DNA of 63,829 nucleotides, counting the filler, from Perkinsus chesapeaki ATCC PRA-425 (lineage: Eukaryota > Protista > Perkinsozoa): NCBI GenBank assembly GCA_013115145.1. It is 15 parts of 15 records of this genome, joined end to end, with 100 filler letters (N's around TTAATTAATTAA, not from the genome) between each part and the next. Parts side by side here need not be neighbours in the genome. Positions count along the whole stretch, not along the records: positions 33,935 to 43,887 come from JAAPAO010000915.1; 14 more parts are not named here. One strand, written 5' to 3'. A program made the translations under genes and the position numbers. The notes beneath the pieces are model-generated. The model searched no databases. It was given only the letters and a program-made list of their open reading frames with translations, and was not told where the DNA came from. Within the stretch, counting starts at the first letter, position 1, and each line of letters begins with the position of its first letter. Below are positions 1-63,829 of the stretch, piece by piece.

Positions 1-1291
1 ATGATAATATTAGTATTCTATATATATTTATTACCTTTAATTATATTAATCTATGGTATACAGTATATTATATTTAGTTATAGATATCTGATATTAATAT
101 ATTGTATATTTACTAATAATAATATTAGATATTAATCTATTCTATGATAGTATATAATATAATATATATCAGTAATTAATAATAATATAGAGATATAATA
201 ATAGGAATGTAAATAATATAATATATAGACTAGATATAATATCATAATAATAAATAAATATATAGTAACCCTTTAATACTTACCTATATATATAAATTAT
301 AAATCATTGATATAAGGGATATTTATATATAATATGGTCTTAATTAATTATAAACTAATATAAATCTCAATATACATCTATTTATATACCTTTAATCATC
401 TATATACCATATATAATATATACTAATTATTATAAAGTAATCTAATATAATATTCCTTATTGATAAACTACTAATTATTAATTATTTATTATATATGTTA
501 TAGTTAATTCATTATAAATAAAGGATTGTATACTATTAATTATTATATTATTCACACTAGTATTAATTATAAATATCTAATGTATGGAATATATAAATTT
601 AACTATATAATATTATTAGTAATGATCTAATGCTATATATATGAGATATAGAATATATAATAATGAGATATATTATAGAATAGAATGAGATTATATACCT
701 TATACTAGTAATATATATTATATACCCCTGCATACACATATAAATATTATTAAATTAAAGCAGGGGTTAAATGATGTTATTAATAGATCTACTAGTTATA
801 AATATATGGTATACTTTATTATATTATTTAATCATATGATATATATATAGATTTATTATTAATTATTATATTAACACATTATATATATATTATTACAATA
901 TGAATAGATTATATAAATAAATACTAGTAATTAGTATATAATATAGAGTAATAATTAATATAATTATATTAAAGATAAGATATGTCTATTATAAATCTAT
1001 TATTAATAATTAATACAAGGTATAATATATATCTACTAATATTAATATATTGATATTCTTTACCCCTGCATATATATATATATAATTAATATGGTGTTAG
1101 AGCAGGGGTATTATATATAAATAATATGAGTATTGAATATATGGTAATGATATGATATATTATAATATAAGTCTATTGTATATATAGGCATTATTATTAT
1201 AAATTATCTATATAGATTATATACTATAGATCAATAATATGTATAATAAACTAATAGTTATCTGGTTATATTTAATACTATTATATTTATT
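1..1291. other. Extremely AT-rich contig, possibly mitochondrial non-coding DNA
   Basis: Almost only A/T, no CpG seen, no ORF of 60 aa or more; composition unlike every other contig. No cox1/cob/cox3 motif recognised, so the organellar origin is inference. Confidence 0.4.
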
Positions 1292-1391
1292 NNNNNNNNN
1301 NNNNNNNNNNNNNNNNNNNNNNNNNNNNNNNNNNNTTAATTAATTAANNNNNNNNNNNNNNNNNNNNNNNNNNNNNNNNNNNNNNNNNNNN
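1292..1391. other. Artificial contig-joining spacer (first of 14)
   Basis: 44N+TTAATTAATTAA+44N (stops in all six frames). Recurs at 5185, 6690, 8025, 29833, 31471, 32592, 33835, 43888, 50298, 54614, 57779, 61255 and 62601, each 100 bp. Confidence 0.97.
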
Positions 1392-1459
1392 TTTTTTTAT
1401 TTCCCGTAATACGCACTGAAGCGTCACGGGTTACCTTCAAGTTACACACACACACACAC

Positions 1460-1540
1460 ACTACAACGGCCGGTCCTACTACAACTACAACCGCCGGTCC
1501 TACTACAACTACAACGGCCGGTCCCACTACAACAGTCTAG
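1460..1540 (+). repeat. 3 x 24-bp coding-type repeat (TTTAGPTT), likely the Thr-rich C-terminus of a truncated gene; preceded by (AC)n at 1444-1460
   Basis: act aca acg gcc ggt cct act aca x3 with third-position variation, then aca gtc TAG. Confidence 0.65.
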
Positions 1541-4500
1541 CTAGTGTCTTTGCATGACCTGGGTTTGCCCGTAAGAGTCATCACACCACATAAGCGGTGT
1601 TCTCCGCTAGAACATCTAGCCGACGCTTCTTCCGATCCTACAACCATGCCATATTTTTTTCTACAGAGGACCCTTCGTTGTCATTGCCAGTAGCATGAAT
1701 TCTTTCATGCATTTTTGTTGCTTTTTTGGTGTCCCTGTATACCTCAGAGTGCAGATATGAATAGTAGTTTAGACACATATGAGCGTTACCGGCTATCTTC
1801 ACTTCATCATTCAGCTACTTATTGAGTTAAGACGAGGGTCGAGTTGCAACAGTATGTTGTAACTTAATTCATGGTGAAAGGGTGACAGGAGGTCGGGAAA
1901 TCTCCTTGAACAGATAACCCAGCATATCCTGAGGTGAGTATTATCCAGATATACTACGGAAATTACGGCATGTTACAGCCCCCGGCCCTTAGAGAAAAAA
2001 CCATGTTATTGACTAAAAGCAAATAATATGGAGTCTTCTCTGCCAACGGCTATATAGAGTTATAGATCCACTTTATATGAATCAATCTGATAATCCGTGG
2101 GTTGTTTTAATGATTATCTGGTGGACAGAAACTCAATAGCGCGACTGGTAATAGCGCAGGTTACGCGCGCTCGCTGTGAATTCATTGCACTCTTCTACTG
2201 AGCAGCGGCTGAAGTTCAGCAGTACTTCATATTGAATGCTACTGTTCCCAGATGACATCATTGCCGAAATCAGACTATCAGTAAATTACTGCCAGGGATG
2301 TGATGGCCGGTGCTTCCGATAGCCCGGTGCCATTACCTACCCACTACTATGAGTCGCGGTCGGTGATGTTGCGATAGAGATAATACCACGATATTGTGGA
2401 CTCAATTTTGGACTCCGTTTTGACTCCACTCAATTTAGCTGAGTCGGGAAAGTGCAGTGCAAAGTTTGCACTGTAAACTTCGCACCCCACTCAGTGGGAC
2501 CCATTGCCGGTTTTTCTAAATTAGAAATTCTAATTCCGCCTTGCCTTGCGATTTTGATTTTCTTGCTACTCCTTGCTGTATTTGGAGCAGGTGTGGTCCG
2601 CGTGGCTGCAGTACCAAATTGAGAATTGTATTGATCTTATCCCGCATTGGTGGTCATCTCGTTCCTACATACCCATAAGCTACAACAGACAACAACGGCT
2701 GATCGTAAAGCGCGCCGCAGAACTATTTCGTCTATTTGAAATAGCCTATTTCGTAAACTTGAGGACTATTTCGCTCTTGACTCAGAAATTCCGAGTTAGA
2801 ATCATGTCTCAGTTTTTTTAGTGGTGTTCGTCCAGTTCAATTTCGTCCTATCGTAGAAAACACGTAAGTAAAATCCTAACTGCTCGTCCGCTCATTAGCT
2901 TAACAATGCGAGAGGGAGGTCGAATGACGGACCTATCAGCGAGGAAGATTTGATAGTATAAAAATTATACTACCTGGTAAGAACAAGCTGGCGAGCTTGC
3001 GCTTCCCCATTGTGGTTTTCCGTCATCGAGTTCCCCATGATGACTTAGCTTTCGGCAAGCACGACGACACAGGCACTACACATTACTGAATAAGGCGCAC
3101 ACACAGGGCTCTTGTGACAAGAATATCTGAGACCTGCAGCTACGCAAAAGCTGCTGGATCTCGTTGCAGGCTGAGCCTCATCGTAGCCTACGATTGGTAG
3201 GGATCATTCGGCGATGCCGGATTCTTCCCGAGCGGGGTAGCTCTGGCTCTTGTCAGAGCAGAGCTGCAGAGCCTGGGTTAAATGATACATTGAGTAACAG
3301 GTAAACGGTTACGGGACGGGTGCCAAGCCAATGATATAGCTTTGTGATAAGCTACAGGTTCTAGCGTGGAACAGTGAGTTTGTAGTTGGACGTTTATATA
3401 TTGGGGTTGTTTTACCCGTATAGGTTGGGTGTTGAGTAAACTACTAGCTATATACATACTCTCCGTGATTGGTAGTAGCCTAGTAATAGTAGGTTCTAAG
3501 GACCTGGTTCTCGATTATCTTCTGCACATACCAGCCTGTAAAATCTCATTCTAGGAATAATATGTCATACAGTATGACTCAGACTCCTTATATTGGTCAG
3601 GGAGAACCAGCGTGACGTGGCATAACCGTGAATGGCGGATACTAACCAAATTGTTTAGAGTATGATGATACGCTACAGCCTCATCCTATGTCCTTTCAAT
3701 GGAAGTTCCATTATGGAACTAGCATGGTTCCACATGAAATACTGAAACATAGGACACTGTGAGGGGGAATCGTTACAGGATCTTACCCAGAACTGTGTCG
3801 TTTGGTAGTGACTTATTCGAAATTTAGGGGCGCGTGAGTGCAGCTCCACAGAATACGAGTCTGGTTGAGGGCATGTCCACGTTGCTAAGAGGCATAGTAG
3901 CGTAGTCTTTGGCACGGCGGGATGACAGTCTTTGCTAAGAGACATAGTGAAAATTCCGTTGGATGAAGTGAGGAGCGGATGAGATATAAGTTGATGAAGT
4001 GGCAGTGTATGAAGGGATAATAGTCGCCGGGGGGTGCACTCCGCTGGCCGTGAAATTGACACGTAACTTGTAACAACTGATGAACTACATCCGATGTTAC
4101 ATCAGAATCTGATGATCAGATGAAGACTACAATTTTCCGTTCCACAGCTAGTAGCTCACAGCTTGTAGACCGGCACACAACCGGGATTTCAGTATTCACT
4201 ACACAGGCCGCGGGCGCAAGTACGGTTACAATTAGATCCGATAGTACGTTTACTGGGGTCTCATCGTAACTATGCTGTACTAGCACCACGAGCAGCAGCA
4301 CGGTTTTACCGAGCCAGACTTATACTATCACTCAGATGCATTAGCGGTACGATGTTACATCTGTCTGACAGATTTATAGCTTTAAAAGTTCTCATGTGCT
4401 CCACAGAAGATAACTACGTGCTACTTCTCGAGTTGAGTCATTGATATAAGTCCGAGGGCCAGTTGATTACACGTTTTCCCTGTAGCGTGTTGTTAAATAT

Positions 4501-4946
4501 ATGCATGTTCGGATATCAAAGTCGAATTCCATCGGGAAGTACCGTACTCCTTTCTGTACCGTTCCTTATCAAAGTACGGTCGCCCACCCCTCGTGTGACG
4601 GCGGTGAAAGCAGGCCAAACAGCAATGCTGTCACAGCATCGGCATGGCGCACGCATGAACATTGCATCGAGAAGCGTCGTGATATTGAGAGCCTTACGGA
4701 GCGCTTACCTCTTTCGCAAAGCCTAACCTAGTGAGGAAAAGAAACATCTGCTTTATTGCTGATTCAAAGCCGACATGCTAAAGCTGGATTCCTCATTAAA
4801 CTTCTCTCTGGCCGGCTTGATGTCACCGTGACATCTTCGCAGTTTCGCTATGTGGTGCCGGCCCTGAGCACGCGCTCGCCGCTTGCTGAATACAGTTACA
4901 TGCCTCAGACTGAGTTGCAGTAGTTTACAAGCACAAGCTTATTCTT

Positions 4947-5184
4947 ATGAGGCTCTCTTTTACAGTAGTACTTTCTGCCCAGGTATTCGTCGAAGGATGG
5001 GCCTCGGGGCTGCGACTAGATCTCACCAATTATCTGGACACAGCAGATGTAAGCCAGGTCGAACTGCAAATGACTGTTGTGTATGTTCCTATTTCTATTT
5101 TCCTGCAGGATTACTGCAAATCGCTGTGCAACTCTACTGGCATCGATATTTGTGCTGGCGTTGGGTCATATTGTAAAGACTTTG
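4947..5184 (+). CDS. Putative secreted Cys-rich protein, 3-prime truncated
   Basis: ATG 4947 with hydrophobic leader MRLSFTVVLSAQVFVEG; GTAAG...CTGCAG intron 5049-5108; second exon DYCKSLCNSTGIDICAGVGSYCKDF runs into the gap. Confidence 0.55.
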
Positions 5185-5975
5185 NNNNNNNNNNNNNNNN
5201 NNNNNNNNNNNNNNNNNNNNNNNNNNNNTTAATTAATTAANNNNNNNNNNNNNNNNNNNNNNNNNNNNNNNNNNNNNNNNNNNNCTGAAAATAATAAAAT
5301 ATCAATCATTCCGAACCGTGTAGCGTTCACTTGAAATTTCTCCATCTTTTGCGGGCTGAGGGTCGCCGCTACCGCCGCCAACCTCATCGTCGAGGAAGTT
5401 CACAAACTTATCTGCTAGTGAGGAGCCTCGAGTCAATTCGGTTATCTGAGAAGTAAGAAAGAAGAAGTGATAGTACGAGAGCGATCACAGTCGATGGATT
5501 ATGAGAAACGCAACTAAGATCTTGAGCCAAGATGGCTACGGACTAGTACATGCAACGAGCTGGAGGCAGCTACGAGGGCGGCAGATCACAGGCAAGTGAC
5601 ATAAATAATTATATCCTGTGACACAGAGCGACGAAGGTTGATGAAAAATGAAGGTAGCAAACCGGAGGACCACATATTATTGACGAAAGTGTTTAATCTT
5701 GATGGCGCCCAAAGCTACTGCTATTTCGCAAGATAGGTAACAATCACGAACCAATGGTGTGTGATATGGTTTTAAACCGTACGGCCCGAGATGCATCTAG
5801 CACTCTTGAGCCCTCTGACACTTACTGGAGGGTTCGCAGTAGAAGAGCGGCGTACGGGAAGACCACACTGTTGCTTGACGCCATCAGGGAGCTTTACGAC
5901 TTCAGCCATCACCGACAATGCATCACCACGTACAGTAGGGCTAGAATTGATAAGAGTCAGGTAACAGAGATTCAC

Positions 5976-6460
5976 CTACTTATCGATGTTCAGTGACACT
6001 CTCACGAGCATCTGCCGAAGTATTCCAGCGTCAACGCGATCCTCGTCATCCAATTTTTCAGATAGAGCCGCCCGGTCAGCCACGACTTTACCCAACATCA
6101 ATCTGACAAGTCTCGGCAAGCAACTGTCGACCTTCCCCTTACTTATATTTTTCCAGGTCGTCTTGTGTGGACTCGGCCCGATCCTCCGCGGCTGACGCTC
6201 GCTGCTGTGCCTCATCGATCGCCTATCAGATGGAAAGGTGCCCAAGTGGACGATAGCTCGCCTCACTTTTTCGTGCTCAACCTTAAGATTCTCCAACTGT
6301 CTTTTCAAATCGGCATTCTCCGCATTTGTCCGACTCACTGCCTGGGTCATCCGAGCTCGCTCTGAATCATACTCGACCAATCAAACCACACTCCCCTCGG
6401 CTCACCAATTTCGTGCCTTTCTTGCTCCTCCTCAACCGCCTTCATCAACTCTGTCACCTG
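5976..6460 (-). CDS. Exons of a coiled-coil protein (partial model)
   Basis: Heptad-like peptides VTELMKAVEEEQERHEI, YDSERARMTQAVSRTNAENADLKRQLENLKVEHEK and AIDEAQQRASAAEDRAESTQDDLEKY separated by short GT-AG segments. Confidence 0.45.
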
Positions 6461-6789
6461 AATGACACCGGTATTGAACTGCAAATACAGCAGTACTCGA
6501 AGTGAACTCAGTGAGATATTTTTAAACAACGTCAGAATCAGAAACGAGTTCATGAAGTGTGATTGCCCTTCCGAACAAAATGGATTATGTTTTCTCTCTT
6601 TCGTGACCTACTGTTTTGCACTAGTCTTTGACTGTACAAACTTGGGAGGTCTCATCACAAGTTTCCGACGTCCACCTACCGCGCGCTCCNNNNNNNNNNN
6701 NNNNNNNNNNNNNNNNNNNNNNNNNNNNNNNNNTTAATTAATTAANNNNNNNNNNNNNNNNNNNNNNNNNNNNNNNNNNNNNNNNNNNN

Positions 6790-8023
6790 ATAGGTGCATG
6801 GAGCTCTCTTCATATTCCAGGTTGAAGAAAGCTTGGCCAACATCCAAGCCTGCATACCACACGTCGGACGCTGGTAGCTCACCCAAGCACTCGTCGACCG
6901 AGCGCATGTATGTCCCCCAGCTCGGAAGCAAGTCTTGAACGGACTCATTGATACACCTCTCGTCTACCACCAGCCGGTAGGCGCGGTCCACGTTGTCTAC
7001 TGTCAGCTCCTCATCGCCCTCTAATGAGGGGTTCTTAGGGACGGCGAAAGCTGGAGAAACCCAAACCTGCTTGCGTTCAACTGCCGCACGCGTGAGCCGC
7101 GTCACAACACCCGCCTTAACGAGGTTGTCCACCATGAGCTCCATAGCGCGCATTTCCCGTCGATGGCTAACGTAGGGCCTCTTGGGGCATGGGCGAATAG
7201 CACCTGGCTTCAATTGGACCGAAACCTTGGGGAAAGCCCAATGTCGTAGACGGGCATCGATCTCCGCTTTACTCGGAAGCTTCAAGCGAGTGTCCGCTAC
7301 GAGAGCCGCCACTCTAGTACCCCTATATGGAACCAAGGGCCAGGCGGAGTCTAATGCCCCGCAGTACAAGACATCACTCATTGTGTCGATAGTGGCTTTC
7401 AGACGCTTGAGGGTTCCCATCCCAAGGATGATGATGCCATTGGCCAACCTCTGGTTGAGGCCATCCGCAACGCTCACCCTTAGATTGAACGAGACGTCAC
7501 CACCACTGCGATCGACTAGGGTAATAGGAACCCTAGCCTGACCGATGATGCAAATAGAGCCAAACGACCCAGCCGACTCGAGGCGTTGCAACCCGTGCGA
7601 GCGGCTGACTTCTACGCCCAGAGACTTAGCGCCCCGTGTGGATATCAAGGACAAGTCGGAGCCAGAGTCAACCAAGAGATCCACTTGAACGTTAAGGCCC
7701 GCAGTGGCCCGCACAACGCGGAGGCCGCCCGAGCGAGTTTCCGTCGAGTGTACCATGAACGTCGCTGGCACCTGCTGGCTCGTCCCCTCGCCATCGCCTT
7801 GACTCCTTGGCCCCCTAGCAGATGAGGCCTCGGCCTGCCGTTGGCGGTACCATTCCGGTACGAGGTGGGAGTTCGCAGGGTTCTTCCAACAATGAGCATC
7901 ATCATGCTTATGTGCCCCCCTAAGGCGATTGGTAGAGCAATACGAGCATTTCGCCTTGTTGGGCCTGGCTTCATTGGATGTAACAGGCTCGTTGTCTGGC
8001 CGTTCCCTCGGACCGGCGGGTGC
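6790..8023 (-). mobile_element. Ty3/Gypsy LTR retrotransposon fragment: gag end, aspartic protease, RT N-terminus
   Basis: Frame open from the contig edge: CSYC..H...HCW knuckle-like segment, LLVDSGSDLS protease, VSPAFAVPK, YRLVVDERCIN and LDVGQAFFNL RT motifs. Both ends cut by gaps. Confidence 0.9.
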
Positions 8024-9484
8024 GNNNNNNNNNNNNNNNNNNNNNNNNNNNNNNNNNNNNNNNNNNNNTTAATTAATTAANNNNNNNNNNNNNNNNNNNN
8101 NNNNNNNNNNNNNNNNNNNNNNNNTAAATTAGGAAACCTAAACTGGGCCTTTAATATACGAGGAGCCTTTGAGGCCTCGGGTATGATTATTTCAAATGAT
8201 TTATTTGGGCATTGAAAAGAGTTCATACATATTATCTTCTGCAAGGTTATTCATTAAAACATATTCAGGTGCTTCTTCTGGACTCACAAGGAGCTTTATT
8301 AACCGGGAGATTTAAGACTTTCTTAAAAGAAGAACATGATGCTTTGCGACAGTGAACCTACTGTGATGGCGATGAAACAGCTTTGCTGCACTCTGCGGAG
8401 AATAGGCCCCACAAAGCTATGCCTTCACGGTGTGAATACTCGGGGGAAATTGTAAGTGCCAAATTGGCACTGCTAATGAACTCTATGCCAAGCTCTAGGC
8501 TCTATGCTAGAGTTATCGCATGATTAGCTGTCTAGCCTAGCGGCCACCTAAAACGACGTAGCACGCCAGAATGATGACCATATATCCAGGAAAACCAGTC
8601 GCCGTGCACAGCTATGATGGTCTGATAACTTGACTATTATACTACGGTGTAGTAACTACACCGGTCCTCGTATCCGCCCTTTTGGTCATGTTTTAAATTA
8701 CGCTCGATAATACTCAATATTGAGTGAGAAATCCAAAAAATACGAAATATTCTATTTCATTGCGTCGAGCTGTACGTAGATGTCTTATCAGTAGTACATG
8801 AATATGGTATTCCAATTAGAATGATCCAATTAAACTTTAATTGGATCATTTTAATTGGAACTTTAATTATTAAAGTGATCCAGTTAAGAGACTAGCGGAG
8901 TTCAAATGCCGCACTTCCTCCACTGATGGAGCCAAAAGCACGTAAGCTACTATCGATCTGAATGCTCATGTGCCGCTCGTAAGCCACTGAGGAAGATCTC
9001 AGGCTCTCAAATAACTTGGGGAGTAGCAAGGTGTAAACACTAGAGTCAAGTACCTACCTGGCGGGCTACTCGACAATGCAGCATTGTCCCCAGAGGCTCA
9101 GCTGCTCAGCACTGCGCTGATAATCCGGTTTAAGCTGTTTGCAGGTCCAGCAAGGGGACTTCTGCTGCTTAAAACGATGGCTGAGGCTAGGTTGTGTGGC
9201 TGAGTGTAACGTTCATTACTACACGAGGTTTATGTCGGGAACTGATTCAAACACAAGCCGGTCTTTACTGCGTAGCAGAAATGTTTGTTATCAGAAATGG
9301 AATCGTTGTTTAGACCGCCAAAGGCAATCCCGCGGTGATTAAAGATGATACTATAAATAACTCCGTTGGTTAAGTACTAACCTGCGCTAGCAATAGAAAT
9401 AATATCAAGCGAACACCTGAGACGTGAATGCTCGCTGATGATCAACTAATATTCTGAATCTCAGTTTCAATCAAGGATATCCTA

Positions 9485-9916
9485 TCACGGAGCATTGTAA
9501 AGCTCTACGGTGGGGCCAACCGCGCCTGCCATATAGTAAGTGCCGCACAAGTCTTCCACATACATATTCAAATAGTCCCCAGGAGCCATATTGCCATAGG
9601 CCAATAATCTTAATAAACAGTCGATTTCACCACCACACTTGTAGCAGGAGTATTGCGTCGAGTAGAAGTCGAAAGCGCAGTTTTTACAGGTAAGCGATAT
9701 ACCAGTGACTTGGGTGAAAGTGAGGTTCGCAGTGAAATGATTGAAGTCTTGATGTACCAGCTCCACCTGGTAATGAACTCCAAGCCGAGAGCCGTTGTAA
9801 ACACCATCATAGAACGGACAGTGTGGACAACCTGTCAGATTTATAGTAACCAGCCATGTCGTAGTTACCCACACGAATAATACAAGAAGTCTTTTGATGC
9901 TGCCGACAACACCCAT
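9485..9916 (-). CDS. Unrecognised membrane-anchored Cys/Tyr-rich protein, paralog A (5-prime end uncertain)
   Basis: Hydrophobic LLVLFVWVTTTWLV followed by a domain that aligns with 11831-12370 (YDG.YNGS, LTFTQV.G, TQYSCYK, DC.L.LL.YG.M..GDYLNMY). Confidence 0.7.
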   Translation of the reverse strand: MGVVGSIKRLLVLFVWVTTTWLVTINLTGCPHCPFYDGVYNGSRLGVHYQVELVHQDFNHFTANLTFTQVTGISLTCKNCAFDFYSTQYSCYKCGGEIDCLLRLLAYGNMAPGDYLNMYVEDLCGTYYMAGAVGPTVELYNAP

Positions 9917-11830
9917 CGTAGTTTCTAATAACGGTGATTGTAGGAGGGAGGGGATAGCGATGGCGAAACTCTAAAAAATACATTATAAGTACTGTTCATT
10001 GCTGGCATCCTTGTGAAGGATGTCAGGTGGCCTCTGAGTAAGAAGCAAACACGGCTGCGTATGTGAATTCCAATCGGAGGTAAGAGCCTTGCATTTGTTA
10101 TCCACAAAGCGGTCGCATTTTGTCGGAAATTTCCCTTTTTTCATCTTTAGCCTTATACATGAACATGCGCCATGTGACTCCACTCGAAAAGTTCACGTGA
10201 AAGTTCATTTCGATGGAATACTCTCCCGTCAGATACTGTAAAACAAGAAAAGATCAAGCCACAAGACTCTCGTGTTTCTACACTCTTTCTTGATCGAAAG
10301 TTTTACGGAGCGCCCCGTCTGGCGGGGATTCTCCAACTGTCCTATAGGTGTTGCCAAGCTCCATGGGCCATGCACTACTCAGAGTAGGTAAGGTCGGCCT
10401 GTCTTCGCAACGGGGCGATCAAGAACTTGAAGCGTCGCTGCTCATGAACTGTCACTGCACGTCTTATTCAGCTACTGCATATGGTGAAGCCCCACCATAC
10501 TCATGAAGGGAATGTAGTATGTGGACTCTCCGTTGCGGGCGGATCCTATTGCTCCATGTGTCATATGCGTCACGCGTCACTGTCGCGGTGCGGGGAGCCC
10601 CGCGACCTACCCCACAGCAACGCAGTCTTTCGGCTCACTACGGAGCCTCAAGTAGAAATACTGAACCGATACAGTAATACCACACTCGTAACTGACAAAC
10701 ACCCAGATAAGAAACAAACTTGGACAACTCGTCAAGTTTCGTACGGATCACGGAACTACTTGGAGCTGGGCTCATGTTAAATTCCTCCTGAAAGAAACTC
10801 GTCGGAAACCCTTCCAGACAGACTAGAGGCGCAGAGCCTCATTTACAAGCTGAGATGCACACCCTCACTATTGTTACGACAATTCACATACTCTCCGGGA
10901 TATTGCGTCGTATGACTACTAACACAGAAGAATGTTGTGTCTACGATTGTGTTCTAGCTTAGCGCTGATACTGTTACTCTCCTACTCTATCTGTTACTTC
11001 GCGCCTTCTTTCCAGTTTATATTTTTCCCGTTCCCTTTTTGGGTTGTTACAGAGAGCCTTGTGATAAGCGGAATGAGCTTGCAAATTTAATTTGTATAAG
11101 AGTGATTCTCTGAGACTACTGCAAAGTCCAGAAAAACTCTGACTGCCACAGGGTAGTCGTTACGCATGCGCACATCCTTTGCGATGGCCAAATGCGACGT
11201 ACAAAAATGCCAGTCTGGTGAGCTAAACTATACAAATAGCTTCAACGGTTGCAGCTCCTCAATGGATGCGAAACCTTATATGGTACACTATGTCAGAAGG
11301 CTGGCATCGCTGGCAAGTCGGAGGAGTGCCCCGAGCTCGAACCTCGGAATATCGAAGTTCGTTACTTCAAGTAGCTACCACGCGGGTAGGCGGCGCATGC
11401 CAGAGACCACAGCTGTTGAGACCTGCTATACCCGCTCAACAAACTATATTCTACTGTATGTCACTACATACTGTTACATACTGTAAGTAACAGTATACAT
11501 GTATGCAGTATGTAACAGTCTTTTACATGCCGCATACATGTATATTCTGGATATGTGACATGGTCAGCATTTCGAGTCAACTTTCCGCGTCATGGGGAGT
11601 TTTTTGCCCAACTGAATTCAACACAGGCGAAGATTGGATACTTACTGTAGTAGGACGTGTTTAACACGTTGAATAAACTTAGCAGAATTGGAGCCACAAT
11701 TTAAAATCGCAACAGTAGCTCTGTTCAGATGAGAAGCTCCGGCAACGAAAGTTGAACCTCATGATGCAGACAAGCATGGAAAGAATCATGGAGGGGACCT
11801 CAGCTCCCCCTGCATTGAGTCGCATTTTAG

Positions 11831-12370
11831 CTATTCAACCTTGTGTATCACCACAACCGGACCTGAGGCTCCGCTCAGATAACCAGGCTCACATCCGCTC
11901 CTCTTATACATGTTCAGATAGTCGCCAGTGTCCATATCGCCATATACCAAGAGTTTCAGAAAGCAGTCTTTGTTTGCACCAGCTTTATACTTATAACACG
12001 AGTACTGAGTTTGATAATAGTAAAATTGACATTCTCCGCACTCGAAAGGCTTGCCATTGACCTGTGTGAAAGTGAGGTCCGCCTCGAAATAGTTGTCGTC
12101 GTAATACGCTACTATCACCTGGTAACGGATACCATGCAAGGAACCGTTATAACGGCCATCATAGTACACCCAGTCGCAACCGTTGAGGCTGAAGGACACC
12201 AGCCATATAGTAGTTGTACAAGTGAATAGTACAAGAAGTGATTTTTGACACTGTCGAGGGTAGCCATTCACACAATACTGCTTGTAGTAAAGTGTGAATC
12301 CTAGTCCACAAAAAATACCGATGCAGGGAATTGCACTGGGGAAGAGGGTATTCATGGGTACCTTTGGCAA
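11831..12370 (-). CDS. Unrecognised membrane-anchored Cys/Tyr-rich protein, paralog B (5-prime end uncertain)
   Basis: Clear homology to 9485-9916; both have an upstream HGACS-encoding segment (about 10160 and 12470). Confidence 0.7.
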   Translation of the reverse strand: MPKVPMNTLFPSAIPCIGIFCGLGFTLYYKQYCVNGYPRQCQKSLLVLFTCTTTIWLVSFSLNGCDWVYYDGRYNGSLHGIRYQVIVAYYDDNYFEADLTFTQVNGKPFECGECQFYYYQTQYSCYKYKAGANKDCFLKLLVYGDMDTGDYLNMYKRSGCEPGYLSGASGPVVVIHKVE

Positions 12371-14850
12371 TGTTCCACTGCTGGGTTTCTAAGACACCCC
12401 GTGGCATGTCATATGCCGCATGTGCATTTGAGCCCTGCTCGCTCTCTCTCTCGAGGTCGATGAACCCGCCTGAACATGCGCCATGTCGCTCAGCTCGGAG
12501 GCTTAGAGGTTTAGCCATTTCGCATATTATCGAACCAATCCAACACTGATTGGGCCAATCCTTCAAAGATGAGTACGATTCGATTCGCAAGAAAACATCG
12601 AAGCCGCTCGTTGCACTTCGCCATAGACTTCACATGAATTACATCTTCCACGGGTGCTTATGAGTACCAGACAGTCACCGCCTGCTTCCATGCGCCACTT
12701 GACCATGTTATATGTTGATCGCCTTTCCAACCTGACAGTCAGGTCCTGACTATCACTCGTCCAAGCTCGCCTTATTTTGTTCACTTGGCAACTTAATTTC
12801 AAAGGTTGTGAAAGCTGGTCGATCGTCTTTAAACTGTACGTTGTATGAACTACCACGACACGCACCATGCGTCACGGTGACATGGCGTCAGTGACGCCGC
12901 GTCACTCTGACTGTGTGAAAAACAGCGACCTCGACAATGCAGTCACTCAGTCAGTGACTCAGTGACTGACGGTCATCAATTATCACTTTCAACGTCTCTT
13001 GGGTACTGATAGTACAGTATTATTAGTACGAGTATAGGGTAGCTCCCAAAAGAACATCAGGGGATTAGCTCAACTACATCAGAATATCTTCCACGCAGTT
13101 CACTAACAGCTGGCCTACCACGTGTTGAGTGAGGAGAGTAAAGCCACTGTCAGGAATATCAAAACACATGTCCTTCCGATGCTCCGACAAGCACGATGTC
13201 CAACTTTAAGGTCCCATGGGTTGGCTGAGCCAGCCTGCCTCTCCCCATCTGGGTCTCAGACCAGCCACTTGTACTTGGCTGTTTCTGGTACGCAACAGAC
13301 TGCACTGCCTCTACCGCGACCCAGTACGTACCTCGTGAGGCCTCTGCGTATAGGATTAACAGTTTCCAGTTGAATGTAAGGACTGTTTACTTTAAAGGAT
13401 TTTCGCGACTGGAAGCAATGCCGTCTGATATTTTACGAGCTACCCGTCGGTTGTAAATTACAACTTGTAATCGCGGTCGGCGATAAACTGCAAGGAAGTA
13501 CTGCAGCTTCCTAGGTCTTTCGCGGGCAAACCCTTCATGCATGCACAAATTCGCGTACGGAAAAGTAGATATGGGATGCTACGTTAATTACGGTTTAAAC
13601 ACGTTAGATAACGTTCTTTGTGCAGAAACGAACCTGTATTGCTTTGGTTTGGATACTTGTGTTGGAGCGTACTGTGCAGAAATCCTAAAAAACTCGTAAA
13701 GAGTAGGTCACTCTGTCGATCCTAGCTACCTTGCAAGTTACAGGATGATGTGAAAAGGAGAAATGGGAGTAACGGGCGTTGAAGAGCATAGGAGTCATGG
13801 AAAGTGAACAGCTCACGTTGAACTCTTTTAAGTAAGGTACAAGTTTCGTTTGCTAATTCGATGTATGGTACGGGTGTTTCAGAGGAAGCCGACCATAATA
13901 ATCAACCAAGACGTGGCCGTGTGCTTGACAAACTACTCATCAACCATCTAAAGCACCCCGTGAGCCTAAAACTGAATTAAAAACTCGTCGATGATGAGAG
14001 ATTAAGTAGTTCTTTAACTTGGAGCTTAGCTAATTCTGCGGCTGGTCCCAACCGGATGGAATGATTGGTACCTTCTTTAGACCTTTAAGTCTGAACACTT
14101 ATGCGGCAATCATAGGGAAAGGCGCGATGGGCGCTGAAAGGTCAACATGCGCTTACATAATCGATCAGAATGGCGAACGCCACTTCACTAACAATCGATC
14201 GCGCTGTAGGAAAACTCGGCAAGTACCGAAACATCTCGGGCATTAGAGGCGCTACAATTGTTTGTTCTCGAACTGTCCTAGTAGCGAATGTACTGCAGGC
14301 TTGCGACTCTTCGCTATCCTGAATAGATTTCGCTTAAAATAAAATGTAGATGGTAAAAGCACCCCACATCTCTCTGTGGTTTGTGGGGCCGTCAGAAGTC
14401 TCACAATCTCGTCGTTACTCGTAGCTATCATATAACACCGCGTAAAGCATTTTTACTGATAATATAGTGGTATTGGGTAATAAGATCTGGTGTCAGCGAG
14501 AAACGTTTCCCTCTGGGCAAATGTCATATCTTGCAGCAGTTCACACTCCTGATCAACAATGTGCCGTTCCCGCGGTAGGTCAGAATCAGATTGATTCATT
14601 TGTCGTATCTATACGCCTCCAATCGATAAGCATACGCTATGACACCTGTTTCGATTTACTCGTCATGAGTCTTACTCGCCCGATATTTGTATGGAGCACT
14701 GCATTTTGTATAGGTGTTACCCGGAGCCCCTCTCGGGTCAGCCGTCAGCAGCAATGTGACCGAGGAAGGTTCAACATGCTCTTCTGAGTGAGTTGGATAA
14801 TTCAAGGCACTTCATCAACACGATGCATCCTTGTCAGTCGGACGAGCGAG

Positions 14851-15084
14851 ATGAACGACGCGTATTTAGACTACTTCGAGCGACAGCGTTTAGAGATTGC
14901 AAGATGGATAGCGATGTCGATAAATAATAAAGGCGTCGATCCGGATAAAGTTCATCAAGCTTGTCGTGCGTTGGTACAACATACATTCACTCAAGTTGCT
15001 GAAGCTCGTAAAAGAGGTCCAAGCCCGATTACTAATCGTACAATGTTGCGACCAGGGGATAACCTTACAAGAGCTAACAACTGA
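14851..15084 (+). CDS. Small intronless hypothetical protein (77 aa), paralog A
   Basis: MNDAYLDYFERQRLEIARWI...GVDPDKVHQACRALVQHTFTQVAEARKRGPSPITNRTM aligns with 16168-16389. Confidence 0.6.
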   Translation: MNDAYLDYFERQRLEIARWIAMSINNKGVDPDKVHQACRALVQHTFTQVAEARKRGPSPITNRTMLRPGDNLTRANN

Positions 15085-16167
15085 TATCAACAGTACCATC
15101 ACATTAATCTTTACAGTGCAAAGAATCTTTCCTCAGGCTTTCATCGAGGCTTGGCTTCGACTCCTTTACCATCAGCGATGGCATTGGTCATTCTATGACC
15201 ATTGGAGTTGCCGAAATGTTATTTTATTTAAAAAGTGTCGTCGTTGTCTAGCTGCTACTATTCGCAGAACTCTTTGTATGCGGTCATGGCAACATCGAGT
15301 TTGTGGATTTCTGGACGTATCTTCATCCTCGTGTCGTGACTTACGACTTTCGAGGAGATTCTATTTTGCAAGCGATGTTAGAAGCTTACCGGTGATGGTA
15401 TCATCATAATGATGGGTTATCGAATTTACTGCGAAATGTGGAACACCTTCGTAGGGACTAATCTATGATGATATCTTCTATCGTATTTCTTAAGTCTTAT
15501 CTTAAAAGACTAGAAGTTGTGATGAAGGTTCTACGTTATTGTGATGGATGTATTCATCATTATCACTTTTAACGTAAACTCATCATCTGTAGTGATAATA
15601 CTACTCACTATTGTCCCTTTATTTTCTAGTACGCTGTAATTCCAACCAACCCTCCTCATTCATGAAGATACTCGACCTGTTCGCAGCAGTACTCTAGTAT
15701 GTTTGTCTTTTGCGTTGCTTCTTGCATGGCGCATATGTAGCTGTTTCATCTCAGTTAGTACACTTTTCTGAACGCTATAGCTCCATCGAGCTGAACACCA
15801 TCAGCGACGGAGATAATTGTGGAAGATACAGTGCTCAACAAAACGATCAAGAATATGACTGATACAGGCTTTAAGTACCTCTTTGGCGTGCAGGATTATC
15901 ACTCCGTCAACAACAGCAAGCCACGGCTAGATGCGAGTAAAGCTCTATTAGAGGTAGATATAGAAATCGGCTGGTAATGTCCAATTGCTGGGTGTACTTA
16001 GATACTGCGAGGACCATCTGAAGCAAATGATGATAGCACTCGCAACTCGTTCTGTTCAACGTAAGCAATCGGCCGGTCGCATGTGGTCATGTGGTTCCTT
16101 GTGGTTTAGTTCATCATCAACATCCTCGATTCCGTGTGGTGACATTAGTGATGACTACTGGCTCAAC

Positions 16168-16389
16168 ATGGAGGAGACATTCTTTCAGCAGCGCAAGGAG
16201 ATGGCTCTTTGCATTTATCGCCAGTTCATGACCAGGAGTCAAGGAGGCTGTGACCCTTCCCAAGTTCGCCGACTATGTAATGACCTGGTTCACCGGACCC
16301 ATGATGAGGTTCGTGCGGCCCGTCAAAATGGCCCAAGTTCGACTACCCACAGAACAATGAAAACCAGTGATGAGCATCGATCGCTTTAA
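16168..16389 (+). CDS. Small intronless hypothetical protein (73 aa from ATG 16168), paralog B
   Basis: MEETFFQQRKEMALCI...GCDPSQVRRLCNDLVHRTHDEVRAARQNGPSSTTHRTM; shared QR.E.A, DP..V...C..LV..T and AR..GPS..T.RTM. Confidence 0.6.
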   Translation: MEETFFQQRKEMALCIYRQFMTRSQGGCDPSQVRRLCNDLVHRTHDEVRAARQNGPSSTTHRTMKTSDEHRSL

Positions 16390-18643
16390 GCAGGTGAGGC
16401 TACGGCGACGTTTGTGTCTTCCTGCGCCTCTTACAGGTTATCTTCAGCACCGAGTGTTTATCGTTTCGTTTTCAGATTTTGTGGTACCATCACCGCCGTC
16501 CACCTAACCACCGAAGCCTCTCTGTATAGACGAGCCTACTAAAGCACAGTCTCGCTTGCCTGTGTTTCGTCTCTTTTGTCTGGTCGGACTTGCCTCTCTT
16601 AAGTGTCTATGAAATGTTGCCTCCCTCAACATTGTTTGATTTTTTGGTCGGACAGTCCCAGTATGACCATGTTGTTCATCGAGTAATTGTAGCAGTGGTT
16701 GATAATCCCTAGCCCCCTTTTGTTTGCACCTTTATCGGTCGTTACAGTCGAAGCTGTTCGACTGATGAAGGTGTGTAACTTCTATGATTGTTTATCACTA
16801 AAAGCACTTCTGCAGATGCTGGAAAGCTGCTCGATGCTAAGATGTCTGTTGAGCAACATCTTTCATAACTTGGCGATTATCGCCAACGCTATTGTATATG
16901 CCCGAGCGTTGCGTTGGTTACAGACCCTCTAGTGGGCGCCGCTTGTAATGAGAATGAAGCCTCACTCAGCAATAACTACATTAATGACAGCGCGAATCTC
17001 AGCCGAGGCGAATCTCCTTGAACGAATACACCTGTTCCGCACTGACTGGCAACAAGGCAGCGGCAATTTGAAGAAGTTCATTCGAGATTGCCAACAGCTT
17101 CGAGAGGTCAGGCCGGAAGTGTGGACGAAGAGGGTTGCCCTGGCCTATGTGGAACTACTTACTGATATCAAAGATCGTCCAGCACCCGCACGGCGAGAAG
17201 AATCTTCTGTGACTCGATGCCGAAGTATCCGAAACGGTTATGCTCAAAGTGAGTTAGCTGCGAAGGCTGTTTCGAATTAAGTGTGTTTTGCCCCAGGTGT
17301 ACCGGAGTGCAGTATATATTTTGACCTCACCAAAGCAAGCGATGAGAGACCTCTTGACACGGTCAGAAATATTCCCGAGGTGATGGAGTTCCTCAGCAAC
17401 TTGAAGTGTTCTCACAATGCGCCTAGGCCGGTGGAAAACAGGTCAGTAATCGTTGGCAGAAGAACGTTTGAAGATATTTCGAGCCAGATATTACACCGGA
17501 ACCGTGGACGATGGACGGCCGAAGTCTGTGGTGTTAGGTGCAAGTCGAGAATGGGATTCAATGTAGGAGCTCATCTTTTCCTCTGTATCCAATCCTTGAT
17601 TTGTTCAGACATGACCACCAAATAGTTCAGAGCAATGCGATGCATAATGACTGCGATCATTCCAGGTAGGCCTCCACGGATAATGCGTTGACGTTATTTC
17701 TTCATGTGCTGCGTAGCGCTGAGTACTTGGTACGATTCACTTTGTTCAACTGTGGGAGTGTCCATTTTCAATTTGGAGCGTCACAAAAAAGATTTACAGC
17801 AGAATCCAATCTTTCACTCTGACCTGAGACTTCTCGGCGAGGAACTCATAGAGAGTTGCAACTGATTCGTATGTGTGCTTTGTGGTTTATCGAAGCGATA
17901 CTGTCACGAATTAATCCCTTCTTAGTTGGTCTCAACAGTCGACTCGTCCAAGCTCCGAGCAGGGAGACGTAACAACCGTCTTGACATCAACCACACAGTC
18001 TCTAGGAGAAAGGAACAATGCTTGGGAGGCTATGTTATATCAGCAAAGACCAACAGACCACTACGTACGATCGGAGCTGCCCACAGCGGCGCACAGACAG
18101 AAAGATACAGTTGAAACAGCACCTCAAAATGGACGACGATTGTCCGGCAGAAGTAACCATAGTATCAATTACTAATATATGAATGTGTCATTGGTAGACC
18201 TGGATGAGATATCTCGAGCTTACGGGAGCGACTTTATGCAGACAAGGCAAGGGATAAAAAATATGAAATGCCCGGTAGGAAATGCGACGTCAGCAATGTT
18301 GCTGTACTTGTATTTAGGATGCTTGGATACCCGGTCACGAATGTGACGAATTATGCAGTACCCTACTGCATGGACTGGAAGACCAGTTGACTAGCAGAGG
18401 ATAATACAGCTCCTACGAGTTGATGTTACCAAGAATGACTTTTGTTATATAGTGACGAGCAATGACCTGGAAATGAGATGAATTAAATGACACTAGAACG
18501 CAATACTGTATGCCTTGCACCCCATAGCCAGCAGCTGTACGAGAAACCAAAGCTTCGCTGCCACGGCATAGCACCCTCAGGAAACGAAAGGACGCTCCGT
18601 TGGATGTATGCCGGACACGGCGGTTGATGATAATGATGATGAT

Positions 18644-19444
18644 TTATCGGTTAGCCTTGGCAATGCGCTCGATCTCATCCTTCTTCTTGATGGCAAAGGA
18701 GTTGGAGGATTCCTTGGCGCAGTTCATGATCTCATCAGCCAAGCACTCGGAGACCGACTTCATGTTGCGGAAGGCGGAGTTACGGGCACCGTAGGTGATG
18801 AGGTAGATGGCCTGGTTAACCCTACGGAGAGGAGAGACATCGACGGCCTGACGACGGACGACACCGGCAGAGCCGATACGAGTGGAATCTTCGCGGGGGC
18901 CACCGTTCTTAACGGCATCAACGAGAACCTGATAATAAAAAGTCATTAAGTTGCGAAGGAGGCCCCACAGGAAGTACCTGGATGGGGTTCTTGTCGGTGA
19001 GGAGATGGATGATCTCGAAGGCGTTCTGCACGATGCGAACGGCGAGCTGCTTCTTACCGTTGTTACGTCCGTGGGCCATCATGGCTGAAAGAATATAGAA
19101 TAAGACAAGTCGGAGGAAATCCTAGGTTAAATTACAGTTGACGAGACGCTCAACGATGGGGCAGGCAGCCTTGCGGAAGCGCTTCTTCTGGTAACGGCCA
19201 GCAGTGTGGGCAGTGAATACGGAGGCAGAGCCAGTGTAGGCGATGTAGTCCTGAAGAAGAATGGTTATCAAGACAGCAGCAGCGGAACCTTCACCGTGTA
19301 ACAGCGGAGAGCGGATTAATGGAAGCTATTAAGATGCAGAGCGATAGTTATCCTGTTCCCGATGCCCACCTCCAAAGAGAGATCAGAGGTCTCGATCCCC
19401 TCGTAACTCCACCTGCCGAAAAGCTTGGGCTCAGTCGCAGCCAT
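18644..19444 (-). CDS. RPS5: 40S ribosomal protein S5 (uS7), 193 aa, 4 exons
   Basis: Exons 19444-19370, 19250-19136, 19084-18978, 18928-18644 with GT-AG introns of 119, 51 and 49 nt. Gives [14 protein letters not shown]...[32 protein letters not shown]...[31 protein letters not shown]...[11 protein letters not shown]. Confidence 0.98.
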
Positions 19445-19794
19445 GTTGGGTGACTATACAGCAGAAATTCGTCGGCGCCGATGAGGCTGTCGATCGAGCT
19501 ATGGGCGAGCGAGATTTTCACCTGCGCGATTTCTAAACGCGCTGATGCCCTTAAGGCGGCGATCGGGTGCACTATCTCCGCTGCCCTAGTAGCCGTAGTT
19601 AGTTTGGCTTATTCGTGCATAGCTGGCTGTTTCGATCACTACTGAAAGGCTTGGTGCTATGAGGTGAATTATGTGTTAGTTTGTCCGCGAAATTGTCCAT
19701 GTTTTTGCCTTCATTCACGTTGGTGTTCTTCTGTACTCACTGTTTCATTTTGGTTGTTAATATAAAAGGGGCTAAAAGAGGCATTTGAGTGTCA
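19445..19794. promoter_or_regulatory. 350-bp divergent intergenic region between RPS5 and the coiled-coil gene
   Basis: Head-to-head ATGs at 19444 (-) and 19795 (+); TATAAAA at 19761-19767; TTTCTGCTGTATAG acceptor-like site 9 nt before the RPS5 ATG. Confidence 0.45.
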
Positions 19795-22700
19795 ATGTCA
19801 GCAGGCAGCAGACTCCACATCCCACCGGTCTCGGCCGAATACACCGCTCTAGAGGGGAAGATAGAGTACCTCTGAGCCTTGTTGGGTTGGTGGCCACCCT
19901 CGCCATAGGCACATCGAACGCGTTTGCCGACTGGAGCTAGAGCAACACACGCGCAAGTGTAGGGCGGAGCTTACGGAGAGGATCGATGATGTTGTGAGCT
20001 ATATAGCCAGGAATCTGAGCAGGTAGGGTGGAGTGCGGCCGGCTGGGGGTGTGCATGCCGCAGCCACTTCAGTGACAGCCGTAATAGTTCAGCGAGGCTT
20101 AAGGACATCAGTGCTGATATGGCATCGGTTAAGATAGAGGTGCGCAAGACCCACGGGATGAAGGAGGCAGTGGAGGAGCTTACAGAGGTAAAGTGGTGAG
20201 TTGAGGAATGGAAGAGTGTGATGGTAGAAAATGAAGGCAATGCAGTCCGATATAGATGCTCTGATGAGACGGAATGGCTCGGCTAGGTGGGTAGAAAATA
20301 AGCCAGACTGAGGAATATATTGAACTGGGGCAGATCTCGGTCGCAAGTGAGAGCTCCTTCGTTGGAGTCGGTGGAAGGCCATAAGGAGCTTAAGATCGTG
20401 ATAGGTAGTAGCTGCGGTTGCTCCCTTGCCCCTTTATGGCCAACTACAGATGAGTGTTTGAACTTGACTAAGCGGGTGAAGGCGTTGGAGAGGAGTCGGT
20501 ACGGCAGCGGAGGCAACGGCTCTCCGCGGGTGTCTCATCACACTGCGCCGTCTGAAGCCGGTAGTCGCCGTCTTTACGCTTGAGTGCAGTGAAACCAGAT
20601 ACGGAGGTTAGAACGCTTGGAGAGGAGGTGAGGCAGTGTCTGGCGGCCACGGTGGACTTGCGACGATATATAGACAGCTGTAGTGGAGGGTGGTGGTGGT
20701 GCGTTGGTTGGAGTGATGAGGGTTTAGCTATCGGAAAGGTGGAGAGGAGAATGGAGGCATCCGAGAGATCGAGTGGCGGCGGGGGTAGTCCTAATGGACT
20801 GGACACTATGAGCACGCTGCCGGCTGTAGTGGGACCGGAGGGTGAGAGGGAGATGGTTGGGATTGGTACCAGCTTGTTGCTTGTTCCAGCTGGTATCACT
20901 TTACTTGTATCAGTCTATAGTGTAATGCAATATTACCAGGCTTAGCAGCATGATAGGCGAATCTACTTTGTTTATTGGCTGGGGTAGGTGGTTACGGTAG
21001 TTACGAATCTCCAGTCTGCCCTGGAGGCTTTGGGAGACCAAGTGGCAGAAGTGAAGACAATAAGGGAGGATATGTCTCGAAGGCTGGCATCTGTGGAGCA
21101 GGCAGTGAACGAATTTGGTGCGCAGTGAACGTATCTTCATGGCAAGAGTAATGTGTAGGAGCTAGCAATCGGAGAGCAGACTCGAAATCGAGCCGGCTGG
21201 GAGAGGGGTTGGAGGTGGGCCGTAGGAGTAGGAGGGAGCGGTGGTTGGGATCGGGCTGTTTTAGAGGAACCAGGAGCAATTGGAAATTCTGAGGGAGAAC
21301 TTGGCGGAGACCAGAAGAGTTGTTTCTGAGGTCGGTTCGGTAGTGTGGCTTACGAAGCATGGTGGAGGCTCAGGCGGTGGCGGCGGACTCTCCACAATTG
21401 ATCTCCAGGATCACAGCACTGTGTGAAGAGAAAGGTAAGGAGAAGTCTTGAAAGCTGGGGGACTTGGCGGTAGTTTCGGCGCTCGCTGACTCCCTGTTTC
21501 ACCGGCCGGAAGTGTCGGAGAGATTTCACCGAATAGAGGCTAAGATGAACAGAGGTGGGAGGCGAGGGGCTGGTAGGTTGAAGTTAGAGCAGATGTCGCT
21601 GGTCGATACGATGCGATGACGAGGTCTTTGGACATGCTGAAGGAGGTAGAGGGATGGTTGGTATCGGAGGAGGGGAGGGTACGGTGTCAGGTGGTGAGGC
21701 AACGGGATGAGAGACAGGTGCAGTTTGATGGTCAATTGAGGGAACAAAAGGCTAATATTAGTGAGAGCTGGGGTGGGCTATCGACGTCCAAAGCAGTGCT
21801 GAACATCGTTGAGCAGCATTCTACCTGATAGCCTGCTTTATGTCTACTCAATGAGCTGTGTGTTGGTGTCGTTGACCGGTCTCCTTGTCTTTCACAGTGT
21901 ATTTGCTCCTATTATTATTACTGTTCTTCATCTCTAGGCAGTTTAGAATAGGGGACTTTAGGGGCAGCAGAGGTCATGTCTAGATACAGCCACGAGGGCG
22001 TTGGCGGAGTTCAAGGAGGATCTGGCCGAGATGGGCTCCCTGAAATCTCGAGAATGCGATGAGCTGAAGGCTGATCTGACGGATATGCGTTTGAGCTTGG
22101 GTAGCAGGGGAGCATGCTCGAGCACGGTCGGGTGTTGTTTGGGATTGACTTAAAATTTTCGGTCGCACAGAAAGTTTCATTCGTTGGTCGTTTCGGGGTG
22201 AGTCTAAGACTGGCCCTATGGCCTAGATCTCCGTGCCAGCTCGCGGAGCTTTGTTGGTGAATGGTGGTGCGAAAGGTTCGCTGGAGAGGAGATGCGAGTT
22301 GAAGATGGAGGAGGTGGAGAGAAGGCAAAAGAGGCAATTAGAGGATATGATAGGGCCGGTCAGGAGGCAGGCTGAGGAGGAACACATGCGGGCGGATAAG
22401 GTACTGTAGGGGGAGGCTTTGGGATAGGGTGAATGATGCAGGGCGCGCGGGAGGAGATAAAGAGAATGGAAGGTAAGCTGGAGAAGGCATGTCGAGAGCG
22501 AGCGGAGGGAATGGAGGCGGCTATGAGGGAGCTGGTGCAGAAGGGGCGAGCGGAGCTGCTGGCCGAGGTGCATCTGGAGATTATGGAGGTAGAGAGGAAG
22601 GTGATGGTGAAGTCATCGAAGGAGGTGGAGAGGATGGAGGAGAGATTGGAGAAAATGGAAGGGAGAATAAAGAGGAGAGGATCTAGTGGTAATAATGGGG

Positions 22701-25700
22701 GAGAAATGCTGGGGGCGGGGATCGAACCTGGATTAGAGAGAGGATTCAGACTGGTGGTCAGGATGTATGGTTAATACCCTCTCGTAGATGACTTCTGATA
22801 TTGAGACTCCTCCAGGAATTCTAGGTGTGGGTATATTTATGAAAGTTGTAAGTGTGAATATCATAATGGATATTATATAATAAAGTAGATAATAGTAATT
22901 ATTTATAGATAATAATGACAATACAAAGTTTATAACTCTCTGTCTCCCATTTGGTTCTGGCAGGTGGGAGTAGAGTGGTGACGATTACTTCCTCTCCAGA
23001 AGGTCACTCATCGAGCAGTGAGGAAAGCTACGACGAAATGCATAGGGACATCAAATACGACAACATAAGTAACGCCGTGCCACTGGCAGCTGGAGGATAG
23101 GGTGGTATTAGGCTCGCGAGTGAAGGAGATTGGGGGTAGAATGGTGAGGGTAGAGAAGAGGATAGATGAGATATCGGCAGGCCAGGTAAGGGAGATTCTT
23201 GGCTTTGGCAATGTTATGGGAGCTCCTATATATTGTTGTGTGTATTAGTTGCACAGCGGCAGCTTTGGATGAGGGACTTTCAAAATTGTCGTATCTAACT
23301 ATTATCAAAACTTATGATGATGCAGAGTACCCGAGGACAGGCTTTAGACTCGTTTAGTATCTGTAGCGTCGTCGTCTACTTGACCGTGCTCGTGTCTTGT
23401 ATATAGATGTCAGACACATGTTTCAAGAGTGAGGGCCTCTAGTAGATGAACTTAGTGTTTCCTTTTAATTGTACTACTGTTCCTCTATCGAACTTGATGG
23501 TTTGGCCTCGCGTCCCAGATCTTGTCCTGCTCCGTCTAGGGTGGAATAAAGAACGCGAGTTGTCCTTGTGAGGAGCCTCCAGCCTCGGGATTGTGTAGCG
23601 GTGTATAGTTGTTTGGGTAACGTGGTTTAGCGGATGAGAGAGCAGAGCTTTCAGATGGCATTGGCAGAGGAGATCGATACGAAGGTGGACGCTGCCAGCA
23701 CGGCTCTGAGGCAGGAGATAGAGACTAATAGGAAGAGAGGGGCAACGGCAGTGGAGGAGATGGGGAGGCTTGGGCAACAGATTAGGGAGGTATTGGAAGA
23801 GAGAGCAGGTATTATGGGAAAGTTGGAGGAGATGAAAGGTGATATTAAAGAGGGAAGGGAAATAAGCTTGAAGGCTCTGGAGGATATGGAGAGATCTATG
23901 AGAGCTGCGGCTGAGGGGGAGAGGCTGATGGAGAGAGTGGAGGATATTGACAAAAGGGTGAAGGGGGTTGATGCGGCACTTGAAGGGATAAAGGAACGCA
24001 TCGAAGGGAGTGACGCAGTAGACAGGATGGACGAGTGCTATAAGAGAATGGAGGAGATGGAGGGTAGAGTGGATAGTTTAGTGGCGCGCGAGAAAAGTCA
24101 GGCCGAGGAGATAGAGGCGCTCGAGTTACATGTTGAGTCTCTGGATGGTGTGAAAGATACGCTAGAAAAAGTGATCGATAAGATTCGGGATGAGGTTGGA
24201 AGTTTGCGGCTGAGTGTTGGAGAGGTTTCGGGGCTGCAGACGACAGTGGAGGAAATGTCGAGCTTCCTGAGCAAGTTCCCGAGGGACGGTTTCAAGGAGG
24301 ATGTGCAGAGGAGTATAGAGGGACTGAGGAGCGGCCTGGCTGAGGTGAGGGCTGAGATGGAGGAGGTTCGAGGGGTCCGCCAGGAGATTGGGAAGATGGG
24401 GGAGGTTGAGAGCAGGCTTGGGCATGTGGAGGCTAATGTGGAATGGATAGAGGGGGAAATGAACTCGTATAAGAAGGGTTTGGAGGGAGTAGATGGGCAG
24501 ATGGCAGAGCAGGGAAAGGCGCTGGATGGGTGAGGTGGGGTAGGCTGTGGTAGAGGGATAGCTGCTGAGGTTAGGCTTACAGCAGCAGTGGCGGCAGTGG
24601 AGAAGGAGACGGCTGAGAAGAGAGAGGTCAATAAGGATATGGTGGAGGAGGAGGGAATCGGTAAGGATTTCGAGTGACTGGGAGATGAAATGACTTTTTT
24701 TACATATTTTTGGGAGGGTGAGAGGGAAGCCGAATTTCGACGGTAGTAGTGCATGGACCTAGCTTGTTTAGGCGGGCGTCTGCAGGAGCTGGAGGATTCG
24801 GTGACGGAGTTGATGGCCTTGTTAGGAGTCGTGGATGAACTTGCTAAGAATCAGGTAGGCTGGGTGGGGGAGGTTGGTTGGAGTGATGGTGAGTTAGACT
24901 GAGATGAGGAAGTCCCTGCAGAGCCGATGCGATAAGCAGGCGAGCGATCTGGCAGGGGAGCTGAGGGAGGAGATGGAGAGGCTGAAGGAGGATATAGAAA
25001 GGGAACGGGATGCCAAGGTGAAGGAGATGGAGGAGAACCGGCAGAGGGGAGAAATTGAGGAAGTGAAGGGTGTTAGTGAGGAGATTATAGGGAGGGTAAA
25101 GGATATGGAGGAGCGAGTGGTGGAGCTGGAGAGGTACTTGCTAGGGGAGGGTATCATTATGAGAGGTATCATTGTGGGGTATGCTCCACTGAAATCTTCA
25201 ATATATTTATATATTAAGTTGCTTTTTTTGTGGTCTGATGATGGTGTGAAAGTTGTAGGTGGTATAACATAGTTGCTCATCGGGACTTGACGTATTTTCC
25301 TGGGATGTGCCTCGTCGTAGAGTTGAGCCCTTTTAAGGATGGATGAGTCCTTGGTCGGTCCCGATTGTTATCGGAGTTCTGTCATGGCAAAAATCTGATA
25401 TACCTCGCGGTGATGGGGCCATACTGTCAGAGATGATATATAGAGGCCTACTGAGAGGCCTACCTTAGCTTTGTTCTCGATACAACAGTCGAGTGTATTG
25501 GTGGAAGCCACCTCCCACCGGAAGGTGGAGGGTTGTTGTTTAGGCGAAGGGCGGGAGGACAGGAAGGAGAATCCTCTGTAGGAGTAGCTGCGATGAAGGC
25601 TCAGGTGAGGGGGGTGGCAGGGAGGAGGAGATGAGTAGTGGTTTAGTGGTAGATAGCGGAGCTAGAGGATGCAGTTGGTGGGGCACAGGAGAGAGTGGAG

Positions 25701-27480
25701 GAAATGATAGAGGCCAAGTTGGAGAAGCTGCAAGCTGAGCTGGTTGAGAGTGATGTAGGATGGCGGAAGGGTGATAGGGAGCAGCAATGGGAAAGTGTTG
25801 TATCTGGCCTTCTCCCCTTGAATGCCTCACCTTTGCTTTTTGCCGCCTGCAAAGTATCTACGATAGTTAGCTTGTGAGGCTTATGTGGCCGCCCAAAGAA
25901 GGGTGTTGGTGGGGGGGGCAGAGGTAGACCTTTTTACATGTAGACGATGTGTGTTTTAGTCGGAGTGGCAGAGGATGGTGGAGGAGCAGGTGTCTGCGGC
26001 GCTGGGCCATCTGGAGTCCGAAGTGGACCCGCAGTTGACAAAGCTGGTTAGGATGGGCTCTATGAGTGGGAGAGTGTGATAGGCAGCTGTTAGGGCGAGT
26101 CTATGAGGGAAGTAATGGAGAGGGTGAGGAGCGCAGAGGCATCGGCAGGGGAGCTGTTTGGATTGAGGAAGGAAGTTGGTATATTGAGGAGGAAAGTGGA
26201 GGAGGAGAAGGTGCGGGGGAGGAAATCGTTACTACTCAGCGACAGAGCCAGAGTTCACTGGCGGGATAGGGGTCATTCTCTCCATTCGAAAATGGGAGCT
26301 CCGTTTTACTGTGGAAGCTCGATGATGGAAACAACGGTGGGAGGGGCAATGTCGGAAGATCAGATCGGAACTCCCTCGGTGTCCTTCGGTTCCCTGATTC
26401 GGGCTACCTCTGTCTTCGTTGAGCTAGCTCACGGACTAACGCTTGGGGTTTTATTGCCAGGCAACGGGACCTGGTGGCGAGTCTGGAGGAGGCTTCATCG
26501 TTGATCGTTTAGCAGCTTGTGAAGATGCTATTAAGGAGGCTGTAGAGTACACTTGTGTGCTTCGGGGGTGAGAGCTTCTCAGGTGAAGTGCGCTGGGGAA
26601 GTGGAGGGCTTACGGAAGGCCCTGGGCGAGGTGGGCGGACTGCGGGGGTTGGGATGGACGAATGCGACATGTAGATATCGCAGGCTGTGAGCCGACATGA
26701 AGGAGCTCTGGCTGCAGCTGAACGGCGGTCGTCACCTAAGCGAGAGGGAGGTGAGGGAGTGCGTGCTGGTGGTGAGAAGCGAGAATGGTGTTAGGTGTAC
26801 GAGAGGGTGAGCAGGAGGCTACTATAGCTGAAATGCAGAAGGCTATTCAGACGGTAAGGGAAAGGGGGAGGGGCGTACACAGTCTTACACAGCATAAGGA
26901 GGCGGAGGAGGCGGATTTAGGAGAAAATCCCTGAGTGAGTTTTTGTTTGAAATAGATGGTATGATGCAACTGGAGTAGTTGTGGGTGTCTTATGTGTGTA
27001 TTATGGCAACATAATCGGCGAATTGGTAGATTCGGTATTACTGGCCGATCTGCCTGGACAGGTCACTGTTGCTAGCTATCACGCATCATTCAGAAATATT
27101 ATGACACTTTACGAGAATTGAATAGCAGTGAAAATAGAGGTTGTAGATCCCCTTGGTGCATTCCATCAGTGTTTGCTATGGTTCATAATACCATGAGTTG
27201 ATTTAAGGTTCATGTTCCTTGCCGGGGGGAAGGGTAGTGTTACTGTCAGGTCCACTCCAGAATGTGCAGGCTGGCCAGCGCCATAAGGGAGCTCTATTCT
27301 GATTGTCGGACATCACTGTCTAATAACTTTCCAGAGGCAGCAGCAGCAGGCGACGTAGGGGTGGACGGTGCGTCATGGTGACACGGTTTTGGTAGGGCGG
27401 CTGCGGCCTTGATATTCCGGACTGGAGCGATGAGAGCATTCTTGCGACTAACCAATTGAACAGGTAAGGCTGCCCTCATT
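19795..27480 (+). CDS. Large multi-exon Glu/Arg-rich coiled-coil protein (one or more genes; 3-prime end uncertain)
   Basis: Purine-rich plus strand; heptad-rich exons at 22433-22680, 23634-24533, 24904-25140 and 26103-26230; first spliced exons give MSAGSRLHIPPVSAEYTALEGKIE/HIERVCRLELEQHTRKCRAELTERIDD. Confidence 0.65.
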
Positions 27481-28919
27481 GAAACTCTCCCCGTACGGGC
27501 GGGGTCATCATAGAAAATAAAATATGTGTTGGTAGCGGCGAATACCTATACAGTATGCCGGGATGACTGCCACTATCGCACCCGTAGGACCGCTGTTATC
27601 CTATAGTAGGTACTCTTAGTAGTCCTGTAGGCAATTAGCGATAGTCCTCCTGGTAGCAAGGACTAGTACCAGAATGACTTGATCAGGCGTCCACCATCGA
27701 TTACCTTTTCTCCGGCGGGCTCCCAGCGCACCTCACCAGCGTCATACCATTGCGCTCGACGAAGCAGCCCTCAGCGAGGTGCGGGTACTCCAGGAAGTAG
27801 GAGGTCTCCTGGCAGCGGGATGAGGAGCAACTGAGGAGGGAGAGTGCCTCTGTCTTATTGCCGAACTCTAATTAGTTGATTATCATCATGTCGACACATA
27901 GGGACATTTCTTAGCCGTTGTTGGTAGTTGTTGTGTTACCGGTTGTGGGTAGGAGGAAGTGGGCGTAGATAGTATAGTAGTTGATGAATGTGTTGAAGAC
28001 ATCGAAGCAAGGAGCAGCAGCAGGGCAGCAGCAGCAGGGAGAGGAGGGCCAGGAGAGGAGGGCCTCGTTTATAAGACGGGTAGGCTGCGGCAGGTATTGG
28101 TCTATTCGAGCGCTTGAACACAGACTGTTATTTGTATGCCCACTGTACTTGAGGGTTAAGTGATGTGGCAATAGCTCAGGCAGCCTCAGTGTAACGCCAA
28201 CTCAGTGGGCCAATTTCGCTTTATGGGTTAAATGGTGCTGCCGAGGGGAGAACAAAAATGATACTCGGAGGCCCAGGAAGGGACCCTCCTTCACTGAAAC
28301 GCGACTGGCTTGTAGCGCCACTCTATCCAGCTGAGGAGATTGAGGAAAGTGAATATCATCAGCAATCGCTGCTTTCAGATATTCTGTGCCGGCCTGCCTG
28401 TCTTCCTGGCCAACCCAGACGGTTCGCTATCGGAGGGGCGTCCTTATGGCTACCGCGATCCCACTCCGCCTCGGACACCGAGGGAAGGGTTTATGACAGC
28501 TGCTGACATATCGGCCAGGTGAGGGCATGATTCGGATGCAGATGACGACTAATATTGTATACCACAAAAATACAGTTGGTTCGAGTCATAATATACGTTT
28601 GTAATGCACGCTATATGAGACTTTCATGATGAGAGCTCACTTGGTGAATTGTTCTTGAATGGACATATCCCAAACCGCTTCATTCCAGGCTGATGCGTGG
28701 CCGTACTAGTCGCCGACCATCCCACTATCATCGAGCAACAATCATATTCGGGTGTTGAGGCCACGGTCCTCGATTTGGCCGGAATCATTACTCATCCCGT
28801 TTTACTTGGTGTTGTGGGGGGGGTTTTTAGGAGACCCTCGTGATGGATGAGGCTCTTATGTGCTTAGGTTGTTCGGAGATGTGCTTGGTGGTGGAGATCC
28901 TCTTGTGGTCTCGGAGGAG

Positions 28920-29442
28920 CTTACTCTCCTCTATGAGCGTCACCGGACGGCTTTCGCCATTCTTCTAGTGGTGCAGGCGGTAGGTGAACTGTAATCCTCA
29001 TGCTGCTGGCGCTGCACGAATTGCACGCAGGTTATCGAAGCCTTGTTCTTGGCCTACCACATTCATCACAGTGCGCTTGCGATACATGACATCTCTACAA
29101 TGTATCTTGGCGGTTCGCTAATGGCTTTGTATGACAGTGATGACAGGTATCGAACGTCCTCGCACAAGCTGGTCACGGTCGTGTTTTGGAGCGTTATGGC
29201 GGCCGAGATGGTCTATATGACGGTTTATTTGGCTATAGGCTTCTGGAGCATCTACACTCACAGGGCCAAGCATTATGGATACTTCTCCACCTGCTGTCTC
29301 ACGGGTGAGCCTCTGATGGTGTCCGCCTGAATGGTCCTTTGTGGTGGTTTTAGGCATTGTCGGGCACGTGTTGCTGGCGTATGCGAACCAGTTCAATCTC
29401 ATTATATTCTTTCTAAGGCTTACCAGTTACATATACGGCAAG
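28920..29442 (+). CDS. Exons of a multi-pass membrane protein, family not recognised
   Basis: Spliced hydrophobic peptides LLYERHRTAFAILLVVQA / VIEALFLAYHIHH...VVFWSVMAAEMVYMTVYLAIGFWSI / IVGHVLLAYANQFNLIIFFLRLTSYIYG with GT-AG boundaries. Confidence 0.55.
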
Positions 29443-29760
29443 TAGGCACGAGGAGTAGGCCGCTTTCGAGTTTCCACGATCTTTGGGGTGTGAGAGGATG
29501 AGATTCGTATGTACCCGATCTGGTCGAACGGCAGTTCAGTACCAGTCGGGGACCGTCGGGCCAGATTATATTATAATATTACTAATACTTTATACTAGTC
29601 CCACTATCCCGCCCACGGTACCAAGAAGGTGGCCGCGTGGCGTCAGTTTTTCTGCTGTAAAGGGATGAAGTAGTTGCCTACTAGTAATCGTCCTCACAGC
29701 CAAAGGTGCGGGTTTAGCCGACCAATGACCGTTGTGAGGATTCGTACCAGTGGCGTAGCT

Positions 29761-29832
<72 letters not shown>

Positions 29833-29932
29833 NNNNNNNNNNNNNNNNNNNNNNNNNNNNNNNNNNNNNNNNNNNNTTAATTAATTAANNNNNNNNNNNN
29901 NNNNNNNNNNNNNNNNNNNNNNNNNNNNNNNN

Positions 29933-30008
29933 TTCCTATCAAACTCCTTTCTATTATATCTCCTCCTCCGTATCACTAGTAACATATTTCCTATCAAACT
30001 CCTCCTAT
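29933..30008 (+). repeat. 55-bp minisatellite at contig start
   Basis: Same unit as at 31346-31470 (CTATTATATCTCCTCCTCCGTATCACTAGTAACATATTTCCTATCAAACTCCTTT). Confidence 0.9.
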
Positions 30009-30042
30009 TCTTTGCTGCATTATCGACTCGCCTTCCTGATAG

Positions 30043-31288
30043 ATACGCTCATTCTGATAGCCCAGGAGCGCATCATCGCGGATCAGGGTTCAGCAAGGAC
30101 GAACTCGGTCGTCTCGTTGTGGCATTGCTCGAAACCCTTTTTGTTGTTCATTATAAGGATCTGGTAAGCTGACGAACTTGCGCCGTCAAATGTGATGGAA
30201 GCGATGGAAGTGACTTGTGCACAGAAATGAGTATATGAACTAGCATTGATGTGATGGTACATTATTTATACGCATTTTCCCCGTCTGAAAGTAGAAGAAG
30301 ATCTGCTGAATATTCGCGCTGATTTTTTTGGCGGAAAAGTGCAAGGATATTAATTTTTTGGAGGTAACCGGGTCAGGTTCATCTCGACATCAAACCTGGC
30401 AATTTCATGCTTACTCAAGATGGGAAATTGAAAATCATCGATCTAGACGGCGCAGTGCCGGCCGGTAGCCTGGTTGACCCAGACAACAGCTTGGTTGCAT
30501 TCACAGCAGCGTAAGTCTCGGAAATGTCTGCCATTGCTGGTGTTTTGCTGCACAGTGGAAATGTTTCGATCTTGTTCGTGCGGAACTTAATATGCTGTAA
30601 TAGAGTCAACGTCGAGTGGGGTAAGCAGTTGATAAGCAGCGGTAGCAGCCAACATAGCAGGGTCTTCACCGATCACGTACTTATTTATTTGGGAGAAGCG
30701 AATGCACGCTCTGAAGTCACTGATATGTCGTCTAACTCCATTCCTTGGTTCGGGGTCTGAGGCTGAACAATGGTCAACGTGAGTTCGATCCCTGGCTGGG
30801 GTATAACATTCCGATTATATCTTTTTTATTGTATTGGGGCGCCATAGAGGAACATCAGGCGCTTCCAGGAGAAGAACATTCTAACCTCTTCACACATTTC
30901 CAAACAGATATATCTGCTGCGCATTCGTAGCACTTCTTGCGAGCCAGAACCACGTTTCGGAGATGCCAATGACAATTTTATATTCTCAGAAAGAATGGAT
31001 TCTCATCCTCTACAAATCGTACGGAAACTGACAGTCGGCTTTCCTGTAGGAAATACACTCTTCAGCGTTTAAAAATTTGAAGGAGTTTCCCTCAAAAGGC
31101 GAGGGTATCTTTGGAGCCTCCTCGAATGTTGCGCTTCAACCTCAGATATTGCTCGCCAGAGTTAGCGAGATCAGTTATTAGACTTGAAAAAGAACTTCAT
31201 GGCCAAGCGGGATGCACGGCCACGTTCGAGGCATCTAGAAAGATGGATGTGTGGAGTTTGGGAGTGACAATCTGTGAATTGTTCAACG
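30043..31288 (+). CDS. Protein kinase, internal exons (subdomains VIa-IX)
   Basis: Exons 30043-30163, 30377-30510 and 31146-31288 splice in frame: LFVVHYKDL/VHLDIKPGNFML...KIIDLDGA...VAFTAA/YCSPE...MDVWSLGVTICELF. Non-RD kinase with DLD in place of DFG. Confidence 0.85.
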
Positions 31289-31345
31289 GTGAGATGAAGT
31301 ATTCACAAAAAAATGCATTTAACGTTTATTATCTTCTTGAGCTGT

Positions 31346-31470
31346 CTATTATATCTCCTCCTCCGTATCACTAGTAACATATTTCCTATCAAACTCCTTT
31401 CTATTATATCTCCTCCTCCGTATCACTAGTAACATATTTCCTATCAAACTCCTTTCTATTATATCTCCTC
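31346..31470 (+). repeat. 55-bp minisatellite running into gap
   Basis: Unit starts at 31346, 31401 and 31456 (period 55). Confidence 0.95.
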
Positions 31471-31570
31471 NNNNNNNNNNNNNNNNNNNNNNNNNNNNNN
31501 NNNNNNNNNNNNNNTTAATTAATTAANNNNNNNNNNNNNNNNNNNNNNNNNNNNNNNNNNNNNNNNNNNN

Positions 31571-32484
31571 CCACCAAGTCCCAAGGAAGGACTGTGATGA
31601 CTTCTGACTTTTTGTCGGAGATACACGGCTTTATCAAGTACAGCAAAAGCGACCCTTTGGTTCCAGGAGAGAGGACGGGTTGCGTGCTTGATGTAACTGC
31701 GGACGGGTACTATAATAGTGAACGATGCCAAGTTGACTTTCTGGAGTGTAGTGAGGCCGTTGCCGGGCTAAGCAGAGAGAATGGTAAGAGGCTTCACTGC
31801 GCGTTCCTAACTGACAGAAGCCCTATCCACTGTAAGTACCCTGAGGACGCGCTCAATGCTCGGCAGATGAATGTGAAGCCTGGTGGGAGACAACCGAAAA
31901 TGCGTGACGGATGGTTCTGGTCAGACGAGAACAAAATTATGCAAAAGATGGTGTTCCCTTCCACTCATCCTGATTATCCAGGGTTACCCAAGGGACTTCG
32001 TGAGGTGTGTAGGGAAAGGTTTGGGGAAAGCTGGGTATCTGGGAAGCGACACGAAGAGCTCGTAGACGCGCTCATGGCCTGTGACGATTTCAAGAGTCAA
32101 AGAACTGTATTGGAAGAGCAGGCATTGGCTAGAGGGGATTTGGTTATATTTGGTGTTAAGTTCCACCCTGAATTGGCCCCCATAGAAGCCGCATACCGAT
32201 CAATAGCCAAGTCTCTAAGGATCTCCAATACATCGGGCTCTTCCAAGGGTTTCGTAGAAAGGGTGGAAAAAGCACAAGAATGTGAAGACTTGACACTGGA
32301 CCTGATTCGTAAACATTTCCGATCAGCGCGCGAATATCTCGCTCTCTATCGTGAAGGAAGATCTATGGATGAGATTGAGAAGCTGAGAGGTGAGAAGCGG
32401 AAGCACAGGGGGGCTGCGCCGGCTTTGAGGATGTCCCCCGAGCGCTCGCAGAAAGGCAAGTATACAAGGAAGCGTTTAGGTTGA
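31571..32484 (+). mobile_element. IS630/Tc1/mariner-like DDE transposase, 5-prime truncated
   Basis: KSQGRTVMTSDF, FLTDRSPIH, DALNARQMNVKPGGRQPKMRDG, PKGLREV, DFKSQ and KFHPELAPIE resemble the fungal/oomycete-type family with the PKFHCELNPIE motif. Confidence 0.85.
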
Positions 32485-33511
32485 TCTTCTGCCTCTTTTA
32501 CTATGCTTACTCATTTTATAAAAACTGTTCTGTGTTGTTAATAACTACTGCTTGAGTTATTGTGCCGTTAGGAGTAACAGCCTATTACTAANNNNNNNNN
32601 NNNNNNNNNNNNNNNNNNNNNNNNNNNNNNNNNNNTTAATTAATTAANNNNNNNNNNNNNNNNNNNNNNNNNNNNNNNNNNNNNNNNNNNNTGTCTTTCG
32701 TCCTCGGCTCTGGTCTTTGCCTTGGCGTTTGGTGTAATATAATGTAGAGCTGGGTCTGCGTAGGCATACTTGAGTGCATGTTGGCCGGGTGAAAGAACCC
32801 CGAGTGTCACCCTTAGTCTTCAGCTGGCCTCTACATTTTCCTCATCCCAGGAAATACTTTTTTGTGCTGAGGGGCGGGAAAAGTTTTCCGGGTTTGGGTA
32901 GAGCTCCCTCAAAACGTTCCTTGTTTGCCAATATACACACTCGAGCATGTACAGTATATGTACCAATACCGCTTTCACTATATATCAATACGTCTACCTT
33001 TGATATACTCTACTACTTTCAGACATATACAAATAGTCAGAAAATGAACAGAGTGAGCCCCCGACTTGCGCAGGTGTTTGGAGAATGCGCAAAATGCTGG
33101 GGATCCTGAAACTCTCACCGCTTTGTACCTCTTGTGTATTCTCAAATTCACCAACTCAATTACTTATAGCAATTGATAACTGATATTAATACAAAATTTT
33201 GTAGCAACCTACTTTGACATTATTTATACAGCTCATTGACTAGTAGTAGCTCGATGATTACCACGAAGCATCAAGACTAATGCTCCAAGCAATTGTGTAC
33301 AAATAGACTGTACGTAGCTATCCAGGTCATAGAGTGTATACACATGTTAGCGAAGGGAGGCGCTGCTTATCGGGAATCGCGGTCCGGGACTAGCTCAGGG
33401 CGGATTACGCAAAAACCAAGGACGCAGGATCCACCAGACCAGCAGTCATCAACCTATAAAGCATAGATGTATATCAAACAAAAGAATCACGAGATCTTAC
33501 CGTTTTGCAAT

Positions 33512-33811
33512 TCAAGCGGCAGTGCCCCCAACAGGCCATTTGGCGAGATCCTCTATTTGTAGTGACCTCAGGGCAATCCTCTTGTGTTTGACACGGCTTG
33601 AAACAAAGGTAATGTCCGTGAGCCCACTGAAAACATTCGGCGATATACAGAAGCCCAGAAAGAGCGCCCTTACTCTTGGTTTTTCTTCCAACTCTAAGCC
33701 AGGAGGGCAGAGTGAAGGGGTGTCAGTCAAGCTTGAAGTGCCACCTAACGCGTGGAACTGTTCTTCAGCAACCGCTACAAAAGCGACGGCCAATTGAGCG
33801 AACAACTTCAT
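33512..33811 (-). CDS. Possible secreted hypothetical protein (first exon?)
   Basis: MKLFAQLAVAFVAVA signal-like start; no recognisable domain. Confidence 0.25.
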   Translation of the reverse strand: MKLFAQLAVAFVAVAEEQFHALGGTSSLTDTPSLCPPGLELEEKPRVRALFLGFCISPNVFSGLTDITFVSSRVKHKRIALRSLQIEDLAKWPVGGTAA

Positions 33812-33934
33812 GAATGATAATTGAAGCTGAAGACNNNNNNNNNNNNNNNNNNNNNNNNNNNNNNNNNNNNNNNNNNNNTTAATTAATTAANNNNNNNNNN
33901 NNNNNNNNNNNNNNNNNNNNNNNNNNNNNNNNNN

Positions 33935-34007
33935 TAGTGATACGGAGGAGGAGATATAATAGAAAGGAGTTTGATAGGAAATATGTTACTAGTGATACGG
34001 AGGAGAG
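33935..34007 (-). repeat. 55-bp minisatellite, reverse orientation, at contig start
   Basis: Reverse complement of the unit at 31346. Confidence 0.9.
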
Positions 34008-34039
34008 ACGTTAAATGTTTGGAATTTACTGTCCCCATG

Positions 34040-34670
34040 GCTCCCTGCACTCTTCAATTCGCGCCACTGAAACGAGATCGTCCTCCTCATAGATTATTAA
34101 GCTTTAAAGATGTATGTTTACCCCAAGGGTGACAGAAAGAAGACCTTTATTGTGCGTCGAACAACTTCAACTCTTACTGATTATTATAAGTTCCGCTGTT
34201 GTGTGGTCTGTACAATTTGAACCAAGACTCGCCGTCTGTAGCAAGATGATTCGCAATACGCGTTCCTGTAGACGACGATGCAATGGCCAATTAGAAATGG
34301 GTTCGTACTCTGCCATGCCAGCAGTGCTTTTGGATTTATTTTCATATGAGTATCTTTATCTAGCACCCACAGTGTGGTTTGTATCATTCCCAGGCCGGAG
34401 CTTAAAATATAGAAGTCATCAAGGGAAGTCAGGAAACCGGCGTAGGAGGAGAAGCTCATCACCTGACCCATAAATTCGCGCGCCACGAAATTGACGAGTT
34501 CACCTCAGCGTTGTTTTCTTGGAAATGCAGGTGGTAGTGCTTGTAGATCCTATTTGTAGCCGCGTAACTGAACTCAGGAAGAAGCCAGTAGACATCCACA
34601 AGGATCGAACACTCCCAAAGAGAATGCAGTGGATTCTCCTTTCGACCCTTGAAACATATTTTCTTCATGC
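34040..34670 (-). CDS. Phospholipase B-like (PLBD, Ntn-hydrolase) internal exons, partial
   Basis: [46 protein letters not shown] and [34 protein letters not shown] match PLBD motifs ([26 protein letters not shown]). Confidence 0.8.
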
Positions 34671-37600
34671 ATCCGAAGTAGGAACACGAACACGTTTTTG
34701 GGAGGCGGGATAAGCTCTTACTAAGGATGCAGTCGCAATTCTCACTAGTTTGCGCATAATCGTTGTGATTATCAGAATTGTGCGTTTATGTTTCCCACAG
34801 GACATGTTCAGTACTATTGGTGACTGCGCGTAGGTGAATATGAACCTTGTGAGTATCATTGCGAGTCGCCCACTGGGCGAGTGGTAGTATTTGAAGTTTA
34901 ATCATTGAGGTACATCTTAAAGATTCCCTTCAATGACAATAATGCGGTTTATGTTTCTAGAGCTGCGATGGTGCGTCAATTCCGACCAGAGTTGGGAGGA
35001 ATTTCATCAACCTTTTTTGGCCATCATCGGGAGCTGTATCTCTGTCAATCATGGAGTCTGATGAGGCAGTGTCACCAGGCGAAACGACTAACGACTTTCC
35101 CGGAGCTGTGTCGAAGTGTAGAGCGTATTACTGCTGACAAATGAGGGACTGACATCATTTTAATAACAACGAATGGAAGAAGTTTCACATTTTCATGATT
35201 AACTGTCATGATCGACGTGTTTAAAGGAGCATCGGGAGCATCCTGCTTACGTGAACCACGCTGAGTGTCCAAACCTCAAATCGGAGAAGTCGGGGGAGAC
35301 CTTTACGAGAGCTGTACACATGGAATGGAGGAAGATACCCCTGAAATAGCAACACTATGGCGCTTCAGCCCCTTACTGAAGGACGCAGCCTAATTGCAAG
35401 ACACTAAAGAGTGGTGATCAAAGAAATCTAAGACTATAAATTTGCTCAATCGCTCAATGACGCCCTCGGTACAGAGTGACACGGTCATAGGAAAATTTGC
35501 CGAGAAAAATGATGGGAATTCTTGTACCATTTTTGATGGAAAGCACAGAATTTTCCCCACTCATGGACAACATTCATCTTAACGATGAACCTTTCTGAAT
35601 ACGCATTGAGGCGACCGCGCTCATATTCACCATCTAGTAGAGCTTTTTCTAAAGTGTAGTTGAAATTGTCATCGAAACAGCAACTTACAATGGGTCAGTC
35701 GAGCTCCTGCTGTTTGTTATGTTTGACTCCAAGAGGGCATACCTGTAGGAAGCTCAGGGATTCGGCAATGAGCGCAAAGCTTACACGACGTCAAGTAGGT
35801 CACCGACAGCGTTGAGGACAGTGGCTATCTGCCATGGATCTGCATTATAGGTTTTCTCTGTGATGTTATGCTCATCAAAGTACCTTGATACGAAAAGAAT
35901 ATTCAAAGAGACATTGCCAAATGTAAGCTAACGTACAGAGACTCATTTCCCAGGCCCCAGATTCAGAGAGGCTTTCTTATTTCAGCCTGCAGTGGCACGC
36001 GTACTTGCCATCTGCATTGAATCGATCAAGTGACCACACGAACGCATTCCTAGGGTAACACCAAATCTTGCTAGGCATGGCATCGCGAACAGTTGGCGAA
36101 GCGACGATATCTGATTTTCCCCGCCAAAGTGCCTATTAAACTTTCGAACGTTACATTCAAATTGAACAAATTCGTAATGTATCTTGGCATTAGGAAAACT
36201 GTAGGACCTTCCAATTATATGCCACATGAGGCTCGAAGAATCTTCGGGCGGATGCAAGTCAATGTGGCCACAAGGGGAAAGCATATCAAAATCCCTCAAC
36301 CGGTCCAGCATCGCTTATTCTCACTCTATCCCAGTGGGCTTGGTATCTTTCACAAGTGCGTAGTTCTACAAGTTGCAATACCCACTGACTAAGGACGTAC
36401 TGCTGAATCCCTGCCACCTCTCCTTTGAACTGATGTAAGACAAAGTTAGCTGTTTGCCAGTAATCCTCGTGTACGTCTTCGAAGCGCCTCTGAGTGTCTG
36501 CTCGCGAGAGTACTAGAATTCACTGAAATATCAAAGTACTTTGTCGAGCTCCTTCGGATGATTTGTCGTGAGCCCCGGCTTGCTCTTCAAACCAATCGTA
36601 TTGTACTTTCAAGAATTCAAGGACGACCTGATAGATTAGATTATTCGGGCCGATACGGAAAGTGTCGTACATCAGGAAATGGTTTATCAACTTCTCCGAG
36701 GAAGTAATCTCGCAAATTAAGAAAGTTATTGATGATGTGCTCGCCAGTGATGTAACCTTCAAGGAATCTAAGTAAGCTAAATAGCAGTGAGGAGGGGACA
36801 AAGATACTCACCCTGCGGCGTAGGCTTGATGCTCAGCCGAGTGAGAATCATTGGTATCTGAAGTGTGGCTAAACTTGTTACACAATGGACTAAACCAGGC
36901 AGAACGGAGTGTCCGTCCCACGTTGAATTCAAGCACATTTCCGAGTGCATACTCTACGCCAGAACGAGATAAATAGGCGTTTGCTGTAGCCAGCGCAAGT
37001 TAGCCTGACTACTAGGAACGACGTTCATTTCTCTGTGATGGAAACACCTCAAATCGATCTAAGAGATCGTATCTTTCAGTAAGAGAGCGCATCAGAAATT
37101 CTAATACTCTACGGGAAGGTTTGTTTGAGGTGCAATATGAGCCTTACAAATCTCGAGGACACCCCAACCTCGGGCTAGCAAAGAGTCTTCAAAGTATCTA
37201 AGAGGACAGAAAGCTAACAGAAACGCGGCAGAGCCTTAGGGCATGGAGGGGCAAGAATTTTGCCAAGTGTTAGCCGATTTTTGGCCACAACTCACACTGA
37301 AAATTGGCAAAGTGCTTTGAAGTACTTAAATGGAATGATTAATGATAGTGTTTATATCAAAGAGACAAACATGTTACAGTGCGTACCCCTTAGCAGCTGC
37401 TGAGTCGTCTTCTATTCCTCGTTCTAGTCTTACTCCAAAAGAAGCACTGTGATGTTTGTTCGTTGAATCTATCGACAAGGGTGCAGCGCTGGCACTTTGC
37501 GACGAAGCGTACCAGAAATGAAGACGGAAGCCGGGTAGGTGTTAAATGAGCCAGCATCTTGAGAGCTCACAGCTGTAAGCAGTGAGGTCACGAAGGATAA

Positions 37601-39639
37601 CATTGAAAGAAAAGAAATGAGAGAGATTGTGGCACGAACGGTGGGATGAGATCTGCACGCATGCACATGGGGCGCGAGCGCTGCCCTCGGAGACTCGTAT
37701 CGAGTTGAAGGTATCGCGGGCTTACTCCTAGATTTAAGGAACACTCAATCCTACTCTTCCAAGTAACGCGTTAAACCTACGATTTACTAGAATACAAGAC
37801 GGAAGGTAGCCCGAGAAACGAACAATTCATGCCCGGAATCAAATTCTGCACGCATTTACGACCTGAGATGTTGCGAGGCGGATGGAGGCACTTGAGAAGC
37901 AGAGAATGAGGGAATGTTAATGAAATCCTCCACCAGAGCCATCACAGATCTATCTGACGATAACGACGTTTGACAAGGACTCTCCGACGCCGAGTGCGAC
38001 AGGGGCCCCGTGGAAGTTACCACAACGTGTACCTACGACAGAGCGTTGCGGTGGGCACAACGTGACATGAGAAGGCTGTGCGCATGCCGCCTGCGGCAGA
38101 CGTTGCGGATGGTAGTTTTCACTGATAACGCCTGTCACGATCATCAGGGATATGGCCGGCAATCACTTTTTATCTCACTAACTATACAGCAGACGCTCGC
38201 TGGCTGGTGATTGGTGGCACCGAAATGAATAGAGTTATGTATAGAATAATATGCTACACAGAGACAACTGGATCCCATTACGCGAATGCAGACATGCAGG
38301 ACTTCAGTAGTTAGGTGGTCAAATGTCAGAGCATCGGTCTTAAGGTGCGCTGGTATGATACTGACGGGCGCGACCGCACTGGATGGCACAGGTGCAGCCT
38401 CTGAGCATATAATGAGAATGCTAAGTATCCACACAGCTGGTTCCGCGACATGAAAGATAGGCTTGGGCATCGTCTGCGCTCGCGTTTCTCCACTACTTTC
38501 TACGCAAATTCGCGGGTAAGTGAACGGGCAAGTTTGCCAAAGTTACATACAAGATCATCAACATCATACATCAGCCTGACCCGTCCTAAACGTTGGGCCC
38601 AAGTTGAAGTTAAATTCCGGCTCTGCAGGGAGCAAGATACGATCAAAGTTTCTATATTAAAACTCGGAGATGTCCGCTCAAGTACGACAACATACTCATG
38701 CGTGTGGAGCTGCACCATCAAGCTTGAGCAGGTTACAATTGAAACCAGTATATGCCATATAAAATATATTATAGATAATTTGCATACAAATATAGCAGAT
38801 ATGCCAAAGTTCATATGCGAGGAATGTTTTTTGTCTTCATTAATAATGAATCATTATGAATGAAATACGCACTTGTCGCATAAGAAGACCATCATTGAAC
38901 GATCACGTCTGCGTGATGCGGAAAACCCTCCCTTAACTTATAACAGCTCTCGACGATCGCGAATCTCAGCCTTATGATAATAGCGCGAATACTACAAGCG
39001 TTTCTCGTACGGTCCTGCTGAGAACGCCGTCCAAAAAGGAAGAATGGGCCAGAATGGATTGAGAGTCCCGACTTGAGATGCAACATTACAGAGGGGGTAC
39101 TGGGTGCAACCTGAACGGTCGACTGACGGTTCACACTTCACATTACGCGTGTGCTCAACATTGTATTGGAATGTGCACACGGTTGGTGGTCAAGTCATCC
39201 GCTTGCTGTCCCCTTACCGCCGAAACATTTCTTCGATTTGAGGTGAAATTCAGGTGAAATTCAAGAGCAGCATACCGATTGAGTCGGTAAGAAAGTTGGA
39301 CGCCTCTCGGTTACTCAGGAATCTCGCGAAACCAATTGGCGTTCTCTGGCACTCTGGCTCGCATCATGCGAGCTGCGCGTAGAAGGAAGCCTCACGAGCC
39401 AGCGCTAAGATTTGGATTGATATATCTAACCTTTAAAAAGCTGTCCAGAGCTTCCAACCCTGCGCATGTGAGCCTGGCAGTAAGTATACTGAGCGAATTG
39501 TCTGTTAAAGCTGTCTCAATCTGAGAGTCTTTGAGCCACTGCCTTTCGTAGGCTTGCTGTGCAGGGATGCATCGAAGGGGGTGCATGCGTGCAGGACTCA
39601 TTCGATTATCGTCTATCGTATCAAACGTTTATCACATTC

Positions 39640-40767
39640 ATGAATATACACTGGAATACTGTGTCATTCGCCCTCCTTATCCTTACCGTGTCCGGAGGGA
39701 TTATCTATCGAGACTATCAGCCGGGCGATTCATTTACTGATATTATATTTCGCCAAACATGTCCTTGGAAAACAGGAATCCCTTGCTACGTAGCAATTAA
39801 TACGGATGTGAGCGCTAAAGTGAGATGCACCGACAAGTCGCTCAAGTTTGAGCAGCATACTTCCAACTCGGAGTATCATCACTTCCGTCGTGATAAGTGT
39901 TTTCTTTCAGACCGTTGTGGGATTTATTGTACTGGACATACCTAAGAAATTGTCCAAGGAAGAACAGGAAGCTGTCAAGGCAAAAGTGTAAGTGAAACCT
40001 GGGCTTCCCAAGCACGTCTTGCTGTCCGTCTTTATTTTCTGGGTCAGACCAGGAAAAGAAGGAAACCTGGGCTACATTAGAAATGTAAGTGCCGGTGTGA
40101 GGTGTGTAGCCTTTCTTCGTTTGATAAGAATGTGAAACCCACTTGAGCGATGCCTATCAGAACGCAACGGTATCGGCATATTATCACTCGGCTTGAGGTT
40201 ACTTGTTCGTCCTTGCTGTGGCATGCTTTCATTGAAACTCGTCATGCATTCGTAGCGTCCTAGGCGGGCACTACAGCCTGAGTGTGTCCATCATTCATAT
40301 CCCTTTTCAGGTTGAGGTTGACAGCGACTTTAGTGGACGCGGTATTGGAACTCATCTCATTGAGTACGGAATTGACCGCGTAAGGCTACGGACTTGAATT
40401 GCTTGGACTTCTTTTTCACCGACTGAACACAATCATTCGAACTTAAATGTTCCTTCCTGTCAAGGCTCTTACATCACACTGAAATGCGTGTTGATGTACC
40501 TTGGCGAATTTTGAATTTCGAAGTTCGGAGTAGTTAGATTCACATCTTAGGGCAAAAAAAGTGCGAGTATCCTTGCCATGACGCTGCACGTTGACAAAGA
40601 TAATGACGATGCGGTCAGGCTATACAAGAGGTTGGGATTTATTGAAGTGATGAGTAGGTCCTAAGCCCCAATACCAACGAAGTTACTCTGGTACATGCTC
40701 TAACACTTGAACATATCCATTTCTTTCAGAGGAGGATGACATGAAACTCTTCGCCAAATATATTTAG
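39640..40767 (+). CDS. GNAT N-acetyltransferase with signal peptide, copy 1 (167 aa, 6 exons)
   Basis: Exons 39640-39819, 39911-39987, 40048-40084, 40311-40379, 40551-40653, 40730-40767, all GT-AG and in frame. Motifs TVVGFI, GYIRNVEVDSDFSGRGIG, MTLHVDKDNDDAVRLYKRLGF. Confidence 0.88.
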
Positions 40768-41670
40768 TTTAATAAAGGCGAAAGCACGAAAATGACAAGT
40801 TCGCTTCAAAAAGTGTTACCAGTTTATTGAGCCACTCAAAAGCTCTTCCTCAATGAGGAATCCTCATTAAAGGGACACACTTTGTCGTTTGTCCAACTTA
40901 ACTTGAGTGACTCATTGGCACAAATGTAGGCTTTATAGGCTGGCTCCTTTTCCTCCTGCCACTGGTGGGCTACTAGCACTTATCTATCACACGATTCCGA
41001 AGTATCGTATCTCTGGGATATCCTAGTATCGTGTTCTGGTTACATCGTGAATTAACTTTTCAAATGAATCATTTGATGCAGTAAGGCAGCTAAGTAAAAT
41101 AGTTGCTAGTCCTACAGTGCGGTGTGCATTTCGACACGATGACCGCAGCATTGCACGCCCCTCCACCGCTCAAGGACAGGAACTTACTTGGTCACGAGGT
41201 GCCGAAAGTCCTACTAAAGCGCCATAGGGCGATAATAACAACTCAACATGATGAAAAACTAACCAACATACATTACGAAGCTCTGCTATCGTTGCGAGGG
41301 CTTCGGTGTTATTCGCGGAGCGCTTTCGTGTGGTAGCTCCACGGAATCCATAGCATTCGGCCTAATTTCACCGTCTACCCAACTCAGCTAGCGCTTTAGT
41401 GAGAGCGCAGACGATGGAGGAGGTCGAGAGATATCGCATCACTGCTTTCATGTCACGAGGAAATTCCTATTATCCATAATAAGGATTCCATGAATGAGCG
41501 GTTCGCCTGGCTGGATGGCGCCAGAACCGAATGGTGACACATGGGATTTTTATTTCGAAGAAAGTTCAGCTCGATGTAGGTCTTTGAGCAATCCGTCTGA
41601 TGGCGGATAGTAGGACTCCTTCTAATCCTTGAACTCATTCCGTGAAATGTACACTCTCTCCCTCTTATAA

Positions 41671-42906
41671 ATGAAAGTCTACCTACTGATATTCGCTGTG
41701 TATATACTTTCGGCAGCCGGTAGTATTATTTACCGAGACTACCAGCAGGGTGACACATTTGATAATATCATCTTCCGCGTAATATGCCCCAGGAAAACGG
41801 GGATTCCCTGCTATGTAGCAGTTAATATGGATGCGGGCCCTAATGTAAGACTTGATGATAATACACTTCGCCATGTGATTCTCAGTCGAGGAGCGCGCTA
41901 AATGCCATCATAAGTTATGACAGCAACTACTATTACAAGTCTGGTAGCGTGGCGACTAGACTCTCACAAGCCCATCTTGTCTACGAAGACTTTGGCTGTT
42001 CCCTCGTACGATTATTCCCTTCTTCTTTCAGACGGTTGTGGGATTCATTGCGCTCTACATCCCTATGACGTTACCCAAACAAGAAGAAGATGCTGTGAAG
42101 GCCAAGATGTAATGACTAAGCTCCGTCGTATTCGCTCACATCCGAGTGTTCATATTCTCCCACAGGCCTGGGCCACAGAAGGAAGGAGACTTGGGCTACA
42201 TAAAGAACGTAAGTGATCGTGAAAGACTTTTCATATTATCATTATTAGAGTAGAACGCCACAGATTATTGCGCTATTTGTGAGATCGCCGCGGACAATAC
42301 TGAGAAAACTAACGGGCTGGATTGAGACTCAATCACTGAGTCACATCCAACCAGCATGTTTGATACTGAAGCCTCCGATCCCTTGCAACTTCAGTGTCTA
42401 CGATACAGTATATTATCAGTACTAGCTTTCAGGTTGAGGTTGACAGCAGCTTCCGTGGTCGTGGTATCGGAACTTTCCTCTTGCAGTATGGCATTGCACG
42501 CGTAAGGCCACTTTATGCGCCGTACTTCTCAACTTGCACCCCTCTTCCAATTGTTCCTTGTCCTGACGAGTTTGTCGTATATCTTTTCGCTAATATCAGT
42601 GTCGCTGAGATTGGATTTTGGCTTCCAAAATTTGGAAGCATCACGATCGACATAGTCAGTTTGGTTCACATTTTAGGGCAAGCAGACTCCGAATATACTT
42701 GCTATGACTCTACACGTTGGTGAGAAGAAAGCCGATGCCATCCGGCTATACAAGAAGCTGGGATTCGTAGAAGTTATGAGTAAGTCGGAAGGTGTCTGCA
42801 CCAACAGAGCATGAATGATCTGATCCTTTTACCCAACTAAACGTGGGGTATGTTATTTATTTCAGAGAAAGGGGACCTAGAGCTCTTCGCCCTCTACTTC
42901 GTTTAA
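41671..42906 (+). CDS. GNAT N-acetyltransferase with signal peptide, copy 2 (168 aa, 6 exons)
   Basis: Exons 41671-41844, 42032-42108, 42166-42208, 42433-42501, 42677-42779, 42866-42906, same intron phases as copy 1. Motifs TVVGFI, VEVDSSFRGRGIG, MTLHVGEKKADAIRLYKKLGF. Confidence 0.88.
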
Positions 42907-44161
42907 ATGGGAGGCAAAAGCAACGAAAGGATGCGTTACAAATAAAGGCGTGTCAGCTCATGTTCGAAAGACAAAGCTTTTTAGTAAAATTCATCTATTC
43001 GAGGAACAAAGTTCGTTATACGGCGCGCTTGCTTTGCAGTCCCATGCCGTATTAGAACTCGATATCCCGACTACGGGATAGTACAACTTTCCAGTATCGT
43101 ATCCCTCAGTTAGGCAAAACTATTCCACGTATTCTCCGAAGAAGTTCTGAGTTCTGAAAGTATCGTTAATAAAACTAGAAGAAAGCTTTTAGCCCCCTTC
43201 TCATACACTCTTGTCTTACAGCGCAAGGCTGGTCACGTATGTGTAAGACTTACACGTACGTAACAAAGCTGCATGTTAAAACAACCATCCCACGATCAGA
43301 GCTAGTGTAATCGTAATCCGAGACGACTACCAAACTTCATGCTTTGAGGTGAAGTGTGTCACAGACGACAACAAACTTCAAAGCCAAACAAAATCATGGT
43401 CGGCCTGGTTCTGCTCAGAGATTTGGGTGTTTGAGTCTGCCCGGGTCCATGGAGCCCGTGGCCCGGACTGTCCATGTGACTCGCATGAAGTACGGACAGA
43501 GAGTCAAAAGTGTGAGCATCTCCAAGTCGTTTTCAGGAGCGGGCGCCTAACATGATTTTTGCGCGGCTGCAAAAGTTCTGTTAGGATGACCGTGTTTCCC
43601 GGGAGCGGAGGGATGGGCCAAGAAAAATCTCACGTAAAACGTGGGAAAGTTGCAATTGTCTCACTGGCTCGTCGATAGACTCAAGATTTCGAAACTGAAA
43701 GATATGTGGTGCGCGGGATATGCTACTCTGCGCAGCCGTAATATACTGATAAGCGGATCGAGCGTGCGAATGTAGCGGCTGTGGAATCTCTAGAGATTAA
43801 GGGAGTACCGCACTCACACCCCAAATAATTTCAGACACAATGCACGAAACAAAGATATTGGATTTGCACTACATTGAAGCACCCTCCNNNNNNNNNNNNN
43901 NNNNNNNNNNNNNNNNNNNNNNNNNNNNNNNTTAATTAATTAANNNNNNNNNNNNNNNNNNNNNNNNNNNNNNNNNNNNNNNNNNNNGTCGAATCGATTC
44001 TCATCAAACGTTGCATTTCAGCGAAATGACTTCACTCCACCAAACTTCAACTCAACTTCTAAAGGTGTTTCGAATAACCCCTTAAATACCAGTGGTTTAA
44101 ATCGGGAACAAATGACAAATGTTGACAAGTTACCAGACCTCATACAGGTAGGGTAAGCTGT

Positions 44162-44377
44162 TCACCGTGAGCAATCGCACTGAAACTTTCCCATACACGA
44201 TTTCAGTATATTACTATTATAGCAGTGGCCGAATGTGCAATCACAGAGGGCCTTGGAACCACCACACATTTCGTTGGATATCTCTTGGCACCTAGCATTG
44301 ACTTCCTTGCTACCACCGTAAGCCTCAGCCAACAACATGGCGAGAGTTAGTAGGGCAACCAATCCGCGAGGAGCCAT
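44162..44377 (-). CDS. Small secreted 8-Cys peptide, copy 1 (71 aa)
   Basis: ATG 44377, MAPRGLVALLTLAMLLAEAYG leader, mature NARCQEISNEMCGGSKALCDCTFGHCYNSNILKSCMGKFQCDCSR. Confidence 0.85.
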   Translation of the reverse strand: MAPRGLVALLTLAMLLAEAYGGSKEVNARCQEISNEMCGGSKALCDCTFGHCYNSNILKSCMGKFQCDCSR

Positions 44378-45132
44378 TATATGATATTTCTCACAAGGCT
44401 GATGCAAGACATTGCTATTGAGCGGATGAGCTGGCCACGTGCTATGAGCATGGACTATTGCTGGGATCAGCTTCGTAGTCTCAGATGTGATCGTCCCCGC
44501 ACTCTATGCGCATGCGTGTTGTTTGAGCCTGACCATCTTGCTCCAGGGACAGTCCGGGTTTCAGACAGCGTGCAGCAGTGTAAACAGACCAGGGCTAGAC
44601 CCCCTCAGCGGGCTAGTGATAGACCAGTGTACAGTGGGCTCATGGGGAGCTAGAAGCGCGCGTACTCTTACATGCGATATAGAAGAGGGGACCGCTCCAA
44701 GCACACTGGATGCCAGTATTCCATGGATATTTGAAATAGAGACCATCAGAGACCAGGAGCCACTCGACGGTTCAGGATTTCTCAGTCCCTCGTCTACGAG
44801 GATATATCTTCTTCACATCTTCTGGACTGTTGAGAAGTTCTCAATGAGAACCGCTCCAGTGGAGCTGCTCCACAATTCCTCAGTTAAAGTTGGTTGCGGA
44901 TGTCGATGATGGTATGCCAAGAAGTCTCTGGGTTCCACTACAAAGGTTCAGCCTGTGCTGTCTGGCACTCTGTGTCGGACGGCCGGTTTAATCTTGGCAA
45001 ACTTTAACTCAACATCCAAGAGTACTTAGCTTGATCGCTTAACTACTAAATTCATCGTTGGCATTGTCAACTTGACAACTATAACGAACGACAAATGCTG
45101 CCAAATCATCAGACCCATCTAGGGTGGGATAT

Positions 45133-45345
45133 TCAACGTGAGCAACTGCATTGAAACTTTTCCATACACGATTTGAGTAGATTACTATTATAGCAATGAC
45201 CGAATGTGCAATCACAGTAGGCCTTGGAACCACCACACATTTCATTGGATATCTCTTGGCACCTAGCATTGGCCGCCTTATCCCCACCAGCAGCCTCGGT
45301 AAACCATATCATGATAAATAGTGTAACCAACAAGCGAGGGGACAT
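45133..45345 (-). CDS. Small secreted 8-Cys peptide, copy 2 (70 aa)
   Basis: MSPRLLVTLFIMIWFTEAAG leader; 41 of the last 45 residues identical to copy 1. Confidence 0.85.
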   Translation of the reverse strand: MSPRLLVTLFIMIWFTEAAGGDKAANARCQEISNEMCGGSKAYCDCTFGHCYNSNLLKSCMEKFQCSCSR

Positions 45346-46286
45346 TATATGATGTTTTTTACAAGTGATGAGCTTTGATGGGAAAGCGTTCGTTACTGCT
45401 CAAGAGATAGTCACATTGCCACGCATGAACATGTCACCTCGGATGTATGTCACGGCAGTGGCCCCCATCAAATTGTTATTAGCAATGGCTACTCCAGGGG
45501 ACTTTTATTGTTAGCATGCTGATATTGAAACGTAAGAGAACTGACACGCTAACACTGAAGATGCACCGGTATTACGTAGCATGCGGAAATGCGTAAAGCG
45601 CGGAGTGGCATGCATCGGAGCTACTACGCGTTTTAACGCTACCGTAGAATACGCGTGATAAAGTAAGCTAAGTACGTAAAACACCACGTTCTGTATAACG
45701 GGGATGCATCAGATGCACTCCGTCTCTACTGTACCATCATAAGTATTTGAAACTTGGATGTATATCAAACCTTTTATCGGTATGTCTGCCGTCTCCGTTA
45801 CACATCTCGTATCAAAAGCTTCCAACACATGTAATATTGTTAGTCATTGATACTTTAAAGAGCATTATACAGGTTCGAAGTTTGACAGGATTGTGATCAG
45901 GGCTTCATCATTCCTATCGTCCGGCCTCGTGACTTCCTCACGGTTATAACTTTTCCGTGTTACTGTGACCGACGCAAGGCGCTGAATTATTCCAGCTTTC
46001 GAGTTATTTCTTTACGAAAGACAATATCATTTGCTGTTAGAATCTCCAATTTCCGATTATAATAAATCTAGAAGTGGAGTCAGTAGTCATCAACAATGCC
46101 TCCCAAACATGTTCAGTTTTCACGCTTTCCATGTTGGACCGCGGACACTGTCTTGAAAATGTGTATCTTCCAAGGATGGGCTAACTCTGTCCGTTTGAAT
46201 GTCGTCTAACTTAAGATAACACAAGGCGAGTTTTGATATAATAATAATGCAATGTGTGATAGACTATTTAACGTTTTGGTTCCCGT

Positions 46287-48707
46287 TCAGTTTATATTCT
46301 GCCATTGCCATAAGGAAAGGCTGCCATCGGCGCATCCAGTAACGAATAAATTCGTATTAACTGAAAATGTATCTCCGAGTTGATTCGAGTATCATCCTCT
46401 TACCAAGAGACTTCACTATTCTGACATCTGCGTTCTTCCTTTGCATAACCGTCTGCCACCAAACAAGAGGCTTCAACATTGGCAATGAGTATGCTCGAAC
46501 GCACCCATTCATTTGACCAACAAGCACTGAAAAGTATACCAATTATAATGATACTACCGATATCCATCTTGTATTATTACAAGCTGCTTTGCCATTAATA
46601 ACAACACCATCAAGGCATGAATTGCAGCATGGCTTCCGCAATTTATCTCCGTTATGAACGTAGTTTAGTGCACAATCCATACTGGCTGTCTCATTCCCAC
46701 TGAATGAAAACCATTTACCGCGCGCCACATTATTATTGTCCCTACTTGGGATCGAAGACAAATAATTTGCCGTCCAGTGTTATCGCGACAACATGATTCT
46801 CGTATCTGTTGGACAAACACCTTTAATACATTCAGTTTGTGTGGTTAGAAATTATATCAAATAACTAATTAAACATTTCTAATCAGGAATGTATTCGTCA
46901 ATGAAAAGCAGCAGTTTACCGACTAGTTTAATTTCCACTATCCCCGTATTTACGGGGAAACAAATTATGTTTACGAAATTTTATCCCTTTATTATTAATG
47001 AGCTTTCTACTTTATTACATTAACATCTTCATTACTGGACTTTGTGTATCAATCCTTCCCTGTATAGTTAAATCAACTATACTTATACCAGTAATACCAC
47101 AAACACCTCCAACCCACATAGTCTGCTCGGCTATCTGATAATAATAATAACCATTTCTATCAACACTATATCCATTTTAATTATTATTACAGTCATGCAT
47201 TTTACTGGATACCCAATCTCTATAGTATGAGTATTTTTATAACTTCCTTCACCAGGTGTCCATAATCGTACTGTTCCATCCCAGGAGGAAGTGACTAAGA
47301 TCTAACAACCCAAGCAGCATTATTACATCCCTCATACAGGCCTACTACCCCTTGCAACACCCCTAAACTGTGAACTGCTTTAGTGTGACCGAGTAAATCA
47401 AACTGAGCACCAGAAGTCTTGTCGAATCTGAGGGGATGTAATATACTGTATCCGCCTGTTGCTTCTGATACTCAACAGGTCAAGCTGCGTGATATAGTGA
47501 GTAGCAATACGCAGTACTTGAATACGGATATTCGAAGGAGACAATTATCAAGTATGAATGAATATTGACAAATATCGATTATATGCCTTTGAATAAGACA
47601 TCCGGAGCATTGCAATATTCACAAAAGCCTGCAGTTCACTACGGGACTCCTACTAAGCTCATTTAGGGCCTATAGGTAAGAGTGATTCCCATGTATTCGA
47701 TTCGGGGTCGTCGATTATGTTTACTCAACCGTTTTGCCGCGGTGTTCTCATCGGCAGCATGTCACCTTCAGGTTCGTCGATTATTTAACGTATGTTCAGC
47801 AAACCCCCAATTATTACACTCTAACTCGCCCATCTTCAAGGCCACAGAACATAACTCCTCCGCCTGTCATATTCCCTGCTTCGTCCCGGACAGGTTCAAA
47901 ATGAACAGACATCACTGGTTGACCGTCGGTATCCACTATTAAGTCTGGTGTGAGCTCTATATGACCTAAACATTTGGTGTAGTGAACCAGTTAACACACT
48001 TATAAGCGAAAGGTCTCGGGTTCGAATCCAACGTGTTTATTTTACCTGCTGGTGTTGGCACTGCTTTCCAGGTTCGTAATTTACCATCAGAGCCACCTGA
48101 AGCATGCAAATTTAGCCTTTCGTGTATCTTGCACTAATCAAGCCATGATACTACCAGTAAAGAGAGTATCCCCTAACAATATAACATCATTTATGCATTT
48201 CCCATCGGAGTGCGCGTCGACGACTTCATGCAGTCTTTTCACATAATGAAGATATCTAAACGTATCTTTCCAATATTAACCAGTTAACCTCCAGTACCTG
48301 CATTCCCCTTCCCGTGGACAATCACCAGTCATAAATGCTCGACACGCCATCGTTGAAGCATCTTCATCACATAATGGTGGAGGACCTAAATTATCCACCA
48401 TGATGTCCACTGCTATTATGAATAAAATGTTATAATATTGAATTGCATGGAGTCCGTTAATTACCGGGAAGACAAAGATTACTATTGAGCCGGATCCAGT
48501 ACGTCACCGTAATGAACCGTTCTTCGATAAATGAAGCCAGTTGCCCATCTTACGATCCTCCTTAACCGGCCCTCGTCCGCTCCCTTTACCACGTATCGGT
48601 CCTCTACCTCGATTATGCCCACTACGATCTGAGATTACTATTTATTTCTAATAGAATCATAGCATTTTACTTCGATGTTTGATATTCCCTCCACGAGAGC
48701 CTCCCAT
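46287..48707 (-). CDS. CCCH zinc finger plus WD40-repeat protein (ZFWD-like), multi-exon
   Basis: Gly/Arg-rich start MGGSRGGNIKHR; CRAFMTGDCPREGECR/YLH (C-x7-C-x5-C-x3-H); WD repeats LFTG/GSDGKLRTW, FCGLEDGRVR/VFD, LGHTKAVHSL..LVTSSWDGTVRLW and LFVTGCADGSLSLWQW; TGA at 46289-46287. Not all exon borders resolved. Confidence 0.85.
47967..48039 (+). pseudogene. Degenerate tRNA-like element antisense within a ZFWD intron
   Basis: Terminal stem TAAACAT/GTGTTTA, D stem GTGT/ACAC, CTTATAA loop, AGGTC variable region, GGGTTCGAATCC T-loop/B-box; 5-prime anticodon stem strand missing and T stem broken. Confidence 0.65.
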
Positions 48708-49884
48708 AGTCTTAACTGGCAGGGATGCTGCAGGCCACAACAGGAACGCGCAAGATCAAATCTATCACACGGGCGCGCGCTACGTTCTTTTCCTATGCGT
48801 AGTGCCTGGATTTTACCAAACCCGAATTTAACCAAGAAAAGACCGCGCGCCAATATAATCGATAAAAAGGGTAATGTTTAAACGAAATCGGAATTATTAT
48901 TCTTGACATGATTTTATCCAAAATATTGCTAATATTCTTTCCTAACGCGTAAACACAATGCTAGAATTGGTAGCTTATTGATTGCTAGCTAAGTTGGGAA
49001 TCATCCACGTATCCTGATCCGAAGGTCGCCGGCTCGATTCAATGGTATTCTTGTTGTGAGGACTCTTGATTACTTCAAGTATCTTGCATATGCGGTAACC
49101 TCTCGTTTTCAGAGCTGTTTGCAAATGAACGAAAGATCTAGTGGGCTTCAACTTCGAGTTTTTTTACCGGCAAACTAGATCACAAGCTTAATAAGTTACT
49201 CCCGACTAAGTGTTAACTTAACACTGTTAAGCGGTCTTCTTAGAAGCTGAGAGTGAGGTTGAGGTCTTGGGTTAGGAGTCCGCATGCTGTATCATCCCAG
49301 TTGAACCTGGATGAGTCTAGAGCTGACAATTACTCTGGAACGGACCTTGTAACTCTGCATTACTACATAGTATATGGGTAGCATGTGTTGAGCCCTTGCC
49401 TTCTTCACTTCGTATAATGGAGAGTCTCCATTGGAGACGAGGCTATTGAAGGTAGTACGAAGGGACTGGTTGGTATAGTACATGGGTTGCAGATTCCCCA
49501 AAAAAGCCCGAGTAAATTGTTGCGTGTGGAGCATCTCCGATCCCATTTCACTGCATATTCGTTTGATGATTGACCAACTATCATCTATGTTCGATTGAGC
49601 CCGAGCCCATAGGGACAGTTTGATCACCTCTATTGGTTTCGCCAACACTCCTTCATAGACCGATCGGAGTTTCGCAAAGCTCCGCACAGAGTACCAAGAA
49701 TCTACCTAGAATGGTTCCTTCAAGTTTAAAAGTTCTCTTGCGTAGGTTCGTCGCCATTCAATCCGGCTTCATTTTGGCGGTTGTACCCCTTGTTGGTTCA
49801 CAGCATCTCCGAGGCCTGAGTTGCCAGACGCTGGTACTATAACAGGTGTTGTGATGTTATACGTTCTTCATTAGGCTTGGGTTC

Positions 49885-50297
49885 TTGCACCAGTGGGGAG
49901 TCCCCACTGGTATGAAAGGACAAAACATCGAGAAGAGGCGGAGTTACCGGGCTTGTGCGAACCCTCACAAGAAGCCTAGGTGCTCCGCGACGTTGGTGGT
50001 ATCCGGTGATGTTGATGGGTCCGCTGAGCAGCTACGCTTGATCAATGCAGGTCATTCTACACCACACACATGTGGGGCCCCGAACGCGGAGGCGAAAACG
50101 GCCTATAATGATACGCGTTCTGCTGCTGCTAACAGCAGGCCGTCAGGGGATCTTGGTAAGATATATGATACTACCCTTCATCAGTCACGGGATGATGTTG
50201 TGGCTAAACTTCCGAAGCGTTATTAACAACCTACGTATCGTTCGTCAAAAGACACTCAATATTCCTCCTCCACCTCGTGGCGTCTCTGGTTTCGATA
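49885..50297 (+). mobile_element. Probable MULE transposase N-terminal region (frameshifted, truncated)
   Basis: YRAC......CSATLVV...H..H.C resembles the WRKY/FLYWCH-type finger; LPK then FRSVINNLRIVRQKTLNIPPPP in a shifted frame. Confidence 0.45.
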
Positions 50298-51560
50298 NNN
50301 NNNNNNNNNNNNNNNNNNNNNNNNNNNNNNNNNNNNNNNNNTTAATTAATTAANNNNNNNNNNNNNNNNNNNNNNNNNNNNNNNNNNNNNNNNNNNNCCT
50401 ATGGTACGTAGCCCCTCCCTGGGGCGAAGTTTAAAGTTCCAGGGACCTACGGAACCTCATCCTATGATATTGTGCCACGACCGGTCGTGCTTGACTTGCT
50501 GTCGGGACGGTGGTATCGTATATTACCCCGAAAGATATGGTTATTATTCTCACCCTCCAGACGGTTGTTTAAGGGCCGAAGTCTGTGATCTGGAGGTGAT
50601 TGGTTTAAGGGTATGTCGAACACCGGTGAACACAGACACCCCAAGTTATGGTATGGGTCATGGTGCTAAAGATGACTACGGCGATGTTTACGAGGTGACC
50701 CACGGTATTATTGAAAACTGCAACCCGGTACTATCAACGGTTTCTACGAGACCATTACTCTGTCATACTGTTACTAAGGGACAAGGAGGTAGCTCCTCTA
50801 GCTCCTCTAATTCGACTCATGGGATGCGATTACTTTAAAATGCGATTAACATACGATTAACAACGATTTTACATCTAAATTATTTTCAAATGCGATTACA
50901 TATCCTAACCCATTTCGCTCTATTCATATAATCCCAATACACTCACATATTCATCTGTGAATAATTCATAGAATTCTGGAAAATGCTTGAGAATCGAACT
51001 ATTTAGTAAATAACTTAGAATATATCTTAATATTAGTTAATACGAAGTTGATATATCGATATATCTAGCTTCGAATATTCTTATGTTTTTGAACCTATAT
51101 ATACACCCAAAATTTTCTTATGATTCGAATCCATCTATCCGATTTCAATCTCATCCAATTGTTTCAGTATATCAAAACATTCTAAATATATTTGCATATT
51201 TCAATGTACTCCTTATTTCAACCTAATAATCCAATTTTGACATGAACCAATCATTTTGAGTAACAATGAATGTCAAAGTGACATAATAATATAATTTCAA
51301 ACATTTTAATCAGTTCCGCATATTCATGTTTTCTAATCTATGTATACAATCCCGAAACATATTCGAATACTTCCAATACATATGCTCCTCTCATTTCCAC
51401 AGATTGATACAATACCAATTCTTTTATCGAATTATTCGATTCGAATCCCGATATAACACAACATAGATGTCACATAAATTATGTGACATAATCATGATCT
51501 CAACTAGGAATAAATGTTAAATTATACTATAAGTTAGAACATACCCTCCAAACTCGTGGG

Positions 51561-52598
51561 TTGCCCATCAACCGTAAACCTCCGTTTATTACCTTTCCAT
51601 TTTTAAAGAAAGTTCCATTTTCAGATCGCCCAGCTGAGCTGACCGGCGCGGAAGAGGATGCGGTGGAATCCTTCATGTCAGAATTTGGCTCCTATTTAAA
51701 CGAAGATCACTGGCGAAGCCGTTGGGGAACCTACGCAGCAGAGAGAAGTGGCCCTCGTATCAACAATGCTGTTGAAAAGTTCAATCGGGGTATAAAGGAC
51801 GAGGCAATCAACTCGGTGTTGACGATGAGCAAATTGAGATCGATTTAGGTAACTGACAACCGGCAAAGGAGGACATTGCACGAGTTCGCGGCCTACCTTG
51901 GTGACCGTGCAGCTTGGGCGAAGCTCTCTCGATATGGGCACTCAACTAATAAGGGGACCATCTCTGCTGCGCATCGGAAAAAAGCTGCAGCTCTGCTCGC
52001 CAATGAGATGCGTTGCCAAGTGCCAAGGACCTGGAAACAAGCTACGGAAGGCTCCGTGGCATCACAAGACGTCTGGATATTTGTTAAAGATTCTAATAGT
52101 CGGTTGCCAAATGGAAACTCTCTAAGAGATTGCCTACATTGTGATAGAGAATATAGCGAATCTGCTAAGAGGTTCATCGAAGCACGATATTATTCATTCG
52201 AAGATGCCCGGCAACTCCATAATACCTTCTGCTTAGTATCATACCCGCGGCGCAATCGGGCAGAAGCATATTGTACATGTGATAATTGGGGGAAGTCGTT
52301 GATGTGCGAGCATGTAACGGCCATCGCACGTACCTACAAAGAAGATAATAGTCCGGAGGCGGTGGAGCAATGGAGTATCTTCAGAGCCTATTTTCGAGGA
52401 GCGAAGAAGAATCGAGGGAAGAGTGGGCGGTTTGATGACGGCATACTACCTCCCAATGTACGATATGGTCTTGGTCCCTCTGTAGCTCCGGCCGATAGCA
52501 GAAACGATTCAAGGAAGCGTGGACACTCCAAAGCCAGAAGGTCTTCTCGCAATTCAGCATCCGCGCCATCCAAGCGGCGCAAAACAGGGCATGTGTGA
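51561..52598 (+). mobile_element. MULE transposase C-terminal part with SWIM finger
   Basis: INNAVEKFNRGIK (MULE catalytic-Glu motif) and YCTCDNWGKSLMCEH (CxC-x7-CxH SWIM); the two ORFs are in one frame separated by TAG at 51846-51848. Confidence 0.75.
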
Positions 52599-52753
52599 AA
52601 CGATACGTGCTTCTCGTGGTCGCTGTTCTTGTTGGCCTTCGTATTACCAATACGGTATTATTACTATTACTACCTGATAAAACTCTTTTGCCAATTATCC
52701 GAACTGAACGTTGAGTTATCTAAGCGCGGCTTTCAATATACTGATTAATCATC

Positions 52754-52802
52754 AGTATAGAATTATTCGTATCATCAGTGATGATACGAATAATTCTATA
52801 CT
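52754..52802. repeat. Perfect inverted repeat, 24-bp arms, 1-nt centre
   Basis: AGTATAGAATTATTCGTATCATCA-G-TGATGATACGAATAATTCTATACT. Confidence 0.97.
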
Positions 52803-53970
52803 ATAGTGCAGTATCAACGTCGAAGTAATACTATGAATCGTATTATATAGTATCATCTCAATCCCCACAACCTTACAATTATCTTTAGAATAAAAGTTTA
52901 AATATATTTGCTCGCTAGAAACAATATTCATAAGACGTACTACGTCTGACGTAGTCTGTAGGGCTTCTATAGGCATCTACAATGGAATGTTATCAACACC
53001 ATTGATCCGGTGAAATCAACAATCCAAGTCTAAACTACGCCTTACTGCCAGTAAGTTACTGGTATTGACTGTCTGAGACTCAACTCTGACGCAGACTCTG
53101 AGTCATATTCGGACTGAGTCCGTGTTGTACGTCATCGAGCACTGTATTCAAGTTGCGTAATACGTCCCGAATCGCAACACAATCGCACGAACTCCCGCTA
53201 GCCCAACACTGCCCCACCCAAGTACCATAACTCTATGCACTCCATAACGGAAGATCTCCAGGAGAGCGGATTAGGGCACTGGTATGGAGTCTGACTGAGA
53301 GGGCAAACCGGCGCCATCGACGACAGTCCGAGAGCTTCGGCAGCGGAGGATGACTACAGGGTGTAGTCTACAACTACTTCAGAAGTAATTCAGAAGTAGA
53401 CTTCAGCTTACTTCAGAAGTAAACTCTCTGCGGTTGTTACATATGAAAGCTGTATTATTGCTGCCCGCAACGCTAACTGTATGAGCCTTTCACATTGAAT
53501 GTTCAGAATGAATTATTTAACAAACCTAACCCAATTCGATAACTCGTTCTAGGAGCTTTCTAATTCATTCAATAAACTGATCAATCTGATTGAATTTCTT
53601 GGAGTAAACAATGTGTACTATGGTAGAGTACGCGAAGATTTTCTACTTGGTAGGCTCAGACCCTCCACGAGTGATGGACCATAACGGAGGCCCTCTGTCA
53701 GAAGGGATGCTTTATCATGGGGGCTCGTATATACATGCAGCCCTTGAAGCGAATGCTCCGTTCTGAACTCCGCCTGAGTACGAAAACTGCAGTCTGCACT
53801 GCAGACTCTGCAGTCGAAACTTTTCACTCAAAACTCAATCTCGAAGTGAGCTACTGAAACTCGGATACGGCTCAAATCATTCAGTGACCTCGGAAATTCC
53901 GAGTCGGAATGGACACTTTTTTCCGGACACCCAAGCTAAATCAAAAAAGGACGAGCCAATAAAATGTCAG

Positions 53971-54015
53971 AAAAAGCATGGATGCCGGAATCGAACCTGT
54001 GCCCTCCTGCCAAAT
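53971..54015 (-). pseudogene. tRNA-Gly-like 3-prime half followed by T5
   Basis: Minus strand GGCAGGAGGGCACAGGTTCGATTCCGGCATCCATGCTTTTT resembles the eukaryotic tRNA-Gly 3-prime end; no intact 5-prime half seen. Confidence 0.45.
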
Positions 54016-54713
54016 GCATGATCGGAATGTATCGTGTAAAACTCGGATACAGTGGGTATTAGGGACTGGCCGGCTACGGCCTACTACCTAGCTCATGATC
54101 ACACCCTACGGCAGTAAAAAGCGGGCCGAAGGCCCGCGTTGGAACTCTGGCAGGCGTCATTTACAGGCGCGCATACATTCGGACCGAAAGCTGCATACCT
54201 TCGGCCCGCCCAGCTACATTCTTGCAAGTGGAAAACCCTGATAAAAACGGTCAAGTACCGGATTCTAATAAGAGGTCTAGTGCATCATCAAGCAGGTTAA
54301 GGTCCGAAAGGACTGTTGGTGAAGGCACACCTCAAAAGATTACGGCGGGCGATAAGGATGACGAGGTTCCCCCCAAGTCATTTGAATCTCCTGCGACTAT
54401 TCCCCTTGGGCCCCAAGGCTTGGGGACGCTCAAGGAGATGGTAAATTAATTACTCATCAAGGCGTTGACAAGGAGCCCAGCTATAAGGACTCTAAGGATG
54501 TGATTGAAGGTCAACGCGGGCAACATGGATTCCACAACTGCGATGGTCGCAGATCTAAGGATCTTGAGTCTAAGGGTGGCGGAGATGACACTAATGAGAG
54601 GCTTAGGTCCAGANNNNNNNNNNNNNNNNNNNNNNNNNNNNNNNNNNNNNNNNNNNNTTAATTAATTAANNNNNNNNNNNNNNNNNNNNNNNNNNNNNNN
54701 NNNNNNNNNNNNN

Positions 54714-57700
54714 CTTGGAAGGTGTCTTATCGACCCTGAGTGCAAACTCGGTTATGAGGCATACAAGCTCGCCCTTTACGCCTTCCTTGATAACGGTGCC
54801 ACCCTTCCGGATGCCTTTTCGGACTTAATCTCTGGTCAACCCCGTCAACAAGGCCCTGGTAAAGCTGGTAGCAGAAAGATCGATCACTCCCAAATCATCT
54901 CCATTTGTGCATTGGCTACCAAGGAGCTCGGTATTCCACCTGAGAATTGTCTTCGATGTGGCCTACCTTCCCATCAAGCAAGTTCTTGTCGCAATAGCCA
55001 TATCTTCAAGCAAAACCAACGATGTGGTAGATGCGGGCGGCTACGTGAAGGCGACAACCACCGATGTGCTCACAAGAGTTTTAAGTGCGGGAGATGCAAG
55101 CGCACTGGTCACCTCAGCGGCGTCTGTCGTAAAGTTATTACTGGTGACAGTAACGCCTCTACTGCTAACGTCAGTTCGACCGACCCCGATGCCCCTGAGG
55201 CTCTTAAGATCATCCACAACAACGTCGCTTGCGCATCTTCCCAAGCTGCTCTATACGAGGCTATTGGTTCCCTTCCCGCTGATCCCGTTGTGCATCTGCA
55301 GGTCGGCCACACTGCCCCCAAGACCTACTGTCCCATCAAAGGACTGGTTGACAGCGGCGCAAACGCTTCCTTGCTGAGCACTGCTACTGTCAACTTCTTG
55401 CTGGCCAACTACCTGCTCAAGCCTTCGGATGTTAAGGCCCTTCCACAGCCTGTGTCTGTTACCTTCGGTAACGATCAGGCTCTTCCGGCCGACTCTGTCG
55501 CCAAGGTCCCTTGCTACCTTGGGTCTACTGGCACTGTCGCCATATCTTTCCTCGTCGTCGATGGCTGCCGCCCACATTGTCTGGTTGGTCGCAACATGTT
55601 CCCTCTTCTAGGCATTCGCCTGGTCTCTGACAAAGGTGTGAGCATCGACTGCAACACGGCCACCACCAATGTGACTTCATCGACGACCACTACTACCACT
55701 CCTCAGACACTCTGTGCCCGCTCTGAAGCTGCTCTCACTCCGCTAGTAGAAGTCTTTACCGATGACATCGACTCCGGCCGGAGACGATTACGCGCAAGGC
55801 TACCAGCGGTCGAAGATGCTGCCATCCACCCCTATAGAGCACCAGCACGCAAGAGGAGCATTGTTGACCAGTCTATCATTCACCACCGTCTTCTTCGTAT
55901 GGCCGAAGAAGGCAAGGTGAAGCAGTCCGCCCCTGAGAACTGCGTCTGTATCTTCCAGCCTGTCCTTGTCGATAAGCTCGACTCCGGTGATGGTACTGGT
56001 CCCAAGCGTGTCTATCCATCAGAAGATCTTCATCGGCGATATCGTATCACTACTGACATTCGGCCGCTCAATCACCTCTCACTACGAACGGATAGTCAAG
56101 GCCGCTTCGTCTACTATCCTCAATCAGCAGTGCGAGATCTNNNNNNNNNNNNNNNNNNNNNNNNNNNNNNNNNNNNNNNNNNNNNNNNNNNNNNNNNNNN
56201 NNNNNNNNNNNNNNNNNNNNNNNNNNNNNNNNNNNNNGATGCTCTATCCTCTTCGTCCAGGATGACATCCTGCTCGGTTGCCCTACCAAGGCTGATGCTG
56301 TGGATGCCCTTTCCATAGTCACGAAGGTTCTCAATGCGCACTGTTTCACCACCAACCCCCTCAAGACTACTGGTCCCACTTCGGTGACACCCTTCTGTGG
56401 TCTCATCATTGAGTCCGGCGGACGCTATCGGCCACATCCGTCTAAGCGTGTTTTCACCGATGCCTCCTATGGTCTGGCGTGGAAAGAGTTCGTCGATGGC
56501 ACTTTCAAACCCAAGCGGAAGCGAGGTGCGAAAAAGGCCATTCTACCACTCAACTCTAAAGTTTCCTCACGGCTGTCATGGTTGAAATCGTGGTCTGGCA
56601 CCTTTAACTACTTCCTCGGTCATCTCGGTAAACAAGAGCTTGACGCACTTCACGCACTCGGTGACGTCTCTAAGCAGCTCCAAGAACCGAACATTGCCGA
56701 TGACGAGATTGAGGCCCAGACTCCGGTTGTGCAGGCTGCCTTCAAAGTTCTCTTTGACTATTACTTGAGTGGCATTCCTGCAATGCTCGCGGCTCGTGAC
56801 GATGCGGCTATCGGTACCATCATCCTCAGTGACGCCAACTGCCATGGATGGTCGGCTGTCATCTTGAGAGTTACTCTTGATAATTCCTACAGCAACATTG
56901 ACACTGACACCGAGGAAACTACCTTTCGCTGCCAGATCCCTGATCTGCAGCAATTCTTTCCAGGCACTACCGGTTCGCTGAAGGCTCTGCCACTCCGACT
57001 TTTGGGTGGCAAATGGCCCCCTCGTACAGCTTCGTCCCGTAGTTCGACTTGGAAAGAGCGTGCTGCTATTCTCCTAGCTGTTGATGAGTGTATCGGTCTA
57101 CTAGAAGGTCGAGTTGTTGTCATCGTCGACAACCAGAACGTCCAGAAGGAATGGCGCAGTTTCGCCAATGACTTCACTGGCCCCTTTCTACACCGATGGC
57201 AACAGTTTCTTCAGGTGGTTCACGATGTCCGCTGGTCCCCTCGAGACACCTCGCCAGTATGGCCGGATGCCTTAGCCCGAGCCATCTCTGATAATGGGGA
57301 GGAGAGAGAGGACAGCGACATTATAGACCATTCTGATACGGTTGTACGCTGTCAGGCCGCTACTGCCGATGATGATGCTCCAGAAGATGCTGTGTCCGAT
57401 GTCTCCAACGTGACAGATGGACTTGATCCCGACGCAGCACTAAGACACGTCATCCCTGTCCAGCTACTACGACGCTCTTTCGATGCCTGGCGTGGACGAA
57501 CTACTTTCCAGGAAATCGCCACTATTCCTGTGAATCCAGTTGCGGCCCGCGCTTGGCTCAAAGATGCTCAGGCTAACGACTCTACTTGTCGACGACTTGC
57601 CCAGCTGCCCCACTCTCAGTTTACTACTGACGGAAATGGGATACTCCGATATGGCCATCGATATGTCATGCCTCAGAAGTTTGCCTGCTCTATCATCGAG

Positions 57701-57778
57701 GACGTTCATATATTTCTTGGACATTCCCCTATCAAGCAAACTCATGATAATATCGTGAAGGCCTTCTATATCCCCGGC
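54714..57778 (+). mobile_element. Ty3/Gypsy retrotransposon gag-PR-RT-RH-IN(N), internal gap, both ends truncated
   Basis: Three CCHC-type knuckles (CLRCGLPSHQASSC, CGRC..H.C, CGRCKRTGHLSGVC), GLVDSGANAS protease, RYRITTDIRPLN and FVQDDILLG RT, SDANCHGW/KERAAI/VDNQNV/PDALAR RNase H, EDVHIFLGH integrase start. Confidence 0.92.
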
Positions 57779-58389
57779 NNNNNNNNNNNNNNNNNNNNNN
57801 NNNNNNNNNNNNNNNNNNNNNNTTAATTAATTAANNNNNNNNNNNNNNNNNNNNNNNNNNNNNNNNNNNNNNNNNNNNATCAACAACGATGCAGATATCA
57901 ACGACAATGCTACGACTACCGGCCCGCGGGCGAATGCAAGCAATCCCCGGCCGAAAAAAATAAAATAAAAAAGGAATAGTCGTCACTTCACACCAGCCAG
58001 TGGTATCCGCAACACCGGCCACCTTAATTAGAATAGCTTCTCAAGGACATCATCATCACTCCCACATCGGACCCGGCCTCATATAACCTTGTAAGAACCT
58101 CACGTCCTCGAGGAACATCTCAACCAGTTCATCTCCATTTTCTCTCATTTCAGACCTCACCATTGCCCTAAGATGGGCTCTTACCGCCCTCATCATATGG
58201 ACATGACAATGTAGGCGAAAAGTGTTATTTGTGGTAACATGTGCAGGCCAGCATAGGTCGGGGGTGAGGTGGTTTCAAACCACTGGTTTGCTTCAATGTC
58301 ACCGTGCACCTATGAACTGTTATATAGTATGAATATCATCTACTATAGGATCATATTGACCAGGTTTGTCATACATATTATATCTATTC

Positions 58390-58525
58390 ATCTATATATC
58401 ATTTTTATATGAATTTATCTATATATCATTTTTATATCAATTTATCTTTATATCATTTTTTATATGAATTTATCAATATATCATTTTTCTATCAATTTAT
58501 CTATATATCATTTTTATATGAATTT
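58390..58525 (+). repeat. AT-rich 27-bp minisatellite, 5 copies
   Basis: ATCTATATATCATTTTTATATGAATTT variants starting at 58390, 58417, 58444, 58472 and 58499. Confidence 0.92.
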
Positions 58526-58526
58526 T

Positions 58527-61254
58527 AATTACCACACTCGGGCGCGTGGGTCTGGTGGGCGTGACTCGTAGAGTCCGTCCAAAGGGCAAGTTGTCACCAG
58601 CCGGTTTAGTGCGATATCTACACTGCACAGGAAACGGTTGTTGACGACGAGCCCTGCACCCGGGAGTGGAGGCATGGGGGCGGAAATGCGATATGCATTA
58701 CGCTATAACATGAACACTGGCCCTACATACTCAGCACAATGCTCTGCACGCACACGCGCACGCACACGTTGCGTGCGATATGCGACCGCACTCGCACAAA
58801 CGGCGACGCGCCACCGCTAAGGAATTTAACGGGGGCTAACAAGTTAGCCTGAATTAAATTACCACACTCGGGCGCGTGGGTCTGGTGGGCGTGACTCGTA
58901 GAGTCCGTCCAAAGGGCAAGTTGTCACCAGCCGGTTTAGTGCGATATCTACACTGCACAGGAAACGGTTGTTGACGACGAGCCCTGCACCCCAACCAGAC
59001 CCCAGGTGAACGGCGCTACCTCGACACTGGTCAACACAACACAGTCTCCGGGAGCAAATGGGGGTCGTCACATGCGGGGGCCTCAGTAATAACCCCGGAT
59101 CATGGCAGCAGCATACTTGTGCTCATGACTCTTCGTCACCCCTCTTAAGTAGCTAGATTCCAGCGCAGTGAGTTGGGACCATCGTCCATATTGGGCGATA
59201 CTGAATGTGCTGATACCAGCAAACCATAGCCACTGTGCTCCGGATCGTCTAAGGCAATGCGTTTCCCACGTTACCTCAGGTTTACCGCTGCTGCTAGTGC
59301 CTTTGATGAACATCTGCACCTTGTGTCGGAATGGCATATACTTAATGCCGGGGAACAGCTGACCACCTTTGGATAGTATCCCCGCAGCGAATCCTTCACA
59401 CATGTAGTTTCAAAGAAAGTGCACTGGGCACAGTATTTCTGTACATGAACGCCGTGTGCCCGCTGTGCTGCACCCGATCCGCAGGACCACGCCCGCCGCA
59501 CACTGATCGCATTTGCTGCGCCTTTACCAGAAGCCGTGCAGTATCCATCCCGCCTATCTTCTCGAAGAAAACTTCATCACATAGTAAGGCCAAACATTCC
59601 CTACTTCTCAGCAAAGCGAACGTGCAAATCAACACAGCTGTACATACCATCCTGTGCGTTTCTACATGCCTAACGACGAGTGATCTTAGTTGTGCCACCG
59701 TGATGGGCTGCTTGCTTCTCCTTAACCTCAGATTTTCCATAACAGCCAGTGGCTGTCAGCCACGTTCCTTGACCGCTATCAACGCACGCTTAACGTGTTC
59801 GGCTTCAAGTCTCGGCAGTTCGTGACCTCCCTCCAAATTCTTCGTTTTTATGCCAGATGTGTACGTCTTCATTGTTGAATATGCATAACCGACCTTATCC
59901 AGAATGTATATGTATGTAATCAACATCTCGCCCGATACGGGATATATCCGTTCCATACTGGTACCGACCCCTAAAATTACATCTCGAAACTGTGGCCTCT
60001 CTCCTGAGCTGTATGTCCTTCGAGAGGAAAGAGCCAGAGCTGCCCTGACCAGATCAGACACCTCACCGCGTATATCACGCCCTTCCTCCACTGCCTTGGG
60101 TAGGAAAGAAATGGCGGCTTGCCGACGCTGGTAGTGGCCGTTGCCTGGCATTCAAAAGTCAGAACAATACATAACGATGTTGAACACAAGGCCATACACA
60201 GCCGGAAAAACAAACAGTTAAGACCGGATTGGTATTATGGTCCTAGGCTTTAGGGATTAGTCAGGAAGCTCCCAGCAGGGGTGGGGATACACTCCACATC
60301 AACTTCAACCTTTTCCCACGCTTCAGGGATACCTTCCAAGCGGCCACGGCATAAACCGTCGGCAATAGTGTTGCTTTCGGACGACACATGCTGCACCGTG
60401 AACACCGTCAGCGTCAGTGAAGCCAGAGTCTGTACAGCCGCCCTAAGCAGACCAGCTAAGGCTGGCTTAGGGGAGTACATCTTCTCTAGGATATGCCTCG
60501 TGACCTCGTTGTCGGTATATAAGACAATGTTATACGTATGCAGATTGCCAAAAAATGCTCTGACCGAACACAGAGACATAGTAGCCGCAAGTAACTCAAA
60601 AGCTACAATATTCTTAGACTCCTCTGGTATCGCGGTGTCCTTAAGTAAACATTTCCAATGACCCAGGCAGTCCAGGTTGATAGGTGTAGAGAAGTACTTG
60701 ATAGAAGTTGGGATGGCATCCTGGTCACTCAGTGCGAAAACACCCCCAAGAGCGGTTAGGGAAGCGTCCACCATGATCGTTAAGGTGCGGGCCTGCAAAC
60801 ACAGGGCTCGGGAAAGACCGCCCACTGGGTGACCAGAGTTCGGTTTCTTCAGAAGTGATAGGAAGAACGAAGAAACAACGGCAACCTCACTATCTGGGGG
60901 ACAGCGACCAATCGGAAGGCCGCGCTTTTCTAGAACTGACTTTAGAGCGTAGAATGGCTGAAAATAAACAGGGAGCCCTCCACTGTCACATAGGAGGCGT
61001 GCGAACTCGGTATCGGGAACACTGTGAATGCATATAGCTTGCAAACTGTATTGAGAATATGCTCAGACTCACTCCCCTGCGGGGGATGTCCAGCTCGTGA
61101 CATGGTTGATAATATCTTCTTGATTGCGGAACGAGCGAAGCGAGCGGAGCTTATATTGCAGTGCGCGGTCGTTCGTGTGCGTCCGTCCGTCCGTCCGTGA
61201 GCAGAAATTCCGGCTCAACCAGAGCGTTTTCCCTGACGAACGATATATCATTTT
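58527..61254 (-). mobile_element. DIRS-order tyrosine-recombinase retrotransposon with split direct repeats (Ngaro/PAT-like), 5-prime truncated
   Basis: RNase H ORF 61044-60250 (MVDASLTALGG, FELLA, YTDN, NTIADGLCRG); YR 60151-59083 with LLRSRE, SKCDQ, CPV, HCLRR, GRWS and SYLR; identical 135-bp repeats at 58527-58661 and 58857-58991. Confidence 0.88.
59083..60151 (-). pseudogene. Disrupted tyrosine recombinase of the DIRS-order element
   Basis: In-frame TGA at 59758-59756 and 59412-59410, and a +1 frameshift near 59521 (LLVK then SKCDQ in another frame). Confidence 0.85.
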
Positions 61255-61354
61255 NNNNNNNNNNNNNNNNNNNNNNNNNNNNNNNNNNNNNNNNNNNNTT
61301 AATTAATTAANNNNNNNNNNNNNNNNNNNNNNNNNNNNNNNNNNNNNNNNNNNN

Positions 61355-62600
61355 CTATTCCACGATGAACTATATGGTAGTCATATGAATGCTAAAGCAA
61401 TGGAAGACCGGCTACGACAAATTGTTCATTGGCCCTATCTACGACAAGATTGTGAATATTATACTACTACATGCCCAATATGCCAAAAAGTAAAGGGAAA
61501 GCTGGATAAGCCCTTACCTCTGAGATCTATATTGCCATCTTATCCTCTGGAAATAGTGGTTATGGATTACCTACAAATAGAGAATATACAACTCCTGGTT
61601 ATGCAAGATATATTTTCAAAATATTTAAGAGTATATATTGCCGATAAAATGGATGGTATTAACACAGCATCACTATTGCTCGATTATATTAGTAATTATG
61701 GCCCTATGACTAAGATTCTAAGCGATAATGCTACGGTTTTCAAATCCCCACCAGTACATCAAGTCCTACGATTCTATAATATCCAACAGCTACATAGCGC
61801 AGCCTATTCCCCATGGTCACATGGACAAATCGAAAAAGCCAACTCTACCATCCTAAATCGACTACGATCACTTCGGCAACAATATGGTTCTCATTATCAC
61901 TGGTTGAGCTATCTACCATTCGTTACAGCTACTTACAACATCACCAAGCACAGCGCCACTGGAATCTCACCTTATGAGGTCTTTTATGGTCGAGCCGCTT
62001 CCCCCTTTTTGGTACAAGGACTTCAACCTCCAGAGCGCCATAATACCCCTGATGAATACCTGAAGCAGACAGAGCATCATAGAGCATATATTCAAGATCA
62101 AGTTACTGATACCCTTATACGACAAGCAGATCTACGTCAACGCCGACAGTTGCCGAGGGCAGAAGAACGAAGGCTTATAGAAGGAGATCTTGTTTTCTGG
62201 CATAGAGGAGCACTGAGGTCGAAGCTTGAGGCTAAATGGTCTGGTCCTTATCGGATAGTGAGATACAAGGACTCTTCTTCGGTGGTGGTTGAAATTCAGG
62301 ACCTGAGGACTAATAAATGCTATTATGCGCATATCAACAGTTTGAGAGGAGCTCGAACGAGAATGCCATCTACAACGCCACCCACAACTACATCGACTAC
62401 AGCGAATAGAAGGCCAACTATATCGACATCGACTACATCGCGAGAGCTACAAATTCCACTAAAGGAGCCGACAATTACACTGCATTACCAAGAACTTCAA
62501 GAGTATGACTCACCTCAACAACGAGATATAGGACAACAGGTTGCACATCAACATGAACAAGAGGAGCCTATTGCTGAGGGCAACGTCAATGGTGGTGGTG
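61355..62600 (+). mobile_element. Ty3/Gypsy integrase with GPY/F module
   Basis: HDELYGSH...CPIC HHCC finger; VMDYL, LSDNAT and GQIEKAN DDE triad; KLEAKWSGPYRI; open across the contig. Confidence 0.93.
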
Positions 62601-63829
62601 NNNNNNNNNNNNNNNNNNNNNNNNNNNNNNNNNNNNNNNNNNNNTTAATTAATTAANNNNNNNNNNNNNNNNNNNNNNNNNNNNNNNNNNNNNNNNNNNN
62701 GAAGAGAAACGCCTGCTGCTTGCGGTAGCTCGTTCAATGCAGACTGCGGTGGGACTTTGGGAACTTCTACTTGTCCTGAAATAGAAAAAATACGGTCGGA
62801 CTCGGCGAGGTGCTCGCCACAATGAGACAAGGGGAAAATCCACGTCAATTTATGCAAGTTATGCGAACGGAAGTTCGACACTACTGTGCATAGATGCTGA
62901 TACTGTGCATAGAACCAGCCTTTATGCAAGTGGTGAATTTTCTCGCGATAGCAAACGTCGCGCCAAGCGTACCCCCGGTACCAACGGGCGGTATCCTACT
63001 TCCACTTCGCCTTTCAATTAAATGCCTTGTCTCGCGGTCGTCTGGGGGAGGAATCAAAACCAAGTCTGTAACCAAAGTCGTGCCCAATGTGCCACCTGGC
63101 GGCGATCTCTCCAGTACTGAAGCTGGAACAGTGCCTGGGTATACCTCGGAAAAAAACGGAATCCGAGGCGGAACTGGACCCCCAAAGCAGCAGCCTTACC
63201 GCATCGCTTAATCTAGTTCTCACGCTTCTCTGATGAGTTGGGGGTGTATGCAGCTCAGTTTGGGAAGAGTGTGATACAGGCACCTCGAAAGGAAAGGATA
63301 GTGAGTGGATTCCAGACTAGTAGCCTTACCACATCATCTAAATTGGTCTTCATGCTCGTCAGACTTTGCTGGGATGGTTGCAGAACAGTATGGCAAGACT
63401 GTGGTGTTTTCACCTAGAGATATCGTTGCGGATGGGGTTGAGACTAATGACCTTACCGTAGCCCCCGAACGCGTCCTACTTGTCTGAGATTGTACCGATG
63501 GACAAACTAAAGTATGAGAAGCACGCGTGACAGGTACCTAGACAAAGAGTAGCATATGCGGTTTGGTTTAGCAGGCTTACCGTGTCGCCTGAACTGGCCA
63601 TCATGTTCTTCTTAGTTTGTAGGGATTGAGCCAGCAAAGGACGAGATGGTGGCGATGCAGGTATCTAAGTAGTAAATGTGCAATGCAGCATGTATCCCAG
63701 CATATTACCTGTGCGTGGTCTTGAGTCTCATTATTGTCATTTTTCGGCGTGCAATTCTCATCTTCGCGCTCGCTCGTACGCATCACCATAGTCCAGTCCA
63801 GGTCATCATCGAAAGCACATCTGTTCTCC

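Follow-up and report, generated by a model that had tools for sequence, protein, structure and literature searches.

N-terminal acetyltransferases are regarded as cytosolic enzymes that act at the ribosome or at a membrane face. Among them, NAA60 carries one or more C-terminal amphipathic helices that follow the GNAT domain and bind the organelle membrane, and Y97 and H138 of the human enzyme were determined to be essential (PMC4993997). GNAT catalysis inside the mammalian ER lumen is performed by ATase1/NAT8B and ATase2/NAT8, with AT-1/SLC33A1 acting as the importer of acetyl-CoA (PMC8041774, PMC7820588). Secreted proteins of Apicomplexa are N-acetylated as well, and the ER-resident GNAT Pf3D7_1437000 and its Toxoplasma homologue, which have a predicted luminal domain, are candidates for this unexplained acetylation of secretory proteins; depletion of Pf3D7_1437000 left the acetylation of the tested exported proteins unchanged (PMC10038149). 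In cyst nematodes, the secreted GNAT protein Hg-GLAND1 is an effector candidate with a proposed action in the host (PMC4828791). No description of the acetyltransferases reported below was found in the literature on Perkinsus secretion and acetyltransferases. Perkinsus is a major shellfish pathogen, of which the known extracellular products are mostly proteases, and P. chesapeaki is an alveolate that parasitizes clams. The window analysed here, a stretch of 63,829 nucleotides joined from 15 parts of the P. chesapeaki genome, contains two genes that combine an NAA60-like GNAT domain with a signal-peptide-like leader.

Two tandem genes and their public annotation

The original prediction had placed two intact paralogs at 39640-42906, and these limits coincide exactly with the start codon of gene 1 and the stop codon of gene 2, the frames being clean throughout. 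The two genes are intact, tandemly arranged and composed of six exons each, and they reside on a piece of the window that is a 9,953-bp contig of P. chesapeaki:

39640..40767, + strand: gene 1, 167 aa, six exons, stop codon TAG at 40765-40767
39640-39819, 39911-39987, 40048-40084, 40311-40379, 40551-40653 and 40730-40767, + strand: exons of gene 1
41671..42906, + strand: gene 2, 168 aa, six exons, stop codon TAA at 42904-42906
41671-41844, 42032-42108, 42166-42208, 42433-42501, 42677-42779 and 42866-42906, + strand: exons of gene 2
40380..42031, + strand: single intron in the public model FOL47_011042, in fact gene 1 exons 5-6, the intergenic spacer and gene 2 exon 1

All introns of both genes are bounded by GT..AG and occupy identical positions and phases, and the frame check yielded zero internal stops. 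Each exon of gene 2 pairs with its gene 1 equivalent, while no third gene copy was found in the 9,953-bp piece. The two proteins are 64% identical, with a dN/dS of 0.16 and a dS of 1.3; the exon DNA identities range from 63 to 75%, and intron identity barely rises, if at all, above that of shuffled controls. Such sequence comparisons indicate that the duplication is old and that purifying selection acts on both copies. As judged from the sequences, gene 1 and gene 2 are sister tandem duplicates within an expanded, Perkinsus-specific family, of which the paralogs P0015 and P0004, located on another contig, have the six-exon layout as well. Database searches for the window genes were run exon by exon, or via the public paralog proteins, and the exons were joined from window coordinates solely for the frame check, the pairwise comparison, dN/dS, the motif table and the tree.

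The public model of this locus, FOL47_011042 (P0001), spans the whole of 39640-42906, from the gene 1 ATG to the gene 2 stop, and encodes a chimeric 231-aa protein that joins gene 1 exons 1-4 to gene 2 exons 2-6. This annotation is wrong, as two separate genes were merged into one. Faulty public models were also found for other paralogs, including P0002, P0014 and P0027, and the public models are probably wrong for at least one other tandem pair as well. The same exon 1 was seen in an independent assembly (L084). When the public chimeric model served as query in a word search, neither window gene had a transcript-derived protein among the matches. Apart from the repeats between corresponding exons of gene 1 and gene 2, the piece gave no match in Rfam, tRNA or repeat scans. 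In the flanking stop-free stretches, Pfam recognised a single phospholipase-B exon and, below threshold, Flo11, and nothing else.

The family, its acetyltransferase domain and its cysteine pair

An exhaustive HMMER search with an exon-1 profile returned 23 matches, of which the family-like ones align from their own residues 1-10, which puts the leader at the N-terminus of these proteins too. At least 23 paralogs are present in P. chesapeaki versus few relatives in P. olseni, which suggests a lineage-specific adaptation, and no member outside Perkinsus was found with this profile and search. The family, whose size had been put forward earlier as a check, was thereby recovered as about 25 genes in Perkinsus. 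One of the P. olseni members bears the UniRef label ‘N-alpha-acetyltransferase 60’. Other searches returned no further relatives: a word-index search with exon 1 gave no matches, a first metagenome scan, run with the exon-1 profile, likewise gave none, and the ESM Atlas held generic GNAT clusters only. A metagenome scan with the full family profile retrieved only generic bacterial GNAT cores (residues 98-162), many of them from gut, and the family-specific N-terminus was in none. The scan of bacterial and archaeal genomes gave a single match (L001), which was rejected as spurious, being a 531-aa protein on a contig of 68% GC that shares only KTGIPCYVA; a recent bacterial origin is thus unsupported.

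All 10 of the 10 full-length paralogs scanned matched Pfam Acetyltransf_1 (PF00583) above threshold (best E 5.6e-17), and the public chimeric model carries PF00583 as well. Scanned exon by exon, exons 4 and 5 of the window genes match PF00583 positions 66-86 and 95-116, co-linearly and below the whole-protein cut-off. Among solved structures, AtNAA60 (6tgx) ranked top by profile (E 4.6e-11), and a single-sequence search with gene 2 exons 2-6 also returned NAA60 as the best solved relative. The structure prediction was run on the paralog P0015, which is 50% identical and stands in for the window proteins, and the AlphaFold model (pLDDT 89, pTM 0.81) displayed a confident GNAT fold with the leader outside it. 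The top PDB matches of this model are all GNATs with Z >14; AtNAA60 comes first by VIA Z-score (Z 16.6, rmsd 2.8, 147 residues, 22% identity), with Ard1, NAA30, hNAA60 and TacT within 1 Z unit of it at an identity of ∼20%. By sequence and by the P0015 model, NAA60 comes nearest among the solved relatives, in a tie with Ard1, NAA30 and RimI, which agrees with the NAA/RimI-type fold motifs noticed originally.

The motifs and residues considered below are as follows:

40332..40349, + strand: gene 1 motif A (acetyl-CoA pyrophosphate loop), SGRGIG, deviant only at position 1
42454..42471, + strand: gene 2 motif A, RGRGIG, canonical R-x-x-G-x-G
40073..40075, + strand: gene 1 Tyr95 in beta4 (GYI), equivalent of the NAA60/NAA50 catalytic Tyr
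40587..40589, + strand: gene 1 His134 in beta5 (LHV), equivalent of the NAA60/NAA50 catalytic His
39760..39786, + strand: gene 1 Cys pair, C41 (39760-39762) and C49 (39784-39786), motif C-x7-C-Y-V-A
41785..41811, + strand: gene 2 Cys pair, C39 (41785-41787) and C47 (41809-41811)

The original prediction had quoted two leaders, an IIYRDYQ.GD strand, SGRGIG in copy 1 and KDNDDA versus EKKADA in motif B, and all of these are correctly read from the exons. Each copy does deviate at the consensus site named there, and neither deviation is a sign of decay: the motif-B Asn is variable (N in only 6 of 15 members), and the Ser at motif A position 1, unique to gene 1, stands where the other 14 of the 15 have R or Q. 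The side chain at this position of GNAT motif A is not known to be essential for cofactor binding. The rest of the loop is well kept in the family, with G at position 4 in 14/15, I at position 5 in 15/15, and G or A at position 6 in 15/15.

With regard to the catalytic residues, GYI of gene 2 aligns to VYI of AtNAA60, and its TLHV to YLHV. The Tyr column holds Y in nine of 15 members and the His column His in only three, so that the NAA50/60-type Tyr and His are both kept in only 3/15, the window genes among them. As the beta5 His is missing from most paralogs, activity or mechanism may vary within the family. The window gene products are expected to be active acetyltransferases, because their sequences keep the acetyl-CoA loop, the alpha4 Tyr and the NAA50/NAA60 Tyr/His pair. 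The two cysteines are invariant in the 15 aligned members (15/15 for both Cys-a and Cys-b) and also in alignments A3, A4 and A5, while the Cys-b column is occupied by a non-Cys residue in AtNAA60.

The leader and probable entry into the secretory pathway

Both window genes begin with a hydrophobic leader of 17-20 residues, and beta1 starts 1-3 residues later:

39640..39696, + strand: gene 1 leader, residues 1-19, MNIHWNTVSFALLILTVSG; beta1 motif from residue 21 (39700)
41671..41721, + strand: gene 2 leader, residues 1-17, MKVYLLIFAVYILSAAG; beta1 motif from residue 19 (41725)

Such a leader was found in every one of the 23 members examined, consisting of Met plus K/R, an apolar core of 10-17 residues and small residues, and followed by beta1. 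The n-region of gene 1 is without K or R, unlike that of most members, which have K or R at position 2. Leaders were scored with rule-of-thumb metrics (n-region, apolar core, small residues and flanking charges), by which they show the classical signal-peptide layout, with pre-beta1 endings such as SAAG|S, VSG|G, STA|D, AAA|E and VTG|E. A negative flanking-charge difference, found in 19 of the 23, predicts an N-in, C-out orientation with the domain translocated. In the window genes the apolar core runs on into beta1, giving an uncharged run of 17-19 residues by one count and 19-23 by another. Between gene 1 and gene 2, the leader has a dN/dS of 0.43 and its hydrophobicity is retained.

Between the initiating Met and beta1 no further Met occurs in any member, so no leaderless intact domain could be made from a downstream start, and in-frame stops lie upstream of both window ATGs, that of gene 2 (TAA at 41668-41670) directly adjoining it. 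An MMETSP transcript of the paralog P0007 has an ORF that begins with the leader. In the AlphaFold model of P0015, residues 1-20 are unstructured and lie outside the fold, with beta1 at 21-25. The family comparison and this model agree with the earlier remark that the leader immediately precedes beta1 with no spacer of transit-peptide length. Occurring in all 23 members and predicted to lie outside the P0015 fold, the leader is not a chance feature. No KDEL or HDEL is present in the family members, and no sequon is conserved among them.

Entry into the secretory pathway, which the original prediction had proposed as unexpected for enzymes of this type, is the best reading and in one form or another a likely one, because the leader is conserved, the charge bias holds in 19/23, the Cys pair is invariant and no alternative start exists. 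The best explanation, to which we assign a probability of about 0.55, is that the proteins are cleaved, soluble acetyltransferases of the secretory pathway, namely NAA60-like GNATs in which an N-terminal signal peptide replaces the C-terminal helix. In the mechanism proposed, the leader would direct the nascent chain into the ER, and signal peptidase would cleave after the small residues, 0-3 residues upstream of beta1. The invariant Cys pair, which flanks the alpha1-beta2 loop, may then form a disulfide in the oxidising lumen, and the soluble protein of ∼17 kDa, with no ER-retention signal, would follow the secretory route. Acetyl-CoA would be met in the parasite secretory lumen, a compartment supplied in other eukaryotes by a transporter of the AT-1 type, or, after release, in the host cell, and the window enzymes would move the acetyl group from it to protein amino groups. 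[quoted passage not shown] As to the destination, release or delivery to the host is put forward tentatively, and action within the lumen with somewhat greater reserve, the remaining weight falling on other destinations.

A hydrophobic leader need not be removed, and the N-in, C-out orientation given by the flanking charges would be the same for an uncleaved signal anchor, by which the products would become type II ER/Golgi membrane proteins with a luminal GNAT domain and lysine acetylation like that of ATase1/NAT8B and ATase2/NAT8. Type II luminal GNATs are established (PMC8041774), TM-bearing GNATs of the apicomplexan ER whose domain is luminal have been reported (PMC10038149), and the uncharged run of the window genes does extend into beta1. 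Nevertheless, the core comprises just 10-15 residues in most members, with a charged residue next, a short length for spanning a membrane stably; beta1 comes 0-3 residues past the core and leaves no place for a stem, and small residues occupy -3 and -1 in most members, by which we judge an anchor of this kind unlikely. Another topology would place the enzyme on the cytosolic face of an organelle, the hydrophobic N-terminus serving as a swapped anchor for a NatF that uses cytosolic acetyl-CoA to acetylate membrane-protein N-termini facing the cytosol. The cofactor-supply problem would then disappear, and NAA60, the top relative in sequence and fold, is itself membrane-bound via a hydrophobic/amphipathic element (PMC4993997). 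Against this tethering, which we find improbable, stand the positive N-flank and acidic C-flank, the reverse of what an N-out anchor needs (difference negative in 19/23), the invariant Cys pair of the family, of which Cys-b is non-Cys in NAA60, and the number and divergence of the paralogs (∼25), among which the catalytic His varies, unlike a housekeeping NatF.

The chimeric public model of this locus, the faulty models P0002, P0014 and P0027, and the word search that gave no transcript-derived protein for either window gene raise the question of whether the leader is itself a gene-model artefact, the mRNAs starting elsewhere or the stretch being internal or untranslated, in which case the genes would encode ordinary cytosolic GNATs. 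This is very unlikely, since leader and beta1 are encoded in one uninterrupted reading frame within a single exon, no member offers a Met between start and beta1 and in-frame stops lie upstream, the leader persists in 23/23 members despite saturated synonymous divergence, the transcript-derived ORF of P0007 opens with it, and exon 1 is the same in the assembly L084. Relict-plastid proteins of Perkinsus are routed through the ER. The leader could thus be the first half of a bipartite signal that sends organellar GNATs, comparable to plant plastid NATs, to this relict plastid; organellar NATs are mentioned for chloroplasts (PMC10038149), and the P. olseni relatives have a partly basic spacer of 10-20 residues between leader and beta1. 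All P. chesapeaki members, however, have 0-3 residues from leader to beta1 and so no room for a transit peptide, making a plastid destination the least probable of the readings weighed here.

A more specific form of luminal action is that the proteins are true luminal N-terminal acetyltransferases, i.e. soluble NATs of the ER, Golgi or secretory organelles that would acetylate the N-termini freed by signal-peptide or maturase cleavage, which we rate as rather unlikely. For Apicomplexa, the enzyme of secreted-protein N-acetylation is still to be named, and the Plasmodium candidates all lack a signal peptide (PMC10038149). Were the Perkinsus proteins luminal NATs, these NAA60-like products of a myzozoan relative, with their signal peptide, would provide that question with a first concrete enzyme type to test.

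Comparison with known acetyltransferases

If true, a whole NAA60-like family that conserves both a secretion signal and two cysteines would clearly show this chemistry to have been relocated into the secretory pathway or exported by that route. It would bear on the open problem of who acetylates the secretory and exported proteins of alveolate parasites, and would provide Perkinsus with a new candidate class of secreted factors. The bacterial tRNA-acetylating toxins TacT, AtaT and KacT resemble the P0015 model (Foldseek rank 1; Z 14-16.5), and were rejected as a model for its function given the 11-16% identity, their absence from the sequence searches, the lack of an antitoxin context and the intron-bearing, eukaryotic nature of the Perkinsus genes; only the common GNAT fold is shared. 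Like Hg-GLAND1, the Perkinsus products would be parasite proteins with a signal peptide and a GNAT domain, whereas Hg-GLAND1 was acquired from bacteria by horizontal transfer and the Perkinsus family is intron-rich, NAT-like and without a close bacterial relative. Pf3D7_1437000 has two predicted TM domains, no signal peptide and an Apicomplexa-restricted distribution, in contrast to the leader-bearing Perkinsus family, and it was not among the matches to the exon-1 profile, which were only from Perkinsus. With ATase1 and ATase2 the family would share a GNAT domain placed in the secretory pathway, where these mammalian enzymes show acetyl-CoA-dependent chemistry to be feasible; no specific sequence relationship to them was found in these searches. 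The NAT8/NAT8B-like arrangement, a span of at least ∼18 residues followed by a stem, differs from that of the family, where most cores have 10-15 residues and no stem, and the window genes are ambiguous in this respect because their core continues into beta1.

The closest comparison is with NAA60. The long beta3-beta4 segment aligns, both window genes have the catalytic Tyr/His, and the Perkinsus proteins would, like NAA60, putatively be associated with a membrane or organelle and not be ribosome-bound. The differences are that NAA60 has a C-terminal membrane helix which the Perkinsus proteins lack, the window proteins stopping at beta7 and the P0015 model ending at E164-170 of 171, and that the beta6-beta7 turn has only 3 residues in that model. 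Unlike the aligned NAA60 sequences, the family has an invariant Cys pair in a shortened alpha1-beta2 region, and it comprises ∼25 divergent paralogs, mostly without the His. At the other end of the protein, where NAA60 has no counterpart, the Perkinsus family carries its signal-peptide-like N-terminal leader (23/23) with the N-in/C-out charge bias (19/23).

A tandem pair of acetyltransferase genes

Positions 33935-43887 of the window are the entire 9,953-bp contig JAAPAO010000915.1 (assembly GCA_013115145.1) of Perkinsus chesapeaki, an alveolate parasite of clams. This DNA is eukaryotic: its GC content is 45%, stop-free stretches are short, and the introns, 57-226 nt long, have canonical GT..AG ends. 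It carries two GNAT acetyltransferase genes beside a phospholipase-B gene.

Genes at window positions 33935-43887
39640-40767, + strand: gene 1, GNAT acetyltransferase, six exons, 167 aa
41671-42906, + strand: gene 2, GNAT acetyltransferase, six exons, 168 aa
35251-37603 plus 34187-34504, − strand: phospholipase-B gene (PF04916), upstream of gene 1

Gene 1 and gene 2 have the same intron positions and phases and no internal stops; each exon of gene 1 paired with its gene 2 counterpart in an exon-to-exon comparison, and no third copy was found within 33935-43887. The proteins are 64% identical and the exon DNA 63-75%, with introns and flanks at or near the shuffled-control level. A dS of ~1.3 with a dN/dS of 0.16 therefore indicates an old duplication and purifying selection on both copies. 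Database searches were run exon by exon or with public paralog proteins as queries, and exons were joined only for the frame check, gene comparison, dN/dS, motif table and tree.

Exon translations and the motif table reproduced all motifs and leaders (the N-terminal hydrophobic segments preceding the first GNAT strand, β1) quoted in the original prediction, whose coordinates, 39640-42906, are the span of FOL47_011042 (KAF4652519.1, 231 aa, P0001), the sole public model at the locus. That model is a chimera: a false 'intron' of 1.65 kb (40380-42031) links exons 1-4 of gene 1 with exons 2-6 of gene 2, so that the domain centre occurs twice and exons 5-6 of gene 1 and exon 1 of gene 2 are missing. 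Three public models on other P. chesapeaki contigs look mis-built as well: P0002 (FOL47_011338, 267 aa) carries the N-terminal half twice and resembles a fused tandem pair, its first copy standing alone in the MMETSP transcript P0007; P0014 (FOL47_006457, 432 aa) is without a leader, and its C-terminal half is unrelated; and P0027 (FOL47_011320) has an odd N-terminus of 80 residues. For the phospholipase-B gene, the public model of 264 aa does not include the strong exon at 34187-34504 (−; profile positions 207-263, E 6e-14), which lies 3′ of it; the model is hence probably truncated, and the gene may continue beyond the end of the contig. A weak Flo11-domain match within that model's span (36523-36807, −; E 1.7e-4, under the Pfam cut-off) is probably due to chance.

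Membership and spread of the family

A word-index search with exon 1 as query gave no match, and an exhaustive HMMER search with a two-sequence exon-1 profile returned 23 hits at E ≤ 0.001. Most family-like hits are 165-190 aa long, and their alignments begin within residues 1-10; the proteins P0012, P0018, P0019 and P0020 (594-1,477 aa, matched in multiple stretches) were taken as unrelated. Of the 20 hits traced to their source, 17 are proteins of P. chesapeaki; the others include an MMETSP transcript and a sequence from an unrelated sequencing run. When the word index was searched with a profile, further paralogs from P. chesapeaki and a few relatives from P. olseni came up, followed at lower rank by generic bacterial GNATs only, and searches of metagenomes, prokaryotic genomes and the ESM Atlas yielded nothing specific to the family. 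Database names of the members are hypothetical or 'N-acetyltransferase domain-containing', and no paper describing this acetyltransferase family was found in the literature on Perkinsus signal peptides, acetyltransferases and secretome.

Three members stand in tandem on one strand of contig L002 (JAAPAO010000098.1), beside the proteasome RPN7 gene, so a tandem array is the usual arrangement of the family. P0027, P0004 and P0015 are three consecutive genes, and P0015 and P0004, which lie on a contig other than that of gene 1 and gene 2, have the six-exon layout too. In a maximum-likelihood tree gene 1 and gene 2 are sisters (support 83/72), and the P. chesapeaki paralogs split from those of P. 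olseni (89/98). Such a topology, in a tree whose root was not established, agrees with a family expansion in the P. chesapeaki lineage.

A multi-exon member from an unrelated public run (L084:167-1625, Logan assembly of SRR12548988, 45% GC) has the leader, cysteine pair, motif A and motif B; its DNA shows no similarity to that of the window. The P. olseni proteins P0028, P0029, P0030, P0033 and P0034 keep the leader, and the cysteine pair with shorter spacing; between leader and β1 the P. olseni relatives have a spacer of 10-20 residues, e.g. the partly basic YLPPRRSLAN, which is not found in P. chesapeaki and could be a propeptide or sorting element.

Enzyme type, catalytic residues and cysteines

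Pfam Acetyltransf_1 matched 10 of 10 members. Arabidopsis NAA60 was the best solved relative by profile (6tgx, E 4.6e-11, profile positions 45-156), by single sequence (gene 2 exons 2-6) and by structure (Z 16.6, rmsd 2.8 Å over 147 residues, 22% identity, for the model of paralog P0015). As Ard1, hNAA60, NAA30, RimI and the bacterial TacT/AtaT toxins fall within about one Z unit, the assignment is a NAT-type GNAT nearest NAA60 and not a firm orthology.

The activity of hNAA60 requires Tyr97 and His138, and its Golgi binding a C-terminal amphipathic helix (PMC4993997). In contrast, the gene 1 and gene 2 proteins end at β7, and the NAA60 C-terminal helix is not present. Against AtNAA60, Tyr of gene 2 stands opposite Tyr and His (in exon 5) opposite His; the equivalents in gene 1 are Y95 and H134 (codon 40587-40589). 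The β5 His is kept in only three of 15 members, both window genes included, and the Tyr in nine; elsewhere the His position holds Y, L, N, F, R, D or T, which suggests an altered mechanism or substrate, or lost activity, in much of the family. In NATs the peptide site is shaped by the α1-β2 and β6-β7 regions, so the short α1-β2 region and three-residue β6-β7 turn of the P0015 model may leave the substrate site more open.

A motif deviation had been noted in each copy. Ser at position 1 of motif A, the acetyl-CoA pyrophosphate loop, does occur in gene 1 and in no other member, but the pyrophosphate-binding glycines are intact. Gene 2 does have Lys for the motif-B Asn, and because this position is variable (N in only 6/15 members) the Lys is within the family range. 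The α4 Tyr is present in 14/15 members. Neither gene looks degenerate.

Two cysteines, Cys-a and Cys-b (C41 and C49 in the C-x7-C-Y-V-A motif of gene 1), are invariant in 15/15 members and lie at the end of helix α1 and the first residue of strand β2 in the P0015 model. Cys-b is opposite a non-Cys residue of Arabidopsis NAA60, with Cys-a just upstream of the aligned stretch. A disulfide between them is plausible, and the pair appears to be, after the leader, another feature that points away from a cytosolic protein. No KDEL/HDEL and no conserved glycosylation sequon were found in the members checked.

The leader and predicted secretory entry

In each of the 23 members examined the N-terminus is a Met, mostly with K or R next to it; the apolar core that follows is 10-17 residues long and leads through small residues (A, G, S, T), and often a charged residue, to the strand I-x-Y-R-D-Y-x-x-G-D. 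In the confident AlphaFold model of P0015 (pLDDT 89, pTM 0.81; 50% identical to the window proteins), residues 1-20 are unstructured and β1 occupies 21-25, and its structural alignments all start at residues 18-21. Leader dN/dS between gene 1 and gene 2 is 0.43 versus 0.14 elsewhere with hydrophobicity kept, a pattern typical of signal peptides. Across the core, 19/23 members have a negative charge difference, so the domain is predicted, by the positive-inside rule, to be translocated. We estimate a probability of about 0.75 that the family proteins enter the secretory pathway in any form.

That the leader is a gene-model artefact is very improbable: it is continuous with β1 in a single exon, is conserved in 23/23 members, opens the transcript-derived ORF of paralog P0007 and recurs in the same exon 1 of L084, an independent assembly; moreover, between the start and β1 there is no Met in any member, and in-frame stops precede both window ATGs, so alternative initiation gives no leaderless intact domain. 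A plastid leader, for which there is no space for a transit peptide, is the least credible reading. It is rather unlikely that the leader serves as an uncleaved type II anchor, and less likely still that it tethers a cytosolic domain, as in a NatF with its anchor swapped, which is opposed by both the charge bias across the core and the cysteine pair.

A cleaved, soluble secretory version is modestly favoured. What the analysis shows directly are the gene structures, the family, the fold and the conserved leader, cysteines and cofactor loop. Beyond these, a route can be proposed in which the leader would direct co-translational ER entry and be cleaved just before β1, the cysteine pair would oxidise, and a soluble ~17 kDa acetyltransferase with no retention signal would take the secretory route, using acetyl-CoA to acetylate protein amino groups. 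Release or host delivery as the destination is tentative, and luminal action slightly more so; either would agree with the strong purifying selection on gene 1 and gene 2 and with their intact catalytic pair. The lineage-specific expansion, tandem arrays, paralog divergence and absence of a retention signal tilt the balance towards release or a role in host interaction.

Judged from sequence, the family is a NAT-type GNAT that would have lost the NAA60 membrane helix, gained a predicted signal peptide and a cysteine pair, and expanded in one parasite lineage. In mammals, acetyl-CoA is imported into the ER by AT-1, supplying the luminal GNATs ATase1 and ATase2 (PMC8041774, PMC7820588), and secretory proteins are N-acetylated in Apicomplexa by an enzyme not identified (PMC10038149). 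If released instead, the Perkinsus proteins could work inside host cells, the role suggested for Hg-GLAND1, a GNAT effector candidate of nematodes (PMC4828791).
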